Positions 1 to 64,000 of a DNA stretch of 64,000 nt are shown in pieces. Origin of the DNA: Parcubacteria bacterium C7867-007. Its GTDB lineage: Bacteria; Patescibacteriota; Minisyncoccia; Phycocordibacterales; Phycocordibacteraceae. Under the pieces are notes generated by a model. It ran no database searches and was not told the DNA's origin. It saw only the letters and a program-made list of their open reading frames with translations. A program made the translations under genes and the position numbers. How positions within the stretch are numbered: position 1 is the first letter of the stretch; each line of letters begins with the position of its first letter. The DNA lies in the NCBI GenBank assembly GCA_001189195.1, contig LFCQ01000003.1:71059-135058 (forward strand). Reading direction: 5' to 3'.

Positions 1-1252
1 TCCCCTCGAACTGGGCGAGGACAGAGATAAGCTGTTTTGTGTCAGTTGATTCCTTGTATCCATCCTTAAGACCCTCTAGCACATTAAGTACTGATGTTTG
101 TGCACAGAGTATGATGCTCAGCACCAATACAAATAGCACCTTCATGCGTAGTGCTGAACCAAACCGTGCAACGAAAAGTGCATAGGCATAGGTGCCAACC
201 AGCACCATTGAGGAGAGATAGAACCATACTGATGCACGTGCGAGAAGATACTTCGCAAGGGGAGTGAATTCAAGAACAACACCAATGAGTGAAAGGATGA
301 GTGTACTCCACCACAATGCCATCCACACGCTGAGAGCGGGTGATGGAGGAAGTATCTTTTTCCTCTGGCACCATGCCCACAATCCTAGGACTAGAACAAC
401 ATAGATAATCTGCTTGCGCAGATAATGCAGGAGGAGATACGACCATGAGTGCAGTACTTCGGTATAGTGCTCCATCACAATGGCAGGGTTGGGAGGTGAG
501 AACTGCCCGATTCTGAACAGAACGTCATATATTGCAAGAGGAGACGCAGCCAAAAACACTACTCCATACAGGATAAATTCAAGCTTGATTGAACGAGTAC
601 GTATAACTTCTGCAAAGAGCACGATTGCAGCGACATGGAAGAATATAACCGGATACCAGTTCGAGAAGAGCCCTAGTGCAGCAAAGAAAAGTATGAACTT
701 GGTACGTGAACCCTCCTCAACACCTTTAAAATACAAAAACAGTAGCCAGACAATAATTCCAAGACCCAATTCCTTTGGCACGAAACCCTTAACAAGAAAG
801 CCCCACCCGGAAAGTCCAAGTGAGATAACAGGAATACAACTCACAAGCGCAATACTGAATGCAAGTGCTCTGTTGCGTGTGGTGTATAGCACGAGTGCAT
901 ACACACCCACAAGGAAAAGGACCAGTGATACTGCTGATATGAAAATACTCCAGTCAAGAACACCAACACCAAAGAAGTCTCCTATTTGTACAAACACGTT
1001 ATCTATGAACAACTGACCTGTTGGCCATGAACGGTTATTCTGGAACATGGTGTCGTTCACAAAGTTTCCCTCGTACGAACCCGAGAACTCACTCCAATGC
1101 ACCGTATGCACAAAAGCATCTGATGAAAGTTGATACTTGAGTGGTACACCTGAAACAGCAACGAAGGAGAGGTTTAAAAGAAGGGCGCAGAACAGGACAA
1201 TACCAATCAATATAAAATCGGTCTTGTACCGATCTAGTCCGCGCCAGTGCAT
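1..1252 (-). CDS. Polytopic integral membrane protein, partial (runs off the window start). Many TM helices; function unknown, possibly a glycosyl-transferase or polymerase-like membrane protein.
   Basis: Reverse-strand translation from the ATG at 1252-1250 (MHWRGLDRYKTDFILIGIVLFCALL...) stays open to position 1. It is very hydrophobic with repeated TM-like stretches. The listed + ORF 480..1016 lies antisense to it. Confidence 0.45.
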   Translation of the reverse strand, partial: MHWRGLDRYKTDFILIGIVLFCALLLNLSFVAVSGVPLKYQLSSDAFVHTVHWSEFSGSYEGNFVNDTMFQNNRSWPTGQLFIDNVFVQIGDFFGVGVLDWSIFISAVSLVLFLVGVYALVLYTTRNRALAFSIALVSCIPVISLGLSGWGFLVKGFVPKELGLGIIVWLLFLYFKGVEEGSRTKFILFFAALGLFSNWYPVIFFHVAAIVLFAEVIRTRSIKLEFILYGVVFLAASPLAIYDVLFRIGQFSPPNPAIVMEHYTEVLHSWSYLLLHYLRKQIIYVVLVLGLWAWCQRKKILPPSPALSVWMALWWSTLILSLIGVVLEFTPLAKYLLARASVWFYLSSMVLVGTYAYALFVARFGSALRMKVLFVLVLSIILCAQTSVLNVLEGLKDGYKESTDTKQLISVLAQFEG

Positions 1253-1297
1253 TGGTTAGAAGTATAGCAAATATATGTATGCGCTATACTTAGAGGC

Positions 1298-1705
1298 ATG
1301 AACACCAGATTTGTAAAACTCTTCCTTGTTACACTTCCTATTTTAGTAGTGATTGATTTCCTATGGGCCGGCATTATTGCCATTGATTTCTATCGTAGTC
1401 AGGCAGGTGACCTTATTACGATGACACCAAACATCCCGCCACTCGTGTTGTTCTATCTTATATACACAACAGCAATTACATACTTTGTGCTTCGTCCTGC
1501 ACTTGCTGCACGATCATTCAAACTGCTTCTCATTAACGGTGCACTTCTTGGTCTCACCGCATACGGTACCTACGATCTTGTTACGCTTGGTCTAACACCA
1601 GGATGGACCACACTTCTAACGATTGTAGACATTATCTGGGGTATCGTCCTCACCACTGGTGTATCAGCGATTGTGTACAGTATCGCAACACGCTTTAAGA
1701 TTTAG
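1298..1705 (+). CDS. Small membrane protein, 4 TM; resembles the DUF2177 family.
   Basis: 135 aa, four hydrophobic helices (LFLVTLPILVVIDFLWAGIIAIDFY...). The family assignment is from memory, not a search. Confidence 0.45.
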   Translation: MNTRFVKLFLVTLPILVVIDFLWAGIIAIDFYRSQAGDLITMTPNIPPLVLFYLIYTTAITYFVLRPALAARSFKLLLINGALLGLTAYGTYDLVTLGLTPGWTTLLTIVDIIWGIVLTTGVSAIVYSIATRFKI

Positions 1706-1719
1706 TTCAGCTATAAAAG

Positions 1720-1750
1720 AACCTCCGCATTGTGCGGAGGTTCTTTTATT
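1720..1750. terminator. Bidirectional rho-independent terminator between convergent genes.
   Basis: Hairpin aacctccgcattgtgcggaggtt followed by cttttatt; the A/T flank on the other side serves the minus-strand mltG. Confidence 0.6.
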
Positions 1751-2813
1751 TGCCTCGTCCGTAGTATTTCTTCAATAACTTAACGTGTCCTTCGTATGTG
1801 GGACTGCAGTGGAATTGGCTATCTGCATCATGGAAGTAGAAGAGACAATCTGTTTTCTTGGGATTGAGTGCCGCAACCACCGCAGCAACTGATGGGTTTG
1901 CTATAGGGCCCGGAGGAAGTCCTTTGTTTTGATACGTGTTGTATCGAGACTTTATATACTTATCCTTCGGTACCACAGGTGGCCACCATGTACCCTGTTT
2001 GCCGGTAGTGGCATTTGCCTTTGCGTATTGCAGTGTTGCATCAATCTGGAGATTCATTCCCAAGAATATACGATTCCAGATAATACCGGAGATAAGGCGC
2101 ATGTCATCCCAACCACCAGCTTCACGCTCGATAAGTGATGCAACCGTTAGGGCGTCTGCAACGGGAACTTGTTCTTCGGTACTCGTGCTGTACCGAGCAA
2201 GAATATCTTCTTGGAACCGATGATTTAGAAGGAGTTCAACATCATCAGGGTCAGTGACACTAAGGAAATAGGTACCAGGAACAAACTGTCCTTCAGGGAG
2301 ATCCGTATCACGCGCAGCAGCATGCTTCATGAATTCAGCACGCTCTGCTGCAGTCCAACCAAGGGTATCGCCTATGAGCTTTGCGACTTGTTCTTTTCTA
2401 TATCCGGGCTTAATAGTTATGAAAAGGGTATTTGCACCCGCTAGTTGGCGGTATGCAGGAATGTTAGAGATTGCCACCGCAACCTTGGTGAAAATATTGT
2501 CTGCCTGAATTGCAGCTGCAGTGAGAGAAGTTGGTTTGACATCAAGCAGAGCTTCAACCTGTGGGTTTTCAATAATAGTTTTGTTTGCAGGATCAACCGT
2601 AATGGTGAACTTAGGAGGAGGTGGGCGAACCGCATCTTGAATGGAAAGATCCACCACTAAGATGGTGGGTAGCGAAAAGAAACCGATCACGAGCACCAAT
2701 GTACTCGCCGCAACAGGGAGTATATTCAGTGCACGTTTCTTCGGCGATGAATTCTTGCGAGACGAACTAGTACCCTTGGGTATTAGCGAGCCGGGAAATT
2801 TCATCTGCGGCAT
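1746..2813 (-). CDS. mltG: Endolytic murein transglycosylase MltG (YceG family).
   Basis: N-terminal TM anchor. Hallmark motifs ASLIEREA and YNTYQNKGLPPGPIANP. YceG-like length and architecture. Confidence 0.9.
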   Translation of the reverse strand: MPQMKFPGSLIPKGTSSSRKNSSPKKRALNILPVAASTLVLVIGFFSLPTILVVDLSIQDAVRPPPPKFTITVDPANKTIIENPQVEALLDVKPTSLTAAAIQADNIFTKVAVAISNIPAYRQLAGANTLFITIKPGYRKEQVAKLIGDTLGWTAAERAEFMKHAAARDTDLPEGQFVPGTYFLSVTDPDDVELLLNHRFQEDILARYSTSTEEQVPVADALTVASLIEREAGGWDDMRLISGIIWNRIFLGMNLQIDATLQYAKANATTGKQGTWWPPVVPKDKYIKSRYNTYQNKGLPPGPIANPSVAAVVAALNPKKTDCLFYFHDADSQFHCSPTYEGHVKLLKKYYGRGK

Positions 2814-2876
2814 TAAAGATATTGTAACTAAGAAATCAACATCGCGAAACGTATTTGTCCACTGATTTCATTCTCC

Positions 2877-3461
2877 TTGTATAGACATACGTTCAGGGGG
2901 TGGTACGTTCAAGCTATGAAGTCCCCGGCTACACCTCCTTCATATACTGATCGTTTCACTTCGTGGATCGGTTCACGTGCATCACTTGTTGCTCACACCA
3001 TATTCTTCGCTGGTTGTTTCTCTACAGCGCTATTTGGTCTGGTCACGCTTGAGACTATGCTCCTTGTTCTCACCACTGCCGTCTCACTTGAGGCAATCTA
3101 TCTGGCCATCTTCATTCAGATGACAGTGAACGCTAACACCGCAAGTCTCCGTGAGGTGGAGGAAGATATTGATGAGATTCAAGAAGATGTGGAAGAACTC
3201 GGAGAAGATCTCGATGAGATTCAGGAGGACATTGGTGAGATTCAAGAGGACGTGGAGGAGATCAGTGAAGACATTGATGAGATTCAAGAAGATGTTGAGG
3301 AACTAAGTGAAGAGGAGAAGGAAGAGGAAAAGCAAGAACTCGCAAAGGCAGAGCGCAAGAGTGTGAAGAAGGCAGCTAATGAGGCAGAAGTACTGGAACA
3401 GTTAACTCATGATGTGGCGCGCATTCTTTCAGAGCTTGAGGCACTGAAGAAGGGTAAGTAA
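2877..3461 (+). CDS. Membrane protein with a C-terminal acidic heptad-repeat (coiled-coil) tail.
   Basis: Two TM helices, then 7 tandem 7-aa repeats (EDIDEIQ/EDVEELG/EDLDEIQ/EDIGEIQ/EDVEEIS/EDIDEIQ/EDVEELS) and a KE-rich tail. The underlying 21-nt DNA repeats lie at about 3125-3330. Confidence 0.6.
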   Translation: MYRHTFRGWYVQAMKSPATPPSYTDRFTSWIGSRASLVAHTIFFAGCFSTALFGLVTLETMLLVLTTAVSLEAIYLAIFIQMTVNANTASLREVEEDIDEIQEDVEELGEDLDEIQEDIGEIQEDVEEISEDIDEIQEDVEELSEEEKEEEKQELAKAERKSVKKAANEAEVLEQLTHDVARILSELEALKKGK

Positions 3462-3469
3462 AAGGAGAA

Positions 3470-3500
3470 CCCGCCCGGTTTATGACACGGGCGGGCAAAT
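3470..3500. terminator. Bidirectional rho-independent terminator.
   Basis: Hairpin cccgcccggtttatgacacgggcggg with an A/T-rich flank on both sides. It sits between convergent genes ending at 3461 (+) and 3507 (-). Confidence 0.55.
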
Positions 3501-3506
3501 CTTCAG

Positions 3507-3824
3507 CTAGACGAGCTCGCAAACATTCTTGTGGAACTGTAGGTACATTCCAAGTGGAATATGTTCCCAGTAGGTGGCCACACCCTCGCGGTCGGCTGCA
3601 CGCAAGGCAGCAATAGCCTTTGACCGTAAAACGATGTAGCCATCTCTATTCTGATTGCCAATGGTTCCGGCAATCGGATTTGCTCGTAACTCCTCTTCGG
3701 TTACGAGCGGTATGATGACCCCTACCCATTGCTTTCGAACCCCAACGGGAGCCAGGGTACCTGGGGGTGTCTTGATAATGCGGATAGAACTCATCAGTGC
3801 CTCCTTGCGACTGGTTGCGTGCAC
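3507..3824 (-). CDS. Hypothetical protein.
   Basis: 105-aa ORF with no recognisable motif. The start could be the internal Met (MSSIRII...). Confidence 0.35.
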   Translation of the reverse strand: MHATSRKEALMSSIRIIKTPPGTLAPVGVRKQWVGVIIPLVTEEELRANPIAGTIGNQNRDGYIVLRSKAIAALRAADREGVATYWEHIPLGMYLQFHKNVCELV

Positions 3825-3894
3825 CTTAGCATGTGAGGGCAGGAAATGCTCGTTTGGTCATATCAATCCAGACTGATACCATAGAGAAAAGGCT

Positions 3895-4656
3895 ATGGAG
3901 CATGCAGAAAAGGGTATTCACGTCGTCCTGAAGGCGGAGCAGCTCGGCACGTTCTTAGGCTTGCCTATCACAAACTCCTTGATCATGACGTGGATTGTCA
4001 TGGCAGTGCTTATTGGGTTCGCACTTATATTCCGTTCCAAGATCGCCATGATTCCTGGCAAACTACAGGCAGGAGTGGAGTGGCTCTTTGAGAGTGTTCT
4101 CAATTATATGACGGAGACTCTGGAAGACGAGAAGATGGCCCGAAAGTTCTTCCCGCTCATCATGACCATTTTCCTGTTTCTATTGGTTGCGAATGAACTT
4201 GCCTTCATCCCTGGTGTTGGAACCATAGGCTTTACCCACCATGGAGAGTTCCTTCCATTGCTGCGTGCTCCCGCTGCAGACCTTAACCTAACGCTCGCTT
4301 TGGCAATTATCTCGTTTGTAACGATTGAGGTTACGGGTGTGATTGCCCTAGGCTTTTATAAGTATGCGGGCAAATATGTTAATTTTAGTTCACCGGTGAA
4401 CTTTGTGGTGGGCATCATCGAGCTCCTTTCAAACCTCGGGCGACTTATCTCATTCTCCTTCCGTCTCTTTGGAAACATCTTTGCGGGAGAGGTGATGATT
4501 CTCGTGGCAGGATTCTTTGTTGCATACCTGCTACCGGTGCCGCTTATAGCGTTTGAGGTGTTCGTTGGCTTTATCCAGGCAGTGGTGTTCTCCATGCTCA
4601 CCCTGTTCTTCATCAAGCTGGCAATCATGGAACCGCATGGGGAGGAAGCGCATTAG
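3895..4656 (+). CDS. atpB: F0F1 ATP synthase subunit a.
   Basis: Polytopic protein with the signature RLFGNIFAGE. First gene of the atp operon. Confidence 0.9.
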   Translation: MEHAEKGIHVVLKAEQLGTFLGLPITNSLIMTWIVMAVLIGFALIFRSKIAMIPGKLQAGVEWLFESVLNYMTETLEDEKMARKFFPLIMTIFLFLLVANELAFIPGVGTIGFTHHGEFLPLLRAPAADLNLTLALAIISFVTIEVTGVIALGFYKYAGKYVNFSSPVNFVVGIIELLSNLGRLISFSFRLFGNIFAGEVMILVAGFFVAYLLPVPLIAFEVFVGFIQAVVFSMLTLFFIKLAIMEPHGEEAH

Positions 4657-4703
4657 CGCACCTCTCAATGCGGCTCCGGGATGGAGCAGTATTACTTAAC
4701 TAA

Positions 4704-4946
<243 letters not shown>

Positions 4947-4958
4947 TACACATTCTTC

Positions 4959-5405
4959 ATGGATCAGCTCTTCGAAGCATTCGGCATTCAACTCCCCTTG
5001 CTGCTCGCACAGCTAGTGAACTTTGGCGTGCTCTTCGTTGCTCTCACATACCTGCTGTATAAGCCGGTTATGAAGGCTCTTGATGAGCGCCGTGCCAAGG
5101 TTGCTCAGGGTGTGTTGGATGCAGAGGAGGCAGCACAGAAGCTTGCATCTGCAGACGAAGAAGCATCGACCACCGTGCAGACGGCAGAGCGTGAGGCAGA
5201 AGGTATCGTTGCCAGTGCTCGTGAAGAGGCAGGTAGTGAAAAGACTCGCATTGTGAAGGAGGCTGAGGCACGTGCCGCAAGTGTTGCAGCAGATGCAGAA
5301 GCACGTGCAAAGGAGACTGCAGATAAGTCTCTTCGTGAAAGTGAGAAGGAAATCGCACGCCTTGCCATGCTTGCTGCAGAGAAAGCAATGCGCAAGGAAT
5401 CTTAA
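4959..5405 (+). CDS. atpF: F0F1 ATP synthase subunit b.
   Basis: N-terminal TM followed by a long charged, Ala-rich helix. Position in the operon. Confidence 0.85.
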   Translation: MDQLFEAFGIQLPLLLAQLVNFGVLFVALTYLLYKPVMKALDERRAKVAQGVLDAEEAAQKLASADEEASTTVQTAEREAEGIVASAREEAGSEKTRIVKEAEARAASVAADAEARAKETADKSLRESEKEIARLAMLAAEKAMRKES

Positions 5406-5406
5406 T

Positions 5407-5769
5407 ATGGAGAAGGCATACGCACAGGCAATACAGAAACTCCTCAAGGAGCCTCATGCTGATGAAGCAAAGATCGTTAAGAATCTCGTTTCTCATCTTG
5501 AGGCAACAGGAAAGCTGAAGATGCTGCCGCGTATCAATCGCGAACTGAAAACATTGCTTGCGCGTGAACTAAAGCCGTCTGTGGAAGTTGCACACCGTAG
5601 CGAAGCGGACCAAGCGTTAAAGGAAGCAGCTAAAGCAGGTATCCATACAGAGCACGCACACATTAATCCATCCCTCATCCATGGCTGGCGTGCACGCCAA
5701 GGAAGTACGCTTGTTGACCACTCCGGCAAGCGTGCACTGATAGATCTCTATCGCCGTATCACTGCATAA
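5407..5769 (+). CDS. atpH: F0F1 ATP synthase subunit delta (OSCP), unusually short at 120 aa.
   Basis: ATG at 5407 directly after the atpF stop. OSCP-like C-terminus (HGWRARQGSTLVDHSGKRALIDL). The ORF-track entry 5272..5769 is in the same frame but overlaps atpF. Confidence 0.7.
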   Translation: MEKAYAQAIQKLLKEPHADEAKIVKNLVSHLEATGKLKMLPRINRELKTLLARELKPSVEVAHRSEADQALKEAAKAGIHTEHAHINPSLIHGWRARQGSTLVDHSGKRALIDLYRRITA

Positions 5770-5788
5770 TTATTTATTTACCACACGT

Positions 5789-7345
5789 ATGGAAAGCATC
5801 ATCAAACGTATCGAAAGTGAGATCGCCGGCTTCACTCCCAGTGGCAGTACGGAGGAGACGGGTATCGTTCGCACCACCGGAGACGGTATTGCGGAGATCG
5901 ATGGACTCCAGAATGCACTCATGAGTGAGATGGTGCTCTTCGATCCAACGTTTGATCGTTCTCTTGAGGCTGCACTCAAGGATGCTGATCCTATATATGG
6001 TCTTGTACTTAACCTTGAAGAAGATGGTGTGCGTGCCGTTATTCTAGGAGATGCCTCAAAGGTGTATGAAGGAATGCTCGTACGACGCGTGGGGCGTCTT
6101 CTTTCTATTCCTGTGGGTGAGTCCCTAATCGGTCGTGTTATTAACCCCCTTGGTGAGGCAGTTGATGGCAAGGGAGCAACACATGCAAAAGATATTCGCC
6201 CTATCGAACGTGAAGCGTATGGCGTTATGGATCGTGCAAGTGTTAATCAGCCACTGCATACCGGTATCAAAGCTATTGATGCCATGATTCCGATTGGTCG
6301 TGGACAGCGTGAGCTCATCATTGGAGATCGCGGTGTGGGAAAGACGGCCATTGCTATAGACACCATTCTCAATCAGAAGTCTGAGGACCCTAAGACCCGC
6401 CCTATTTGTATCTATGTGGCAATTGGTCAGAAGGAATCAAAGACTGCAAAGATTGTTGCACAACTCGCAGATGCGGGTGCAATGGAATACACCATTGTTA
6501 TTACCGCACCTGCATCAAGTCCTGCTGCCTTCCAGTTCCTTGCACCATTTGCTGGAGCAACAGTAGGTGAGTTCTTTATGGAGCAGGGCAAGGATGCACT
6601 CGTTATCTATGACGATCTTTCCAAGCATGCTGTGGCATATCGTCAGATGTCATTGCTCCTTCGTCGTCCTCCAGGTCGTGAAGCATATCCGGGAGATGTG
6701 TTCTATCTCCACTCACGTCTTCTTGAGCGTGCCGCAAAGCTTTCCAAGGAAAAGGGTGGTGGCTCCCTCACCGCACTTCCTGTTATTGAAACTCAGGAAG
6801 GAGATATCTCTGCATACATTCCAACCAACGTGATTTCAATCACTGATGGACAGATCTTCCTTCTTGCAGACCTCTTCAACAAGGGACAGCGCCCAGCTAT
6901 TGATGTGGGCAACTCAGTGTCTCGTGTGGGTTCTTCTGCACAGACCAAGGCAATGAAGAAGGTCTCGGGAAAGATCAAGCTTGAGCTTGCCCAGTTCCGT
7001 GAACTGGAAGCATTCATGCAGTTTGCATCAGATCTTGATGCAGAAACAAAGCAGCGTATTGATACGGGTCGTCGTATGACAGAGGTGCTTAAGCAGAATG
7101 TGGGTGAACCGCTTCCATTTGAAATGCAGGCAGCCGTTATCTTTGCCGCAACCAATGGATACTTTGATTCATTCGCTCCTGAAGAAACTCATGGTGCTGA
7201 GGTTCGTCTTCGCGACTATCTTGAACGTGAAGCAGATTCAGTCCTCACCGCAATCCGCACCGAGAAGGTGATTAGTGACGAAACTGAAGCAATACTTCGT
7301 TCTGTACTCGAGAAGTTCGTAGAACGATCTGGTGAGTCCAACTAA
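5789..7345 (+). CDS. atpA: F0F1 ATP synthase subunit alpha.
   Basis: Walker A GDRGVGKTAIAIDTILNQ and alpha-subunit conservation throughout. Confidence 0.95.
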   Translation: MESIIKRIESEIAGFTPSGSTEETGIVRTTGDGIAEIDGLQNALMSEMVLFDPTFDRSLEAALKDADPIYGLVLNLEEDGVRAVILGDASKVYEGMLVRRVGRLLSIPVGESLIGRVINPLGEAVDGKGATHAKDIRPIEREAYGVMDRASVNQPLHTGIKAIDAMIPIGRGQRELIIGDRGVGKTAIAIDTILNQKSEDPKTRPICIYVAIGQKESKTAKIVAQLADAGAMEYTIVITAPASSPAAFQFLAPFAGATVGEFFMEQGKDALVIYDDLSKHAVAYRQMSLLLRRPPGREAYPGDVFYLHSRLLERAAKLSKEKGGGSLTALPVIETQEGDISAYIPTNVISITDGQIFLLADLFNKGQRPAIDVGNSVSRVGSSAQTKAMKKVSGKIKLELAQFRELEAFMQFASDLDAETKQRIDTGRRMTEVLKQNVGEPLPFEMQAAVIFAATNGYFDSFAPEETHGAEVRLRDYLEREADSVLTAIRTEKVISDETEAILRSVLEKFVERSGESN

Positions 7346-7350
7346 TCACC

Positions 7351-9658
<2,308 letters not shown>

Positions 9659-9661
9659 TCA

Positions 9662-9910
9662 ATGGCAAAAACCTTCCACCTAACGGTTGCACGAGTTGGC
9701 CAGAACCTGTTTGAGGGGCAGGCGAAGTCTGTAACAGTACCCGGTGCAGAAGGTGTTCTCACCATTCTTGCAGAGCATGAGGCCTTTGTGTCTCCTCTTA
9801 AACCGGGAACTATTCGTATTGAACCAGCAGAGGGTGAGGAGATCACGATAGTTATTGAAGAGAACGGTATTGTAGAGGTTTCAAGCAACCAAGCAACCGT
9901 ATTGTTGTAA
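9662..9910 (+). CDS. atpC: F0F1 ATP synthase subunit epsilon (N-terminal beta-sandwich only).
   Basis: 82 aa; epsilon-like LTVARVGQNLFEG...AEHEAFVSPLKPGTIRI. Confidence 0.8.
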   Translation: MAKTFHLTVARVGQNLFEGQAKSVTVPGAEGVLTILAEHEAFVSPLKPGTIRIEPAEGEEITIVIEENGIVEVSSNQATVLL

Positions 9911-9913
9911 CGT

Positions 9914-10543
9914 ATGCCCGGCGTTAAGCACATTATAAGTGCTGCAATCATTGTTCTTGTTATCGCAGGGGCACTATTCTTCTTGCGCTCCACAGACACA
10001 AAACCTAACCGTATGTCCTGCGCCACAGAGAAAACTACCATTGCAGTCTTTGGCGATAGTCTTGTCGCTGGGTATGGCGCTACAAAGGGAAATGATTTCC
10101 CATCTCTTCTTTCTAAACAGCTCGGAGCACCGGTGCAAAACTTTGGTCGCAACGGGGAAACCACTTCAAGTGCACTTGATAGAACCAATCAGGTGCTTCA
10201 GGCTAATCCCGACATAGTGGTGGTGCTTCTTGGGGGAAATGACGCGCTACAGCGGTTTCCCGTATCCACTACAAAACAGAACCTTGGCACTATTATTGAT
10301 ACGTTTCAGAAAGCAGGTATGAAAGTGGTGCTTGTGGGAGTGGCTGGCGGTTTTGGTTCTGATCCCTTCAAACCTATGTACGAAGAACTTGCGAAAACAC
10401 ATACTGTTACGCTTGTACCCAATATCTTGAAAGGGCTATTGGGAAATAACTCATTCATGAGCGATCAGATTCATCCCAATGACGCAGGGTATGCAAAGAT
10501 TGCGGATCGACTAGTTCCTGTACTTGAGGGTACGTGTGAATAA
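9914..10543 (+). CDS. SGNH/GDSL-family hydrolase (arylesterase or lysophospholipase L1-like).
   Basis: Signal/TM N-terminus. GDS block IAVFGDSLVAGYG, GGND block LLGGNDAL and catalytic DxxH at IHPNDAGY. Confidence 0.8.
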   Translation: MPGVKHIISAAIIVLVIAGALFFLRSTDTKPNRMSCATEKTTIAVFGDSLVAGYGATKGNDFPSLLSKQLGAPVQNFGRNGETTSSALDRTNQVLQANPDIVVVLLGGNDALQRFPVSTTKQNLGTIIDTFQKAGMKVVLVGVAGGFGSDPFKPMYEELAKTHTVTLVPNILKGLLGNNSFMSDQIHPNDAGYAKIADRLVPVLEGTCE

Positions 10544-10566
10544 ATACTGGCACACAGCGAACTCCT

Positions 10567-10842
10567 CTAAAAAAGATTGCTGTGCGTCCCAATATCTACA
10601 ACGACTACCACTTGAAGCGCTTCGTCTCTTTCATACTTAACAAGTAGATCAAAGTCCAAGTGACATTCGCGAAATTGTGAAAGGTCTCCCTTAAGCTGGT
10701 GATCTTTATATTTTGCGGGGAGGCTTGTACCTCTAATAAAATATTCAAGCAACACTTCAAGGTGCTTTCTATTAAACGAGCCGCTGTGGTCTAGCTTTTT
10801 AAGTGACTTCTTCGCAAGACGAGTGAAGCGAAGCTCATACAT
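10567..10842 (-). CDS. yafQ: Type II toxin, YafQ/RelE family (mRNA interferase).
   Basis: 91 aa; YafQ-like motifs HSGSFNR, KGDLSQFRECH and C-terminal DIGTHSNLF. Directly downstream of the dinJ-like antitoxin. Confidence 0.8.
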   Translation of the reverse strand: MYELRFTRLAKKSLKKLDHSGSFNRKHLEVLLEYFIRGTSLPAKYKDHQLKGDLSQFRECHLDFDLLVKYERDEALQVVVVVDIGTHSNLF

Positions 10843-10845
10843 GCA

Positions 10846-11115
10846 CTAGGGAATAATTTTAGCCAGTGCAGCTTTGGCGGAGGAGTATGATTTCCCTTTT
10901 TTCTTTGCATTTGCTGCTTCCCGCAGGAGTTGAGTTTCGTATGCTGAGGTAAGGCCGTTTACTGTTCGAGGAACAAAGGGGAGTCCCTGCTCTCGAATAA
11001 CCTGGGTAAGGTATAACTTCACACCGCTCGAAAGGTCGAGACCCATATTCTCAAATACTATTTGGGCTGCCTTCTTTGTTTTCGCATCAATGCGAACCTG
11101 GATAGTGGTAGACAT
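10846..11115 (-). CDS. dinJ: Type II antitoxin, DinJ/RelB family.
   Basis: 89 aa; RHH-like N-terminus TIQVRIDAKTKKAAQIVFENMGLDLSSGVKLYLTQV. 3-nt gap to the yafQ-like gene. Confidence 0.75.
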   Translation of the reverse strand: MSTTIQVRIDAKTKKAAQIVFENMGLDLSSGVKLYLTQVIREQGLPFVPRTVNGLTSAYETQLLREAANAKKKGKSYSSAKAALAKIIP

Positions 11116-11263
11116 GGTCCAATTCTATTTGTTTGAGATTTGTATGTCAATACAATATACGTACAGTGTCATAATTAATTTATTTTGTTTGGATCATCTT
11201 CTTAGACATTCTCCATGGACTGGAGAGAGGTAAAAACCTACGAATCCGGTATAATCTACACAT

Positions 11264-11494
11264 ATGGGTATACAAGACTTTCTGTTACGTCAGGCAATGA
11301 AGCATAAGATGAAGGATGTGCCAGAAGCACAGCGCGAACAAATAATGACGCTGGTGCAGAAGGATCCTGAACTGTTTAAAAAGATTGGCGCAGAGGTAGA
11401 GCGCCGTACCAAGGGTGGCGAGGATCAAATGAAAGCCACCATGGAAGTGATGAAGAAGTACCGCAACGAGCTTGCTGGACTCATGCAAAAATAA
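11264..11494 (+). CDS. Small charged hypothetical protein.
   Basis: 76-aa KE-rich helical ORF with a plausible start; no family recognised. Confidence 0.35.
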   Translation: MGIQDFLLRQAMKHKMKDVPEAQREQIMTLVQKDPELFKKIGAEVERRTKGGEDQMKATMEVMKKYRNELAGLMQK

Positions 11495-11518
11495 CTCTAA
11501 CCACTAACTCGTACACAC

Positions 11519-12097
11519 ATGAGCAAGAAGATATACATCTTAATGGGTAACCCGGACAAGGAGGGTACGCTTTCAAGTCAGATTGCTGATGTGTATGAAC
11601 AGAGCGCACGAGAAGCAGGTCATGATGTGCGCAGAACAAACCTAGGTGACCTACAATTCGATCCTATTCTCCATAAGGGATACAAAGAAATCCAACCACT
11701 TGAACCAGATCTTCTAAAGCTTCAAGAAGACATGAAGTGGTCTGACCATTTTGTACTCATCTACCCTGTATGGTGGTCTGCAATGCCTGCACTCCTTAAA
11801 GGAATGATTGATCGTGCATGGGTACCTGGATTCGCTTTCCATTTCCACAAAGATGGAATGGGCTGGGACAAACTCCTTGCAGGACGCACTGCGCGTATCT
11901 TTATTCTTTCAAAGAACTGGCCTCTTATTATCACCACGCTCTTTGGTGACTACACCAACGAGATCTCACGTGCCATCCTTGGTTTCTCTGGGTTCAAGGT
12001 AAAGATTAGTGAGGTTGGTATGAGTGAGAAGCTCAATGACCACCAGAAGGCGGACTGGATGAAGAAGATTGCAGTACTTGCAAAACAAGGAAAATAG
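11519..12097 (+). CDS. NAD(P)H-dependent oxidoreductase, flavodoxin-like fold (KefF/MdaB/general stress protein 14-like).
   Basis: IYILMGNPDKEGTLSSQIA...HFVLIYPVWWSAMPALLKGMIDR matches the Flavodoxin_2 family pattern. Confidence 0.75.
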   Translation: MSKKIYILMGNPDKEGTLSSQIADVYEQSAREAGHDVRRTNLGDLQFDPILHKGYKEIQPLEPDLLKLQEDMKWSDHFVLIYPVWWSAMPALLKGMIDRAWVPGFAFHFHKDGMGWDKLLAGRTARIFILSKNWPLIITTLFGDYTNEISRAILGFSGFKVKISEVGMSEKLNDHQKADWMKKIAVLAKQGK

Positions 12098-12354
12098 GGT
12101 ATAAATACCTCAGCAGGACTGGTGCTCCTTCTTTGAAGAACAGCGGATGTAACGCATGCGAGTATGGAGCTTTCCATAATGAGAAGCTTTATCAGGTATA
12201 GCGCGATATTCTGCGGTCCAACGAAGTGGTAAGTGTGCGTGTCTGGGGTGAAGCGTGGCCCCATTGATCCTTAGCACGGTCCTGTATTTCTCTGAGCCAC
12301 CCTTGCGTGGCTCTTTTCTTTGCTTTTATTACCATTTTTAGCTAGGGTATCTAT

Positions 12355-13449
12355 ATGAAGATCGGTATCGTAGGGCTTCCGAATGTTGGGAAGTCCACTC
12401 TATTTAATGCGCTCACCAAGGCGAGTGTTCCTGCAGAGAACTATCCGTTCTGCACCATAGACCCATCTGTGGGTGTAGTGGGGGTACCGGACGAACGTCT
12501 AGACAAGCTTTCAACACTATCAAACTCAGAGAAGACTATTCCTGCAGCTATTGAATTCGTTGACATAGCCGGACTCGTTCAAGGCGCTTCAACAGGTGAA
12601 GGTCTCGGGAACCAGTTCCTTTCTCATATCCGTGAAGTGGATGCCATTCTTGAAATGGTTCGCTTCTTTGATGATCCAGACGTTATCCATGTACATGGGG
12701 AGGTTGATCCTGTACGAGACATTGAGGTTATCAACCTTGAGCTTATCCTTGCAGACCAACAGAGTGTCTCTGGTCGTCGTGAGCGACTAACCGGAGATGT
12801 GCGTGCACAGAAGAAAGATGCTGTGGCAGAGGAAGCAGTTCTTGCAAAGATTGAGCAGCAACTCCTTAAGGGACTCTTTGCTCGCAGTGCTGAACTAACA
12901 CCGGAAGAAGCAAAGATCGTTAAGGGTTTGAACCTCCTCACCATGAAGCCAATCCTTTATGCACTTAATGGAAAGTCTGGCGGCCACAATCTTGATGAGC
13001 TTAATGATGGACGTTCTCGTGCTGCGTTTGAACTCATAGAGTCTCTTGGTTCAACGTACGTACAAGTGGACGCAGTGACCGAGCATGAGCTAAACGATGT
13101 TGCGGAAGAAGATAAGCATATGTTCCGTTCAGAGCTTGGAGTCTCTGTTGATGGCCTTGAGGCACTTATACGTGGTGCATACAACGCTCTTGGCCTCATC
13201 ACCTTCTTCACCACAGGACCAAAGGAGTCTCGTGCATGGACTATTCCTAATGGAGCAACTGCGCCAGAAGCAGGAGCTGCTATACATACTGATTTTAAGG
13301 ATAAGTTTATTCGTGCTGAAGTGGTGGCGTCAGACACTCTCCTTCAGGATGGATCGTGGAGTGCATCACGCGATAAGGGAAACCTTAAGACTGAAGGAAA
13401 GACATACGTGGTGAAGGATGGAGATGTGATGGTGTTTCTGCATAGTTAG
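12355..13449 (+). CDS. ychF: Redox-regulated ribosome-binding ATPase YchF (Obg family).
   Basis: MKIGIVGLPNVGKSTLFNALT with G1-G4 motifs and a TGS-like C-terminus. Confidence 0.95.
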   Translation: MKIGIVGLPNVGKSTLFNALTKASVPAENYPFCTIDPSVGVVGVPDERLDKLSTLSNSEKTIPAAIEFVDIAGLVQGASTGEGLGNQFLSHIREVDAILEMVRFFDDPDVIHVHGEVDPVRDIEVINLELILADQQSVSGRRERLTGDVRAQKKDAVAEEAVLAKIEQQLLKGLFARSAELTPEEAKIVKGLNLLTMKPILYALNGKSGGHNLDELNDGRSRAAFELIESLGSTYVQVDAVTEHELNDVAEEDKHMFRSELGVSVDGLEALIRGAYNALGLITFFTTGPKESRAWTIPNGATAPEAGAAIHTDFKDKFIRAEVVASDTLLQDGSWSASRDKGNLKTEGKTYVVKDGDVMVFLHS

Positions 13450-13450
13450 A

Positions 13451-13476
13451 AGGTTCGAATCCTAGTCTCCCAGCAG
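13451..13476 (+). repeat. tRNA 3'-half-like variant of the 30-nt repeat family (AGGTTCGAATCCTAGTCTCCCAGCAG), immediately after the ychF stop.
   Basis: GGTTCGAATCC is a canonical tRNA T-loop. The overall layout mirrors the 3' half of the tRNA-Asn in this window (GGTTCGAATCCTACCCGCGGAGCA). It shares the GGTTC...CCAGCA frame with the other copies. Confidence 0.5.
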
Positions 13477-13571
13477 TCTAGTTTAGTATCGAAGGACCCA
13501 GAGGGGTCAGATACTAGAAAGATAACTATTCCGTCATTGCATACCTGCTGAGAGCAGTATCCAGAACAAAA

Positions 13572-13600
13572 AGCCACCGGTAACTCGGTGGCTTTTTGTA
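13572..13600 (+). terminator. Rho-independent terminator downstream of ychF.
   Basis: agccaccggtaactcggtggct followed by ttttt. Confidence 0.75.
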
Positions 13601-13638
13601 TCAACGCTTCGCTTTGTCCTTTTCCCTGATTTTTAAGC

Positions 13639-13670
13639 AAAGTTCCCACGTTGTACCAACCCCCCAGCAA
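13639..13670 (+). repeat. Copy of the 30-nt repeat family (AAAGTTCCCACGTTGTACCAACCCCCCAGCAA). It forms the left boundary of a high-GC cassette.
   Basis: About 26 of 33 positions match the copy at 14155 and the array copies at 48113, 48561, 48849 and 49058. Confidence 0.7.
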
Positions 13671-13700
13671 TTGACTTTTATATATATTGTGCTATTTTAA
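13671..13700 (+). promoter_or_regulatory. Putative sigma70 promoter for the cassette gene, with a -35 of TTGACT.
   Basis: TTGACT lies directly after the repeat; an A/T-rich -10 candidate follows 16-18 nt later. The AAAGGAGG Shine-Dalgarno sits 8 nt before the ATG at 13734. Confidence 0.4.
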
Positions 13701-13733
13701 ATACGAACCAGTTCTAACAAAAAGGAGGCAGAG

Positions 13734-14099
13734 ATGCCGCATGTAATCGTTCACTTCGATCCGAAACGTGTTCTCCAGTCCGTCATCGACGAGCTCAAGC
13801 CTCCGCTTCAGCAGATCGTAGCCGATGGCCTGAGTTATACCTCGTCCGACCACAAGGACGTCCGCGTCGATCCAAAGGAGGTCTATGTTCGGCAGCAGGC
13901 GGCACACCCAACCGATGTGAATCCTGCGGCGATCGAGATCGAAATCCAGGCGGGGAAGAAGAGGGAGCGCAATCCCGAGGGCATGGTCGTGCTCATGTCC
14001 AGGAAGATCATCGAGAGCGAGATCATTCCGAAGGATATGGCCGATCTGTGCATCTGGCTCCGCTTCTCCGAAGACAACGCCTTCAAGAACATCTACTGA
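13734..14099 (+). CDS. Tautomerase-superfamily protein, 5-carboxymethyl-2-hydroxymuconate isomerase (CHMI)-like. Compositionally foreign (high GC).
   Basis: N-terminal MPHVIVHF (Pro1 after Met removal, like CHMI MPHFIMECS). About 121 aa. GC is clearly above its surroundings. Flanked by direct repeats. Confidence 0.55.
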   Translation: MPHVIVHFDPKRVLQSVIDELKPPLQQIVADGLSYTSSDHKDVRVDPKEVYVRQQAAHPTDVNPAAIEIEIQAGKKRERNPEGMVVLMSRKIIESEIIPKDMADLCIWLRFSEDNAFKNIY

Positions 14100-14120
14100 C
14101 GCTGATCGCGTCGACCGACG

Positions 14121-14149
14121 CCACCCCGGTATATGGGTGGTTTTCTTTT
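14121..14149 (+). terminator. Rho-independent terminator of the cassette gene.
   Basis: ccaccccggtatatgggtgg followed by ttttctttt. Confidence 0.75.
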
Positions 14150-14154
14150 ATATA

Positions 14155-14186
14155 AAAGTTCCCACGTCGTACCAGACAGCCAGAAA
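14155..14186 (+). repeat. Copy of the 30-nt repeat family (AAAGTTCCCACGTCGTACCAGACAGCCAGAAA). It forms the right boundary of the high-GC cassette.
   Basis: Direct repeat of 13639..13670; matches the array consensus ...CGTCGTMCCAGACNGCCAG.AAA. Confidence 0.7.
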
Positions 14187-14204
14187 TAGGGTACTATTTC
14201 TGGA

Positions 14205-14741
14205 ATGATCAGCAATCCTCTCTCTGGAAGAACGCAGGGATACCATCTGTTCTTGGTACCAAATGAAGAGGCGTCTCAGAAGTTCTTTAGCATTATCAAC
14301 TCAATTGCTAGTACTTATCAAAGCCCCACTTTCCCTCCCCATGTAACACTTCTTTCTAATATCTCGGGTGATGAAAAAGAATTGTGTACACAAGCACAAA
14401 AACTTGCTCTCAAGCTTGCACCCCAGATTCTAACCGTCAGTGGGGTGTCCACTGAAGATAGTTTCTTTCGCGCACTCTATCTAAAGGTTCAAGAGATAGT
14501 TCCATTAACTGAAATGCACAAGAATGCATCTGCCACATTTGCTATGCCAGTAGCAGAGTACACCCCGCACCTAAGTCTGCTCTACGGAACGTATCCGGAG
14601 GACACCAAGCAGGAAACAGTGCGTCTCGTGTCTCCACTTCAGGGGTTTGAGTTTGTTCTCTCAACACTTGCCCTGTATCGAACAGAAGGGGAAGTTACCG
14701 AATGGGAAAAGATCGCTTCGTTTCCCTTAGGAACTTCATAG
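14205..14741 (+). CDS. 2H phosphoesterase superfamily protein (cyclic phosphodiesterase/LigT-like).
   Basis: Two H-x-T/S-x motifs (HVTLL and HLSLLY) about 80 aa apart; size 178 aa. Confidence 0.6.
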   Translation: MISNPLSGRTQGYHLFLVPNEEASQKFFSIINSIASTYQSPTFPPHVTLLSNISGDEKELCTQAQKLALKLAPQILTVSGVSTEDSFFRALYLKVQEIVPLTEMHKNASATFAMPVAEYTPHLSLLYGTYPEDTKQETVRLVSPLQGFEFVLSTLALYRTEGEVTEWEKIASFPLGTS

Positions 14742-14755
14742 TATACTGGCGGGAT

Positions 14756-15742
14756 ATGGAACATACACCCACAGCACCTGCACCGGCTTCAGCCACCTCA
14801 CGAACATCGCCCAAGGACTTCTTCCTGTGGCTCGGGGTTATTGTTGCTCTTTATAGCAGCATCACGGCAATCATCACCCTGCTCTTTCAGTACATAAATT
14901 ATGCATTCCCCGATGACCTAGCAGGATTCAGTGATCCATACGGTGCACCAGTGCGCATTGCAATGGCTACTGTGGTGGTGATGGTCCCAACCATGGTGGT
15001 ACTGCTTCGTATCATTCGCGGCACTATTGAAAAGGAACCGGGAAAAGCAAACATCTGGGTGCGTCGTTGGGCATTGGGGCTCACTCTCTTCATTGCAACT
15101 ATTACCGTCCTCATTGACCTCATCACCCTTATCAATACCTTCCTAGGTGGTGAGATCACTCCACGCTTTGGTCTCAAGGTGTTGATGGTGCTTCTTGTGG
15201 CTGTTGGCGTATTCCTTCATTTCCTTGCGGACATGGCAGGGTATTGGATCGCTAACTCGAAGAAGGCAACCTATGTTGGTATTGGTGTATGTGTACTAGC
15301 CGTGGTGGTTATTGTTTCTGGCTTCTTCGTTATTGGATCTCCTCAGAAGATACGCATGCTCCGCTATGATGCTCAGAAAGTGAGTGATTTGTATTCTCTA
15401 CAGAATCAGATATTAAACTACTGGCAGGTGAAGCAAGTTCTTCCTGCAGATCTTAATAGCACCGTTGATACATTCTCATACCAGTCTGTTCCTATGGACC
15501 CCCAGAGCAAGCAACCATACGGATATACGGTAACGGGTCCCCTTAGTTTTGAAATCTGTGCAGACTTCAATCTCCCATCACCAGACACTGCTAATCGTGG
15601 TGAATTCTTTGGCGGAGAAACCATGTACTACGGCAGCGTTGATGGGAAGTTTGAAAGTTGGGAACACGGCGTTGGAAACACCTGTTTTACTCGCACCATT
15701 GACCCAGACCGCTATCCTGTAGGTGCTCCGAAGCCGATCTAG
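14756..15742 (+). CDS. Membrane protein: 4-5 TM helices plus an extracytoplasmic C-terminal domain.
   Basis: The ORF-track start at 14702 overlaps the upstream gene, so the start was taken at ATG 14756 (MEHTPTAP...). Hydrophobic helices, then a soluble C-terminal domain. Confidence 0.5.
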   Translation: MEHTPTAPAPASATSRTSPKDFFLWLGVIVALYSSITAIITLLFQYINYAFPDDLAGFSDPYGAPVRIAMATVVVMVPTMVVLLRIIRGTIEKEPGKANIWVRRWALGLTLFIATITVLIDLITLINTFLGGEITPRFGLKVLMVLLVAVGVFLHFLADMAGYWIANSKKATYVGIGVCVLAVVVIVSGFFVIGSPQKIRMLRYDAQKVSDLYSLQNQILNYWQVKQVLPADLNSTVDTFSYQSVPMDPQSKQPYGYTVTGPLSFEICADFNLPSPDTANRGEFFGGETMYYGSVDGKFESWEHGVGNTCFTRTIDPDRYPVGAPKPI

Positions 15743-15780
15743 TGATACAGTTCGGATGAATACGGGCGCACGATATACCT

Positions 15781-18669
15781 ATGGCAAAGAACCGTTTCGA
15801 TCATACAGAAATAGAGAAGAAAGCTCAGGAGAAATGGGCTGCGCTTGATCTGCATCAAACGGATCTCACAGATACCGAGAAGGATCCATACTATCTAATG
15901 TTTGAGTTCCCGTTTCCTTCGGGAGACCTCCATATAGGGCACTGGTATGCCTTTGCCCTCACAGACATTTATGCACGGTTCCTTCGCATGGCAGGGAAGA
16001 ACGTGCTTTTCCCTGTTGGTTTTGACTCCTTTGGTCTTCCTGCCGAGAACGCCGCAATGAAGAACGGGCAACCAACGCCCGAGTGGACGTACGCCGCTAT
16101 TGAGAAGATGCGTGGCCAGATGCGTTCTATGGGAACATCGGTAGATTGGAGCAAAGAGGTTATCACCTCAGACCCCGAATACTATAAGTGGACACAGTGG
16201 TTGTTCCTTAAACTCTTTGAGCATGGTCTTGCACAACACCGAGAAGCACCTGTTAAATGGTGTCCAAAAGATGCCACCGTACTTGCCAATGAACAGGTGA
16301 TTGATGGGAAGTGTGAGCGTTGCGGTACCGATGTTGAAGAGAAACACCTCACCCAGTGGTTCCTTAAGATCACTGATTATGCAGAGCGTCTCCTCACCGA
16401 TCTTGATCCACTTCCATGGCGTGAAGATATTAAAGAATCACAGCGTGCATGGATAGGGAAGTCAGAGGGAGCAAAGCTCAAGTTCCAGGTGGTGAGTGCA
16501 AAAGACGCATCAACACCCAATGATTCCGTAGCTATAGAAGTCTTCACAACACGTCCAGACACCATCTTCGGTGTTACGTATGTCGTACTCGCTCCTGAGC
16601 ACCCACTTATCGATACCCTTGAACCAGTTATTGCCAATGGTGAAGCGGTTGCTGAGTATCGTCAAACAACCTCGCGCAAGAGTGAGCGTGAACGCTCGGA
16701 GAACAAAGATAAGACTGGTGTACTCCTTGAAGGGGTTATGGCCATTAATCCTGCAACACACAAGGAGATTCCTGTATATGTAGCGGATTACGTACTTGCT
16801 TCATACGGTACCGGTGCCGTTATGGCAGTACCTGCGCATGACGAGCGTGATTTTGTATTTGCAAAGAAGTTCAACCTTCCAATCAAATACGTTATTGATC
16901 CAGTCACGGGATCTCCACAGGAGAATCCCCAAGATAAGCAGAAGATTGTAGCTATCGTTGAGCACGACAACAAAATCCTCACCATTCACTGGAAACCTGA
17001 ACTAGGGGGTCGTTTATTTGTTGGTGGTACCGCAGAAGAAGGTGAAGATCCTGTAGTAACTGCAATGCGTGAAATTGCTGAAGAAACCGGTTATACCGAT
17101 CTTGAGCTTATTGAACGTGCTGAGGAGCAAGTACATCACGAGTACTTTGCACACTCCAAGAACAAGGCATTTATCGCGCACACCACACTCCTTCATTTCC
17201 GCTTAAAGAGTGATGCACAGCAACCAACAGCTCTTGAAGATAATGAGATTGGAAAGTTTGAAGTTGAGTGGGTGACACGTGAGCAAGCCATAAAGGAAGT
17301 GAAGGATCCACTCCATCTCTACGCATTTAATAAGTTCGCTATGGGTATGTGCTACACCGGGGACGGTACCCTTTCAAACTCGGGAACCTTCAACGGACGC
17401 GATAACCGCGAAGTGATGGGAGAAATTGTTGAAGCAGTGGGTGGTGAGGTGACGACTAACTATCGTATACGAGATTGGCTTGTATCACGTCAGCGATACT
17501 GGGGCTGTCCAATACCGATCGTCTATGACCCTGAAGGGAATCCGCATGCGGTTCCCGCAGAACATCTCCCTTGGACCCTTCCAACCGATGTTGATTCCGG
17601 TTCAGGAAAGGGAGAGTCTCCACTTAAAGCATCAAAAGAACTTCAAGCACGTGTAGAGCAGATCTTCGGAGAAGGATGGACCCCAGAATGCGACACACTC
17701 GATGTGTTCGTAGATTCTTCATGGTACTTCCTGCGATACCTTGATCCCAAGGATGAGCATGACTTCTCAGACCAGGCACTTATGAAGAAGTGGTTGCCGG
17801 TGAATCGATACTCTGGTGGTAGCGAGCACACCACCGTGCACCTTCTCTATGCCCGTTTCTTCTACAAAGCGCTCTATGACCTCGGACTCGTTCCAACCTC
17901 TGAGCCATTCTATGAGCGATACAACCGTGGACTCGTACTAGACTCCGAAGGACGCAAGATGAGCAAGCGATGGGGCAACGTGGTGAACCCCGATGACATG
18001 GTGAAGCTCTATGGAGCAGATGCGGTGCGTATGTACCTCGCATTCATGGGTCCATACAACGAAGCAGGTCATTACCCATGGAAACTCACGGGTGTGGAAG
18101 CTATGCGAAAGTTCCTAGATCGTATCGTAACCCTATCGGGTCGCCTTTCTGATGAAGAGCCGACTGAGAATACCCTTCGTGCTCTCGCAAAGGCGGCAGA
18201 CAAGGTGGGCACAGACATTGTTCGCTTTAAGTACAACACAGCGATCTCTGCTCTTATGGTGCTTGTTAATGAACTTGAAACACTCACTGCTATACCTCGT
18301 ACTGCATACAGGGAGCTCATTACGATGCTCGCACCCTTCGCACCCCATGTATCAGAGTATTTGTATGAGAACAGCCTCCTCACGAGCTCTCACGCGGTAA
18401 ATGGTGATGAAGAGAGTGAAGTACCGAAGAGCGTACACCAGCTGGAGTGGCCAGTCATAGATGAATCCCTCCTCACCACTGAAACGATCATAATGGGAGT
18501 ACAGGTAGCGGGAAAACGACGGGGAGAAGTCTCTATTAGTCCCGAAGCAACCGAAGAAGAGGCTGTTGCAGCGGCACTTGCACAGCCAGATGTCCTCAAG
18601 TTCCTAGAAGGGGGTACACCAAGCAGGATTATCTACGTTCCAGGCCGTATCCTTAACCTAATACCCTAG
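15781..18669 (+). CDS. leuS: Leucyl-tRNA synthetase carrying an inserted Nudix-hydrolase domain.
   Basis: HIGH motif (HIGHWYAFALTD), CP1 editing domain (TTRPDTIFGV...AHDERDF) and KMSKS (KMSKRWGN). About 135 extra aa at roughly nt 16895-17345 contain a perfect Nudix box GGTAEEGEDPVVTAMREIAEETGY. Confidence 0.9.
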   Translation: MAKNRFDHTEIEKKAQEKWAALDLHQTDLTDTEKDPYYLMFEFPFPSGDLHIGHWYAFALTDIYARFLRMAGKNVLFPVGFDSFGLPAENAAMKNGQPTPEWTYAAIEKMRGQMRSMGTSVDWSKEVITSDPEYYKWTQWLFLKLFEHGLAQHREAPVKWCPKDATVLANEQVIDGKCERCGTDVEEKHLTQWFLKITDYAERLLTDLDPLPWREDIKESQRAWIGKSEGAKLKFQVVSAKDASTPNDSVAIEVFTTRPDTIFGVTYVVLAPEHPLIDTLEPVIANGEAVAEYRQTTSRKSERERSENKDKTGVLLEGVMAINPATHKEIPVYVADYVLASYGTGAVMAVPAHDERDFVFAKKFNLPIKYVIDPVTGSPQENPQDKQKIVAIVEHDNKILTIHWKPELGGRLFVGGTAEEGEDPVVTAMREIAEETGYTDLELIERAEEQVHHEYFAHSKNKAFIAHTTLLHFRLKSDAQQPTALEDNEIGKFEVEWVTREQAIKEVKDPLHLYAFNKFAMGMCYTGDGTLSNSGTFNGRDNREVMGEIVEAVGGEVTTNYRIRDWLVSRQRYWGCPIPIVYDPEGNPHAVPAEHLPWTLPTDVDSGSGKGESPLKASKELQARVEQIFGEGWTPECDTLDVFVDSSWYFLRYLDPKDEHDFSDQALMKKWLPVNRYSGGSEHTTVHLLYARFFYKALYDLGLVPTSEPFYERYNRGLVLDSEGRKMSKRWGNVVNPDDMVKLYGADAVRMYLAFMGPYNEAGHYPWKLTGVEAMRKFLDRIVTLSGRLSDEEPTENTLRALAKAADKVGTDIVRFKYNTAISALMVLVNELETLTAIPRTAYRELITMLAPFAPHVSEYLYENSLLTSSHAVNGDEESEVPKSVHQLEWPVIDESLLTTETIIMGVQVAGKRRGEVSISPEATEEEAVAAALAQPDVLKFLEGGTPSRIIYVPGRILNLIP

Positions 18670-18829
18670 ACATTTGGTATAAATATAGTGTTATGAATAG
18701 AGATTATATGGCCTAGATAAGCCATATTTATGTGCCCTTCACCTGTTTTGCTGATGAAAATCGCTTGACAGATGGGGGCTGGACTGATAGTCTATAGGGG
18801 TAAAGACGGCGTAAGCCGTTTTTGCATTT

Positions 18830-19444
18830 ATGCCTTTTCTGATATCAACCCTGGTGGGTCTTATGGTTCTTCCAGCAGGTATCACCAGCACGATTCCAAC
18901 GGAGTCTGCAGTAGCAACTACCACGGTAGCAGCAGCTGTAGCACCCGCAAGTTTCAAGCTTGTGACACCTGGTACGAAGGAAGCGGAAACGCCTCTAACA
19001 ACCAAGCTCACCGCATATAACGCCGTGCCTGCACAAACTGATAGTAATCCCTTTGTGACGGCAAGCGGCTCGTTCTCAAACCCTGAAGTGGTTGCTGCAC
19101 GTTCTAACGACCTCGCGAAGGTTCTTCCTTTCGGAACAATCATCTCGATTGAACGCTCTTATGCCGACACTCCTGCTTGTAACTACAGCAAGGTGTCCCA
19201 TCAGATCGGTTATCGAGTTATCGCGGACGCTATGAACCCACGCATCATAAACACAGTCGACGTCCTTCTCGATGAGAATGACACGGTTGTGGTCCACGGA
19301 AGGACGGTTAATCCAGGTATTGCACTTGGACGATGTGGAGAAGTAACGGTTCGTGTAGTTGGCCATATTGGTGTTAAGGATATTCCTAAAACCCAGGCTG
19401 AACTCGCGTCATACGTTGCTCCCTCTGCACTCGCAGCCCGATAA
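18830..19444 (+). CDS. Secreted 3D-domain protein (MltA/YuiC-like cell-wall hydrolase).
   Basis: Signal peptide, TAYNAVPAQTDSNPFVTASG and a DxxD-containing C-terminus typical of 3D domains. Confidence 0.6.
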   Translation: MPFLISTLVGLMVLPAGITSTIPTESAVATTTVAAAVAPASFKLVTPGTKEAETPLTTKLTAYNAVPAQTDSNPFVTASGSFSNPEVVAARSNDLAKVLPFGTIISIERSYADTPACNYSKVSHQIGYRVIADAMNPRIINTVDVLLDENDTVVVHGRTVNPGIALGRCGEVTVRVVGHIGVKDIPKTQAELASYVAPSALAAR

Positions 19445-19462
19445 TTTCACGACACGAAATAA

Positions 19463-19503
19463 AGCACACTCGGCAGCAATGCCGGGCGTGCTTTATTTTT
19501 ATT
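19463..19503 (+). terminator. Rho-independent terminator.
   Basis: Imperfect hairpin agcacactcggcagcaatgccgggcgtgct followed by ttattttttatt. Confidence 0.6.
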
Positions 19504-19533
19504 CAAATCCTTCATGAAGCTCCGTAAGGAAGT

Positions 19534-20799
19534 ATGGGCAAACCCGTCTACTTAAAATATACTTCCATTGATATGAATAAACGCTCTTTCTTTTCCCTTC
19601 TAGCACTTGTCGTGCTTCTAGGTACCTCAGCACCCACTGCATTTGCAGCTACCAAAACTTCCTCACTTGAGTTTTCAGGCTGGATTCCATACTGGCGAAC
19701 AGAGGCAGGTGTTGCAGACACCATCCCGCATCTCAAGCAGCTCACTGAAGTGAACCCATTTGGATACACGGTTAAGAGTGATGGAACGCTCAATGATGCT
19801 GCAAACATTAAGAGCGCAACCTGGCAGAAACTCTTTAAAGAAGCAAAGGCAAAGAAGGTGCGCGTGGTACCAACTGTCATGTGGAGTGACACCGCAGCGA
19901 TTCATACTGTCCTTTCAGACCCTAAACTCCGTGCAAAACACATAAAGTCTATCGTTAGTGTTGTTAAGGAAAACAACTTTGACGGTATCGATATCGACTA
20001 TGAGGGCAAGCTGGCTGAGGACAAGGATAACTATTCTGCATTCCTTAAGGAGCTCTCTGCTGAATTTGCAAAAGGAAAGGGAAATAAGTGGCTCATGTGT
20101 ACCATTGAAGCTCGCACTCCTCCTGATTCCCTGTACTCAAATCCATCAGTGGTAGATATTCAGTACGCGAATGATTTCGTGGCAATCAACAAGTACTGCG
20201 ATCGAGTACGCCTTATGACGTACGATCAACAGCGAGCGGACATTAAACTGAACGCAGCACACAAGGGTGAACTCTATGCTCCTATTGCAGATCCGGAATG
20301 GATCAAGAAGGTGGTGGCACTCACCACACAAACTATCGACAAGAAGAAACTCGTACTCGGCGTCGCAACATACGGGTATATCTATCAGGTTATGCCATTC
20401 ACCGATGGTAGCGGATATGGGTACACAAAGCTTGAGGCATTTAACCCTCGATACGGGGTTGAGACGGCTGCAGCAAACGGTATCACCCCAACCCGTAACG
20501 CAGCAGGTGAGCTTTCGTTCTCATATGTGCCAAAGACCACTGTTTCTTCCCTCCCTTCAAATAAAACTCTATCTGCACTAGCACCTAAGGGAACCACCTC
20601 TGCAAACCTTGCAGCAGCAGGGGCTCTTGCACTAGCAAAGACAAAGGGGAAGCAAGCACCAGTGCAACTCGTGTGGTGGAGTGACGCACAGGCAATAAAA
20701 GAGAAGGTTGCCCTTGCACGGAAGCTTGGCCTTAAGGGTGTGGCCGTATTTAAGTTTGATGGTGGCCAAGATCCACAGATGTGGAGCGTACTGAAATAG
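19534..20799 (+). CDS. Glycoside hydrolase family 18 (chitinase-like) secreted protein.
   Basis: Signal peptide; GH18 catalytic block FDGIDIDYEG (DGxDxDxE). Confidence 0.8.
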   Translation: MGKPVYLKYTSIDMNKRSFFSLLALVVLLGTSAPTAFAATKTSSLEFSGWIPYWRTEAGVADTIPHLKQLTEVNPFGYTVKSDGTLNDAANIKSATWQKLFKEAKAKKVRVVPTVMWSDTAAIHTVLSDPKLRAKHIKSIVSVVKENNFDGIDIDYEGKLAEDKDNYSAFLKELSAEFAKGKGNKWLMCTIEARTPPDSLYSNPSVVDIQYANDFVAINKYCDRVRLMTYDQQRADIKLNAAHKGELYAPIADPEWIKKVVALTTQTIDKKKLVLGVATYGYIYQVMPFTDGSGYGYTKLEAFNPRYGVETAAANGITPTRNAAGELSFSYVPKTTVSSLPSNKTLSALAPKGTTSANLAAAGALALAKTKGKQAPVQLVWWSDAQAIKEKVALARKLGLKGVAVFKFDGGQDPQMWSVLK

Positions 20800-20813
20800 G
20801 GTAAGCTGTTCTG

Positions 20814-21254
20814 ATGGCTACCAGAAGGAAATACATTCCGGGCGACTTTATTCTTACCCCCAAGCGCTCAAGCGCGGGTATTGGACTCTTTGCAGGACAG
20901 GACATACCAAAGGACGCATGCGTCATTGAATACGTAGGGCGTGAAGTACCTGAAGCAGAACAATACACCAACAATAGTCGATACCTCTTCGGTATTGGTT
21001 CTAAACGCATGGTTGATGGCAAACCCAAAATCAACAAGGCTGGATATATCAATCACTCGTGTGCACCAAATAGTGAGCCCATCATCCACAAGGGCCGTAT
21101 CTTTATCTTTTCAAAGAAAGCAATCAAGGCGGGGGATGAACTCACCTATGACTACGGTGCTGAATACTTTAATGACATCATTATTGGTGATGGTGGTTGC
21201 AAGTGTGCAAAGTGTGCCGTTACCGGCAAAGGTCAGAAGAAACGACGCGCTTAA
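20814..21254 (+). CDS. SET-domain protein (putative protein-lysine methyltransferase).
   Basis: NHSCAPN, ELTYDYG and a post-SET Cys cluster GGCKCAKC. Confidence 0.8.
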   Translation: MATRRKYIPGDFILTPKRSSAGIGLFAGQDIPKDACVIEYVGREVPEAEQYTNNSRYLFGIGSKRMVDGKPKINKAGYINHSCAPNSEPIIHKGRIFIFSKKAIKAGDELTYDYGAEYFNDIIIGDGGCKCAKCAVTGKGQKKRRA

Positions 21255-22141
21255 TCAAATAGCGAACCAAGATACCCATTGATCTCGCGCTGATCAAGGT
21301 CATAGAAATACTGATCGTCTCGGTGTAGCTTTGTTGCGAGATCAACACCCACAAAACGCCAGTGCCAGGGCTCAAATTGGTAGTACGTGTTTGATTTTGG
21401 ATAAGAAAGTACGAAACCGTACTTGTACGCATTCTCGTTTAACCAGGTATACGCCTCTGTCTTATCAAACCCACTGAATGTTCCACCAACCGTCTTGGTT
21501 GTGAAGTCGAGAGTAGTACCCAGCTGATGTTCTGAATACCCTTGATCTGCTGAGAAAGCATTTGCTGATCCCGATCCATATACAACCTTATAACTTGCCT
21601 TTAACGCAGCCTGAGCGCCAAATGAGCGGTATGCAGAGGCAATAAGAATCTCTATGTCATCGTCCTTTGCGTCCTCAAGGAGGTCATAAAGGTTATCTTG
21701 CACTTCCATATGGATATCAAGCTTTCTACTTGGTTCATATAGATACTTTGAATCAATGGGTTTAAGCGCTATAGGTGCATAGTTCTCGTTGAGGAAATAC
21801 ACCTTGGAATACTTGGCAAGGAGTTGTGGATCGGTCTGTGCAAGCTTGTTCAACTTTCCCACCGTGCTGCCAAGATCCTTAATCTGGGAATCGAACATAT
21901 CATTTTTGTTCTTCTCTGCGGTGTACGCATCTTGAAGGGCGTTGCGATCAGTGGTCACTTGCGCAAGGGAATCTTGGAGTGAAGAAGCACGCTGGGTACT
22001 TGAAGCGAGATCACTTTGCACTGATTCAAGCCTCTTGGTCTGTTGAGTATACGCATACACCCCTACGGCAACGCCGAGCACCATTCCAGCAGCCAATACT
22101 ATGAGAGCGATCCGTGCCGGTGACATGTCTGTATAGTACAC
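21251..22141 (-). CDS. D-alanyl-D-alanine carboxypeptidase, VanY/peptidase M15B family, membrane anchored.
   Basis: SAYRSF, SEHQLGTTLD and EPWHWRFVG motifs; N-terminal TM plus coiled coil. Confidence 0.8.
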   Translation of the reverse strand: MYYTDMSPARIALIVLAAGMVLGVAVGVYAYTQQTKRLESVQSDLASSTQRASSLQDSLAQVTTDRNALQDAYTAEKNKNDMFDSQIKDLGSTVGKLNKLAQTDPQLLAKYSKVYFLNENYAPIALKPIDSKYLYEPSRKLDIHMEVQDNLYDLLEDAKDDDIEILIASAYRSFGAQAALKASYKVVYGSGSANAFSADQGYSEHQLGTTLDFTTKTVGGTFSGFDKTEAYTWLNENAYKYGFVLSYPKSNTYYQFEPWHWRFVGVDLATKLHRDDQYFYDLDQREINGYLGSLFD

Positions 22142-22157
22142 GCCCTAAAAACTCCGT

Positions 22158-22394
22158 CTATGACGGACTTAGCCAGCGCTGCACCCTTGGCACACATGAG
22201 GTATATACCGTTCGAGTACGCTGTCCTTGTGTCTGTACCCATGCCATAGCTCCTAAAATAGCACTTGAAATGGTTGAGGGGATGATAGGAAACAGGCTAA
22301 ATATGATACCTAGAGTAGCGGCAAGGACCGCCATCACAAGAAGACCAAGGGTCCCAGTGACCATAAAGAAGGTTACGCGTTCGTACAGAATCAT
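22158..22394 (-). CDS. Possible small membrane protein, 78 aa.
   Basis: Internal-Met version of ORF 22158..22607. The longer version would overlap the pyk start. Hydrophobic; weak call. Confidence 0.25.
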   Translation of the reverse strand: MILYERVTFFMVTGTLGLLVMAVLAATLGIIFSLFPIIPSTISSAILGAMAWVQTQGQRTRTVYTSCVPRVQRWLSPS

Positions 22395-22494
22395 ATGCAG
22401 TATTCTCGCGTAATACCATAAAAGAATTGATGAAGGCAAGTTATCCAGTCTGAAGTTTGTCTGAAGACGACTTATAGTGTAGTTTCGATAAGAT

Positions 22495-23895
22495 ATGGCA
22501 TCACTTAAATATACAAAGATTGTTGCGACAATCGGTCCGAAAACAGAATCTGAAGAAACCCTAACCCGCCTCATCCAGGCGGGAATGAACGTCATGCGCC
22601 TAAACATGAGCCATGGTGATCATGCCGAGCATGGAGACCGTATTACCAATGGACGTGCAGCTGCTGAGAAGCTGGGTGAACCTATTGGTATCCTCATGGA
22701 CCTCTCTGGTCCCAAGATCCGCACCGGTATCTATGAGACCGAGCGCATCACAATTCAAAACGGTGCAAAACTCACCCTCACCACAGAGGAGGCAATCGGC
22801 ACCACCGAGCGTATTTATGTAAACTATCGCAAGCTCCCTCAGGAGGTGAAGCCAGGCTCCGTTATCATGCTGGACGATGGAAAGAAGAAGCTGGTAGTTG
22901 ATTCTGTTGAAGGAACTGAGGTGCACTGCACCGTTGTGGTTGGTGGTGAGCTTAAGGCACGCCGTGGCGTAAATATTCCTGGAGCATACCTCTCAATCGA
23001 CACCATCACTGAGAAGGATCGTGAAGATCTTGCTTTTGGTATTACGCGAGGTATTGATCTTGTGGCTCTTTCCTTCGTTCGTCGTGCAGACGATATACAT
23101 GAGCTGCGTGAGATTCTAAAGACTCTTGGTGCACCAAACCTCCCAATCATTTCAAAGATTGAGACCCAGGAAGCTATTGATAACCTTGATGCAATTATCA
23201 CTGCATCAGATGGCATCATGGTGGCACGTGGAGATCTTGCTATTGAGATTCCTGCAGAGCAAGTACCTCGTTGGCAAAAGGAGATGATACGCAAAGCAAA
23301 TGAGCAGGGAAAGCCGGTTATCACCGCAACCCAGCTTCTTGAATCTATGATCACCAGCCCAGTACCGACCCGAGCTGAAGTATCAGACGTAGCTAATGCT
23401 GTGTTTGATGGTACTGATGCCGTAATGCTCTCAGAGGAAAGTACTCTTGGTGCGTTCCCGGTTGAAGCAGTTGAGACACTTGCGCGTGTTGCACGTGCGT
23501 CTGAAGCTGCGATAACTCAGCCCACCGCAGTATCGACGATTCCTGACACCGTTACGCATGCTGTAGCACGAGCTGCAGAGGAACTAAATGCAAAAGCGAT
23601 TGTGGCCCTTACCGAATCAGGAACCACCGCGCGTATCACAGCACGCTTCCACCCTCATTGCCCTGTTATTGCACTCACCCCAAGTGAATCAACACGAAAG
23701 TCTCTCGCACTTTCACGTGGAGTATTCCCATTCACCGTTAAACAGCTTGGTTCTCTTGAAGAGACACTCGCATTCATCCCAGGTTTCCTTATTGAAAAGG
23801 GATTTGCTGCTACCGGTGACACCGTACTCGTTACGGCAGGTCTCCGCTTTGGTGTTACAGGTTCAACAAACCTTCTGGTTGCGATAACCCTCTAA
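22495..23895 (+). CDS. pyk: Pyruvate kinase.
   Basis: TKIVATIGP, MNVMRLNMSHG and MVARGDLAIEIP motifs. Confidence 0.95.
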   Translation: MASLKYTKIVATIGPKTESEETLTRLIQAGMNVMRLNMSHGDHAEHGDRITNGRAAAEKLGEPIGILMDLSGPKIRTGIYETERITIQNGAKLTLTTEEAIGTTERIYVNYRKLPQEVKPGSVIMLDDGKKKLVVDSVEGTEVHCTVVVGGELKARRGVNIPGAYLSIDTITEKDREDLAFGITRGIDLVALSFVRRADDIHELREILKTLGAPNLPIISKIETQEAIDNLDAIITASDGIMVARGDLAIEIPAEQVPRWQKEMIRKANEQGKPVITATQLLESMITSPVPTRAEVSDVANAVFDGTDAVMLSEESTLGAFPVEAVETLARVARASEAAITQPTAVSTIPDTVTHAVARAAEELNAKAIVALTESGTTARITARFHPHCPVIALTPSESTRKSLALSRGVFPFTVKQLGSLEETLAFIPGFLIEKGFAATGDTVLVTAGLRFGVTGSTNLLVAITL

Positions 23896-24572
23896 GGGTA
23901 TCCCGGATAGTATTCGATCTTAAAGTCTTCTATCCATTCGGTACCTGGTATAACACTGAGTACCTTGCCGAATATCTTGGAATCTTCCTCTTTCACAATG
24001 ATGGGGGAGTAGTTTCCGTATGCATTCTGAGGGTTTAGATATACCACTTCATCAACCTTCTGGTACTGCTTAATAACCGCCATGTTACCCAGTACCGCCA
24101 CAACACGATCGCCATCATCCACATCCTCTGTCACCTCAACAATCACGTAGTCTCCGTTACGAATACCCGCATCAATCATGCTGTCTCCCACGGCACGCAC
24201 TGCCACAATGTTTGTATGACTCCCAACGAACGAACGATCAACGGTGATGAACTCACCAAACTCATTCTGTGCATATACTTCAACCGCATCACACCCTGCA
24301 GATGCAATCACAGGAATCTCCACAACTCCTGAATGTGCAAAAGGGAACTGCGTATCAAGAATAGTGATACTGCGATGCTGATGGCGATCACGCTTAGTGA
24401 ATCCTTTACGCTCCAATGCCTCTAATCGCTGGGTAACACTACGCAGTGAACGAAGATGCAGCCCATCACGCAACTCCGAGATAGTTGGAGCTTGCTTGTT
24501 CTTTGCGACATACGTACGAATAAACGAGAGTGTTTCCTCCTGCGCACCGGTGAGTGTTCGATGCAATGCCAT
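23892..24572 (-). CDS. lexA: LexA repressor (S24 peptidase).
   Basis: N-terminal wHTH, AVRAVGDSMIDAGI (Ser nucleophile) and VIKQY...K. Confidence 0.9.
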   Translation of the reverse strand: MALHRTLTGAQEETLSFIRTYVAKNKQAPTISELRDGLHLRSLRSVTQRLEALERKGFTKRDRHQHRSITILDTQFPFAHSGVVEIPVIASAGCDAVEVYAQNEFGEFITVDRSFVGSHTNIVAVRAVGDSMIDAGIRNGDYVIVEVTEDVDDGDRVVAVLGNMAVIKQYQKVDEVVYLNPQNAYGNYSPIIVKEEDSKIFGKVLSVIPGTEWIEDFKIEYYPGYP

Positions 24573-24613
24573 ATATAAAGAGAATACCTGACATCACGGC
24601 AACACAAGACAAG

Positions 24614-24635
24614 TTGTGTGTGGATAAGCACACAA
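24614..24635. promoter_or_regulatory. Candidate LexA operator: palindrome TTGTGTG-N8-CACACAA upstream of lexA, with additional ACACAAG half-sites nearby.
   Basis: 7-bp inverted repeat with an 8-bp spacer about 40-60 nt upstream of the lexA start. Several more CACAAG repeats lie at 24601-24657. Confidence 0.35.
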
Positions 24636-24744
24636 GTATATACACAACATACACAAGTTTATTTTATACAAAAGAAAACAGCCTCGTCACTTCACTCCTA
24701 AGAGTGAGAGCAACGAGGCCGTCTTTGAGGTCTCATGGTGTAGA

Positions 24745-25497
24745 TCAGGCGATGGCCCGATGCCGGCGGCGCAGAACGCTGCCGGCGAGGCCGAAGCCCA
24801 GGATCATCATCGCCCAGGTCGCCGGCTCGGGAACCGCCACGCCGCCCGGAGGCGTGATGATGATCGGCGGATCCAGGTCGTCCTGGAGACGCGGGAAGAT
24901 CTTCACGTTGTCCAGCAGCAGAGCTTCCCCCTGGAAGCCCGAGCTCGGCATGAAGCCGGCCGGGTTCGAGGCGAAGGTCGCACGAACGTTGATCTTGGCG
25001 ATGGTGTCGAAACCGGTCGCCGTGAAAACGAACGTTTGATAGCTCCGATAGTGGAGACCCGGCAGACTGCCGTCGAGGACGACGTCGCCGTGGTTGTCGA
25101 TGACCTGGAAGTCCAGGTCGATCGGGAACGTCGCCAGCATGGAGTTCATGTTCTGCCCGAAGTCGGCAGAGAGTGCGTTGAAGTAGCTCCCGTCGGCCAT
25201 CGTTATGCTGGTGTATCCCGTCGCGAACGGCGGCGAGAGGCCGGTGCCCCGAGGAGCCCAACCGTTGCCGGGAACCACCGTGCTGCTGATGCCGCTGGTG
25301 GCGCCGATGTAGGCGACGTGGACCCCGCTGGGGCTGGTGTAGGTCGTGTTGGCCGTGAGGGGGGGTTGCGACGCGAAGTCGGCCCCAATGAGCGACTCGA
25401 TAGGTGCGCCCAAGCCCACGAAGATTGCGCCATGCGCGGGAGCGGAAAAGGCCAGAGCAAGTGCGCCGGCCACCCCGAGATTCAGAAAATGTTTCAT
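24745..25497 (-). CDS. PEP-CTERM sorting-domain secreted protein (high-GC, foreign).
   Basis: Signal peptide MKHFLNLGVAGALALAFSAPAHGA. C-terminal VPEPATWAMMILGFGLAGSVLRRRH is a PEP-CTERM/exosortase signal. GC is far above the window background. Confidence 0.75.
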   Translation of the reverse strand: MKHFLNLGVAGALALAFSAPAHGAIFVGLGAPIESLIGADFASQPPLTANTTYTSPSGVHVAYIGATSGISSTVVPGNGWAPRGTGLSPPFATGYTSITMADGSYFNALSADFGQNMNSMLATFPIDLDFQVIDNHGDVVLDGSLPGLHYRSYQTFVFTATGFDTIAKINVRATFASNPAGFMPSSGFQGEALLLDNVKIFPRLQDDLDPPIIITPPGGVAVPEPATWAMMILGFGLAGSVLRRRHRAIA

Positions 25498-25876
25498 TTC
25501 ATACCCCAGTAGTTGGATGACTCGGTACGCCGAGTATCGGCCATTCCGTCGGATTTGATCCTGAGGAAGTGAGCGTTCTAAGGGCCATTTGTGGTCCACA
25601 GAACGCTCACTTCCTTCTAAAACCATGAGTTTTAAAAGGACCCGTAACTGGTCGTATCATACTAGAGTTGACATATCTGTCAAGACGTTGTGGACAGTAG
25701 ACTTCATGAAGTTAACTTGCACAAATCAATGATTTAGGTTATAAAAACAACAGCAGTTCTTTATATATTCCTGTTTTACCGCACCCAAAAGCACTTCTGA
25801 GTCTTCTTAGGAATATTCTTGGGTACGGTAAAACAGGACATTTGTCGTTCTGGTTCCTACCACCTTTGCAAAGGGA

Positions 25877-26542
25877 ATGTATATGAAGACTTTGATGTTG
25901 GCAGCTGCGGCTGCCCTAACGCTCTCGTTCGCGGGCGTCGCCAACTCGGCGGAGCTCTTGAACGGAGTCCACTACGGCACCGGCAACGACTACACGCCCG
26001 GCAACTGGACGGTCGCCACCGGTGGTGGGATCGAAACCGGTCTGCGGGCCCACGAAGTGTTCCAGGTGGCTCCGGCACCGTCGGGCAACCTCTACACCTT
26101 CGCCCTTGGCCAGACCATCGGCTTCGACTTCTCGATCGATCCGACCTTCGGCGGCACGCCTGTGGACCTCACGAGCGCGCTGATCACGATCACGAACCTC
26201 GGCACTGGCGGCGTCGCCAGCTTCAACCCGCTGCTCCTGCCCGACAACAGCATCGCTGGCAGCATCCAGAACAGCGAGCGGCTGAGCTTTGGCTTCCTGA
26301 ACGGTTCGCCAATCTTCAACGTCGGCGACATCGACTACAACAACGCCGTGAACAGCAGCTACCGCATCAACCTGACGGTTGCGGGCGGCGGCATCCGGTC
26401 CCTGCAAAACGAGATCCTCGTCCAGCAAGGCACCGGCGCGGTTCCCGAGCCGGCGACCTGGGCGATGATGATCCTGGGCTTCGGCATGGCCGGCGCCACG
26501 CTTCGGCGGCGCCACCCCGTCGCCGTCTCGGCGCGAACCTAG
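25877..26542 (+). CDS. PEP-CTERM sorting-domain secreted protein, paralog of the divergent neighbour. The start may be 25883.
   Basis: Signal peptide MKTLMLAAAAALTLSFAGVANSA. Its C-terminal VPEPATWAMMILGFGMAGATLRRRH is nearly identical to the neighbour's. Confidence 0.75.
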   Translation: MYMKTLMLAAAAALTLSFAGVANSAELLNGVHYGTGNDYTPGNWTVATGGGIETGLRAHEVFQVAPAPSGNLYTFALGQTIGFDFSIDPTFGGTPVDLTSALITITNLGTGGVASFNPLLLPDNSIAGSIQNSERLSFGFLNGSPIFNVGDIDYNNAVNSSYRINLTVAGGGIRSLQNEILVQQGTGAVPEPATWAMMILGFGMAGATLRRRHPVAVSART

Positions 26543-26591
26543 AACGACAATCGCGAAAGACTACCCAGATAGTCTACGCATCCAACAACTG

Positions 26592-26620
26592 GCCCCCTCC
26601 GATGGAGTGGGGCTTTTCTT
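26592..26620 (+). terminator. Rho-independent terminator after the PEP-CTERM gene.
   Basis: ggccccctccgatggagtggggc followed by ttttcttt. Confidence 0.6.
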
Positions 26621-26685
26621 TATGCATATCGAATTCAAAAGGCCGGCGGAGCAATCCGTCGGCCAATCTTTTATTTGCTGGAAGA

Positions 26686-26802
26686 CTATTTAGCCTGAGC
26701 TGCCTTACGAGCCATCTTCACCGCAATACGCTTTGCGGTCTTCTGTGGATGCTTGTGTGGGCGCTTTGGGCTCACACCCTGCTTGCTCTTGTTTCGTGAC
26801 AT
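26686..26802 (-). CDS. Small, highly basic protein of 38 aa (MSRNKSKQGVSPKRPHKHPQKTAKRIAVKMARKAAQAK).
   Basis: Internal Met of ORF 26686..26985. Followed by a minus-strand hairpin plus T-run at about 26637-26670. No family recognised. Confidence 0.3.
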   Translation of the reverse strand: MSRNKSKQGVSPKRPHKHPQKTAKRIAVKMARKAAQAK

Positions 26803-26821
26803 ATAGATTGATACTAACGAT

Positions 26822-27175
26822 TTAAAGCAATTCTGCAAGCACCGTTTTAAACTCTTCCATTCCAGCAGGCTTGGTGAGGTGTGCGTTGAAGCCAGCAGCA
26901 AGTGCCTTTTCTTTGTCTTCTGCTTGCCCGTATCCCGTGAGAGCAACGGCAGGGAAGGTGAATCCGTGGGCACGCAGCCCCACAATCACGTCATGTCCAC
27001 TCATGTCTGGCATACCAATATCTATAAACACGAGATCGGGAGTATATATACGCACATGTTCAAGTACCTCTTTGCCGGTATAGAGTGCTGAAGCATCCCA
27101 TCCTAGTGCGTTCAATAGACGAACGAGTCCATCTGCAGCCGCCTGGTTATCGTCCACCACAAGAAGCTTTTTCAT
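26822..27175 (-). CDS. Single-domain response regulator (CheY-like receiver).
   Basis: LLVVDDN, phospho-acceptor D in FIDIGMPDMSG and conserved T/K (LTGYG...LTKP). Confidence 0.85.
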   Translation of the reverse strand: MKKLLVVDDNQAAADGLVRLLNALGWDASALYTGKEVLEHVRIYTPDLVFIDIGMPDMSGHDVIVGLRAHGFTFPAVALTGYGQAEDKEKALAAGFNAHLTKPAGMEEFKTVLAELL

Positions 27176-27187
27176 AGGGGTATGGTA

Positions 27188-27955
27188 TCAGACAGAAGGA
27201 GCGATGAGGGAAAGAAGTTTGGCATGGTATTCAGAGCTACCCGCACACACAAATCCTCCGGTGCGTGTGTCATAGCGCTGGTCATTCCCGTGCACGTCAG
27301 AGGTTACCCCACCTGCTTCTTCCACAATCACTTTTGCTGCAGCACTGTCCCATGGGTTTCCGAGGGGAAGTACCACGCCCTGTAGCTGACCACTGGCAAC
27401 CATCATACTTGCATATACTGTTGAGCTATATGACAGACAACGAACATGCGCATCACGCGCACGATCAAAGAGTGTCATATCTTTAAATCCTCGGTGTCCA
27501 TCGGTTGCAATATAGCTGCGAGAGAGGTCGGTGTGCGATGAATTCGTAATGGGGAGGTTGTTTAGGAATGCTCCCTGGCCGCGTACCGCAGAGTACAGAC
27601 GCTTCATGTACGGGTCATACACCACACCAAGCACCGGTACTCCATCTTCAACCAATGCGAGTGAGAATACGTTCGTGGGCACACCACGGAGAAAGGCAGC
27701 TGTTCCATCGATAGGATCAAAGACCCACGCAGAGTTGCTTTCTTTCATCTGAGTACCTTCTTCCCCGATAAGACTATGCTCGGGATATGCTTCACTCAAC
27801 CTGCTAGTAACTAATTCTTGGATAAGCTCATCTGCTTTGGTGAGAGGAGAGTGGTCATCTTTAAAAGTATGCCGCATTCCTAATTCAAAATACTGCGTCA
27901 TGACCACACCAGCTTCTTGCGCGATTTCCTTCGCGATCTTTAGGTGCTGATCCAT
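27188..27955 (-). CDS. Inositol monophosphatase family protein (SuhB/IMPase).
   Basis: WVFDPIDGT and metal-binding EE...DP.DGT... motifs; 255 aa. Confidence 0.85.
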   Translation of the reverse strand: MDQHLKIAKEIAQEAGVVMTQYFELGMRHTFKDDHSPLTKADELIQELVTSRLSEAYPEHSLIGEEGTQMKESNSAWVFDPIDGTAAFLRGVPTNVFSLALVEDGVPVLGVVYDPYMKRLYSAVRGQGAFLNNLPITNSSHTDLSRSYIATDGHRGFKDMTLFDRARDAHVRCLSYSSTVYASMMVASGQLQGVVLPLGNPWDSAAAKVIVEEAGGVTSDVHGNDQRYDTRTGGFVCAGSSEYHAKLLSLIAPSV

Positions 27956-28033
27956 TTCGCAGCATTGTACCAGACTGTTTATGAAGAAAGACTAAACAGT
28001 AACCGCCCACCGAATTCTCGGTGGGCGGGGCGG

Positions 28034-28696
28034 TTAGGCGGCTATAGCAAACGGCTTGCCCTCGACATACCATTGGCGGTTGATGGTCACACCACTATCT
28101 CGTACGGTTGGAATCATAATTGCCGGCGAGAGTTGATAGGTGTTTATCACATACCAGTGTGACTCAACCTCACTCTCTACTCCAGCGTACGCCTTAGACG
28201 GATGGATATCGTTCGTCACTAAGTGTGTTTCTTGAATCCTCCGAAAGACCAGTTTCCTTCGAGAAACGTGTAGCTCTTCTTCGAGACCCCGGATTGCAGC
28301 ACTAAATGGATGTTCACCCAGTCCAACTGTCTCAGAATTAGAGAACAGGTTAAGTGGGACATGATCAACATGCAACGGAATATCGAAATTGGGTATGGTC
28401 TTACCGTTCAAATACGTGCGACTGACCTCAACCAACACTGCCTTCATCTTGTCATTGGTGATGATTGACTTGGCGCTCTTCGCCTTGCGTCGCGCAACAC
28501 CAGTAACTGGATGCTGGTAGATCTCGATCTCTCGTGCCTTACCTTTCAGGCCGGTTAGTTCACGATACAGATCGATGTGTCGTTTGTTTCCTCGTCTGTT
28601 AAAGTCCTTAATTGGTATCCTCGGTTCACATGACTCGAGGAACTCTTGCATCTCCCGTAACGAACAGGAGTGACTTAGTGTGCGCAGCGCGCTCAT
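28034..28696 (-). CDS. Hypothetical protein with a degenerate Nudix-box-like segment.
   Basis: 220 aa. GLGEHPFSAAIRGLEEELHV resembles the Nudix-box tail (ALIRELKEELGI) but lacks the full GX5EX7REUXEEXGU pattern. Confidence 0.35.
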   Translation of the reverse strand: MSALRTLSHSCSLREMQEFLESCEPRIPIKDFNRRGNKRHIDLYRELTGLKGKAREIEIYQHPVTGVARRKAKSAKSIITNDKMKAVLVEVSRTYLNGKTIPNFDIPLHVDHVPLNLFSNSETVGLGEHPFSAAIRGLEEELHVSRRKLVFRRIQETHLVTNDIHPSKAYAGVESEVESHWYVINTYQLSPAIMIPTVRDSGVTINRQWYVEGKPFAIAA

Positions 28697-28762
28697 CGTT
28701 CGCTCCTGATGTCTAGGTGAAATCTCTTGTTAAAGTAGCACCTAGTTTGCCTTTTGTAAAAT

Positions 28763-30403
28763 CTATGTCGTAAGGATTGGCAGTCGAACACTAAACTCAC
28801 TTCCCATGCCAGGACCATCACTGTGTACCGCAACCGCACCACCATGCACTTCCACAAAACTCTTCACCAGTGCAAGACCAATACCAAGACCCTTCTGTGT
28901 ACGCGCTCCGCTACCCACCTGATGGAATGGAGTGAAGATGTGATCAATAGACTCAGGTGCAATGCCCACACCCTGATCCTTAATCACCACCACATATTCC
29001 TTGTTCTGCTTTGTAACAATAAGGGTTATGTGATCGCCTGAATCAGAGTACTTAGAGGCATTGGTAATAAGGTTGGAGAAGATTTGTTCGAGACGCACCG
29101 GATCACCTTCCACAAAGAGTCCTTTCTTTATGCCCTTGGTAACAAGGGTTTGGTGGCGCTCATGCGTGTGGTGCTCTGTAGAGAGGACTGCTCGAGGAAG
29201 TATTTCACCCAAATCAACCTTTTCATGTTTTATGCTGATTTTTCCTTCTGAGATACGGGAAACATCAAGAAGGTCATCAAGGTGCCTGCGTATGGTCTTC
29301 ATACGACCATCCATCATTTCTAGCGTCTCCATTTCTTCAGGATCACGATCTTTCTTTAAGCGAAGAAGATCAATAGCGCTCACCACTGGCGCGAGAGGAT
29401 TGCGTAGCTCATGCGCAAGGATAGCGATGAAGTCATTCTTGGAACGTGACTCCGTACTTATGCGAGCAACGGCATTCTCAAGCGTTGCAACCTGAGAACG
29501 CATTAGATTCGTATTCAAACGACGATCCTCTTCAAGTGCCACGATAATAAGGAAGATGATGGCGCGAGTAATGAGGAGTACCTCCATTTCAAAGAGCAGG
29601 TGCGGAAGAGCTTCTGGGCTGGCATGGGTAAGAACACTGGTGATACCGAACACAGAAGTGATCAGCAGGGCGAGGGTAATAAAGCGTGGACGTAGACGTA
29701 ACGCTATCCAGAAGAGGGGGATGGAGAGGAAGTAGCTTAGTGACACTCCACCGATTGCCGTAACACCTTCAATATAGAGTACGTAGTTGAGACCGATCAA
29801 CAGAATGAACACCGTCATCGTTTCCAGAATCTCTAAGGGTCCACGACCAAATCTACGCTTTGCACACCAACGCAGCACAAAAGGAACTCCTATGATTAGG
29901 CAGAACAGCATTGCCGCATATGCCTGCCCCCATTGAGTGAGCGTATAGAAAGTACCAGTACCTAGGTGCCAAATGGCAGTAAGGGTTGGTGTAAGGAGTG
30001 CAACAAGAAATACCGTACCAATGAGGCTAAAGACATCACGGTATCGACGAAAGAGAGGATCAACTTGTGCCTTACGAAGCAAATAAGCACCCGTGACAGA
30101 CTGCAGCGTGATAATCACAGCAGACACCGTGGCAAATACAGCATCTAATCCTGTTACAAAGCCTGAAAGCAATGCGGCTGCAAATACGAATGGCCAAAGC
30201 CGTTCGCTCATAAAGAACAGGAAGGCAAGGGAAATTGCAGCTGCGGGGGCAAAAGGTACCCATGGAGGAATCAGCAACGCTGTTCCGATACTCACCAATA
30301 CATATATAAGGAGGGTTATAGTGCCCACAGCACACTCACGAGGAGTGAACCTAAGGAGATCAGGGGCAGCTAGTATTCGCCACATAGGGTTTATCTGCTT
30401 CAT
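28763..30403 (-). CDS. Sensor histidine kinase with an N-terminal multi-TM sensor domain.
   Basis: About 8 TM helices, HisKA H-box LAHELRNPL and HATPase_c N/G boxes (NLITNASKYS, DQGVGI, GLGIGLALV). Confidence 0.85.
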   Translation of the reverse strand: MKQINPMWRILAAPDLLRFTPRECAVGTITLLIYVLVSIGTALLIPPWVPFAPAAAISLAFLFFMSERLWPFVFAAALLSGFVTGLDAVFATVSAVIITLQSVTGAYLLRKAQVDPLFRRYRDVFSLIGTVFLVALLTPTLTAIWHLGTGTFYTLTQWGQAYAAMLFCLIIGVPFVLRWCAKRRFGRGPLEILETMTVFILLIGLNYVLYIEGVTAIGGVSLSYFLSIPLFWIALRLRPRFITLALLITSVFGITSVLTHASPEALPHLLFEMEVLLITRAIIFLIIVALEEDRRLNTNLMRSQVATLENAVARISTESRSKNDFIAILAHELRNPLAPVVSAIDLLRLKKDRDPEEMETLEMMDGRMKTIRRHLDDLLDVSRISEGKISIKHEKVDLGEILPRAVLSTEHHTHERHQTLVTKGIKKGLFVEGDPVRLEQIFSNLITNASKYSDSGDHITLIVTKQNKEYVVVIKDQGVGIAPESIDHIFTPFHQVGSGARTQKGLGIGLALVKSFVEVHGGAVAVHSDGPGMGSEFSVRLPILTT

Positions 30404-30527
30404 TGTACTCCTATATATGGCTTGAACGATAGACTTATAAAACTACTATTCGGTTTGTCCACAAAAACTATTGAAGAGTGTATTCAGCAACTTGAAGCAA
30501 AAGTGAAAGCAAAGATATGCAAAGAGA

Positions 30528-30552
30528 AAGACCGGGTCCCTAGGGAACCCGG
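30528..30552 (-). terminator. Minus-strand rho-independent terminator at the edge of a high-GC islet.
   Basis: Near-perfect 25-bp palindrome gaccgggtccctagggaacccggtc, followed on the minus strand by tttctctttg. Confidence 0.55.
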
Positions 30553-30602
30553 TCTGTACGCGGATTGTGTACTGTGTCGACAATGAAGCCGACGTTTGGC
30601 GA

Positions 30603-30869
30603 TCAGCCGCGGCCGATGGCGCCGAGGTGATCGAGGCTGATCGACCACTGGATGGTCGTCGTGGCCGGCGCCGCGCTGAGGAAGAACCAGCCGAGGTCGT
30701 CGCACGGGACCAGGGTCTCGATGGGATTGCCGTATTCGTCCGTCTCGGGGCCCCAGGTCGTGCACCATTCCCCGAAGGGACCCGGGTCGAAGACCTGGGC
30801 CGAGGCGGTCGACGTGGTGCCGAGAGCAAGGGCCGCGGCGGCGGCGGCGAGCATCATCTTCTTCTTCAT
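30603..30869 (-). CDS. Small secreted protein, high-GC (foreign).
   Basis: Start at the internal Met: signal peptide MKKKMMLAAAAAALALGTTSTASA, mature part with 2 Cys. GC is markedly above background. Confidence 0.5.
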   Translation of the reverse strand: MKKKMMLAAAAAALALGTTSTASAQVFDPGPFGEWCTTWGPETDEYGNPIETLVPCDDLGWFFLSAAPATTTIQWSISLDHLGAIGRG

Positions 30870-31079
30870 AGTCGCTCCTAAAAGCAAGGTTCAGTGTCCC
30901 CCTTTGGTCCACCTGAACTATATATAACATAGTATGTAAAATTGGTCAAGGGGTATGGACCACAGCACATAAATATCCTTTTACTAGGCCATACTTTTCT
31001 TATTGTAGACCTGAAAAGAAAGCCGCCCGAAGGGGTGGCGAAGAAGTTAATTCTTCGCGTCCCTTCGAGCGACCATGGA

Positions 31080-31460
31080 TCACGGTTGCAACCGCAGACT
31101 ACGCACGAACTCAACCAGAGCTGCGCGAGACACGCCGCGAGGCAGTCTCGAGTAGGCTTTGAGAAGCTCGAGAGCTCCTGGCTCAGCCAGAAGGTGGGCG
31201 ACTTCGTCGATAGCTCCGCTGTGGGCAGAGTTCTCGCCGAACATCTCAGCGACCGGCACACCCATGGTCTTTGCGATCCGGGTGAGCATCGAGGCCGAAA
31301 CACGATTTGCACCGCGTTCGTACTTCTGGATTTGCTGGAATGTGACCCCAGCAGCCTCGGCCAGCGCTTGCTGACTGAGACCCTTCACTTTGCGCAGGAG
31401 CCTGATGCGTGCGCCAACGGCGACGTCAACAGGATCTGCGTTTGAGCAATTTCTTGGCAA
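31080..31460 (-). CDS. XRE-family helix-turn-helix transcriptional regulator (high-GC).
   Basis: [32 protein letters not shown] is a canonical HTH_XRE. Confidence 0.75.
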
Positions 31461-31543
31461 CTAGGTATCTCCCCTTGTACAGTGAGGCACTATCCTCAAC
31501 AAGAATTGTACACTATATATTTGATATAGTCAATATAGAGCTT

Positions 31544-31801
31544 TTAGTTAGCATCCAGTTCCTTTTGTTGCTGAGCAGAGCTTGCCTCGATAAGCTGCTT
31601 TGCATTTCTTGCCGCGTCTACTGAATTCACACTTCGTTGAGTAGGTGTGGTGTCCTTAGGAGAAGTGGGATTTGGTACAGATGGAGTAGCGGTTGGTTTA
31701 GGTGACACAATGTCTGACTGCAAGAAAATGAACCCAGCAATAGCAGCGACAATAAGAAGACTGAGGAGACCAATGTAGCCGTGAGGTTCTGTTCGATTCA
31801 T
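31544..31801 (-). CDS. Small membrane-anchored protein.
   Basis: 85 aa; N-terminal TM GLLSLLIVAAIAGFIFL, then a Pro/Thr/Ser-rich tail. Confidence 0.4.
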   Translation of the reverse strand: MNRTEPHGYIGLLSLLIVAAIAGFIFLQSDIVSPKPTATPSVPNPTSPKDTTPTQRSVNSVDAARNAKQLIEASSAQQQKELDAN

Positions 31802-31885
31802 TTCATAATCATACCGTACAAATTACTCGGCTTGTGGCTCAGGTCAGTGCATTTAACATTGATACTACAGTTACGTCAAGAATTG

Positions 31886-31957
31886 CTCCGCGGGTAGGAT
31901 TCGAACCTACGACCAAGTCGTTAACAGCGACCTGCTCTACCACTGAGCTACCGCGGA
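31886..31957 (-). tRNA. tRNA-Asn (anticodon GTT).
   Basis: Minus-strand sequence TCCGCGG-TA-GCTCAGTGGTAGAGC-A-GGTCG-CTGTTAA-CGACT-TGGTC-GTAGGTTCGAATCCTAC-CCGCGGA-G. It folds as a cloverleaf, 72 nt, anticodon loop C-T-GTT-A-A. CCA is not encoded. Confidence 0.85.
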
Positions 31958-32128
31958 ATGTAGCCTCCGAAGAGGCTGCACAGTTCCCGAAGGAACTTTG
32001 GCTATTCTAGCGGAAAAACCAAATTCAGCAATCTATAGACTAGGGAACAGCGGGTGGGTGTATAAGACTTGCCATAAAATCGAGCTGTTATACTTTCTAG
32101 ACAATAACGCAGACTCTAAGAGACTATT

Positions 32129-34120
32129 ATGGCAGATGAACGATTATATGGTGCAGTGGCTGAAAAGATGTCTGCGGGCATACCTGAAGAAAACGTGCGC
32201 ACTGAACTGCATGGTAAGTGGCCTGATACAGACATTAATGGTGCACTGGCAGTATGGAAGCTAAGAAATAGTTCTTTTACTCTTTCAAAGCACGTTCCTC
32301 GCACTGAATACCATAAGCCCTTAGAAGGAAATACATTCTTTCAGTTTGCCCTTATTTTCATACTTCTCGTATCTGCTCCCGGAGCATACGGCCTTATCAC
32401 GGGAGTTGTTATTCCTGTAGCAACTAATGAGCCTATACAACAAGCATCAGTACAAGAACAGTATGACTTGCTTCGAGATGTGCCATCACTTATTCCAGTC
32501 TCTCCGCTTGGTGCAATAATTCCTAAGAAAGAACCGGCGCCTGAGCCAACTGTTGCCTATGTTCCTCCAAGCAGTACTCCTGCAAAGCCAACACCTACTC
32601 CCACACCAGTACCGGCTCCAACTCCTGTCGAAGGGACACCCCCAGCCATTTCATTCACTGCACGTTCTAAAACTATAGTGATTGGTAGTCGCGCAACCGT
32701 TGATTGGAATGCGCCTACTGCAATATCCTGCACAGGAACAGGGTTTACTACTGATAATTTCAAAAAAGGTTCTGCTCGACTAACAATTACGTCCAACATA
32801 ACGGTTAGTATTTCTTGTACCAACGCAGGAGGTACAAGTAGCCGAAGTCTAACTATTACCGCAGTACCGAAAAGTACACCCATACCGCCTGAGCCAACAC
32901 CTACTCCCACACCTGTACCTGATCCAATCCCTGTTCCAACACCCACACCAACACCTACCACAACTCCACCTGCCCCCATTCCCACACCTACTCCAACACC
33001 TACTCCAACCCCTCCGCCTGCTCCTGGCGAAGCAACAGCAGCAACCTTCGCTACAGTGTTGAAGACAGCAACTCCGGGTTCCACTATCACTATCAATCAG
33101 CCGTTCAGTTTCAATGTGGAGAACTTAAACATTCCTGCACCAGGAACAACCGTTATGTGTGGCTCAAGTGCTGCCATTAGCCCTCCACCCATGAAGTATT
33201 CAAGTTTGAATAACGTCCAAGGCGTCACATTCAAAGGGTGTAAGTTTTTGCAGAGTTTCTATGTGAATAACGCTCAAAGACTACATTTCAAGAATAATGA
33301 TTTTAGCGGTCCAGGACCACTCGAATCAGCAAAGGTTGCTCTCATTCTCAGAGTCTCCAATAATGTAACTGTTACCAACAACAAGTTCCACCACACTAAC
33401 TCGGGTATTAGTATCCAATCTACATCACACTCAATGACCATCAGTGACAATGATTTCTATGAGCTGTGGTATGACGCCATCACCGGTTCAACCAACGGAC
33501 CAATGACTATTGAGCGCAATACGTTTACCAACTTCCGTGGACCAGCACTGCACCTCGACGCCATACAGCTATATTCTGCCAACCACAGCATACCGGTTGA
33601 TCGTGTGACCGTTCGTGACAACGTATATGTTCGGGGTACTGGTACACCCGCTCAGTTCATCTTTCTAACTGATAGTGGATCAGGCTACACCAATGCTACG
33701 GTGACAGGCAACGGTGCATGGGGCGAAGGATGGTGGGGAATTGGACTGTATGGTGCATCTGATAGTCTGATCAGTAATAACTATCTTCAGGGCTCAACAG
33801 AACTGTTCCCGAGAACTCCACCTGGGCAGCAGGTCTTAATACCATGGATCAAAGCCGGTAGTCCGGGCACGAACCTTGTTATTACAGACAACCTCTTGCC
33901 AGCACCAAGTGCTGACGACTCAGGACTACGCGCTTGGCTAAGTAGTAGAGGTAATGGACGATTTCCTATCACCCTCGGGCCTGAGTATCCACACTATGCA
34001 GATGCATCGGAAACCCGAAAGCCCAGCACGTTACTTGCCTCTGTATATACAGCATCTGAATGGATCAGCACTCTTTGGAATTCAATCCTGAACCTCATCT
34101 ACTCCCTATTCAATAGATAG
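32129..34120 (+). CDS. Large surface/secreted protein: TM anchor, Pro/Thr-rich linkers and a right-handed parallel beta-helix domain.
   Basis: PTPTPTPVPAPTPV linkers (antisense ORF 32557..33096 is the GVGVG artefact). C-terminal NNxxVTNN/ISDN repeats typical of pectate-lyase-like beta-helices. The start is uncertain (32129 or a downstream Met). Confidence 0.65.
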   Translation: MADERLYGAVAEKMSAGIPEENVRTELHGKWPDTDINGALAVWKLRNSSFTLSKHVPRTEYHKPLEGNTFFQFALIFILLVSAPGAYGLITGVVIPVATNEPIQQASVQEQYDLLRDVPSLIPVSPLGAIIPKKEPAPEPTVAYVPPSSTPAKPTPTPTPVPAPTPVEGTPPAISFTARSKTIVIGSRATVDWNAPTAISCTGTGFTTDNFKKGSARLTITSNITVSISCTNAGGTSSRSLTITAVPKSTPIPPEPTPTPTPVPDPIPVPTPTPTPTTTPPAPIPTPTPTPTPTPPPAPGEATAATFATVLKTATPGSTITINQPFSFNVENLNIPAPGTTVMCGSSAAISPPPMKYSSLNNVQGVTFKGCKFLQSFYVNNAQRLHFKNNDFSGPGPLESAKVALILRVSNNVTVTNNKFHHTNSGISIQSTSHSMTISDNDFYELWYDAITGSTNGPMTIERNTFTNFRGPALHLDAIQLYSANHSIPVDRVTVRDNVYVRGTGTPAQFIFLTDSGSGYTNATVTGNGAWGEGWWGIGLYGASDSLISNNYLQGSTELFPRTPPGQQVLIPWIKAGSPGTNLVITDNLLPAPSADDSGLRAWLSSRGNGRFPITLGPEYPHYADASETRKPSTLLASVYTASEWISTLWNSILNLIYSLFNR

Positions 34121-34125
34121 ATGTC

Positions 34126-34590
34126 TTGATTGACGAGGTCTGCTTTTCGCACTACGCTGCACACGGAGCATTAGTGGAGAGAACTGTGGCAGACGGGGAG
34201 AAACAAGATGCCGCGCTATCAAACTCGATACAACCACTCTTTACCGAACCAGAACGCCAGTACGGGAGAATCGTGAGACTCTGTGGTACTGCGCTAACGG
34301 GGAATATATACGCACCGGCTAGTCAAGCGTGGTATGCACATCGAGCAGTGCTATCGCTGCTACCTCAGGGCATATATCGTAGTGGGGATGAGGAGCAGCG
34401 TGAAGTTATGGGCATCATGCCTAATTTCACCGTGCGTGGAGATGAGCGATACTTTGTTTTCTACTACAGCTCATCTGGCACCCTGAAGCGAAGGCTTCTG
34501 GTGGGCTCGGAGCACGGGGAGAAGTCAGGCTGGTTTAATTATCTCGCTGATCCAAAAGTACCTTGTTTTAGATTAATTGCAGAGAAATAG
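34126..34590 (+). CDS. Hypothetical protein.
   Basis: 154-aa ORF; the ORF-track start is a TTG. No family recognised. Confidence 0.3.
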   Translation: MIDEVCFSHYAAHGALVERTVADGEKQDAALSNSIQPLFTEPERQYGRIVRLCGTALTGNIYAPASQAWYAHRAVLSLLPQGIYRSGDEEQREVMGIMPNFTVRGDERYFVFYYSSSGTLKRRLLVGSEHGEKSGWFNYLADPKVPCFRLIAEK

Positions 34591-34625
34591 CCGCGACCAT
34601 CCTTATGGTCGCGGTGTTCTGTTTG
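34591..34625 (+). terminator. Rho-independent terminator.
   Basis: ccgcgaccatccttatggtcgcgg followed by tgttctgtttg. Confidence 0.55.
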
Positions 34626-34656
34626 ATATACTAGAAACACTAGCAGCCTAATTGTT

Positions 34657-34902
34657 TTGTTCTTTATGCTTACGTTATATGTAAAAACAGGCTGCCCGTA
34701 TTGCGCAAAGGTGCTTCGCGCAGGTGAAGAGCTTGGGATTGATTTTGATCTTAAGAATGTCTCAGACGACGGCATTGTCGAGGAATTGATTGCCCGAGGG
34801 GGCAAGGAGCAAATGCCATATCTGGTTGATGCCGAAATGAACGTTGAAATGTATGAGTCTGATGACATTATCGCGTATCTTCATCAGCGCTTCGCAATGT
34901 AA
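34657..34902 (+). CDS. Glutaredoxin-like protein (CPYC active site). The start is probably the Met at 34666.
   Basis: LYVKTGCPYCAKV is the thioredoxin-fold CxxC; about 80 aa. Confidence 0.8.
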   Translation: MFFMLTLYVKTGCPYCAKVLRAGEELGIDFDLKNVSDDGIVEELIARGGKEQMPYLVDAEMNVEMYESDDIIAYLHQRFAM

Positions 34903-34940
34903 CAGGTAGGGTGTAGTTCTGTGAGCCTAACTTCTTTCAT

Positions 34941-35312
34941 ATGAATATATACTTCAAGAATACTCATCCTGATGTACACGCCACGGTAATTGCGCGAGCA
35001 GAGAAAAAGATTAGCGTTCTATCAAAACACCTAGACGAAGGGCAGTTTGAAGCTCAAGCGTATGTCGAGATAACAAAGGCAACCGGTTCCCATAATTCTG
35101 AAGCAGCATGGCGTACAAGTATTAATGTTGATGTGCAGGGTGAGCGATTCCACGCGGAATCCGCACAACATACCCCAGAGAAGGCAACAGACAGAGCAAT
35201 TAATGAAATACGAAGTGAGCTCCGCTCGTATCGTGAGCGTCAACGGGCAACAACGCGAAAGAGCGGAAGTTTCTGGAAAGCCCTACAACAAAGAGACATC
35301 AGGACGCAATAA
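34941..35312 (+). CDS. hpf: Ribosome hibernation promoting factor / RaiA (short HPF).
   Basis: MNIYFKNTHPDVHATVIARAEKKISVLSKHL...AYVEITKA...FHAESAQHTPEKATDRAINEIRSELRSY matches the HPF/YfiA pattern. Confidence 0.75.
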   Translation: MNIYFKNTHPDVHATVIARAEKKISVLSKHLDEGQFEAQAYVEITKATGSHNSEAAWRTSINVDVQGERFHAESAQHTPEKATDRAINEIRSELRSYRERQRATTRKSGSFWKALQQRDIRTQ

Positions 35313-36150
35313 ACGTCTGGTACGGCATCTCTCGTTTCCCTTCAGGGATCACGGTCTCTATAACAAAAGCATCATCAGCAAATGATGCTTTTGTTATTTT
35401 CACTCGTATCTTTATTCCATTGCGTTCGATAAAGAAATACAAACCAGGCCAGCCCTCGTATGCACAGTATTTTAAATAGTTCTCACGAGCTGGGCCATTA
35501 GGATCAATGAGACCATCTTCCTTTTCCGTCTTGCGTGTATAAGTAGCGAGGACGTGATTCTGGGGCGTTGCCGTGAGCGTACCCGCAACCCAAGAAGGGA
35601 GGGTAGAAGCAGCAGCACGCCCTCCAGTACGTGCCAATAGCTCTGAGAGCTCCATACGACCCACAGGCCACCCTGAAACATCTACACGTTCTTGTATAAG
35701 GATGGGTCCATGATCCATCTCGCTATCAAGCTGCATGATAGACACTCCCACTTCTTTCTCATCTGCAAGAATCTGTCCTTCAATGGGAGCTGCGCCTCGA
35801 TACTTCGGGAGGAGAGAGGGGTGCACATTAATGCACCCCCGTGGAGCAAGAGCTAATAGCTTCTCGCCAAGAATCTTTCCATACGCCGCAACCAGAAACA
35901 CTTCACACTCATAGGTACTCAGTTCTGCACGGAACTCCTTACCAAGTTTCTCTGGTTGCAGTACCGGAATGTTTCGTTCCTGTGCCCACACCTTCACTTC
36001 AGGTTCTGAAAGCTGCATACCGCGTCCTGCGGGACGATCAGGTGCTGTTATCACAACCACTGGCAACATACCGGCTTGTTCCATTTCCTCCAGTACCCAT
36101 ACCGCAACCATGGGGGTACCAAAGAATGCATAGCGAATATTATTCTTCAT
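35299..36150 (-). CDS. fmt: Methionyl-tRNA formyltransferase.
   Basis: MKNNIRYAFFGTP, INVHPSLLPKYRGAAPI and HxSLLP motifs. The start was set at 36150 to avoid a long overlap with def. Confidence 0.85.
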   Translation of the reverse strand: MKNNIRYAFFGTPMVAVWVLEEMEQAGMLPVVVITAPDRPAGRGMQLSEPEVKVWAQERNIPVLQPEKLGKEFRAELSTYECEVFLVAAYGKILGEKLLALAPRGCINVHPSLLPKYRGAAPIEGQILADEKEVGVSIMQLDSEMDHGPILIQERVDVSGWPVGRMELSELLARTGGRAAASTLPSWVAGTLTATPQNHVLATYTRKTEKEDGLIDPNGPARENYLKYCAYEGWPGLYFFIERNGIKIRVKITKASFADDAFVIETVIPEGKREMPYQTFIAS

Positions 36151-36667
36151 GATGGTGTGCATCACCTCTATGGACCTCAAACTGTTCATGCGCGTGATCA
36201 ACAAACAGAATGCCGTTTAGATGATCTATCTCGTGTTGGAACACCTGCGCAAGAATACCTCCTCCCCCTCGTTCAAAGCGTGCACCATCTGCAGTACGTG
36301 CACGTACCGTTGCACGATCATGACGAATCGTTTTGCCATAGACACCTCGTACTGAAAGACACCCTTCATCCATCTCAACCTGGCGGCGAGATGCCTTAAT
36401 AAACTCAGGATTGATGTACACCCCAAGGTGCGGAGCAGGGGACTCACCTTCCGGTGGAGTGACCAGCCTGTCGTACCGCACAATAAATATTCTCTTAGAC
36501 ACTCCGACCTGTGGTGCAGCGAGTGCAACCCCGTCTGGCTCTTTATCAAGAGCTTGGGCCATACCATCAACAATTCCCGTTAGTTCAGACGTACCAAACT
36601 CTTCTTCCGCAACGGGAAGTGCCTCTGCATCAAGTACCGGATCTCCATCTTGAACAATGGTATACAT
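36140..36667 (-). CDS. def: Peptide deformylase.
   Basis: The three motifs GVALAAPQVG, EGCLSV and HEIDHLNG. Confidence 0.9.
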   Translation of the reverse strand: MYTIVQDGDPVLDAEALPVAEEEFGTSELTGIVDGMAQALDKEPDGVALAAPQVGVSKRIFIVRYDRLVTPPEGESPAPHLGVYINPEFIKASRRQVEMDEGCLSVRGVYGKTIRHDRATVRARTADGARFERGGGGILAQVFQHEIDHLNGILFVDHAHEQFEVHRGDAHHHEE

Positions 36668-37026
36668 GCGGACACCATAGCATACCTAGGGGTATGAAAA
36701 AGCCGTCCTCAAAGAAGACGGCGGGTGAAACAGAAAGATCAGGGGGGTGCCGCTGACCCGAGCGTACTGAGTAAATGGCATCCGTTGGGGGATAGCAAGT
36801 AAGCAGCAGGACGCAGGGTCAGCGGCACGCGTTAAAGGAGCTTGGGGAGGGGAGCGACCCTTACAACCTTCAACGAAATGGGAATCAGGGTACAGAGACG
36901 GGTGGGTCCGGAGAACTTGGGGTGCACTCTCCGGACCCCTGGAAGATCCTCTTTACGGGCGTTGGAGAGCAGAGGAGTTCCAGTCCGTCTGTCAGAACTG
37001 CGAAGTTTGACTTACATACTATAGGT

Positions 37027-38889
37027 CTAAAATGCTTCTGGGTCAATAAGAATACGCACTGATGGAGAGAGGGCACGCAGACGTTCATGGAGCTCTTGAT
37101 TGGGCCATGCGCCTGCTGGTAGCCGTAGTACATACGAGCGACGTAGCTGTGTGCGAGTGAGTGCACGATCAGGAAGTACAGAATACGTATACGTACCGAT
37201 TGCTTTCTTAATCTCAGAATCTAAATTATCCAACTGAGTTCGAGTTGCTTCTGCTTGCAAAGAGATGAGGGTGCCGAATGGGGGATACTGCAGTGCAGAA
37301 CGTAACATGGTTTCCTCTTTAAAGAATGAAGTAGTGGTTGGATGAATAACCGCATCCACCGCAGAATCTTCTGGCAGCCGAGTGCCTAGCATTAATCGTT
37401 CAGTCATTCCGGTAACGGTATGTGCGAGGCGTACGAATCGTTCTCGTGCACGCCAGAACGGTAGGGCAAGCAGACTATCTGCAGACACAATTAGGGCAAG
37501 ATCAAAGGGAGGAACATTGGAAGCGCGTATCCATGGGAGAGCGCCCTCCGTGCCAACAATAATGCTGCATGGCCTATCAGCATCCACTAGGGCCTTCTTA
37601 GCCATAGTGAGTGAACGTACGGTATCTCCATCAAACCGAATGACAGTTGCCTCTGGAAACGCACTACGAAGTTCTTCCTCTACGCGCTCAACTCCCACCC
37701 CCATTGGCATAAGGTTCCAGCTTCCACACAACTCACACAGAACATTTGTATTCTCTAGAACTCTGCCGTCTACCGTTCTAAAAGCACGACCATGAGGACC
37801 TTCCTTGGTGAAGGTGAGCACGTTACCAAACTCATCAACTCGACTTGTGCCACAATCTCTGCAAACCACACTTGGTGCGTACCCCCTACGTACCGCGAGC
37901 GTCAGTACGCGCCCACCTTCACCAAGAGTCTTTTGGATCTCATCACGCATTGCTTGAGGTACCGCCATCCATTGTTCTTCACGAGTCTCTTCTTCCACTA
38001 CGGCTTTAGGTTTGCTTTCATCTGGTTTTTCACGACGCATATCAAGTATGGAAACCGATGACGGAGGTGCGTCGCTGAGAGCGTGTGTTGGATCAGGGCG
38101 GTATTCCAAAGGTAACGGGAAGTCCCCATACACAAGTGTAAGAGAGCGTGCTTGTGCGAGCTCCGTGAGGGCGACACGCATATCAAGATACGGACGCTTA
38201 GGAGACCGATAGCTACCTGCACCAGCGCGCTCGATAATAATCGTTCCGAGTGAATGAATAGGAGTCCATGAGAAGGTTGGGGTACTTATAACGAGTGACG
38301 TACAAGCAGCTGCTGCCTGAAGCGCTTCTTCTCTACGCTTTCCAGTGAGTGCACCCGAAAGAAGTACTGGTTTGAATTCACTTAGATGACGTTTCCAATA
38401 TTCAGTTTCAGCAATGGTGGGTACCACTAGTAGAGTCGTGTTCTGCTCTAGCGCAATACGTTCTTTATAGATACGTACACGCTCTTCTAAAGAATGTTCA
38501 ATGGCTTCTGTGCGGAATGAAGTACCTGTATATAGTTCACCAATCTTTGCAAAAGAAAGATCGCTCCGTATGTGTTCACCAAAGAGACTGCACAGTGCAC
38601 TTCCAAGCGTTGCAGCATGCAGTTGTGCTGTTCGTTCAGCTGCATCACGTATTGAATCAGGAAGGACACCCACTACAGTTGGGACCGTCTTGGTGAGCAT
38701 GAAGGTGGCATTCTTAAGAACGGCCTTTGCTTCAGCAACACTTTGACAACTCACCACCAAGCCTTGAACCATACGCCTACGCAAAGAGACTTCCACAAGG
38801 GTGCCCTCCGCAAGCTGCGTGCGACTTCGATAGGTAAGGGTGCCGGCAGGTGCCGAACGCGAAAAAGGGATCACGTCCACGACGTACAT
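37027..38889 (-). CDS. priA: Primosomal protein N' (PriA replication-restart helicase).
   Basis: N-terminal 3'-DNA-binding domain, helicase core and a Cys-rich zinc region (CRDCG...CELCGS). Start at the internal Met MYVVDVIPF, so it does not overlap the upstream gene. Confidence 0.8.
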   Translation of the reverse strand: MYVVDVIPFSRSAPAGTLTYRSRTQLAEGTLVEVSLRRRMVQGLVVSCQSVAEAKAVLKNATFMLTKTVPTVVGVLPDSIRDAAERTAQLHAATLGSALCSLFGEHIRSDLSFAKIGELYTGTSFRTEAIEHSLEERVRIYKERIALEQNTTLLVVPTIAETEYWKRHLSEFKPVLLSGALTGKRREEALQAAAACTSLVISTPTFSWTPIHSLGTIIIERAGAGSYRSPKRPYLDMRVALTELAQARSLTLVYGDFPLPLEYRPDPTHALSDAPPSSVSILDMRREKPDESKPKAVVEEETREEQWMAVPQAMRDEIQKTLGEGGRVLTLAVRRGYAPSVVCRDCGTSRVDEFGNVLTFTKEGPHGRAFRTVDGRVLENTNVLCELCGSWNLMPMGVGVERVEEELRSAFPEATVIRFDGDTVRSLTMAKKALVDADRPCSIIVGTEGALPWIRASNVPPFDLALIVSADSLLALPFWRARERFVRLAHTVTGMTERLMLGTRLPEDSAVDAVIHPTTTSFFKEETMLRSALQYPPFGTLISLQAEATRTQLDNLDSEIKKAIGTYTYSVLPDRALTRTQLRRSYVLRLPAGAWPNQELHERLRALSPSVRILIDPEAF

Positions 38890-38926
38890 CCCTCTATCGT
38901 AGCAAACCTGTGAAATTGAGTCTGAA

Positions 38927-39727
38927 CTAGATCGGCAGAGTAAACGTTCGCTTGTCGTCGTGCACAACGATATTGTCTGCATCCCATGGCATCGCTACCG
39001 GTGCAACACCTCCATTGAAGAGGGGTGCGAAGAATTGTGGCTTGAGAGGATTCAGCTCAAGCACCGCAAGGGTTGTCCCATACCCCACAATAAGTACATC
39101 TTCACGACCTGGATATGCAATAACTGAATGCAGCTTTGCTACAGGTGCAAAAATAACGGTTGTTGCACAGGTACCACCCACGCAAAGATACGGAGGGGGA
39201 GTACAACCGGTACTGGTTGCTGCAGTTGCCACAATACGGTTATTGGAAACAGATACATTTGCGCACCCCTTCTCCATCACGATAGGGTTTGTGGCACTAG
39301 GAAGCAGCACTGCAGCGAGTGCCTTAGTTGCTTCAGTGCGCTTTGGTTCTTCAAGCGAAGTGCGATCTGCTGTGAGCGGTACGAATACGGGAGCAACACG
39401 AGTATCTGTTCCTGGAGTCATTTCAACAAGATCACTCCACGGATGATTGCCTAAAGAATCAACGATGATGCTGTGGTTCCCAGGAACCAGTGCAAAACGC
39501 ACATCGCTTCCCCGACCCACCGCGCGCTTTGCTTCATCTGCATACACCACCGCATTCGCAGGAATATCGGTGAGAACGAGAGTTCCTGCACGAACGAGGG
39601 TTAAACCTGGACCAACACGGTATCCAAGTGAATATCCTGCAACAAAAAAGATAATAAGCAGGACTACGATTAATACAGCAGCATAGCGGCGAACGAAGGC
39701 GTGGATGCGATTTAGTGTTGGATTCAT
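38927..39727 (-). CDS. Membrane-anchored hypothetical protein with an extracytoplasmic domain.
   Basis: N-terminal TM VLIVVLLIIFFVAGYSL; the rest is soluble with several Cys. No family recognised. Confidence 0.45.
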   Translation of the reverse strand: MNPTLNRIHAFVRRYAAVLIVVLLIIFFVAGYSLGYRVGPGLTLVRAGTLVLTDIPANAVVYADEAKRAVGRGSDVRFALVPGNHSIIVDSLGNHPWSDLVEMTPGTDTRVAPVFVPLTADRTSLEEPKRTEATKALAAVLLPSATNPIVMEKGCANVSVSNNRIVATAATSTGCTPPPYLCVGGTCATTVIFAPVAKLHSVIAYPGREDVLIVGYGTTLAVLELNPLKPQFFAPLFNGGVAPVAMPWDADNIVVHDDKRTFTLPI

Positions 39728-39785
39728 GCGAGTATTACGATATCAGAGAAGTGTATGGTGAGCTACCGAAAGGAATCATGAAGGC

Positions 39786-41108
39786 CTACATGCTGGCTAT
39801 ATCTGCTCCAATGGCCGTGAGCCGTGACACCAGATCTTCATACCCACGGTTAATGCTATACACGTTGCGCAGGATTGAACGACCGTCTGCACCAAGCATT
39901 GCGATGAGAAGGATGGTGGCAGGACGAAGTGCCGGTGGGCAAACTAACTCAGCACCACGTAAATGACGTGGGCCTGTTATAGAAATACGGTGTGGATCTA
40001 GAAGTAGGGTGTCTGCACCCAAACGATCGAGCTCCGTGTAGTAGATAGCGCGCTTTTCATATACCCAATCGTGAATGAGAGTCGTTCCTTCTGCTTGTGT
40101 TGCGATAACTGCAAAGAACGGCAGGTTATCAATGTTCAATCCTGGGTATGGTCGTGCATGAATCTTTTCTGGAAACGCCAGGAGTTGCGCTGAAGTCCCA
40201 TCAATAGCAATGTCTGCAAGCTTCGTAATACCATTCTCACTCACTCCCACATCCGTAACCGTAAAAGGAAGTCCCATGGCTTCTAATACCGCGAGTTCAA
40301 CTTCAAGAAATTCAATGGGAGTACGTTCAATAGTGAGATTGGAGTGGGTCGTAACTGCGGCAGCAATGAAGAACATGGCGTCAGTTGGATCTTCTGCAAC
40401 CGTGTATGAAACATTCGCATTCATTTCAGGTGCCCCAGTGATAGTTAGGGTGGTCGTTCCAATACCCTCAATCTTCACACCTAGCAGTTGTAGGTAGCCG
40501 CAGATCTCTTGAACTTGATAGTTGGCTGATGCGTATTTAATAATGGAGGTACCAGCAATACATGACGCCGCAAAGAGTGCATTGATGGTTGCGGTATCAC
40601 TGGATTCATAAAGCACTACGGTTTGTGGAGTGAGTACGTTGTGAGTTACGTGATAGTGATCGCTTTCAGTGTCGATCTTCACCCCAAAGCGTTCGAGTGC
40701 CCATAGGTGGGGGCGTACAGAACGAAGTCCAAGATGACACCCGCCGGACTGGGGGATATCGAAACTCTTGAAGTGATGCAGTAGCGGACCGATGAACATA
40801 AGAATGCTGCGGGTACGAATTGCGGCATCACGATCGATACTTGCAAGGTCAATTGTTGCAGGAGGAGTTAGCGTGAGAGTGTGATCCTCCCACTGCGCTT
40901 TCATACCTATTGACTCAAGGACTTCCACCAAACGATGCACTTCTTCGATCTTAGGTACGTGATGAAGGGTCGTCGTTCCTTTATTAAGAAGGGAAGCTGC
41001 AAGCAATGCCACCGCACCATTCTTGGAACGATTAGTGAGCACGGAACCATGCAATTTCTTTCCTCCCTCAATAACGAATCCACTTTCAGTACCGGTTGCC
41101 ATAGGCAC
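39786..41108 (-). CDS. murA: UDP-N-acetylglucosamine 1-carboxyvinyltransferase.
   Basis: EPSP-synthase-fold MurA conservation throughout (LLAASLLNKGTTTLHHVP...), 440 aa. The active-site residue is Asp rather than Cys (...RPHLW context). Confidence 0.85.
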   Translation of the reverse strand: MPMATGTESGFVIEGGKKLHGSVLTNRSKNGAVALLAASLLNKGTTTLHHVPKIEEVHRLVEVLESIGMKAQWEDHTLTLTPPATIDLASIDRDAAIRTRSILMFIGPLLHHFKSFDIPQSGGCHLGLRSVRPHLWALERFGVKIDTESDHYHVTHNVLTPQTVVLYESSDTATINALFAASCIAGTSIIKYASANYQVQEICGYLQLLGVKIEGIGTTTLTITGAPEMNANVSYTVAEDPTDAMFFIAAAVTTHSNLTIERTPIEFLEVELAVLEAMGLPFTVTDVGVSENGITKLADIAIDGTSAQLLAFPEKIHARPYPGLNIDNLPFFAVIATQAEGTTLIHDWVYEKRAIYYTELDRLGADTLLLDPHRISITGPRHLRGAELVCPPALRPATILLIAMLGADGRSILRNVYSINRGYEDLVSRLTAIGADIASM

Positions 41109-41161
41109 CTATTGTACACCGTTTTTGTACGGGAATATAAACAGGGTATGATGAGCGAGTA

Positions 41162-42175
41162 ATGGCATCCTTTTCCCCAAAACTAGGTATCGACCTGGGT
41201 ACGACCAACGTGCTTGTCTTCGTACCGGGTCGTGGTGTTGTACTGAACGAACCCTCTGTGGTTGCCGTTTCAACTGAAACAAACAAAGTGCTCGCCATTG
41301 GTGCAGAAGCAAAAGCAATGATTGGCCGTACCCCCGATACCATCACTGCGTATCGTCCTATGAAGGATGGAGTTATTGCAGACTATCGCGTAACAGAAGC
41401 TATGCTGCGGTACTTCATTCGCAAAGCGTTAGGCAAGTGGAACATGTTCAAACCAACCGTACTTATTTCAGTACCGGCAGGAGTAACGTCAACTGAAAAG
41501 CGTGCGGTGATTGAAGCAGCAGCAAAGGCAGGAGCAGCTAATGCATTCGTAGTGAAGGAACCAATTCTTGCTGCTATTGGCGCAGGTATTCCTATTCAAG
41601 AAGCGTTGGGACGCATGGTTGCAGATATTGGAGGAGGTACCATCGATGTTGCGGTGATCTCTTTAGGAGGCATTGTGGCCTCCACATCTGTGAAATGTGC
41701 AGGCAACAAGCTAGATCGAGCAATCGTTGATTATGTAAAAAAGAAGTACAACCTTGCTATCGGTGACAAGACAGCAGAAGAGATCAAGATCCAAATTGGC
41801 TCTGCAGTACCCGTTAACGAAGAACTTGCTATGCAAGTGAAGGGTCGTGATCTTGTATCGGGACTTCCTCGTACCATTGAACTGCGCACTAATGAAGTGG
41901 TGCAGGCAATGAACCGTGAACTACGCGAGATGATGGGTGCTATTCGTAAAGTACTCCAAGAGACCCCCCCTGAGCTTGCAAGCGACATCATTGATAACGG
42001 CATTATCCTCACTGGTGGAACATCACAACTCCGTCACCTACCCGAACTCGTATACCGTCGCACCGGTGTACAATCTAAGCTCGCACAAGATGCATACTTC
42101 TGTGTTGCGCGTGGTACAGGTATTGCACTTAAACATTTGAATACGTATCAAAAGAGTATTATCTCGAAACGATAA
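41162..42175 (+). CDS. mreB: Rod shape-determining protein MreB.
   Basis: LGIDLGTTNVLVF, DIGGGTIDVAVISLGG and actin-fold motifs. Confidence 0.95.
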   Translation: MASFSPKLGIDLGTTNVLVFVPGRGVVLNEPSVVAVSTETNKVLAIGAEAKAMIGRTPDTITAYRPMKDGVIADYRVTEAMLRYFIRKALGKWNMFKPTVLISVPAGVTSTEKRAVIEAAAKAGAANAFVVKEPILAAIGAGIPIQEALGRMVADIGGGTIDVAVISLGGIVASTSVKCAGNKLDRAIVDYVKKKYNLAIGDKTAEEIKIQIGSAVPVNEELAMQVKGRDLVSGLPRTIELRTNEVVQAMNRELREMMGAIRKVLQETPPELASDIIDNGIILTGGTSQLRHLPELVYRRTGVQSKLAQDAYFCVARGTGIALKHLNTYQKSIISKR

Positions 42176-42181
42176 AAGATC

Positions 42182-42210
42182 AGGCCCGCTGGTGAGCGGG
42201 CCTTTTTAGT
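42182..42210 (+). terminator. Rho-independent terminator after mreB.
   Basis: aggcccgctggtgagcgggcct followed by ttttt. Confidence 0.75.
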
Positions 42211-42228
42211 ACTGAATTGTGGGTTCGG

Positions 42229-42534
42229 TCAGAAGCGGATGGTGAACCCCGCTCTGCCGATCATCTTGCCCCCGCCCTTGAAGGTTCGATCATCACATCG
42301 CCGCTGCGTCGTGCAGTCTTGCGAAGATGGTCGAAGTCCTTTCACGAAGATCTCGAATGCCGGTTTCTGTGGTGACCAGGGCGGCACGTACGCAGTAGGC
42401 TGCGGCGTCCCCGAGACAGGAACACTGCGTTCCGGGTACGGCGGAAGAGAATCACAGCAGGGCGGGAGCACCGGCTGCGCATGAGCAGCCGAACCGCACA
42501 CCGCGAAGCAGAAAGCAAAAAAGAGCATGCGCAT
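42229..42534 (-). CDS. Small Cys-rich secreted protein (high-GC, foreign).
   Basis: Start at the internal Met with a good RBS (GGGAGGA). Signal peptide MRMLFFAFCFAVCGSAAHAQ; 7 Cys in the mature part. Confidence 0.45.
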   Translation of the reverse strand: MRMLFFAFCFAVCGSAAHAQPVLPPCCDSLPPYPERSVPVSGTPQPTAYVPPWSPQKPAFEIFVKGLRPSSQDCTTQRRCDDRTFKGGGKMIGRAGFTIRF

Positions 42535-42677
42535 TTCAATCCTCCCACTTGATGACGGTGCAGAGTGCACGTGTCCTGTGGATATTATGGTACTTAATAT
42601 AAGTATAGTCAAGTACTGTGTACAAAACTAAACCCCGGACCAAATGATCCGGGGTGTGAGCGAACTGATGGTTGCGC

Positions 42678-43247
42678 TTAGGTGTGTGCAGGTGCTGGGA
42701 CCCAGAACTTGCGCATAGCCAGTACCACCATGATGGCTGTGAGAACGGAGCAGGCGGCAGGATAGAAACGCTCTGAGATACTCCAGTCCTTGCCTGCCAC
42801 GGTCGACATGACGTTGACGACGAAGTAGGCGAACCAAACCCAGACCGTAGCTTCCCATGGCTTCTGCCACGCATCTTTCACTTGCGGTATCCCCGCAAGA
42901 ACCATAGCCGTGGTGGAAACGACTGTTGCCATCACGGGTCCTGAGATCATCCAGACCCCTATCGAGATCGCAACCATGAAGGTCGTGATCGTTTCGAATC
43001 GGGTCCAGGTGAACGTGCGTGCACGAAGCATCGCGACGATGACCAGCAGCACACCTGCAACGTATGCCGCAGGAAGTGCCCAGTTCCCACCTTTCACATA
43101 GATGGAGAGTGCAGCGATTGCATCGAGGACACCCCAGAGCAGGAACGTGGCGAGGTTGAGTTTCATTTTCCCTTGCCACACTTGAATCGAGGTCGGGAGA
43201 TAGATGATGATGGCCAGGGCGGCCGCAGACATGGCTAAAAAGGACAT
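42678..43247 (-). CDS. Integral membrane protein, about 6 TM (higher GC).
   Basis: 189 aa, hydrophobic helices throughout; no family recognised. Confidence 0.5.
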   Translation of the reverse strand: MSFLAMSAAALAIIIYLPTSIQVWQGKMKLNLATFLLWGVLDAIAALSIYVKGGNWALPAAYVAGVLLVIVAMLRARTFTWTRFETITTFMVAISIGVWMISGPVMATVVSTTAMVLAGIPQVKDAWQKPWEATVWVWFAYFVVNVMSTVAGKDWSISERFYPAACSVLTAIMVVLAMRKFWVPAPAHT

Positions 43248-43344
43248 CTGTAGCCTCCTTTCAGGCTAAGGGTTTGCTGTTAATAATAATACGTATTAAT
43301 TAACAGTATGTCAATAAGTACACAGAATCCTATATACTACCTAC

Positions 43345-44037
43345 ATGGCGCATCACGCATACCTTGTAACGGGAGAATCTGAGCAGGGGATTGCTGCTGC
43401 AGTGATGCACGCTGAAGAGCTTGGGGTCACACGAGACAATAATCCCGACCTAATGGTGTTGAGACACGGTCTGTTTTCCGTAGATGATGCACGTACTATT
43501 TCAGATCGTGCCACCCGCGCCGCGATGAATGGTGATCAGAAGGTGATTATCATCTCTGCACTACGCCTTTTCCATGAGGCACAGAATGCACTTCTAAAGA
43601 TATTTGAAGAACCGCCTGCAGGCACCACCCTTATATTGGTGGTTCCTTCAGATGGCATGCTACTTCCAACCCTGCGTTCACGACTACTTCCACTTCCCAA
43701 TCAAACAGGTACTAGTACTTTGTCTGTGGAAACGGAGGCATTTCTCTCTGCTAATGGTGCTGCACGCGAGGCAATGATCACCAAACTAGTAGATCGATCA
43801 AAATCAGATACCGATGAGGTTAAGCAAGCTGCCCGGAATGAGGCAGTTCGTCTAGTGGAGGGTCTTATGAAGGCAAGTTATGACACACGCAGCAGGGAAA
43901 AGAATGCGGAAACGCAAGCAGCACTCACTGGTTTCCTAGATGACCTCTCTCGGTTTCTTCCCATTCTCCACGAACGGTCTGCACCGTTAAAACTCATATT
44001 TGAACACATTCTGTTAGTTATCCCCAAACGGCTTTAG
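43345..44037 (+). CDS. holB: DNA polymerase III delta' (clamp-loader) -like protein.
   Basis: HAYLVTGE start, LKIFEEPPAGTTLILV and LLPTLRSRLLPL (SRC-like) motifs. The P-loop is degenerate, as in delta'. Confidence 0.65.
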   Translation: MAHHAYLVTGESEQGIAAAVMHAEELGVTRDNNPDLMVLRHGLFSVDDARTISDRATRAAMNGDQKVIIISALRLFHEAQNALLKIFEEPPAGTTLILVVPSDGMLLPTLRSRLLPLPNQTGTSTLSVETEAFLSANGAAREAMITKLVDRSKSDTDEVKQAARNEAVRLVEGLMKASYDTRSREKNAETQAALTGFLDDLSRFLPILHERSAPLKLIFEHILLVIPKRL

Positions 44038-44094
44038 ATGGCCAAAGTTTGACGGATTAGAGGGTATCTGGTAAAGTTATACCACATTAATTTA

Positions 44095-45213
44095 TTGATT
44101 TATCAACTGTCTATGGCCGCAAAAAGCACCAAGAAAGCAGCACCTCAGAAGAAGACCGCCAGCAAGGCGGCTTCAAAGACGTCTACGGTGAAGCTCTCGT
44201 TCGACAGCACCGTGCTGGTAAAAAAGCTTCTTGCTGAAGTACCAGAGCGTGCCCGTGAGGTGCTGGTATACCGCTTTGGTCTTGGGGCCAGTGCAGACCG
44301 TGAGACACTTGAAGCTATTGGCGAACGCTGGAGCATCACGCGTGAGCGTGTACGCCAGATTGAGGCTGCTGGCCTAGACGCAATTCGCTCTTCTAAGGCG
44401 TTCAAGGATGCGGGAGCTGCATTCGACGATCTTAGCAATCACGTGCAGTCACTTGGCGCCATTGTTGAGGAAGATATCCTGCTCAAGGGACTTGCTGCTG
44501 ACGAAAAGGCACGTAATCGTTTCCGCTTCCTTCTCGTTGTAGGGAGTGCATTCTTCCGTGAACGTGAGACCGATGAGTTCTATGCTCGTTGGCACGTTGA
44601 TCATGCAACCGCACAGCTCGTGCACAAGGCCCTCACCCGCCTATACGCACAACTTTCAGATACTCAGGTACTTGCTGAGGGTGAAATGATGGATCGTTTC
44701 CTCGACGAACTTAAGGACATCAATGATGCATACCGAAACGAAGAGGTACTTAAGCGTTGGCTTTCTCTTTCGAAGACTATCTCTTCAAACCCTCTCGCTG
44801 AGTGGGGTCGTGCAGAAGCACCCGCTATCCGCACCAAGGGTATTCGTGACTACGCATACCTCGTAATCAAGCGTTCTGGTGCACCTATGCACTTCTCTGA
44901 TGTTGCAAAGTCTATTAGCCAGATGTTTGCAAAGGAAGCACATGTTGCAACCACTCATAACGAGCTGATCAAGGATGCTCGCTTCGTTCTCGTCGGTCGT
45001 GGCCTCTACGCACTATCTGAGTGGGGATACCAGCCGGGAGTTGTACGCGATGTTATTAAGACCGTACTTAAGAAAGAAGGCCCCCTTACGCGTGAACGCG
45101 TGATGGAAGAAGTGAAGAAGGTTCGATACGTGAAGGACAACACCATTCTTGTGAACCTTAACGATCCGCGATACTTCAAGCGCAATAAGAACGGTACCTA
45201 TACCGTAGCGTAA
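44095..45213 (+). CDS. Sigma-70 region-4 HTH fused to a C-terminal HARE-HTH domain.
   Basis: N-terminal VLVYRFGLGASADRETLEAIGERWSITRERVRQIEAAGL (sigma70_r4). C-terminal GAPMHFSDVAKSI...NELIKDARFVLVGRGLYALSEWGY (HARE-HTH pattern). The start may be the Met at 44113. Confidence 0.6.
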   Translation: MIYQLSMAAKSTKKAAPQKKTASKAASKTSTVKLSFDSTVLVKKLLAEVPERAREVLVYRFGLGASADRETLEAIGERWSITRERVRQIEAAGLDAIRSSKAFKDAGAAFDDLSNHVQSLGAIVEEDILLKGLAADEKARNRFRFLLVVGSAFFRERETDEFYARWHVDHATAQLVHKALTRLYAQLSDTQVLAEGEMMDRFLDELKDINDAYRNEEVLKRWLSLSKTISSNPLAEWGRAEAPAIRTKGIRDYAYLVIKRSGAPMHFSDVAKSISQMFAKEAHVATTHNELIKDARFVLVGRGLYALSEWGYQPGVVRDVIKTVLKKEGPLTRERVMEEVKKVRYVKDNTILVNLNDPRYFKRNKNGTYTVA

Positions 45214-45226
45214 TAGCTGAATCCAC

Positions 45227-45275
45227 GAGAACAGCGCGCATCCTAAAGATGCGCGCTGTTCTCTTGCTATACTTT
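45227..45275 (+). terminator. Rho-independent terminator.
   Basis: Long perfect hairpin gagaacagcgcgcatcctaaagatgcgcgctgttctc followed by a T-rich tract. Confidence 0.65.
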
Positions 45276-45279
45276 CCGC

Positions 45280-46650
45280 ATGAACCCATCGGATCTTCCG
45301 TTGATGAAGCTGATAAAGAAGACGCACGGAAATCTTGCAGGCAAGGGTCACTTTATTGATTGGGAACCTATCGCATGGACCTTTGGAATCTTGAACGTTC
45401 TGTTTATCTTTCTTGATCTTGGGCAAGCACTACGCAACTTTGAGTTCCTTCTCTTCTTCGCACCCCTCTGGCTTCCCGCAATAACTATTTATGCTGCAGC
45501 CAATCGTGTGGTGCAGTATCGTCGTGCAAAGTTCCTCGCAAAACAGAAATACGTATTGCTGGAACTAAAACTTCCTCGAGACACTAAGAAAACACCTCTT
45601 GCCATGGAGCTCTTCTTCTCCAACATGCACTTTGGTCCTGGAGAGTCCACAAACTATAAGGTTTATAAGCTGGGTAACATCCGACCATGGTGGTCATTTG
45701 AAATCGTGTCTCTCGGTGGACAGGTGCATTTCTATATATGGACCCGTGAGGCACATCGTCGCGGTATTGAAAGCTATCTCTATTCTCAGTATCCAGACAT
45801 GGAAATCATTGAGGCACCGGACTATAGCCTTATAACTGATCCCTCAGATGATGATCACAGTCTCTTTGGTGAAGAGTTTGTAAAATCTATTCCTGATGAG
45901 AAGGGTAGTCCAGATCCCTATCCGATAAAAACATATATTGAATACGGCTTGGACAAACCAGGAACAAAGCCAGAGGAGCAAATTGATCCACTTGCGCAGG
46001 TGATTGAGCTCCTTGGCTCACTGGGTCCGAAAGAACAATTCTGGATACAGATTATTATTCGCCAATCCAAGAAGGAGAAGTACGGAGAAGACTGGAAGAA
46101 GGTTGGGCTTTCAGAAATAGCAAAGATCCGTGAAGCAACAAGGCAGAAAGGCTCGTATGTTGATCCAGCAACCGGCAAGAAGGTTGAAACGGACGGCTTC
46201 CCGAACCCAACCAAGGGCCAACTTGAAACGATTGCGGACATTGAACGCAATATTAATAAGGCAGGCTTTGATGTGGGTATCCGCACCATATACTCAGGAC
46301 CAAAGGATGCGTATCAAGGATTTATGGCAAGCTTTGTTCTTGCGCTTTGGAAACCATTCGCTAATGAAACAGGGGCATCAATAAAACAAACAGGATCATA
46401 CTCTGCAGGGTTTAATGATTATCCCTGGGAGGATCCAAAGCGACTTGCGCATGACTTCGTTGAGAGGAAGATCGTGAAGTTGTATCGTCGTCGTGCGTAC
46501 TTTAATCAACCGTATGTTGGTCCCTGGTCCATTATGAGTAGCGAGGAGTTGGCAACACTCTTCCATGTACCATCGAGTACCATCAACACACCGGGGCTCC
46601 CACGCATGCAGTCTTCAACCACAAGCGCACCATCAAATCTTCCTGTGTAG
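45280..46650 (+). CDS. Large hypothetical protein with an N-terminal TM segment.
   Basis: 456 aa; 2 TM near the N-terminus, then a soluble domain. No family recognised. Confidence 0.5.
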   Translation: MNPSDLPLMKLIKKTHGNLAGKGHFIDWEPIAWTFGILNVLFIFLDLGQALRNFEFLLFFAPLWLPAITIYAAANRVVQYRRAKFLAKQKYVLLELKLPRDTKKTPLAMELFFSNMHFGPGESTNYKVYKLGNIRPWWSFEIVSLGGQVHFYIWTREAHRRGIESYLYSQYPDMEIIEAPDYSLITDPSDDDHSLFGEEFVKSIPDEKGSPDPYPIKTYIEYGLDKPGTKPEEQIDPLAQVIELLGSLGPKEQFWIQIIIRQSKKEKYGEDWKKVGLSEIAKIREATRQKGSYVDPATGKKVETDGFPNPTKGQLETIADIERNINKAGFDVGIRTIYSGPKDAYQGFMASFVLALWKPFANETGASIKQTGSYSAGFNDYPWEDPKRLAHDFVERKIVKLYRRRAYFNQPYVGPWSIMSSEELATLFHVPSSTINTPGLPRMQSSTTSAPSNLPV

Positions 46651-46651
46651 C

Positions 46652-47668
46652 ATGAGTATGCAAGAACAAATGCGAGTGCGTGCAGTACTGGTTCGCGCTC
46701 ATATTGACTCCCTTCTCAGAAGAACACCTAAAGCATATCTAGCAATACTCGCAGGGATGTTCATGGTGATATTCGTTCCGCTTTCAATTCTCTTTGTACC
46801 GTCATTCCAGTTTCCAAAAGGAGCATTGATTTCAATTCCTGCAAATAGTACCAGTGAAGAAATAGCAGAGCTGCTTGAGGATCAATACGTCATACGTAGT
46901 GCATTCCAGTTCCGTGTGTATACCCGACTCACGGGTGAAGACCGTGCTCTGCAATCGGGTATCTACGTGTTTGATCAGACACTGGGACTTGCGAGTATTG
47001 CACACCGTATTGCAAACGGGGAACACGGCATAGAAGAAACACGTGTCACCCTCACTGAGGGTATGACCAATCAAGACATGGCACGCACTCTTGCCGCTAC
47101 AGTTCCTGGTTTCGATACAAAGGAATTTCTTAAACACGCATCAACCAGCCAGGGGTATTTATTCCCTGATACGTACTTCATTCTCCCTGGCACTACTCCA
47201 GAAGAGATGGTTATGCGTTTGCGCGAGCACTTTGATACAAAAGTATCAACAATCCAAACGGAAATAGATGATTCAGGCAAGTCGCTTGATGCACTGGTGA
47301 CACTCGCATCAATACTTGAACGCGAAGCTCAGGGCATTGAAGATATGCGCATGGTTGCAGGTATTCTATACAATCGCCTACGCATAGATATGCCCCTGCA
47401 AGTGGATGCAGTATTTGGATACATACATGGAGAAAACGGATATACCCCAACCGCAGCAGATCTTGCAAGTGATTCTCCATACAATACGTATCGTGTGAAA
47501 GGCCTTCCTCCTAGCCCTATAGCTAATCCTGGGCTTGATGCACTTCGTGCAGCGGCAACCCCTACAAAATCTACGTATCTGTATTATTTAACAGGCAAGG
47601 ATGGCAAGATGCGCTACGCACGAACATTTGAAGAACATAAGCGCAACCGGGAGTTGTATTTAGATTAG
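46652..47668 (+). CDS. mltG: Second MltG/YceG-family endolytic transglycosylase.
   Basis: LASILEREAQG and YRVKGLPPSPIANPG motifs, N-terminal TM. Start taken at the Met just after the upstream stop. Confidence 0.85.
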   Translation: MSMQEQMRVRAVLVRAHIDSLLRRTPKAYLAILAGMFMVIFVPLSILFVPSFQFPKGALISIPANSTSEEIAELLEDQYVIRSAFQFRVYTRLTGEDRALQSGIYVFDQTLGLASIAHRIANGEHGIEETRVTLTEGMTNQDMARTLAATVPGFDTKEFLKHASTSQGYLFPDTYFILPGTTPEEMVMRLREHFDTKVSTIQTEIDDSGKSLDALVTLASILEREAQGIEDMRMVAGILYNRLRIDMPLQVDAVFGYIHGENGYTPTAADLASDSPYNTYRVKGLPPSPIANPGLDALRAAATPTKSTYLYYLTGKDGKMRYARTFEEHKRNRELYLD

Positions 47669-47693
47669 GTTCGATCCCTAGTCTGCCAGCAAA
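47667..47693 (+). repeat. tRNA 3'-half-like variant of the 30-nt repeat family (AGGTTCGATCCCTAGTCTGCCAGCAAA), overlapping the mltG stop codon.
   Basis: GGTTCGATCC T-loop-like start; TCTGCCAGCAAA is identical to the end of the array copies. Confidence 0.5.
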
Positions 47694-47716
47694 TCTTGCG
47701 TGCTAGCATACACAAC

Positions 47717-48112
47717 ATGGAACGAAGGCTTTCACTATCACTGAAACTGCTCGCTCTCTTCTTTTTCTGGTATACAGTTGTTTTTATTCTGTCAGTTCTG
47801 CCGTTGCTTGGTATTGGTCTCCCTTCGCTAATACAGCCGTCGTTCAGGGGTGTTGCATACGTATGGGATTTCGAACTATTCTTTACTGTCATCTATTTTG
47901 TTTGGGGAATCTATCTATGGAAAGCGTCCCGCACTCCTCAACAGCACAAGCTTTTTATTGATTTTACCCTTTGGGCAACTTTCGCGCATATTCTCGCTAT
48001 GTTTGCGGTTGGATTCATAAGGACGGAAGATTTTGGTCACCTAGTCATCGATGGAGTAGCCCTAGCAATACCTTTAGCACTTGTGACTATTTTTAGGTAT
48101 AGGCACGGATAA
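47717..48112 (+). CDS. Integral membrane protein, about 4 TM.
   Basis: Hydrophobic helices. The ORF-track start is 47696; the Met at 47717 is preferred. Confidence 0.5.
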   Translation: MERRLSLSLKLLALFFFWYTVVFILSVLPLLGIGLPSLIQPSFRGVAYVWDFELFFTVIYFVWGIYLWKASRTPQQHKLFIDFTLWATFAHILAMFAVGFIRTEDFGHLVIDGVALAIPLALVTIFRYRHG

Positions 48113-48141
48113 AGGTTCCAACATCGTCGCAGACTGCCAGC
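48113..48141 (+). repeat. Array repeat copy A (AGGTTCCAACATCGTCGCAGACTGCCAGC), directly after the stop of the membrane-protein gene.
   Basis: One of four near-identical copies at 48113, 48561, 48849 and 49058. Confidence 0.8.
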
Positions 48142-48142
48142 G

Positions 48143-48179
48143 ACAAAAGCAAAAGTCGCCCGATGGAATTCGGGCGACC
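48143..48179 (-). terminator. Minus-strand rho-independent terminator of array unit 3.
   Basis: Hairpin gtcgcccgaattccatcgggcgac followed on the minus strand by ttttgcttttg. Confidence 0.7.
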
Positions 48180-48206
48180 ACAAACAGGAAGTCCAGATCA
48201 GCTGGT

Positions 48207-48509
48207 TTACACAGCAATCTGTTGCGGAATGATCTGCACCCCGTTCCGCTGAGCAGGAATGTGGGCAAGGTCGGCAGGATCTTCGTACTGAACGACGATG
48301 ACCCATCCATGGTCATCGAGACGAAGTCCACCCCATTTTGTGAGTTGAAGAGGAAGAATCTCGAACAGGCGTGCCTGCACAACCTCCGCTACCTCATACG
48401 GGATGGGTTCAGGAAGAGAGATGGGTTCTCGCCTCCTGATGGCGACATGCACGGGAATTGAGAGCAAGGCGGCGAGCAATAGGATGTGCCAAGGTTCCAA
48501 TTGACCCAT
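48207..48509 (-). CDS. Small membrane-anchored protein, 100 aa, encoded inside repeat-array unit 3.
   Basis: ATG with a GGAGG Shine-Dalgarno 7 nt upstream. N-terminal TM WHILLLAALLSIPVHVAI, then a soluble domain. The ORF track starts it at an upstream TTG (48521). Confidence 0.5.
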   Translation of the reverse strand: MGQLEPWHILLLAALLSIPVHVAIRRREPISLPEPIPYEVAEVVQARLFEILPLQLTKWGGLRLDDHGWVIVVQYEDPADLAHIPAQRNGVQIIPQQIAV

Positions 48510-48540
48510 AGGGGCCTCCAATGATTGTTTCTAGGTGCAC

Positions 48541-48569
48541 TATATACGCAGTATGAACAAAGTCCCAAC
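48541..48569 (-). promoter_or_regulatory. Putative minus-strand promoter of array unit 3 (TTGGGA-16-TATATA).
   Basis: The -35 element overlaps the end of repeat copy B; the -10 is TATATA at 48546..48541. Confidence 0.35.
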
Positions 48570-48588
48570 ATCGTCCCAGACTGCCAGC
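48561..48588 (+). repeat. Array repeat copy B (AGTCCCAACATCGTCCCAGACTGCCAGC).
   Basis: 27 of 28 identical to the consensus. Confidence 0.8.
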
Positions 48589-48595
48589 AAATAAA

Positions 48596-48627
48596 TTCAT
48601 AAAAGAAAAACGCATCCGAAGATGCGT
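48596..48627 (-). terminator. Minus-strand rho-independent terminator of array unit 2.
   Basis: Hairpin acgcatcttcggatgcgt followed on the minus strand by ttttcttttatg. Confidence 0.75.
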
Positions 48628-48810
48628 CTGAAAACGGAGAAGAGCAGGAAGATGTGCTCTCCTGATGGAACCTTAAACAGACAACCGCGCCTACGGGCCT
48701 CCACTTAGGTGGGGAGGAACCAAGGCCATCTTTGTGACCTCAGGTCTGATCTCAGGTGCAACGGGCCATGAACCCCGTTGGGCAAGTTGGCATCTTCTCT
48801 TCCGCCTATC
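48600..48810 (-). ncRNA. Candidate non-coding RNA (array unit 2), about 210 nt, with its own promoter and terminator.
   Basis: Several stable hairpins (caacggg/cccgttg; ggaga.../...tctcc). No ORF longer than 13 aa with an RBS. Bounded by a promoter and an intrinsic terminator. Confidence 0.4.
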
Positions 48811-48817
48811 CGTTAGC

Positions 48818-48845
48818 ACCTTACCAAATCAGGTGTGCCGGTCAA
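48818..48845 (-). promoter_or_regulatory. Putative minus-strand sigma70 promoter of array unit 2 (TTGACC-16-TAAGGT).
   Basis: -35 at 48845..48840 and -10 at 48823..48818, immediately downstream (minus sense) of repeat copy C. Confidence 0.4.
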
Positions 48846-48848
48846 TCT

Positions 48849-48876
48849 GGTTCCAACATCGTCCCAGACGGCCAGC
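48849..48876 (+). repeat. Array repeat copy C (GGTTCCAACATCGTCCCAGACGGCCAGC).
   Basis: Near-identical to copies A, B and D. Confidence 0.8.
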
Positions 48877-48878
48877 TA

Positions 48879-48919
48879 TAAATAAAGAAAACCCCTTCCA
48901 TGACATTGGTCGGGGTTTT
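48879..48919 (-). terminator. Minus-strand rho-independent terminator of array unit 1.
   Basis: Hairpin aaaacccc...ggggtttt followed on the minus strand by ctttatttat. Confidence 0.65.
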
Positions 48920-49016
48920 GCACTGGATTTTGGTACACCAGTGTTCTCTCTTCGTGTCTTGTCAGGACAGTGCCAATGGGGGCATTGGAACGAGAGGCCA
49001 CATTAACTACAGTGGT
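48880..49016 (-). ncRNA. Candidate non-coding RNA (array unit 1), about 135 nt.
   Basis: Driven by a near-consensus promoter. Contains hairpins (ccaatgcccccattgg). No plausible ORF. Ends at an intrinsic terminator. Confidence 0.4.
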
Positions 49017-49022
49017 AAATCC

Positions 49023-49051
49023 ATCATAACAGCACAGATACTGTTTGTCAA
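49023..49051 (-). promoter_or_regulatory. Minus-strand sigma70 promoter of array unit 1 (TTGACA-17-TATGAT).
   Basis: -35 TTGACA at 49051..49046, 17-nt spacer, -10 TATGAT at 49028..49023, immediately after repeat copy D. Confidence 0.55.
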
Positions 49052-49057
49052 TAGTCC

Positions 49058-49085
49058 GGTTCCAACATTGTCCCAGACTGTCAGG
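49058..49085 (+). repeat. Array repeat copy D (GGTTCCAACATTGTCCCAGACTGTCAGG).
   Basis: 25 of 28 match the consensus. Confidence 0.75.
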
Positions 49086-49116
49086 AATAGAAAAACGCCA
49101 ACACAGAGTGAAGGCG
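49086..49116 (-). terminator. Minus-strand terminator-like hairpin of array unit 0.
   Basis: Hairpin aagcgccttcactctgtgttggcgtt followed on the minus strand by tttttctatt. The stem is imperfect. Confidence 0.45.
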
Positions 49117-49280
49117 CTTTAGTGGCTTGTAAGCCAAATATGCATGGAGTGTTAACTCTCCACGGGGCTAGCCAGTATGGGTCCCATATCCATACCGCGT
49201 CTGGATTCCGTGGAGATCCGATCCGACCTGAGCTTCTTACATCCCCAACCATCACTACACTAGCAACGGTAGCTCCAAGA
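49095..49280 (-). ncRNA. Candidate structured non-coding RNA (array unit 0), about 180 nt.
   Basis: Nested perfect stems (tctccacgg...ccgtggaga; ccag-gtatgg...ccatac-ctgg). Putative promoter TTGACA at 49309..49304. The only ORF runs through the terminator, repeat and promoter, so it is rejected. Confidence 0.35.
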
Positions 49281-49369
49281 GCAATTTAACCAAATAGTGT
49301 ATTTGTCAATAGTAGTATCAGTTACAGCATATTTCCAGACCTCTAATTAAAAGGTGGTATTGTTTTACT

Positions 49370-49807
49370 ATGAACGTAAAGGAATTCTCTAAAGCATACT
49401 TCTGGCCAACAAAACTACGGGTACTCGTATTCATAGTGCTGAGTATCTACGTAACTCTTAGTACATTGTTCCTTGCGCCGTTTATGAGCAAGGAGCTCGC
49501 ACCCCAGGAACTCACGGGGCTAGAGCAAGCAGGAATTGTTGCAACATACCCTGCAAAGGTGTTTGCTCAGTCATTCATATATATTTCTTCACACTTCCTT
49601 GCTGAGAAAGTAACTCTAAGAGAATTGATGGAGCAACCGAGCAATACCGGACTACCCGTTACTCCCAACGCATCAATAGAGAGCGCCACTATCACCCAAG
49701 CAAGCCCAATCGGATTTGCAACCGGTGCAATACTTGAATCTCTCACACTCTATCTTCTTGCGTGTTTAATCTCATTTGCACAAAAGCCAAGGAAAAAGAC
49801 TGTGTAG
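49370..49807 (+). CDS. Membrane protein, 2-3 TM.
   Basis: 145-aa ORF with an N-terminal TM LRVLVFIVLSIYVTLSTLFLA and a C-terminal TM. Confidence 0.45.
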   Translation: MNVKEFSKAYFWPTKLRVLVFIVLSIYVTLSTLFLAPFMSKELAPQELTGLEQAGIVATYPAKVFAQSFIYISSHFLAEKVTLRELMEQPSNTGLPVTPNASIESATITQASPIGFATGAILESLTLYLLACLISFAQKPRKKTV

Positions 49808-49836
49808 AAATCGGTTGTTTAGGGTATGGTATCGCT

Positions 49837-50877
49837 ATGGATTCCATAGCAGGCAAGAACATATTTGTAGGACTATCTGGAGGCGTGGACTCTGCGGTTT
49901 CTGCTGCGCTCCTACAAAAACAAGGTGCTGAGGTAACAGGGGTTTTCATTAAGGGATGGTATCCCCCTGGTATGCCGTGTACCTGGGCACAAGATCGTCG
50001 CGATGCCATGCGGGTCGCAGCACACCTCGGTATTCCATTTCATACTCTTGATGCATCAAAAGAATACAAGCAGGGAGTTATCGACTATCTGATCTCTGAA
50101 TACGCTGCAGGAAGAACACCTAACCCAGATATCATGTGCAATCGTGAGGTTAAGTTCGGAGCCTTCTATCGCTTTGCAAAAGAGCACGGTGCAGACTTCA
50201 TAGCTACAGGCCACTACGCACAGGCGAGGGAGGGTAGTCTAATGCGTGGTGTAGACAGCTCAAAGGACCAAAGCTATTTCTTGTGGGCAGTACCTAAAGA
50301 AGCAATGACACAAACTCTTTTCCCCGTTGGCGGAATACCTAAAAGAGAAGTGCGTATTCTCGCACAAAAGTTTGATCTTCCTGTTGCAGAAAAGAAGGAT
50401 AGTCAGGGAATATGTTTCCTTGGTTCCATTTCTGTTGATGAGTTTCTTAGAAAGGAACTGGAAACAACCGGAGGTGACGTGCTCGATGAGGAAGGAAAGA
50501 AGATTGGTACCCATGATGGTGCCGTGCTGCACACCCTTGGAGAACGTATTGTTCCTCATGGAGCAGAAAGTGGTCCTTGGTATGTAATACGGAAAGATCT
50601 CAACACGAACACACTAACAGTGCGCCATGGAAACGCTGCGCTGGAGGTGCCACCCAATACATTGAAGCTCCGTGAGACTAACTGGTTTAATACAGAAGCT
50701 CTCATGGGAACGATTCAGGCGCAGTATCGCTATCACGGTACAGTGATTACTGGGAGTTTCGATCTAGAAACCAATACCTTCACTCCTGAAGGATCCTTTA
50801 AAGAACCTGTTGCGTCCGGACAATCACTTGTCTTGTATCTTGGGGATACCTGTTTGGGGGGTGGTATCATCGAGTAA
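49837..50877 (+). CDS. mnmA: tRNA-specific 2-thiouridylase MnmA.
   Basis: PP-loop IFVGLSGGVDSAV and the MnmA catalytic Cys region (GICFLG). Start taken at the internal Met MDSIAGKN. Confidence 0.9.
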   Translation: MDSIAGKNIFVGLSGGVDSAVSAALLQKQGAEVTGVFIKGWYPPGMPCTWAQDRRDAMRVAAHLGIPFHTLDASKEYKQGVIDYLISEYAAGRTPNPDIMCNREVKFGAFYRFAKEHGADFIATGHYAQAREGSLMRGVDSSKDQSYFLWAVPKEAMTQTLFPVGGIPKREVRILAQKFDLPVAEKKDSQGICFLGSISVDEFLRKELETTGGDVLDEEGKKIGTHDGAVLHTLGERIVPHGAESGPWYVIRKDLNTNTLTVRHGNAALEVPPNTLKLRETNWFNTEALMGTIQAQYRYHGTVITGSFDLETNTFTPEGSFKEPVASGQSLVLYLGDTCLGGGIIE

Positions 50878-51708
50878 ATGCCAGACATCGTTAAAGCAGA
50901 CGGGACCATTGAAACATTCGTTCCTGAAAAACTAGAGGAGTCCCTGCGTCGTGCCGGTGCTGGTGCAGGTGCTGCAGAGAAGATCCGTCGCACCATTGAA
51001 GCAAGTATTGCTCCTGGTTCAGAGAGTAGCGATATATATAAGCGTGCGTTCCAGATGCTCCGTCGCGAAGGACGGGCTGCAGCAGCCCGCTATAGCTTGC
51101 GTCGTGCACTGTTTGAGTTTGGTCCTTCTGGCCATCCTTTCGAGGACTTTGTTTCAGAACTCTTTAAGAAAGAGGGGTGGAAGATTGAGACCCGTCGTTT
51201 GATTCCTGGAAAGTGCGTCACTCATGAGGTGGATGTATATGCGACACGGGGTAACGAGACGTTAGCGGCGGAGCTTAAGTATCATAATGACCCAGGGTAC
51301 AAAACAGATGTGAAGGTGGCTTTGTATGTGAAAGCACGCTTCGATGATATCTGGCAGTGTGATCCTGCGGTGGATAAATCGTGTCCTATTGATCGTGGAT
51401 ACCTCGTCACCAACACAAAGTTCACGTCACAGGCAGTGGATTACGCAACGTGTTCTGGATTAAATCTGCTTGGGTGGAGTTATCCGCATCATGGAAATCT
51501 CTATGACCGCATCATTGCGAGCGGTCTCTATCCGATCACTGCTCTCACCACACTCCGCAAGGCAGAGAAGCGCCTTCTTATCGATAGGAATATCTCCACC
51601 ACTGATCTGCTCAGACAGCATCGTGAACTGTTGCGTGAAATTGGAGTGACCCCAGAACGTGTGGGTTCTATCATCGCCGAAATAGAGACTTTGAACGATA
51701 CCCATTAG
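50878..51708 (+). CDS. ATP-cone domain fused to an Mrr-like (PD-(D/E)xK) restriction-endonuclease domain.
   Basis: N-terminal MPDIVKADGTIETFVPEKLEESLRRAG (ATP-cone pattern). Central FEDFVSELFKKEGWKIE...HEVDVYA...AELKYH (Mrr_cat-like D/E-x-K). About 100 aa of C-terminal extension. Confidence 0.55.
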   Translation: MPDIVKADGTIETFVPEKLEESLRRAGAGAGAAEKIRRTIEASIAPGSESSDIYKRAFQMLRREGRAAAARYSLRRALFEFGPSGHPFEDFVSELFKKEGWKIETRRLIPGKCVTHEVDVYATRGNETLAAELKYHNDPGYKTDVKVALYVKARFDDIWQCDPAVDKSCPIDRGYLVTNTKFTSQAVDYATCSGLNLLGWSYPHHGNLYDRIIASGLYPITALTTLRKAEKRLLIDRNISTTDLLRQHRELLREIGVTPERVGSIIAEIETLNDTH

Positions 51709-51728
51709 AGCAGTTATACTAGAGGTAT

Positions 51729-52523
51729 ATGGCAGAGTTCCGCAAGCAATACAATCCAAACCGTAGTTCAGACTGGAACTATGGTGGTTCTAAGTGGCGT
51801 CTCTCACGCTCAAAGATTGAGCTCTTCACAGAATGTCCTCGCTGCTTCTATTTAGATAACAAACTTGGTACCGCACGTCCTCGTGGTCCTGCCTTCACTC
51901 TTAACATTGCAGTTGATGCGCTTCTTAAGAAGGAGTTTGATGTACACCGTATAGACGGAACGAAGCATCCCCTCATGGAGACATACGACATCAATGCCGT
52001 ACCGTTCAAACATAAGAACATGAACACGTGGCGTGAGAACTTTGAAGGTGTGGAGTTCAAACACAAAGAAACAGGCTTCACTATTTCAGGTGCAGTGGAT
52101 GATATCTGGGTTAATCCCGCAGGTGAATTGATCGTGGTGGATTATAAAGCAACGTCTAAAGAAGGAACGATCACCACACTCGCAGACTCATCGTGGAACG
52201 AACAGTATCAACGACAAATGGGAGTGTATCAGTGGCTCCTTCGTAACAACGGCTTTACGGTTTCTCCTATGGGCTATTTTGTGTATGCAAATGCGCACAG
52301 CGATAAGTCCGCCTTTGATGGACAATTGGAGTTTGAAGTAACGGTGGTTCCCTGTGAAGGGAATACTGATTGGATTGATGACGTACTTCCCAAGATAAAG
52401 GAAACTCTAGAAAGTGGAGCCCTACCGCCAGTGGGGGAAGGGTGTGAGTACTGCGTATATCGGGAAGCTTCAGGAAAGAAGTTGCAGGAGATACACAAAA
52501 AGAGTTTGCAGGTGCAGAAGTAG
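51729..52523 (+). CDS. PD-(D/E)xK nuclease with Cas4/AddB-type cysteines (RecB-family exonuclease-like).
   Basis: N-terminal CPRC, catalytic core VDDIW...LIVVDYKAT (D...D/E-Y-K) and C-terminal CEYC. No cas genes nearby. Confidence 0.55.
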   Translation: MAEFRKQYNPNRSSDWNYGGSKWRLSRSKIELFTECPRCFYLDNKLGTARPRGPAFTLNIAVDALLKKEFDVHRIDGTKHPLMETYDINAVPFKHKNMNTWRENFEGVEFKHKETGFTISGAVDDIWVNPAGELIVVDYKATSKEGTITTLADSSWNEQYQRQMGVYQWLLRNNGFTVSPMGYFVYANAHSDKSAFDGQLEFEVTVVPCEGNTDWIDDVLPKIKETLESGALPPVGEGCEYCVYREASGKKLQEIHKKSLQVQK

Positions 52524-52534
52524 GGTAAACGAAA

Positions 52535-52557
52535 CCCCGCGCAAGCGCGGGGCCAAT
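52535..52557 (-). terminator. Minus-strand terminator hairpin between convergent genes.
   Basis: ccccgcgcaagcgcgggg, followed on the minus strand by tttcgtttac. Confidence 0.5.
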
Positions 52558-52569
52558 ACGTAGAGACTC

Positions 52570-52791
52570 CTACTTCGTTTCTCTTAGAAGCGGGAGTCCT
52601 GCTTCACGAACGTACACCTTCCCTTGAATCACCATGTGGCTATAGGGAGGTACAAATGCGAGTAGTGCACGAGCGTCCTCGATCGTGTGCACCATTGAGA
52701 CAATTGATACTGCTGGATCCTGCGCTTGAGTCTGCAGATACTGTGCTGCAAGATTTCTGTCAGGTTCGAAGATAAGAACGTTTTTGTCCAT
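52570..52791 (-). CDS. Small hypothetical protein.
   Basis: 73-aa ORF with a terminator downstream; no family recognised. Confidence 0.3.
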   Translation of the reverse strand: MDKNVLIFEPDRNLAAQYLQTQAQDPAVSIVSMVHTIEDARALLAFVPPYSHMVIQGKVYVREAGLPLLRETK

Positions 52792-52871
52792 CTAACACCT
52801 CGTGTGTGGCTGCGAATGTTTTAACACATCTATACATCTTTGTCTAAATTGGGATACGCTATACTCGACCT

Positions 52872-53540
52872 ATGGAAGTGAAGATTGAAGAGTCTTGGAA
52901 GAGTCATCTGAAGGATGAGTTTGATAAACCTTATTTCAAAGCGCTCACCACTTTTGTAAAAGAAGAGTATACAAAGACAACGGTATATCCTGCACCAAAG
53001 AGTATATTCCGTGCATTTGAGCTAACACCGTTTGAACAAGTGAAGGTGGTGATTCTTGGACAAGATCCATACCATGGCCCCAAACAAGCTATCGGACTCT
53101 CTTTTGCAGTGAGTGAAGGAGTGCGTAATCCACCATCTCTCCAAAACATCTTCAAAGAGTTAGAGAGCGACTTGGGTGTGCCACTTGTACACACTGATGG
53201 CGACTTAACCCGCTGGGCAGAACAAGGTGTTCTCCTACTAAACGCCACCCTCACTGTACGTGCTGCATCTGCTGGCTCACACCAAGGAAAAGGATGGGAG
53301 CAGTTCACTGATGCGGTAATACAGAAACTCTCAGATGGACGTGAGCACTTAGTATTTATTCTTTGGGGCAACTACGCGCGAGCTAAGGGTGCACACATTG
53401 ATCGTTCTAAGCATCTTGTTATTGAATCTGCACACCCCTCTCCATTCTCTGCGCACAATGGGTTCTTTGGATCAAAACCATTTAGCAAAGCAAACGAATA
53501 CCTGAAGATACAGGGAGAAAAACCTATTAATTGGCTATAG
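52872..53540 (+). CDS. ung: Uracil-DNA glycosylase, family 1.
   Basis: Water-activating loop GQDPYHGP, LLLNATLTV and the HPSPFSA (HPSPLS-like) motif. Confidence 0.9.
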   Translation: MEVKIEESWKSHLKDEFDKPYFKALTTFVKEEYTKTTVYPAPKSIFRAFELTPFEQVKVVILGQDPYHGPKQAIGLSFAVSEGVRNPPSLQNIFKELESDLGVPLVHTDGDLTRWAEQGVLLLNATLTVRAASAGSHQGKGWEQFTDAVIQKLSDGREHLVFILWGNYARAKGAHIDRSKHLVIESAHPSPFSAHNGFFGSKPFSKANEYLKIQGEKPINWL

Positions 53541-53567
53541 AAAGGAGAACTGGTATCTTGAAAGTAT

Positions 53568-54857
53568 ATGGCAGCTTCGATACCAGCTATCGAGTTCGTT
53601 CGCGAACTTGATGGGATACAGGAATATACCCTAAAGAATAATGGTCTACGCATTCTCCTTGTGCCAGATGATTCAGTACCTGTTGCGGGCGTAATGGTTA
53701 CCTATCATGTTGGCTCCCGTAACGAGGCAACCGGATACACCGGCGCAACCCATCTCCTTGAGCATCTTATGTTTAAAGGGTCAGAACGTTTCAATCATGA
53801 GAATGGAAACGGGATTGAAGACTCAATCGAATCATTGGGTGGAGTACTTAACGCCACAACATGGTTTGATCGAACAAATTATTACAGCATCGTGCCATCA
53901 AATAACGTACATCTTCCTATCGAAATAGAGGCAGATCGTATGCGCACTGCTCGTATAACAGAAAAAGATCGTGCCAGTGAAATGCCAATCGTGAGAAATG
54001 AGTATGAGCGCGGTGAGAACCTTCCTATGGAAGCACTGGATAAAGCAATATGGTCTGCTGCTTTTATTGCTCATCCCTACCACCATTCAACCATTGGGTG
54101 GAAAAGCGACATTGAGGGCGTATCTATTGAGCGATTAAACGAGTTCTATAATGATTTCTATTGGCCCAACAATGCAACACTTACCGTTGCGGGGCGTTTT
54201 GAGACCAAAGGAGTTTTAACACTTATAAAGAAGGAATTTGGCAAACACTCAAAATCTCCTAAAGCGTTCCCAGCCCTATACACTGAGGAACCGCCACAGG
54301 AAGGTCAGCGTAGGGCAATAGTAAAACGTGCAGGTACAAATACTGTTGGTGTCGCGTATAAGATACCGAACGCCCTGCACGCTGATATTCCAGCACTTCT
54401 TATTCTTTCGAACATACTTGATGGAGACAACACGAGCCGTCTGTACCGTGCATTTATCGATACAGCAAAGGCAACTAGCATAAGTACATACTGTATGGAG
54501 CTTCGTGATCCCGCTCTGTTTGTGTCCTATATATCACTATCTCCCAAAACCACCCATGGTGAAGCAGAAAAGGTGTTCATTCAGGAACTAAGCAAGATTC
54601 AAGAGAAGGGAGTTACGTCTGCAGAACTTGTGCGTGCAAAGCGTGCAGTACGTAGATTTGTTGCTGCTCGTCGTGACGGTGCATACAATTTACTTTCAAG
54701 TTTGAATGAGGATCTCGCAACGGGCGATTGGACACGATTTGTTACCCAGCCTGAGAAAATGCAGAAGGTGACTGCAGCAGACATAAAACGAGTTGCGTGC
54801 AGCTATTTCAAAGAAGATCAGTCGACTATTGGTTATTTCATTAATACTGCTTCATAG
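53568..54857 (+). CDS. M16-family zinc peptidase (insulinase-like), active subunit.
   Basis: Inverted zinc motif HLLEHLMFKGS (HxxEH) and a downstream Glu-rich region (NEYERGEN). Confidence 0.85.
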   Translation: MAASIPAIEFVRELDGIQEYTLKNNGLRILLVPDDSVPVAGVMVTYHVGSRNEATGYTGATHLLEHLMFKGSERFNHENGNGIEDSIESLGGVLNATTWFDRTNYYSIVPSNNVHLPIEIEADRMRTARITEKDRASEMPIVRNEYERGENLPMEALDKAIWSAAFIAHPYHHSTIGWKSDIEGVSIERLNEFYNDFYWPNNATLTVAGRFETKGVLTLIKKEFGKHSKSPKAFPALYTEEPPQEGQRRAIVKRAGTNTVGVAYKIPNALHADIPALLILSNILDGDNTSRLYRAFIDTAKATSISTYCMELRDPALFVSYISLSPKTTHGEAEKVFIQELSKIQEKGVTSAELVRAKRAVRRFVAARRDGAYNLLSSLNEDLATGDWTRFVTQPEKMQKVTAADIKRVACSYFKEDQSTIGYFINTAS

Positions 54858-54859
54858 GT

Positions 54860-56131
54860 ATGGGATCAATCGCATCAAATGTTACCGAACTAGAGCTTGC
54901 AGATGGTGCACGCATCTTTATTTCACCCACTAAGGCAAAAGATGTGGTGACTGTTCGTGGAAGTGTATTGGGTGGATGGAACATGCTCCCGCATGGACGT
55001 GGGGATATACAAACTCTTGCCGTTGAGTTGATGGATGCCGGTACCAGCACAAAAAGCAAAGACCAGATCCGTGAAGCACTTAGTGATCGAGGTATTAATC
55101 TGTCATTTTCTGCTGGGGGTGATAGGACGTACTTCTCGGGTTCATGCTTGCCTGAAAATCTTGGCTTTCTTCTAGAAACAGTTGTTGAATGCCTGACTGG
55201 AGCAAATTTCCCCGCTAAAGAAATTGCTCTCGCAAAAGAGCGTGCTCTGGGTGAATGGGAAGAATCAAGAACAGATACAAAATTGCAGGCATCAATTGCG
55301 CTTCAGCGTGAGCTTTATAACCCAACACACTTCAACTACGCATACAGCATTGACGAGCGTATCACTCAGACCAAAAGCGTCACGCGCACGGAGTTGCTAA
55401 CGTTTAGAAAAACGCTTGGTCGCAAAGGACTCATACTCGCAATAGCAGGAGATGTGGCCTTGAAGAACACAGAACGAGTTGTACGGATGGCACTGGCCAA
55501 ACTTCCAGAGGGTACCGCAACAGTGCCTGTAAAGAAGTTAAATACAAAAAGTCCTTCAAATAAAGAAACACTTATACCAATAAAGGATAAGGCAAACATT
55601 GATGTTTTCATTGGTGCAGCAACACCTTTTACTATTGATCATCCTCTCTACCTTGCATTTGCACTATTGATGGAGATGCTCGGTGCACGCGGCCTTTCAG
55701 CAGGACACTTAATGCGCACTATTCGGGAACGTGATGGCTTAACCTATGGTATCTATGCGCAGCTTTTTGGATTCTCTGATGGTACAGATGGCGCAATGCG
55801 TATCTGGGCAACATTTTCTCCCGCAACATATAAGAAGGCAGTTGCTGCAACTCGCGCTGAGATAGCTGTTTTTCTTAAAACCCTAGTGACCCGTGATGCA
55901 CTACTTAAGATTCAGGACCGTATTTCTGGGTCATATATAGTGAGTCTTTCAACCACAGAGGGACTAGCAAATATGCTTCACATGATTGGAAGAGACGGAA
56001 AGGCACTTTCGTACATGGATACCTACCCAGACCTCGTTCGTTCGGTCACTATTGAAGACTTGGTTGAAGTGATGAAACTGGTACCATTCAATTCACTTTC
56101 ACTTGCAGCAAGTGGTTCATTCCAAAAATAA
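54860..56131 (+). CDS. M16-family peptidase, non-catalytic partner subunit.
   Basis: M16 fold length and conservation without HxxEH; adjacent to the active subunit. Confidence 0.75.
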   Translation: MGSIASNVTELELADGARIFISPTKAKDVVTVRGSVLGGWNMLPHGRGDIQTLAVELMDAGTSTKSKDQIREALSDRGINLSFSAGGDRTYFSGSCLPENLGFLLETVVECLTGANFPAKEIALAKERALGEWEESRTDTKLQASIALQRELYNPTHFNYAYSIDERITQTKSVTRTELLTFRKTLGRKGLILAIAGDVALKNTERVVRMALAKLPEGTATVPVKKLNTKSPSNKETLIPIKDKANIDVFIGAATPFTIDHPLYLAFALLMEMLGARGLSAGHLMRTIRERDGLTYGIYAQLFGFSDGTDGAMRIWATFSPATYKKAVAATRAEIAVFLKTLVTRDALLKIQDRISGSYIVSLSTTEGLANMLHMIGRDGKALSYMDTYPDLVRSVTIEDLVEVMKLVPFNSLSLAASGSFQK

Positions 56132-56156
56132 CTAGCATTATGCTATCTTCAACTCT

Positions 56157-58076
56157 ATGACCGTCTCAGACGTACGCAAACGATTCCTTGAATTCTATAA
56201 GGCACGTGGCCACTCTATTATTCCCTCGGCACCTATCGTGCCAGGCAATGATCCAACCACCCTGTTTACCTCCTCGGGTATGCAGCCGCTCGTCCCGTAC
56301 CTCTTAGGCAAGGACCATCCAGAGGGAACACGCATTGTTAACTCACAAATGAGCTTCCGTGCAGGAGACATTGAAGAGGTGGGGGACAACCGTCACACCA
56401 CCTTCTTTGAGATGCTTGGTAACTGGTCTCTGGGAGATTATTTCAAGAAGGAACAAGTACCTTGGGTATTTGAATTCCTCACCAGCAAAGAAGAGGGTCT
56501 TGGGCTTGATCCTGAGAAACTATATGTAACGGTATTCGGTGGAGATACCGATGCAAATATGCCAGAAGATACTGAAGCAGTTGAGCTATGGAAAGGTCTC
56601 TATGCTGCAAAAGGAATCACTGCTGAGTTCGCAAACATCGGTTCAGAGGAAGAAGGGTATGAACGAGGTATGCACGGAAACGAGCGTATCTTTGCGTATG
56701 GCGCAAAGAAGAACTGGTGGAGCCGCGCTGGTGTACCAAGCAACATGCCTGCAGGGGAGCCAGGTGGTCCAGACTCTGAAGTCTTCTATGACTTTGGTCT
56801 TCCACATGATGAGAAGTGGGGTGCACATTGTCATCCTAATTGTGACTGTGGCCGATTTGTAGAGATTGGTAACTCAGTGTTCATGCAGTTCATCAAGAAT
56901 GAAGATGGTTCATTCTCGAACCTTCCAAAGCAAAACGTAGACTTCGGTGGTGGACTTGAACGCCTCACCTTCGCCACCATTGGTGTCCCTGATGCCTTTC
57001 TTATAGATGTATTTGATGCGGCACGTGAGGTACTTGAAACGCGCACCTCTATAAAGTATGGAGCTGAAGAAGGGTCAACTAAATCATTCCGTATCATCTT
57101 GGACCACATGCGTGCAGCAGCATTTATGCTAGCTGAAGGAGTTACCCCATCAAATACTGAGGCAGGGTACGTGCTTCGTCGATTAATTCGTCGTGCACTG
57201 CGTGAAGCAGATCGTTTAAATATTCAGGAGCCGGTGCTTGCTGAAGTGGCACAGGGGTACGGAAAAGCATACGCGGATCACTACCCACACGTACTAGAAA
57301 AGGCACAAGTTATCCATGATGAGCTTGCAAAGGAAGAGGATCAGTTCCGTAAGACACTTAAGAATGGTTTGAAGGAGTTTGAGAAACTCACCGCAAAGGG
57401 AACAATTGAGCCAGAGGATGCGTTCACCCTCTTCACCACCTATGGATTCCCGGTAGAGATGACGGAGGAACTTGCTAACGAACGTGAGCTAGAACTAGAT
57501 CTCACGGCGGTTATGAAGCTCATGGAGCAACATCAGGAGACCTCACGTGCAGGTGGTGCACAGCGCTTTGCAGGTGGTCTTGCAGACCATGCAGAGCAAA
57601 CTGTTCGCTATCACACTACCCATCACATCCTTCTTGCAGCACTTCAGAAAGTACTTGGTGACGAGGTGAAGCAGCGTGGTTCCAACATCACCTCAGAGCG
57701 TCTGCGTATAGACTTCTCTGCACCCGCAAAGATGACGGACGAACAGAAAGCAGAGGTGGAACGTATCGTTAACGACGTGATCTATCAGGACCTTCCTGTT
57801 ACTCGCACCGTGATGCCAAAGACTGAGGCAGAGCAGCTTGGTGCACAGATGGAGTTCGGTGTTAAGTATCCAGACATGGTTTCCGTATATTCTGTCGGTC
57901 CTATTCATGCAACGGAAGAGAACCCGGATATTCCAAATGCGTTCTCTCTAGAGTTCTGTGGTGGTCCACATGTAACTAATACAAAAGAGATTCATGAGGG
58001 TGATAGAAAATTCAAGATACAGAAGGAAGAAGCCGTTGCTTCAGGGGTACGTCGTATCAAAGCCGTGCTGGTGTAA
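56157..58076 (+). CDS. alaS: Alanyl-tRNA synthetase, short form (catalytic, tRNA-recognition and editing domains; no C-Ala/DHHA1 tail).
   Basis: N-terminal FLEFYKARGHSIIPSAPIVP...FTSSGM and an editing-domain HTTHHILLAALQKVLG (HxxxH). 639 aa against about 870 in typical bacteria. Confidence 0.85.
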   Translation: MTVSDVRKRFLEFYKARGHSIIPSAPIVPGNDPTTLFTSSGMQPLVPYLLGKDHPEGTRIVNSQMSFRAGDIEEVGDNRHTTFFEMLGNWSLGDYFKKEQVPWVFEFLTSKEEGLGLDPEKLYVTVFGGDTDANMPEDTEAVELWKGLYAAKGITAEFANIGSEEEGYERGMHGNERIFAYGAKKNWWSRAGVPSNMPAGEPGGPDSEVFYDFGLPHDEKWGAHCHPNCDCGRFVEIGNSVFMQFIKNEDGSFSNLPKQNVDFGGGLERLTFATIGVPDAFLIDVFDAAREVLETRTSIKYGAEEGSTKSFRIILDHMRAAAFMLAEGVTPSNTEAGYVLRRLIRRALREADRLNIQEPVLAEVAQGYGKAYADHYPHVLEKAQVIHDELAKEEDQFRKTLKNGLKEFEKLTAKGTIEPEDAFTLFTTYGFPVEMTEELANERELELDLTAVMKLMEQHQETSRAGGAQRFAGGLADHAEQTVRYHTTHHILLAALQKVLGDEVKQRGSNITSERLRIDFSAPAKMTDEQKAEVERIVNDVIYQDLPVTRTVMPKTEAEQLGAQMEFGVKYPDMVSVYSVGPIHATEENPDIPNAFSLEFCGGPHVTNTKEIHEGDRKFKIQKEEAVASGVRRIKAVLV

Positions 58077-58149
58077 CATCCTCATCAATATTTAATCTTC
58101 TGTGTGTTCATATACCCCATGTGGCTTATAAGGTAATTACGAACACGCT

Positions 58150-58398
58150 ATGGGTATACTCCTCTGGGTAGTATTCGGTGCTATCGCGGGCTGGATTGCT
58201 TCAATGATTGTAAAAAGTGATCAGGGATTGCTGCTTGATATTGTGGTAGGTATTGTCGGTGCACTTATTGGCGGATGGGTCATGAATCTTCTTGGCTATG
58301 ATGGCGTAAGTGGATTCAATGTATACAGCATGGCTGTAGCTATTCTCGGTTCCGTCATTCTCCTCGCAATCGTTAAATCTATTCGACGTACTGCATAG
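58150..58398 (+). CDS. GlsB/YeaQ/YmgE-family stress-response membrane protein.
   Basis: 82 aa, three Gly-rich TM helices (GWIASMIV...GALIGGWV...). Confidence 0.75.
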   Translation: MGILLWVVFGAIAGWIASMIVKSDQGLLLDIVVGIVGALIGGWVMNLLGYDGVSGFNVYSMAVAILGSVILLAIVKSIRRTA

Positions 58399-58416
58399 CA
58401 GATCGCGTAGTTGTAA

Positions 58417-58456
58417 AAGAAGCAGCGACCGCATTATGTGGTCGCTGCTTCTTTTA
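58417..58456 (+). terminator. Rho-independent terminator.
   Basis: aagaagcagcgaccgcattatgtggtcgctgcttctt followed by tta. Confidence 0.7.
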
Positions 58457-58505
58457 CACGCATGTCGTATTAAGTACATGTGTATGTTTTGCTATACTCA
58501 CAGCA

Positions 58506-59828
58506 ATGGGTCTTTTTGGTAGCAAGACACGATCAACACAAATAATGATCGACGTTGGTTCGTCGTCGGTGGGTGGTGCGTATGTGTGTTATGAAAGTGG
58601 TCAGCTACCCATCATCTACTACAGTACTCGTATTAACATGGAGCCGCGTCCAAATGAGACGCACGAGGACTTAATGCTACGTACCTTGGAGGAGGTAACC
58701 AATCGATTGGTAAAGAAGGGGGCACCAGAGGTACGAAGAGAGGTGGGGAATGCACACGCTGATGGCACCCTTGTCTCTATTGCTGCTCCTTGGCAGGAAA
58801 CTCGAGTGCGCACAGAGACTATTCAGTCTGTTCGTCCATTTGTGTTCACCAAGAAACTCCTTAACGATACTGTTCGTAAGAGTGCAAACGTACAAGAGGG
58901 GTGGGTTGATTCTGGAGACTCGGTTATTGCCACTATTCTTAATGGATATGAAATACCGAATCCCTTTGGGAAATCAGTGAAGCGTGCAGAACTCGTTGTT
59001 CTTTCTTCCACACTTCAGAAAGAAGTGATGGAGAGTATTGAGCGAGTAATGCGTAAAGCATTTCACAGCCATGATGTTACCTTCACTGGCTTTGCACCTG
59101 TTTGGTACCGTATCTTCCGTGAAATGTACCAGCACGAGAATGACTACCTCATCCTTGATATTCGTGGCGCTCGTAGTGATTTGGCCTTTATACAGCGTGG
59201 CCTACTTCGTGACGTGGGTTCAATCCCACACGGCACTCGGGCGCTCCTATCTATAGGTCAGGCTGCATCAGACCTTATTCCCACCACAGTTATTCCGCAG
59301 GGAAGTGGCTTGGGGGCAAGTTATTTAAACCGTAACCGCAACGTACAGTTTGGAGCACGGGTACAGGAAGCAGAAGAAGAGTGGATAGAGTGCCTTGCAA
59401 CACTTCTCAAGGAGTTTGCAGGTCGCCAAGCACTTCCTCGTACTATGTTCCTCCTCGCAGATGATGATGTGCGCGGATTCTTGGTGCGTGCTCTTGATAC
59501 TCCTGCGATTCATACCATGTGGCTATCGGATGAACCACTTCGTATCGTACCCATCACTCCTGCACAGTTCACTCCCTATGTACGCACATTCGGAACCAAT
59601 GTTGCCGATATCTTTATAGATCTTCTTGCGCTGTATCACACCAAGAGCACACCAACCGTAGAGAATGAACCAGAGATACTTCCCCCACCGGTAAAGTTAA
59701 CGAAGGAGCAAAGGAAAGCGCTGAAGGAACAGGAGAAAGAGGCCGCAAAGGCAGCACGGCCAACCATGGGAGACATGGTCTCATCTGCAGCAGTAGGGGT
59801 AGAGGGAGAGCCAGATTTCAGCATGTAG
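58506..59828 (+). CDS. Actin-like (ASKHA) ATPase-fold protein, PilM/FtsA-like, with a charged KE-rich tail.
   Basis: Phosphate-1-like MIDVGSSSVGGAYV, phosphate-2-like LILDIRGARSDLAFI and adenosine-like VGSIPHGTRAL. A divergent call. Confidence 0.45.
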   Translation: MGLFGSKTRSTQIMIDVGSSSVGGAYVCYESGQLPIIYYSTRINMEPRPNETHEDLMLRTLEEVTNRLVKKGAPEVRREVGNAHADGTLVSIAAPWQETRVRTETIQSVRPFVFTKKLLNDTVRKSANVQEGWVDSGDSVIATILNGYEIPNPFGKSVKRAELVVLSSTLQKEVMESIERVMRKAFHSHDVTFTGFAPVWYRIFREMYQHENDYLILDIRGARSDLAFIQRGLLRDVGSIPHGTRALLSIGQAASDLIPTTVIPQGSGLGASYLNRNRNVQFGARVQEAEEEWIECLATLLKEFAGRQALPRTMFLLADDDVRGFLVRALDTPAIHTMWLSDEPLRIVPITPAQFTPYVRTFGTNVADIFIDLLALYHTKSTPTVENEPEILPPPVKLTKEQRKALKEQEKEAAKAARPTMGDMVSSAAVGVEGEPDFSM

Positions 59829-59927
59829 GCTTGCCCACAGGGGTAGTCGCATCAGGGATTAGGAGGAGTATACTTACGGGGTACTTATTGGCAGGGCGCT
59901 TATAGGGTTTTCGCATATCTATTTTCT

Positions 59928-61175
59928 ATGAACCGAACGTTAAACGACATCATTCCGCCATCGCGCCGCCGCACTCTTGAAGAAGACGGCTCAGGCACTC
60001 CTCCTCAGATGCCGCCACGCCCGCTCTCTGATCGTCCGAGCAGGCCTCCACGTTCTCCTCGTTCTGGTCGTGGATTCCCCTATGGCACCGCACTTATCGC
60101 CCTCATCGTTATCGCTGGTGCTGTTGCAGCCCTCATGTATTTCTCTGGCGCAAAGGTTGAGGTAACACCTGAAGCAAAGAGTGCAACTATCTCTGCAGAC
60201 TTCACCGCCACGGCAGGAGCAGGGGATCTTCCTTTTGAACTTGTTACCGTTGAAAAGACCGCAAGCCAAACAGTCCCGGCTGAGAGCACCGACACCGTGA
60301 ACGATCCTGCGAGCGGCAAGATCACTATCACTAACACTCAGGCCGCACCTCAGACACTCATCAAGAACACTCGTTTCCAGAGCCCTGATGGCCTCATCTT
60401 CCGTATCCATGATTCTGTATCCATTCCTGCAGGTGGCAGCATTGTGGCAATGGTGTATGCAGATGTTGGGGGCGCAAACTACAACATAGGTGCAACCAAT
60501 TTCACCGTGCCTGGTCTTAAGGGCTCAAAAGCCTTTGAACAGGTTACTGCCAAGTCCACAGAACCTATGACGGGTGGTTTCTCTGGAACTCGTGCAAGCG
60601 TTAGTCAGGGCACTCGTGATGCACAGAACGCAACAAATCAGACTACTCTTGAAAAGAGCTTGACCGCAGACCTTGCAAGCAAGATCCCTGCGGGGTACGT
60701 CTTGATTCCAGGCGCAACGTTTGTAACATACATGCCTCAACCTGATACCGAAGCTGAGGCAGGAAAAGTGAACGTAAATCAGAAAGGAACCATGACTGCA
60801 GTGGTATTTCCTGGTGAGGCACTTGGCAAAGCAATCGCTTATAAGGTTATCGGTGCATACAACGGCGAGACAGTAACGCTTCCTAATGTTTCTGGTCTTA
60901 AGCTGCTTCCTGCTCTTAATATCGCTCCCGCAAGCGGTGAGACGACCTTTAGCTTCAATCTAACTGGTACCACCAACGTGGTATGGAAGATAGATACCGC
61001 TAAGATAGGGGGTGCTGTGGCAGGAAAAACCCGTGATTCTGCTCAGGTTATCCTTCAGGGATTCCCTGAAATTAAGAGCGCCAGCCTTGTTCTTCGACCA
61101 TTCTGGGCAAGCACCTTCCCTCAGGACCCTGAAAAGATCAATATCTCGGTTGTTGAAACTGGGACTAGCGAGTAA
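59928..61175 (+). CDS. Bitopic membrane protein: Pro/Arg-rich cytoplasmic N-terminus, one TM and a large extracytoplasmic domain.
   Basis: TM ALIALIVIAGAVAALMYF. No family recognised. Directly downstream of the PilM/FtsA-like gene. Confidence 0.5.
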   Translation: MNRTLNDIIPPSRRRTLEEDGSGTPPQMPPRPLSDRPSRPPRSPRSGRGFPYGTALIALIVIAGAVAALMYFSGAKVEVTPEAKSATISADFTATAGAGDLPFELVTVEKTASQTVPAESTDTVNDPASGKITITNTQAAPQTLIKNTRFQSPDGLIFRIHDSVSIPAGGSIVAMVYADVGGANYNIGATNFTVPGLKGSKAFEQVTAKSTEPMTGGFSGTRASVSQGTRDAQNATNQTTLEKSLTADLASKIPAGYVLIPGATFVTYMPQPDTEAEAGKVNVNQKGTMTAVVFPGEALGKAIAYKVIGAYNGETVTLPNVSGLKLLPALNIAPASGETTFSFNLTGTTNVVWKIDTAKIGGAVAGKTRDSAQVILQGFPEIKSASLVLRPFWASTFPQDPEKINISVVETGTSE

Positions 61176-61244
61176 GTAGCGGGCCTAGAGGCCAGTAGCT
61201 AGTTGACGCTTGAGCAACGGCTTGGTACGATAGCAGAGCTTCAC

Positions 61245-61460
61245 ATGGAGGAGGTCAAAGCAGAAGGAACAACGGGTACCGTTGAAGAGGTGCTCCCGAA
61301 TTCGTTGTTCCGTGTCCGCATGCCTTCTGGTGAGCTGCTGCTCGCCTACCTTGCCGGAAAGATGCGTTTGCATCGTATCCGTGTACTGGTAGGGGCCAAG
61401 GTCGAACTCGTCCTTGATCCCTACGGCGGGCGCGCTCGCGTTGTGCGGCGCTTGTCTTAA
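61245..61460 (+). CDS. infA: Translation initiation factor IF-1.
   Basis: S1-like fold sequence [31 protein letters not shown]...[16 protein letters not shown]. Start taken at the internal Met (ORF track starts at 61203). Confidence 0.85.
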
Positions 61461-61468
61461 TACTCAAC

Positions 61469-61585
61469 ATGAAAGTACGCGCATCAATCAAGGTTCAGCA
61501 GCCGGGGGACATTATCGTCCGCCGTCGTGGCCGCCTATACCGCATCAACAAGCGCAATCCGCGCCGCAAGGCACGTCAGGGCTAA
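61469..61585 (+). CDS. rpmJ: 50S ribosomal protein L36, cysteine-free variant.
   Basis: [38 protein letters not shown] matches L36 (MKVRASVK...QRQG) but has none of the Zn-ribbon Cys/His. It is not in the ORF track (<60 aa). Confidence 0.8.
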
Positions 61586-61612
61586 TTTTATATATTTCTA
61601 AATCTTATTCGC

Positions 61613-61993
61613 ATGCGTATTTCCGGTGTAACACTTCCTGATAACAAGCAGCTCGCATACGCGCTGCCACTTATCTATGGCATCGGCCCAACACGCGCTA
61701 AGGAAATCCTTACGCAAGCGAAAGTAGATTTCACTAAGAAGGGTTCAGACCTCACTGCAGATGAGGAGCAGACCATCCGTACTCTTGCAGAGGCATACAC
61801 CATTGAGGGTGAGCTGAAGCGTGAGGTTGGACAGAACATCAAGCGCCTTAAGGATATTCGTTCACAGCGTGGTATCCGCCATGAGCGCCGTCTTCCGGTT
61901 CGTGCACAGCGCACGAAGACCAACTCACGTACCGTACGTGGAAACACTCGTAAGACTATGGGTTCTGGTCGCCGTACGCTCGAGAAGACTTAA
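61613..61993 (+). CDS. rpsM: 30S ribosomal protein S13.
   Basis: MRISGVTLPDNKQLAYALPLIYGIGPTRAKEIL. Confidence 0.95.
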   Translation: MRISGVTLPDNKQLAYALPLIYGIGPTRAKEILTQAKVDFTKKGSDLTADEEQTIRTLAEAYTIEGELKREVGQNIKRLKDIRSQRGIRHERRLPVRAQRTKTNSRTVRGNTRKTMGSGRRTLEKT

Positions 61994-62019
61994 TCCTGGC
62001 TGCATACACTTAATTACCT

Positions 62020-62454
62020 ATGGGAAAGAAACGAATCATTAAGAAGAGCGGACGCGGTCTCGATCAGGGACGCAAGGAGCGTGCCCTTTCAAAGGCTTCA
62101 AAGCGCCGTCTTGAAAAGGGTGTGCTTCATGTTGAAGCAACCTTCAACAACACTAAGGCAGTCCTCACCGACGATAAGGGAAATGCCATCATGTCTTCTT
62201 CTGCAGGAGCGCTTGGTTTCTCTGGTGCTCGTAAGTCGACTCCTTATGCAGCCGCTAAGGTAGGTGAGCTTCTTGGTGAAAAGGCCTCTCTTATTGGTCT
62301 TAAAGAGGCATCCGTTATTATCCGCGGTGTTGGTGCAGGTCGTGAGTCAGCGCTTCGTGCATTCTCTGGAAAGGGAATTCAGATTCGCTCTATTCAGGAC
62401 AAGACTCCCGTTCCTCACAACGGACCTCGCCCTAAGAAGGCGCGTCGCGTATAG
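62020..62454 (+). CDS. rpsK: 30S ribosomal protein S11.
   Basis: GVLHVEATFNNTKAVLTDDKGNAIMSSSAGALGFSGARKSTPYAA. Confidence 0.95.
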   Translation: MGKKRIIKKSGRGLDQGRKERALSKASKRRLEKGVLHVEATFNNTKAVLTDDKGNAIMSSSAGALGFSGARKSTPYAAAKVGELLGEKASLIGLKEASVIIRGVGAGRESALRAFSGKGIQIRSIQDKTPVPHNGPRPKKARRV

Positions 62455-62476
62455 CCCATTATTTATTTGAATCCGT

Positions 62477-63085
62477 ATGAAAGTAGGACCTAAGTATAAG
62501 ATCGCAAAGCGCCTCGGACCCTCAGTATTTGAGAAGACCCAGACGCAGAAGTTCGCACTCGCTCAGGAGCGTGCTTCAAAGACACGCAAGCGTGGTCGTG
62601 GCCCTACCGAATACGGTAAGCAGCTTCTTGAGAAGCAGAAGGTTCGTATGACCTACGGTCTTCCTGAGCGTCAGTTCGGACGCTATGTCCGCGAAGCTAT
62701 GGAAACTCATGGCGCAAACCCTGCAGATACTCTCCACACCACTCTTGAGATGCGTCTCGACAATGTTATCTATCGCCTCGGCCTTGCGCCGACGCGCCGT
62801 GCAGCTCGTCAGATGGTGTCTCATGGACACATCACGATCAATGGTCGCAAGACTACGATCCCTTCTCGTATGGTTCATATCGGGGAGACGATCGGTGTTC
62901 GCGAGGGCAGCAAGACCCGCGTTCTCTTCGAGAACTTCGGTGATAAGTTCGCAGAGCGCACGCTCTCGAGCTGGCTCACCTGGAACCCGAAGTCTATGGA
63001 AGGCGGTGTGCAGCAGGTGCCAACAATGGAGTCTGCTGATCCAGCAGGTGACCTTGTTGCGGTGCTCTCGTTCTACAGCCGCTAG
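62477..63085 (+). CDS. rpsD: 30S ribosomal protein S4.
   Basis: [14 protein letters not shown]... and the S4 domain [16 protein letters not shown]. Confidence 0.95.
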
Positions 63086-63121
63086 TTTTTATTAATCTAC
63101 AAGGTAATTACTGATTGAGTT

Positions 63122-64000
63122 ATGGAATACCAAGTCACCCTACCGTCAAAGCCGCGTATTGTTTCTGAAGAAGGAGTTCAGGGCATTTATGAGATCGATT
63201 CTCTATACCCTGGCTACGGTCATACCCTCGGCAACAGTCTTCGCCGCATTATCCTTTCGTCACTTCCTGGCGCAAGCATCACCTCAGTGAAGATTGAGGA
63301 TGTACAGCATGAGTTCGCTACCGTTGAAGGTATCCGCGAAACCGTTATGGAGATCCTCCTTAACCTTAAGCGTGTTCACTTCGCACTTCATGGCGACGAA
63401 GCACAGACTATCCGCCTTTCTGTTAAGAACGGTAAGGATGTTACTGCAGCTGATTTCTCACTTCCTGCACAGGTTACAGTTGCAAACCCTGATCAGCACA
63501 TTCTTACGATGGCAGGCAAGGGTTCATTTGAACTTGAAGCAACTATCGAGCGTGGTCTCGGCTACGTACCCCGCGAGCTTCTTACCAAGGAGAAGGTAGA
63601 TATTGGTACTATTGCACTTGATGCAACCTTCACCCCAATTCGCCGCGTAAACTACGAGGTAGAGAACATGCGTGTTGGTGATCGTACTGATTTCAACCGC
63701 CTCCGTATCCTTATTGAGACCAACGGTACTATCGGCCCCCGCGAAGCACTTGAGAACTCAATCGAGATCATGATCCACCAGCTTAAGTCTATTGTTGGCT
63801 TCCAGGAGGATGATGAGAACGTATCTGCTTCTTCAAGCCCAATGATGCTTGATGACGAAGATGCTTCATCTAAGGACGTTTCAAAGATGAAGGTTGAAGA
63901 CCTCACTCTTGGTGCTCGCATCATCACCGCTCTCACTGACGCAGGTATCAAGACTGTTGCAGGGCTATCCCGCAAGTCTCCTGGTGCCCTTAAGGAGCTT
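63122..64000 (+). CDS. rpoA: DNA-directed RNA polymerase alpha subunit, partial (continues past the window end).
   Basis: [40 protein letters not shown]...; position after rpsD. Open to the window end. Confidence 0.9.
   Translation, partial: [293 protein letters not shown]

What the first reader, a model, noticed from the sequence alone, without database searches (positions are those of the whole stretch)
50878..52523. Adjacent stand-alone nucleases: ATP-cone-Mrr-like endonuclease and a Cas4/AddB-like Fe-S PD-(D/E)xK nuclease
Gene 1 fuses an ATP-cone (an allosteric ATP/dATP sensor, as in NrdR or RNR) to an Mrr-type restriction-endonuclease catalytic domain (HEVDVYA...ELKYH).

Gene 2, 20 nt downstream, is a PD-(D/E)xK nuclease with Cys pairs at both ends (CPRC...CEYC) reminiscent of the Cas4/AddB Fe-S cluster. 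No cas, RM methyltransferase or helicase partners are present.

A nucleotide-sensing endonuclease next to an end-processing nuclease could be a minimal nucleotide-pool-gated DNA-degradation or defence module. Alternatively it is a housekeeping repair pair (the genes sit before ung).
Basis: partly seen in the sequence, partly recalled or inferred. Interest (0 to 1): 0.55.

Follow-up and report, generated by a model that had tools for sequence, protein, structure and literature searches.

The report
Conserved housekeeping nuclease pair in Patescibacteria
Two real, strongly conserved nuclease genes (an ATP-cone-regulated endonuclease and a Cas4-like nuclease) sit in an ancient housekeeping gene array next to DNA-repair genes in tiny CPR bacteria, so they look like core DNA-maintenance enzymes of unknown exact role, not a phage-defence module.

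Summary
Gene 1 (50878-51708) has an ATP-cone, an AF1548/Mrr-type PD-(D/E)xK nuclease and an AF1548-like C-terminal domain. Gene 2 (51729-52523) is a RecB/Cas4-type nuclease with four invariant cysteines.

The window comes from Parcubacteria bacterium C7867-007 (Patescibacteria).

The defence reading is not supported:
- Both genes are single-copy in the window.
- They evolve more slowly than the flanking mnmA and ung.
- They lie in a collinear array, mltG-mnmA-g1-(DUF7282-MgtC)-g2-(ogt)-UDG-...-alaS, kept across distant Patescibacteria.
- There are no defence, cas, methyltransferase or phage links.

The tightest links are mnmA-g1 and g2-ogt-UDG. The UDG slot is filled by two different UDG families. 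g1 and g2 are often separated by unrelated genes, and g1 persists without g2.

Outside the phylum, g1 relatives repeatedly sit beside a beta-CASP nuclease, a nucleoside/AMP-phosphorylase-family gene and a PRPP synthetase.

Best reading: g1 is a housekeeping endonuclease gated by adenine nucleotides, and g2 is a solo Cas4-like repair exonuclease. They are loosely rather than obligately paired. Neither has been characterised biochemically. Interest is moderate.

The parts
49762..50877 (+). mnmA (tRNA 2-thiouridylase). It is the conserved upstream neighbour, and its stop codon abuts the g1 start (TAA-ATG).
   Evidence: Pfam tRNA_Me_trans 236 bits. Directly upstream of g1 in 42/42 close and 43/53 distant loci.
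50878..51708 (+). Gene 1 (AB202_00680): ATP-cone + AF1548/Mrr-type PD-(D/E)xK endonuclease + AF1548-like C-terminal helical domain.
50887..51105 (+). ATP-cone domain of gene 1 (residues 4-76). K6 and G9 are invariant; F14, K18 and S22 are nearly invariant across the family.
   Evidence: Pfam 24.9 bits against a gathering score of 25.8. N-terminal profile against NrdR, E 0.003. Foldseek matches to NrdR/RNR cones. Conservation.
51127..51468 (+). PD-(D/E)xK nuclease core of gene 1 (residues 84-197). Catalytic E117, D119, E132 and K134 are invariant in 41 diverse family members.
   Evidence: Mrr_cat 24.3 bits, above the gathering score of 21. Aligns to AF1548, whose D38/E51/K53 were predicted to be catalytic (PMC1821046). 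Invariants.
51529..51687 (+). AF1548-like C-terminal domain of gene 1 (residues 218-270). Probably a helix-hairpin-helix-type nucleic-acid-binding domain; this is inferred.
   Evidence: PF22357 weak hit. Alignment to 1Y88 runs through residue 270. Model pLDDT is 82-92 here.
51729..52523 (+). Gene 2 (AB202_00685): solo Cas4-like RecB-family PD-(D/E)xK nuclease. It has a 2+2 cysteine cluster (C36, C39, C239, C242) and the motifs D124/D125, D138-x-K140 and Q163-xxx-Y167.
   Evidence: All listed residues are invariant in 77 sequences.
52535..52552 (.). GC-rich hairpin (CCCCGCG-caag-CGCGGGG) between the convergent g2 and a small minus-strand ORF. Possibly a bidirectional terminator that closes the mnmA-g1-g2 unit.
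   Evidence: Read directly from the sequence. The simple terminator scan did not report it because there is no T-run on the + strand.
52872..53540 (+). ung (family-1 uracil-DNA glycosylase), the conserved downstream neighbour.
   Evidence: Pfam UDG. Present downstream in 39/39 close loci. Distant loci carry either family-1 Ung (9) or a family-4-like UDG (10) in the same slot, out of 29.

Best explanation
These are two vertically inherited, strongly constrained housekeeping nucleases of Patescibacteria. They lie in an ancient collinear array: mltG-mnmA-g1-(DUF7282-MgtC)-g2-(ogt)-UDG-...-alaS. They are not a defence system.

Gene 1 belongs to a large uncharacterised family of about 280 residues. 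An N-terminal ATP-cone is fused to an AF1548-type PD-(D/E)xK endonuclease and a C-terminal helical nucleic-acid-binding domain.

Inferred mechanism for gene 1: the ATP-cone binds ATP or dATP and, as in RNR and NrdR, changes the oligomeric state. This switches the endonuclease on or off, so that incision of nucleic acid follows the adenine-nucleotide or dNTP pool.

Gene 2 is a solo Cas4-like RecB-family nuclease. It probably holds an Fe-S or metal cluster on four cysteines arranged 2+2. Its conserved neighbours are an O6-alkylguanine alkyltransferase and a uracil-DNA glycosylase.

Inferred mechanism for gene 2: it is a 5'-to-3' exonuclease that trims ends, flaps or 5'-dRP residues left by base-damage repair.

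Shown: domain architecture, catalytic-residue conservation, synteny, and the lack of defence context. Inferred: nucleotide gating, substrates, and any cooperation between g1 and g2. The gene order suggests loose rather than obligate pairing.
For: Architecture: for g1; for g2.

Family breadth: 1,051 clusters at 50% identity, 410 of them with E<=1e-30. Of the 150 best listed, nearly all are full-length proteins of about 280 aa. E117, D119, E132, K134, K6 and G9 are invariant.

Housekeeping locus:
- mnmA upstream in 42/42 and 43/53 loci; g2 downstream in 37/39 and 25/41.
- Downstream order is g2-ogt-UDG-alaS. In the distant set of 29 loci, g2 is present in 23, ogt in 21 and a UDG in 19. Of those 19, nine are family 1 and ten are family-4-like, which indicates non-orthologous displacement in one slot.
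- The ogt product keeps the PCHR active site.

Constraint:
- Median identity across 44 species: g1 70%, g2 75%, ung 75%, mnmA 62%, mltG 46%.
- dN against the sister genome: g1 0.025, g2 0.044, ung 0.10, mnmA 0.15.

No defence signal:
- The neighbours are holB, a sigma factor, mltG, M16 peptidases and alaS.
- PADLOC gave no defence-system call on ten neighbours; its only hit was a local match of the sigma-factor-like ORF to MzaA.
- No repeat arrays and no phage hits.

Literature: solo-Cas4 was already reported as over-represented and vertically inherited in CPR genomes, with unknown function (PMC5704561).
Against: No biochemical data exist for either family; the literature searches found none.

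Conserved synteny in these reduced genomes also links clearly unrelated genes (mltG, mnmA, MgtC, alaS). Adjacency to ogt and UDG may therefore be historical rather than functional.

The window protein's ATP-cone score is just below Pfam's cut-off, and nucleotide binding is untested.

Outside Patescibacteria, g1's neighbours point to nucleotide catabolism or salvage rather than repair.

The g1 model is only moderately confident (pLDDT 68.5).
Confidence: 0.5

Rival explanations
1. Nucleotide-salvage module. g1 is an endonuclease gated by ATP or dATP that opens DNA (imported, or the cell's own damaged DNA) or RNA. A partner exonuclease then reduces it to mononucleotides. The partner would be g2 in Patescibacteria and a beta-CASP enzyme in other phyla. 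The products feed (deoxy)nucleotide salvage, which matters for CPR bacteria said to lack de novo nucleotide synthesis (my background knowledge, not tested here).
For: - A g1-betaCASP MBL-thymidine/AMP-phosphorylase-family-PRPP synthetase cluster occurs in Pontibacter (Bacteroidota) and Criblamydia (Chlamydiota) plasmids and in metagenomic locus L137.
- The MBL gene is also adjacent in L048/49 and L095, and remnants of the cluster remain in L046/47.
- Usp and PPK2 genes lie nearby.
- An HD-domain 5'-deoxynucleotidase (YfbR-like) lies directly after g1 in L059, and its only cluster-mate is the first gene after g1 in L107.
- An ATP-cone is a natural dNTP-pool sensor.
Against: - In Patescibacteria none of the salvage genes (MBL, TP, PRS) lies near g1. 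The conserved neighbours there are repair genes and mnmA.
- g1 and g2 are frequently separated by DUF7282 and MgtC genes.
- The cluster was seen in only about 6 of roughly 16 non-CPR contexts examined.
Confidence: 0.25
2. No functional pairing, and g1 acts on RNA or tRNA. Under this reading g1 belongs with mnmA, for example in tRNA or RNA turnover or quality control. Its proximity to g2 is leftover synteny.
For: - mnmA-g1 is the most persistent adjacency (42/42 and 43/53 loci), with stop and start codons abutting.
- The partner in other phyla is closest to beta-CASP RNases such as aCPSF1.
- AMP-phosphorylase-like and PRPP synthetase genes act on ribonucleotides.
- Unrelated genes are inserted between g1 and g2.
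Against: - mnmA is never next to g1 outside Patescibacteria.
- mltG-mnmA adjacency is equally conserved although those two genes are functionally unrelated.
- A restriction-endonuclease fold with an AF1548 C-terminal domain is more typical of DNA enzymes; this is an inference.
Confidence: 0.15
3. Anti-phage or anti-plasmid defence module. A nucleotide-sensing endonuclease plus an end-processing nuclease degrades invading or self DNA when nucleotide pools are disturbed.
For: - Mrr_cat and Cas4-like domains are common in defence systems.
- g2 hits PADLOC Cas4 models (E 7e-11).
- PycTM-domain proteins neighbour g1 relatives in L095 and L118.
- Two g1 relatives are plasmid-borne.
Against: - The locus is syntenic and housekeeping across the phylum.
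- dN is lower than in mnmA and ung.
- There is no methyltransferase, cas gene, helicase or other defence gene, no arrays and no phage homologues.
- g1's own PADLOC hits are insignificant (E 0.006 and 0.05).
Confidence: 0.05

Closest known systems
AF1548 of Archaeoglobus fulgidus (PDB 1Y88) / Pfam Mrr_cat + AF1548-like_C
   Same: Residues 91-270 of g1 align to it with E 6e-26 and Foldseek E 6e-9. It has the same D...E-x-K catalytic triad, predicted in PMC1821046, and the same C-terminal domain.
   Different: The deposited 199-residue AF1548 chain aligns only to g1 residues 91-270, so it has no counterpart of the N-terminal ATP-cone. It has no known function, so membership gives a fold and an active site but not a role.
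ATP-cone regulatory domains of ribonucleotide reductases and NrdR
   Same: The N-terminal domain of about 75 residues matches in sequence and fold. The N-terminal hairpin and helix residues K6, G9, F14 and K18 are conserved. It probably works in the same way, through ATP/dATP-dependent oligomerisation.
   Different: The output domain is a nuclease, not a reductase or a zinc-ribbon repressor. No ATP-cone-controlled nuclease turned up in the searched literature.
Ligand-gated PD-(D/E)xK nucleases such as Can2/Card1 (CARF + nuclease)
   Same: The logic is the same: an adenine-nucleotide-sensing domain fused to a restriction-endonuclease-fold nuclease. There is a weak Foldseek match to Can2 (probability 0.41).
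   Different: The sensor differs (ATP-cone rather than CARF). There is no CRISPR or CBASS context, and the locus is housekeeping. This is an analogy of mechanism, not membership.
Mrr / type IV restriction endonucleases
   Same: The catalytic domain passes the Mrr_cat Pfam threshold.
   Different: Pfam reported no N-terminal modified-DNA-recognition domain on g1 at E<=1. There is no R-M context. Distribution is vertical and syntenic rather than patchy.
Solo Cas4 / RecB-family Fe-S nucleases (Cas4, AddB, AdnA/B, Exo5, MGME1)
   Same: g2 shares the fold and the RecB motifs (D, D-x-K, Q-xxx-Y). It has four invariant cysteines at the positions where Cas4 binds its cluster. Solo Cas4 is known to be enriched and vertically inherited in CPR genomes (PMC5704561).
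   Different: g2 scores below the Cas4 model cut-offs. Its cysteines are arranged 2+2 (CxxC...CxxC) instead of 1+3; the 1+3 pattern for SSO0001-type Cas4 is from my own knowledge. It has no cas1/cas2, CRISPR array or helicase partner. Its conserved neighbours are ogt and UDG.

Membership tests
ATP-cone (PF03477) | Score at or above the Pfam gathering threshold | tested here: inconclusive
   The window protein scores 24.9 bits against a gathering score of 25.8. Many close and distant family members carry a precomputed PF03477 hit.
ATP-cone (PF03477) | Fold and sequence similarity to solved ATP-cones | tested here: met
   The N-terminal profile hits NrdR (E 0.003) and anaerobic RNR (E 0.009). 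The Foldseek probability to NrdR/RNR cones is about 1.0, with TM-score of about 0.43 normalised to the target.
ATP-cone (PF03477) | Conserved nucleotide-contacting residues, and actual ATP/dATP binding | not testable with these tools
   K6 and G9 are invariant; F14, K18 and S22 are nearly invariant. Their equivalence to RNR K9/E15/K21 rests on my memory of RNR structures. Binding needs biochemistry.
AF1548-like / Mrr_cat PD-(D/E)xK endonuclease | Homology to the family, and an intact D...E-x-K catalytic motif | tested here: met
   1Y88 E 6e-26. Mrr_cat 24.3 bits, above the gathering score of 21. E117, D119, E132 and K134 are invariant in 41 diverse sequences.
Type IV restriction enzyme (Mrr) / restriction-modification system | DNA-modification-reading N-terminal domain, or a cognate methyltransferase or specificity gene nearby | tested here: not met
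   The N-terminus is an ATP-cone. The neighbours are mnmA, g2, ung, mltG and peptidases.
CRISPR-associated Cas4 | Score above the curated Cas4 model cut-offs | tested here: not met
   TIGR00372 scores 34.1 against 65. PF01930 scores 20.7 against 22.7.
CRISPR-associated Cas4 | Adjacency to cas1/cas2 or a CRISPR array | tested here: not met
   No repeat arrays in the window. No cas genes among the neighbours. The same non-cas context is seen in 39 close and 29 distant evaluable loci.
RecB-family (PDDEXK_1) Fe-S nucleases | RecB nuclease motifs and four cluster-binding cysteines | tested here: met
   PDDEXK_1 56 bits. D124, D125, D138, K140, Q163, Y167, C36, C39, C239 and C242 are invariant in 77 sequences. 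The cysteine spacing is 2+2 rather than the canonical 1+3. The identity of the cluster is not testable here.
AddAB / AdnAB / RecBCD end-resection machines | Nuclease domain fused to, or encoded beside, a SF1 helicase | tested here: not met
   g2 is a stand-alone 264-aa protein. No helicase was found among the 20 window ORFs scanned in Pfam.
Anti-phage defence island | Neighbourhood enriched in known defence genes; patchy, mobile distribution | tested here: not met
   PADLOC on ten neighbours gave only a local MzaA-like match on a sigma-factor-like ORF. The locus is syntenic across the phylum. No phage hits.

The most novel reading that the evidence does not exclude
The g1 family would be the first ATP-cone-controlled nuclease: a core enzyme that licenses cutting of DNA (or RNA) according to the ATP/dATP pool. 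In Patescibacteria it would be wired into uracil and alkyl-damage repair, with the Cas4-like g2, Ogt and UDG. In Bacteroidota and Chlamydiota it would be wired into a nucleic-acid-to-nucleotide salvage and stress cluster, with a beta-CASP nuclease, a nucleoside/AMP phosphorylase and a PRPP synthetase. That would extend ATP-cone allostery beyond ribonucleotide reduction. It would also give solo Cas4 in small genomes a concrete repair role.
Probability: 0.3. Interest if true: 0.65.

Novelty: new variant of a known kind. Interest (0 to 1): 0.4.

Why it matters
As far as I know, ATP-cones have so far been studied almost only as regulators of ribonucleotide reduction (RNRs and NrdR). A large, strongly constrained family that couples an ATP-cone to a nuclease would show that the dATP/ATP sensor also gates nucleic-acid cleavage.

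For Patescibacteria, two of the slowest-evolving genes in this block have no assigned role. Defining them would fill a gap in how these minimal cells repair uracil and alkyl damage or recycle nucleotides. It would also address the open question, raised in 2017 (PMC5704561), of what solo Cas4 does in small genomes.

The finding does not reveal a new defence system.

Tried and rejected
- **Defence module:** rejected on synteny, evolutionary constraint, PADLOC and phage searches.
- **True Cas4 or CRISPR link:** rejected.
- **R-M system:** rejected, since there is no methyltransferase.
- **Obligate two-gene operon:** weakened. DUF7282 and MgtC insertions separate the genes, and some loci lack g2.
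- **Rfam scans of the region:** nothing found.
- **Promoter and terminator scan:** counts were no better than shuffled sequence.
- **The listing of cluster members on ten distant g1 relatives:** returned no organism names.
- **Literature searches** for AF1548, ATP-cone plus nuclease or endonuclease, the NCBI product name, and CPR base-excision repair: no characterisation found. The only relevant items were the 2007 GOS prediction and the 2017 Cas4 phylogenomics paper.
- **dN/dS ratios:** not used, because dS is saturated. Only dN is compared.
Full report
**What is there**

The window is from Parcubacteria bacterium C7867-007 (Patescibacteria/CPR). The two ORFs are its loci AB202_00680 and AB202_00685. 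They lie at 50878-51708 and 51729-52523 on the + strand, 20 nt apart. The g1 start directly follows the mnmA stop codon.

**Gene 1 domains**

- Pfam finds an ATP-cone at residues 4-76. It scores 24.9 bits, marginally below the gathering score of 25.8.
- Pfam finds Mrr_cat at residues 84-197, scoring 24.3 bits against a gathering score of 21.
- Pfam finds a weak AF1548-like_C match at residues 218-270.
- Residues 91-270 are clearly homologous to the solved structural-genomics protein AF1548 (1Y88, E 6e-26). Foldseek agrees (E 6e-9).
- The catalytic D/E/K residues of AF1548 were predicted in the GOS paper (PMC1821046). They align with g1 D119, E132 and K134.
- A profile of the N-terminal 80 residues finds NrdR and anaerobic-RNR ATP-cones. 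The AF2 model's N-terminus superposes on NrdR/RNR cones.

**Gene 2 domains**

- Gene 2 is a PDDEXK_1 protein (56 bits). It scores below the cut-offs of the Cas4 models.
- Its AF2 model (pLDDT 78) matches the nuclease domains of AdnA, Cas4, AddB, MGME1, RecE and Exo5, and the Argonaute-associated ACE1.
- In 77 sequences spanning the phylum, these residues are invariant: C36, C39, C239, C242, D63, E69, D124, D125, D138, K140, Q163 and Y167.
- The cysteines align with the cluster ligands of Pyrobaculum Cas4, but their spacing is CxxC...CxxC.

**How widespread and how constrained**

- A full HMMER scan of 1.84 billion cluster representatives finds 1,051 g1 relatives. Of these, 410 have E<=1e-30. 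Of the 150 best listed, almost all are about 280 aa and match over the full length, so the three-part architecture is the unit of conservation.
- Across 41 diverse members, K6, G9, E117, D119, E132 and K134 are invariant.
- In 44 species-level Paceibacteria genomes, median identity to the window proteins is: g1 70%, g2 75%, ung 75%, mnmA 62% and mltG 46%.
- Against the sister genome, dN is 0.025 for g1 and 0.044 for g2, compared with 0.10 for ung and 0.15 for mnmA. dS is saturated, so ratios are not used.
- Both genes are single-copy in the window.

**Gene neighbourhood in Patescibacteria**

In the close set:
- mnmA is directly upstream of g1 in 42 of 42 evaluable loci.
- g2 is within 3 kb downstream in 37 of 39, and within 200 bp in 32.
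- Family-1 ung follows in 39 of 39, and alaS in 33 of 39.

In 80 metagenomic loci whose g1 is only 39-51% identical:
- mnmA is still directly upstream in 43 of 53 evaluable loci.
- g2 is within 3 kb in 25 of 41, but immediately adjacent in only 10.

The genes inserted between g1 and g2 are a DUF7282 protein (19 loci) and an MgtC-family membrane protein (8 loci between them; 12 counting all downstream positions).

Downstream of g2 the order is strikingly regular:
- First comes a 93-residue O6-alkylguanine-DNA alkyltransferase domain that keeps the IPCHRV active site.
- Next comes a uracil-DNA glycosylase, and later alaS.
- In the distant set of 29 evaluable loci, 23 have g2, 21 have ogt and 19 have a UDG.
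- Of those 19 UDGs, nine are family-1 Ung and ten are an unrelated family-4-like UDG of about 200 aa in the same slot.
- g1 can be followed directly by UDG when g2 is missing (L024, L030, L058).

The window itself has no ogt. In its place is a non-conserved 73-aa minus-strand ORF and a GC hairpin at 52535-52552.

**Gene neighbourhood outside Patescibacteria**

The family also occurs in Bacteroidota and Chlamydiota. There g1 has neither mnmA nor g2 beside it.

The recurrent neighbour is a beta-CASP metallo-beta-lactamase nuclease, seen in L048/49, L095, L132, L133 and L137.

In three independent cases it is followed by two further genes:
- a roughly 505-aa thymidine-phosphorylase-family protein (PRK04350/TIGR02645, the sibling of AMP phosphorylase);
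- a PRK07199-type ribose-phosphate diphosphokinase.

The three cases are a Pontibacter plasmid, a Criblamydia plasmid and L137. Degenerate remnants occur in Crocinitomicaceae.

Usp, PPK2, P-type ATPases and carbon-reserve genes (glgP, phosphoketolase, acetate kinase) lie around these clusters. Other contexts are heterogeneous.

**Interpretation**

The defence hypothesis fails on distribution, constraint and context:
- The window around the pair encodes holB, a sigma factor, mltG, mnmA, ung, M16 peptidases and alaS, plus ATP synthase, LeuRS, pyruvate kinase and a MurA-like protein.
- PADLOC finds nothing relevant in the neighbours.
- There are no arrays and no phage homologues.

The evidence fits two core nucleases.

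For g2, the conserved g2-ogt-UDG trio argues for a role in processing base-damage repair intermediates. The replacement of one UDG family by another in the same slot strengthens this. It agrees with the earlier observation that solo Cas4 is vertically inherited and enriched in CPR genomes (PMC5704561).

For g1, three things support an endonuclease gated by adenine nucleotides:
- the invariant catalytic residues;
- the conserved ATP-cone;
- the recurrent pairing with a second nuclease and nucleotide-metabolism genes in other phyla.

Whether its physiological output is repair incision, nucleotide salvage or RNA turnover cannot be decided from sequence.

One caution matters. This array also keeps plainly unrelated genes in order (mltG, mnmA, MgtC, alaS). 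Synteny alone is therefore weak evidence for g1-g2 cooperation. The pair in this window is best seen as two neighbours in a conserved housekeeping block. They may act in the same pathway, but they are not a dedicated two-gene system.

**Comparison with known systems, and novelty**

- g1 is a member of the AF1548/Mrr_cat nuclease family, with a canonical-looking ATP-cone.
- g1 is not an Mrr-type restriction enzyme.
- It works like a ligand-gated PD-(D/E)xK nuclease such as Can2/Card1, but it is not a member of that family.
- g2 is a RecB-family, solo Cas4-like nuclease. It is not a CRISPR Cas4 and not part of an AddAB-type machine.
- Both architectures are already present in databases: NCBI names include 'ATP cone domain-containing protein', 'restriction endonuclease' and 'PD-(D/E)XK nuclease family protein'.
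- No functional study was found in the searched literature.

I rate it a new variant of known kinds, of moderate interest.

Noticed in passing
window 48113-49369 (copies at 48116, 48563, 48851, 49060; partial copy at 47677-47694): An ORF-poor 1.25-kb stretch holds four same-strand copies of the motif TTCCAACATCGTCCCAGACTGCCAGC, where none is expected by chance. Each copy is followed by an A-rich run, and in several copies I read a GC hairpin after that. The same motif, more than 90% identical, occurs in other Paceibacteria loci: L001 three times, L002 at the syntenic mltG-mnmA spacer, and L008. There is no Rfam match. It could be a conserved regulatory or terminator-associated element, or a small-RNA or small-gene family.
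   Followed up: partly
window 15781-18669 (+): The leucyl-tRNA synthetase (962 aa) carries an inserted NUDIX hydrolase domain at residues 391-505, after the editing domain.
   Followed up: no
loci L006, L011, L014, L016, L018, L021-L023, L025, L026, L032-L034, L038, L043, L044 compared with the other L001-L044 loci: g2 exists in two deeply diverged forms at the same chromosomal slot. One form is about 75-93% identical to the window protein and the other about 46-56%. Identities of g1 and mnmA are the same in both groups. All catalytic and cysteine residues are retained. This suggests in-situ replacement or ancient paralogues.
   Followed up: partly
L052, L054, L058, L059, L069, L072, L092, L099, L106, L120, L127 (UDG4 type) compared with the window 52872-53540 and L056, L057, L064 and others (family-1 Ung): The UDG slot downstream of g2/ogt is filled either by family-1 Ung or by an unrelated family-4-like UDG of about 200 aa with a GEAPG motif. 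A minimal 93-aa Ogt domain with an intact PCHR site usually lies between g2 and the UDG.
   Followed up: yes
L132 (Pontibacter actiniarum plasmid NZ_CP021236), L133 (Criblamydia sequanensis plasmid NZ_LK031773), L137: A conserved four-gene cluster spans phyla: ATP-cone nuclease, beta-CASP MBL nuclease, thymidine/AMP-phosphorylase-family protein, and PRPP-synthetase-family protein. It is flanked by Usp, PPK2, P-type ATPase, glgP, phosphoketolase and acetate kinase genes. It looks like an uncharacterised stress or nucleotide-catabolism island.
   Followed up: partly
L095 5826-6401 and L118 4164-4748: Proteins of about 190 aa with a PycTM (Pycsar effector transmembrane) domain lie directly next to g1 relatives in two non-CPR loci. 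One is downstream and the other upstream.
   Followed up: no
window 52570-52791 (-) and 52535-52552: A 73-aa minus-strand ORF sits between g2 and ung. It has no Pfam match and only a weak 33% match in the sister genome. It occupies the slot where many relatives have ogt. A 7-bp GC hairpin lies between it and g2.
   Followed up: partly
window 1746-2813 (-): A second, divergent YceG/MltG-like ORF is present. A tblastn search with the window's mltG product matches 1779-2927 on the minus strand at 28% identity, E 1e-30. This is in addition to the syntenic mltG at 46565-47668.
   Followed up: no
window 44095-45213 (+): A 372-aa protein combines sigma-70 region 4 with a HARE-HTH domain. Its region-4 part gives a local PADLOC match to MzaA (E 6e-8), which is probably just the shared HTH.
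   Followed up: no
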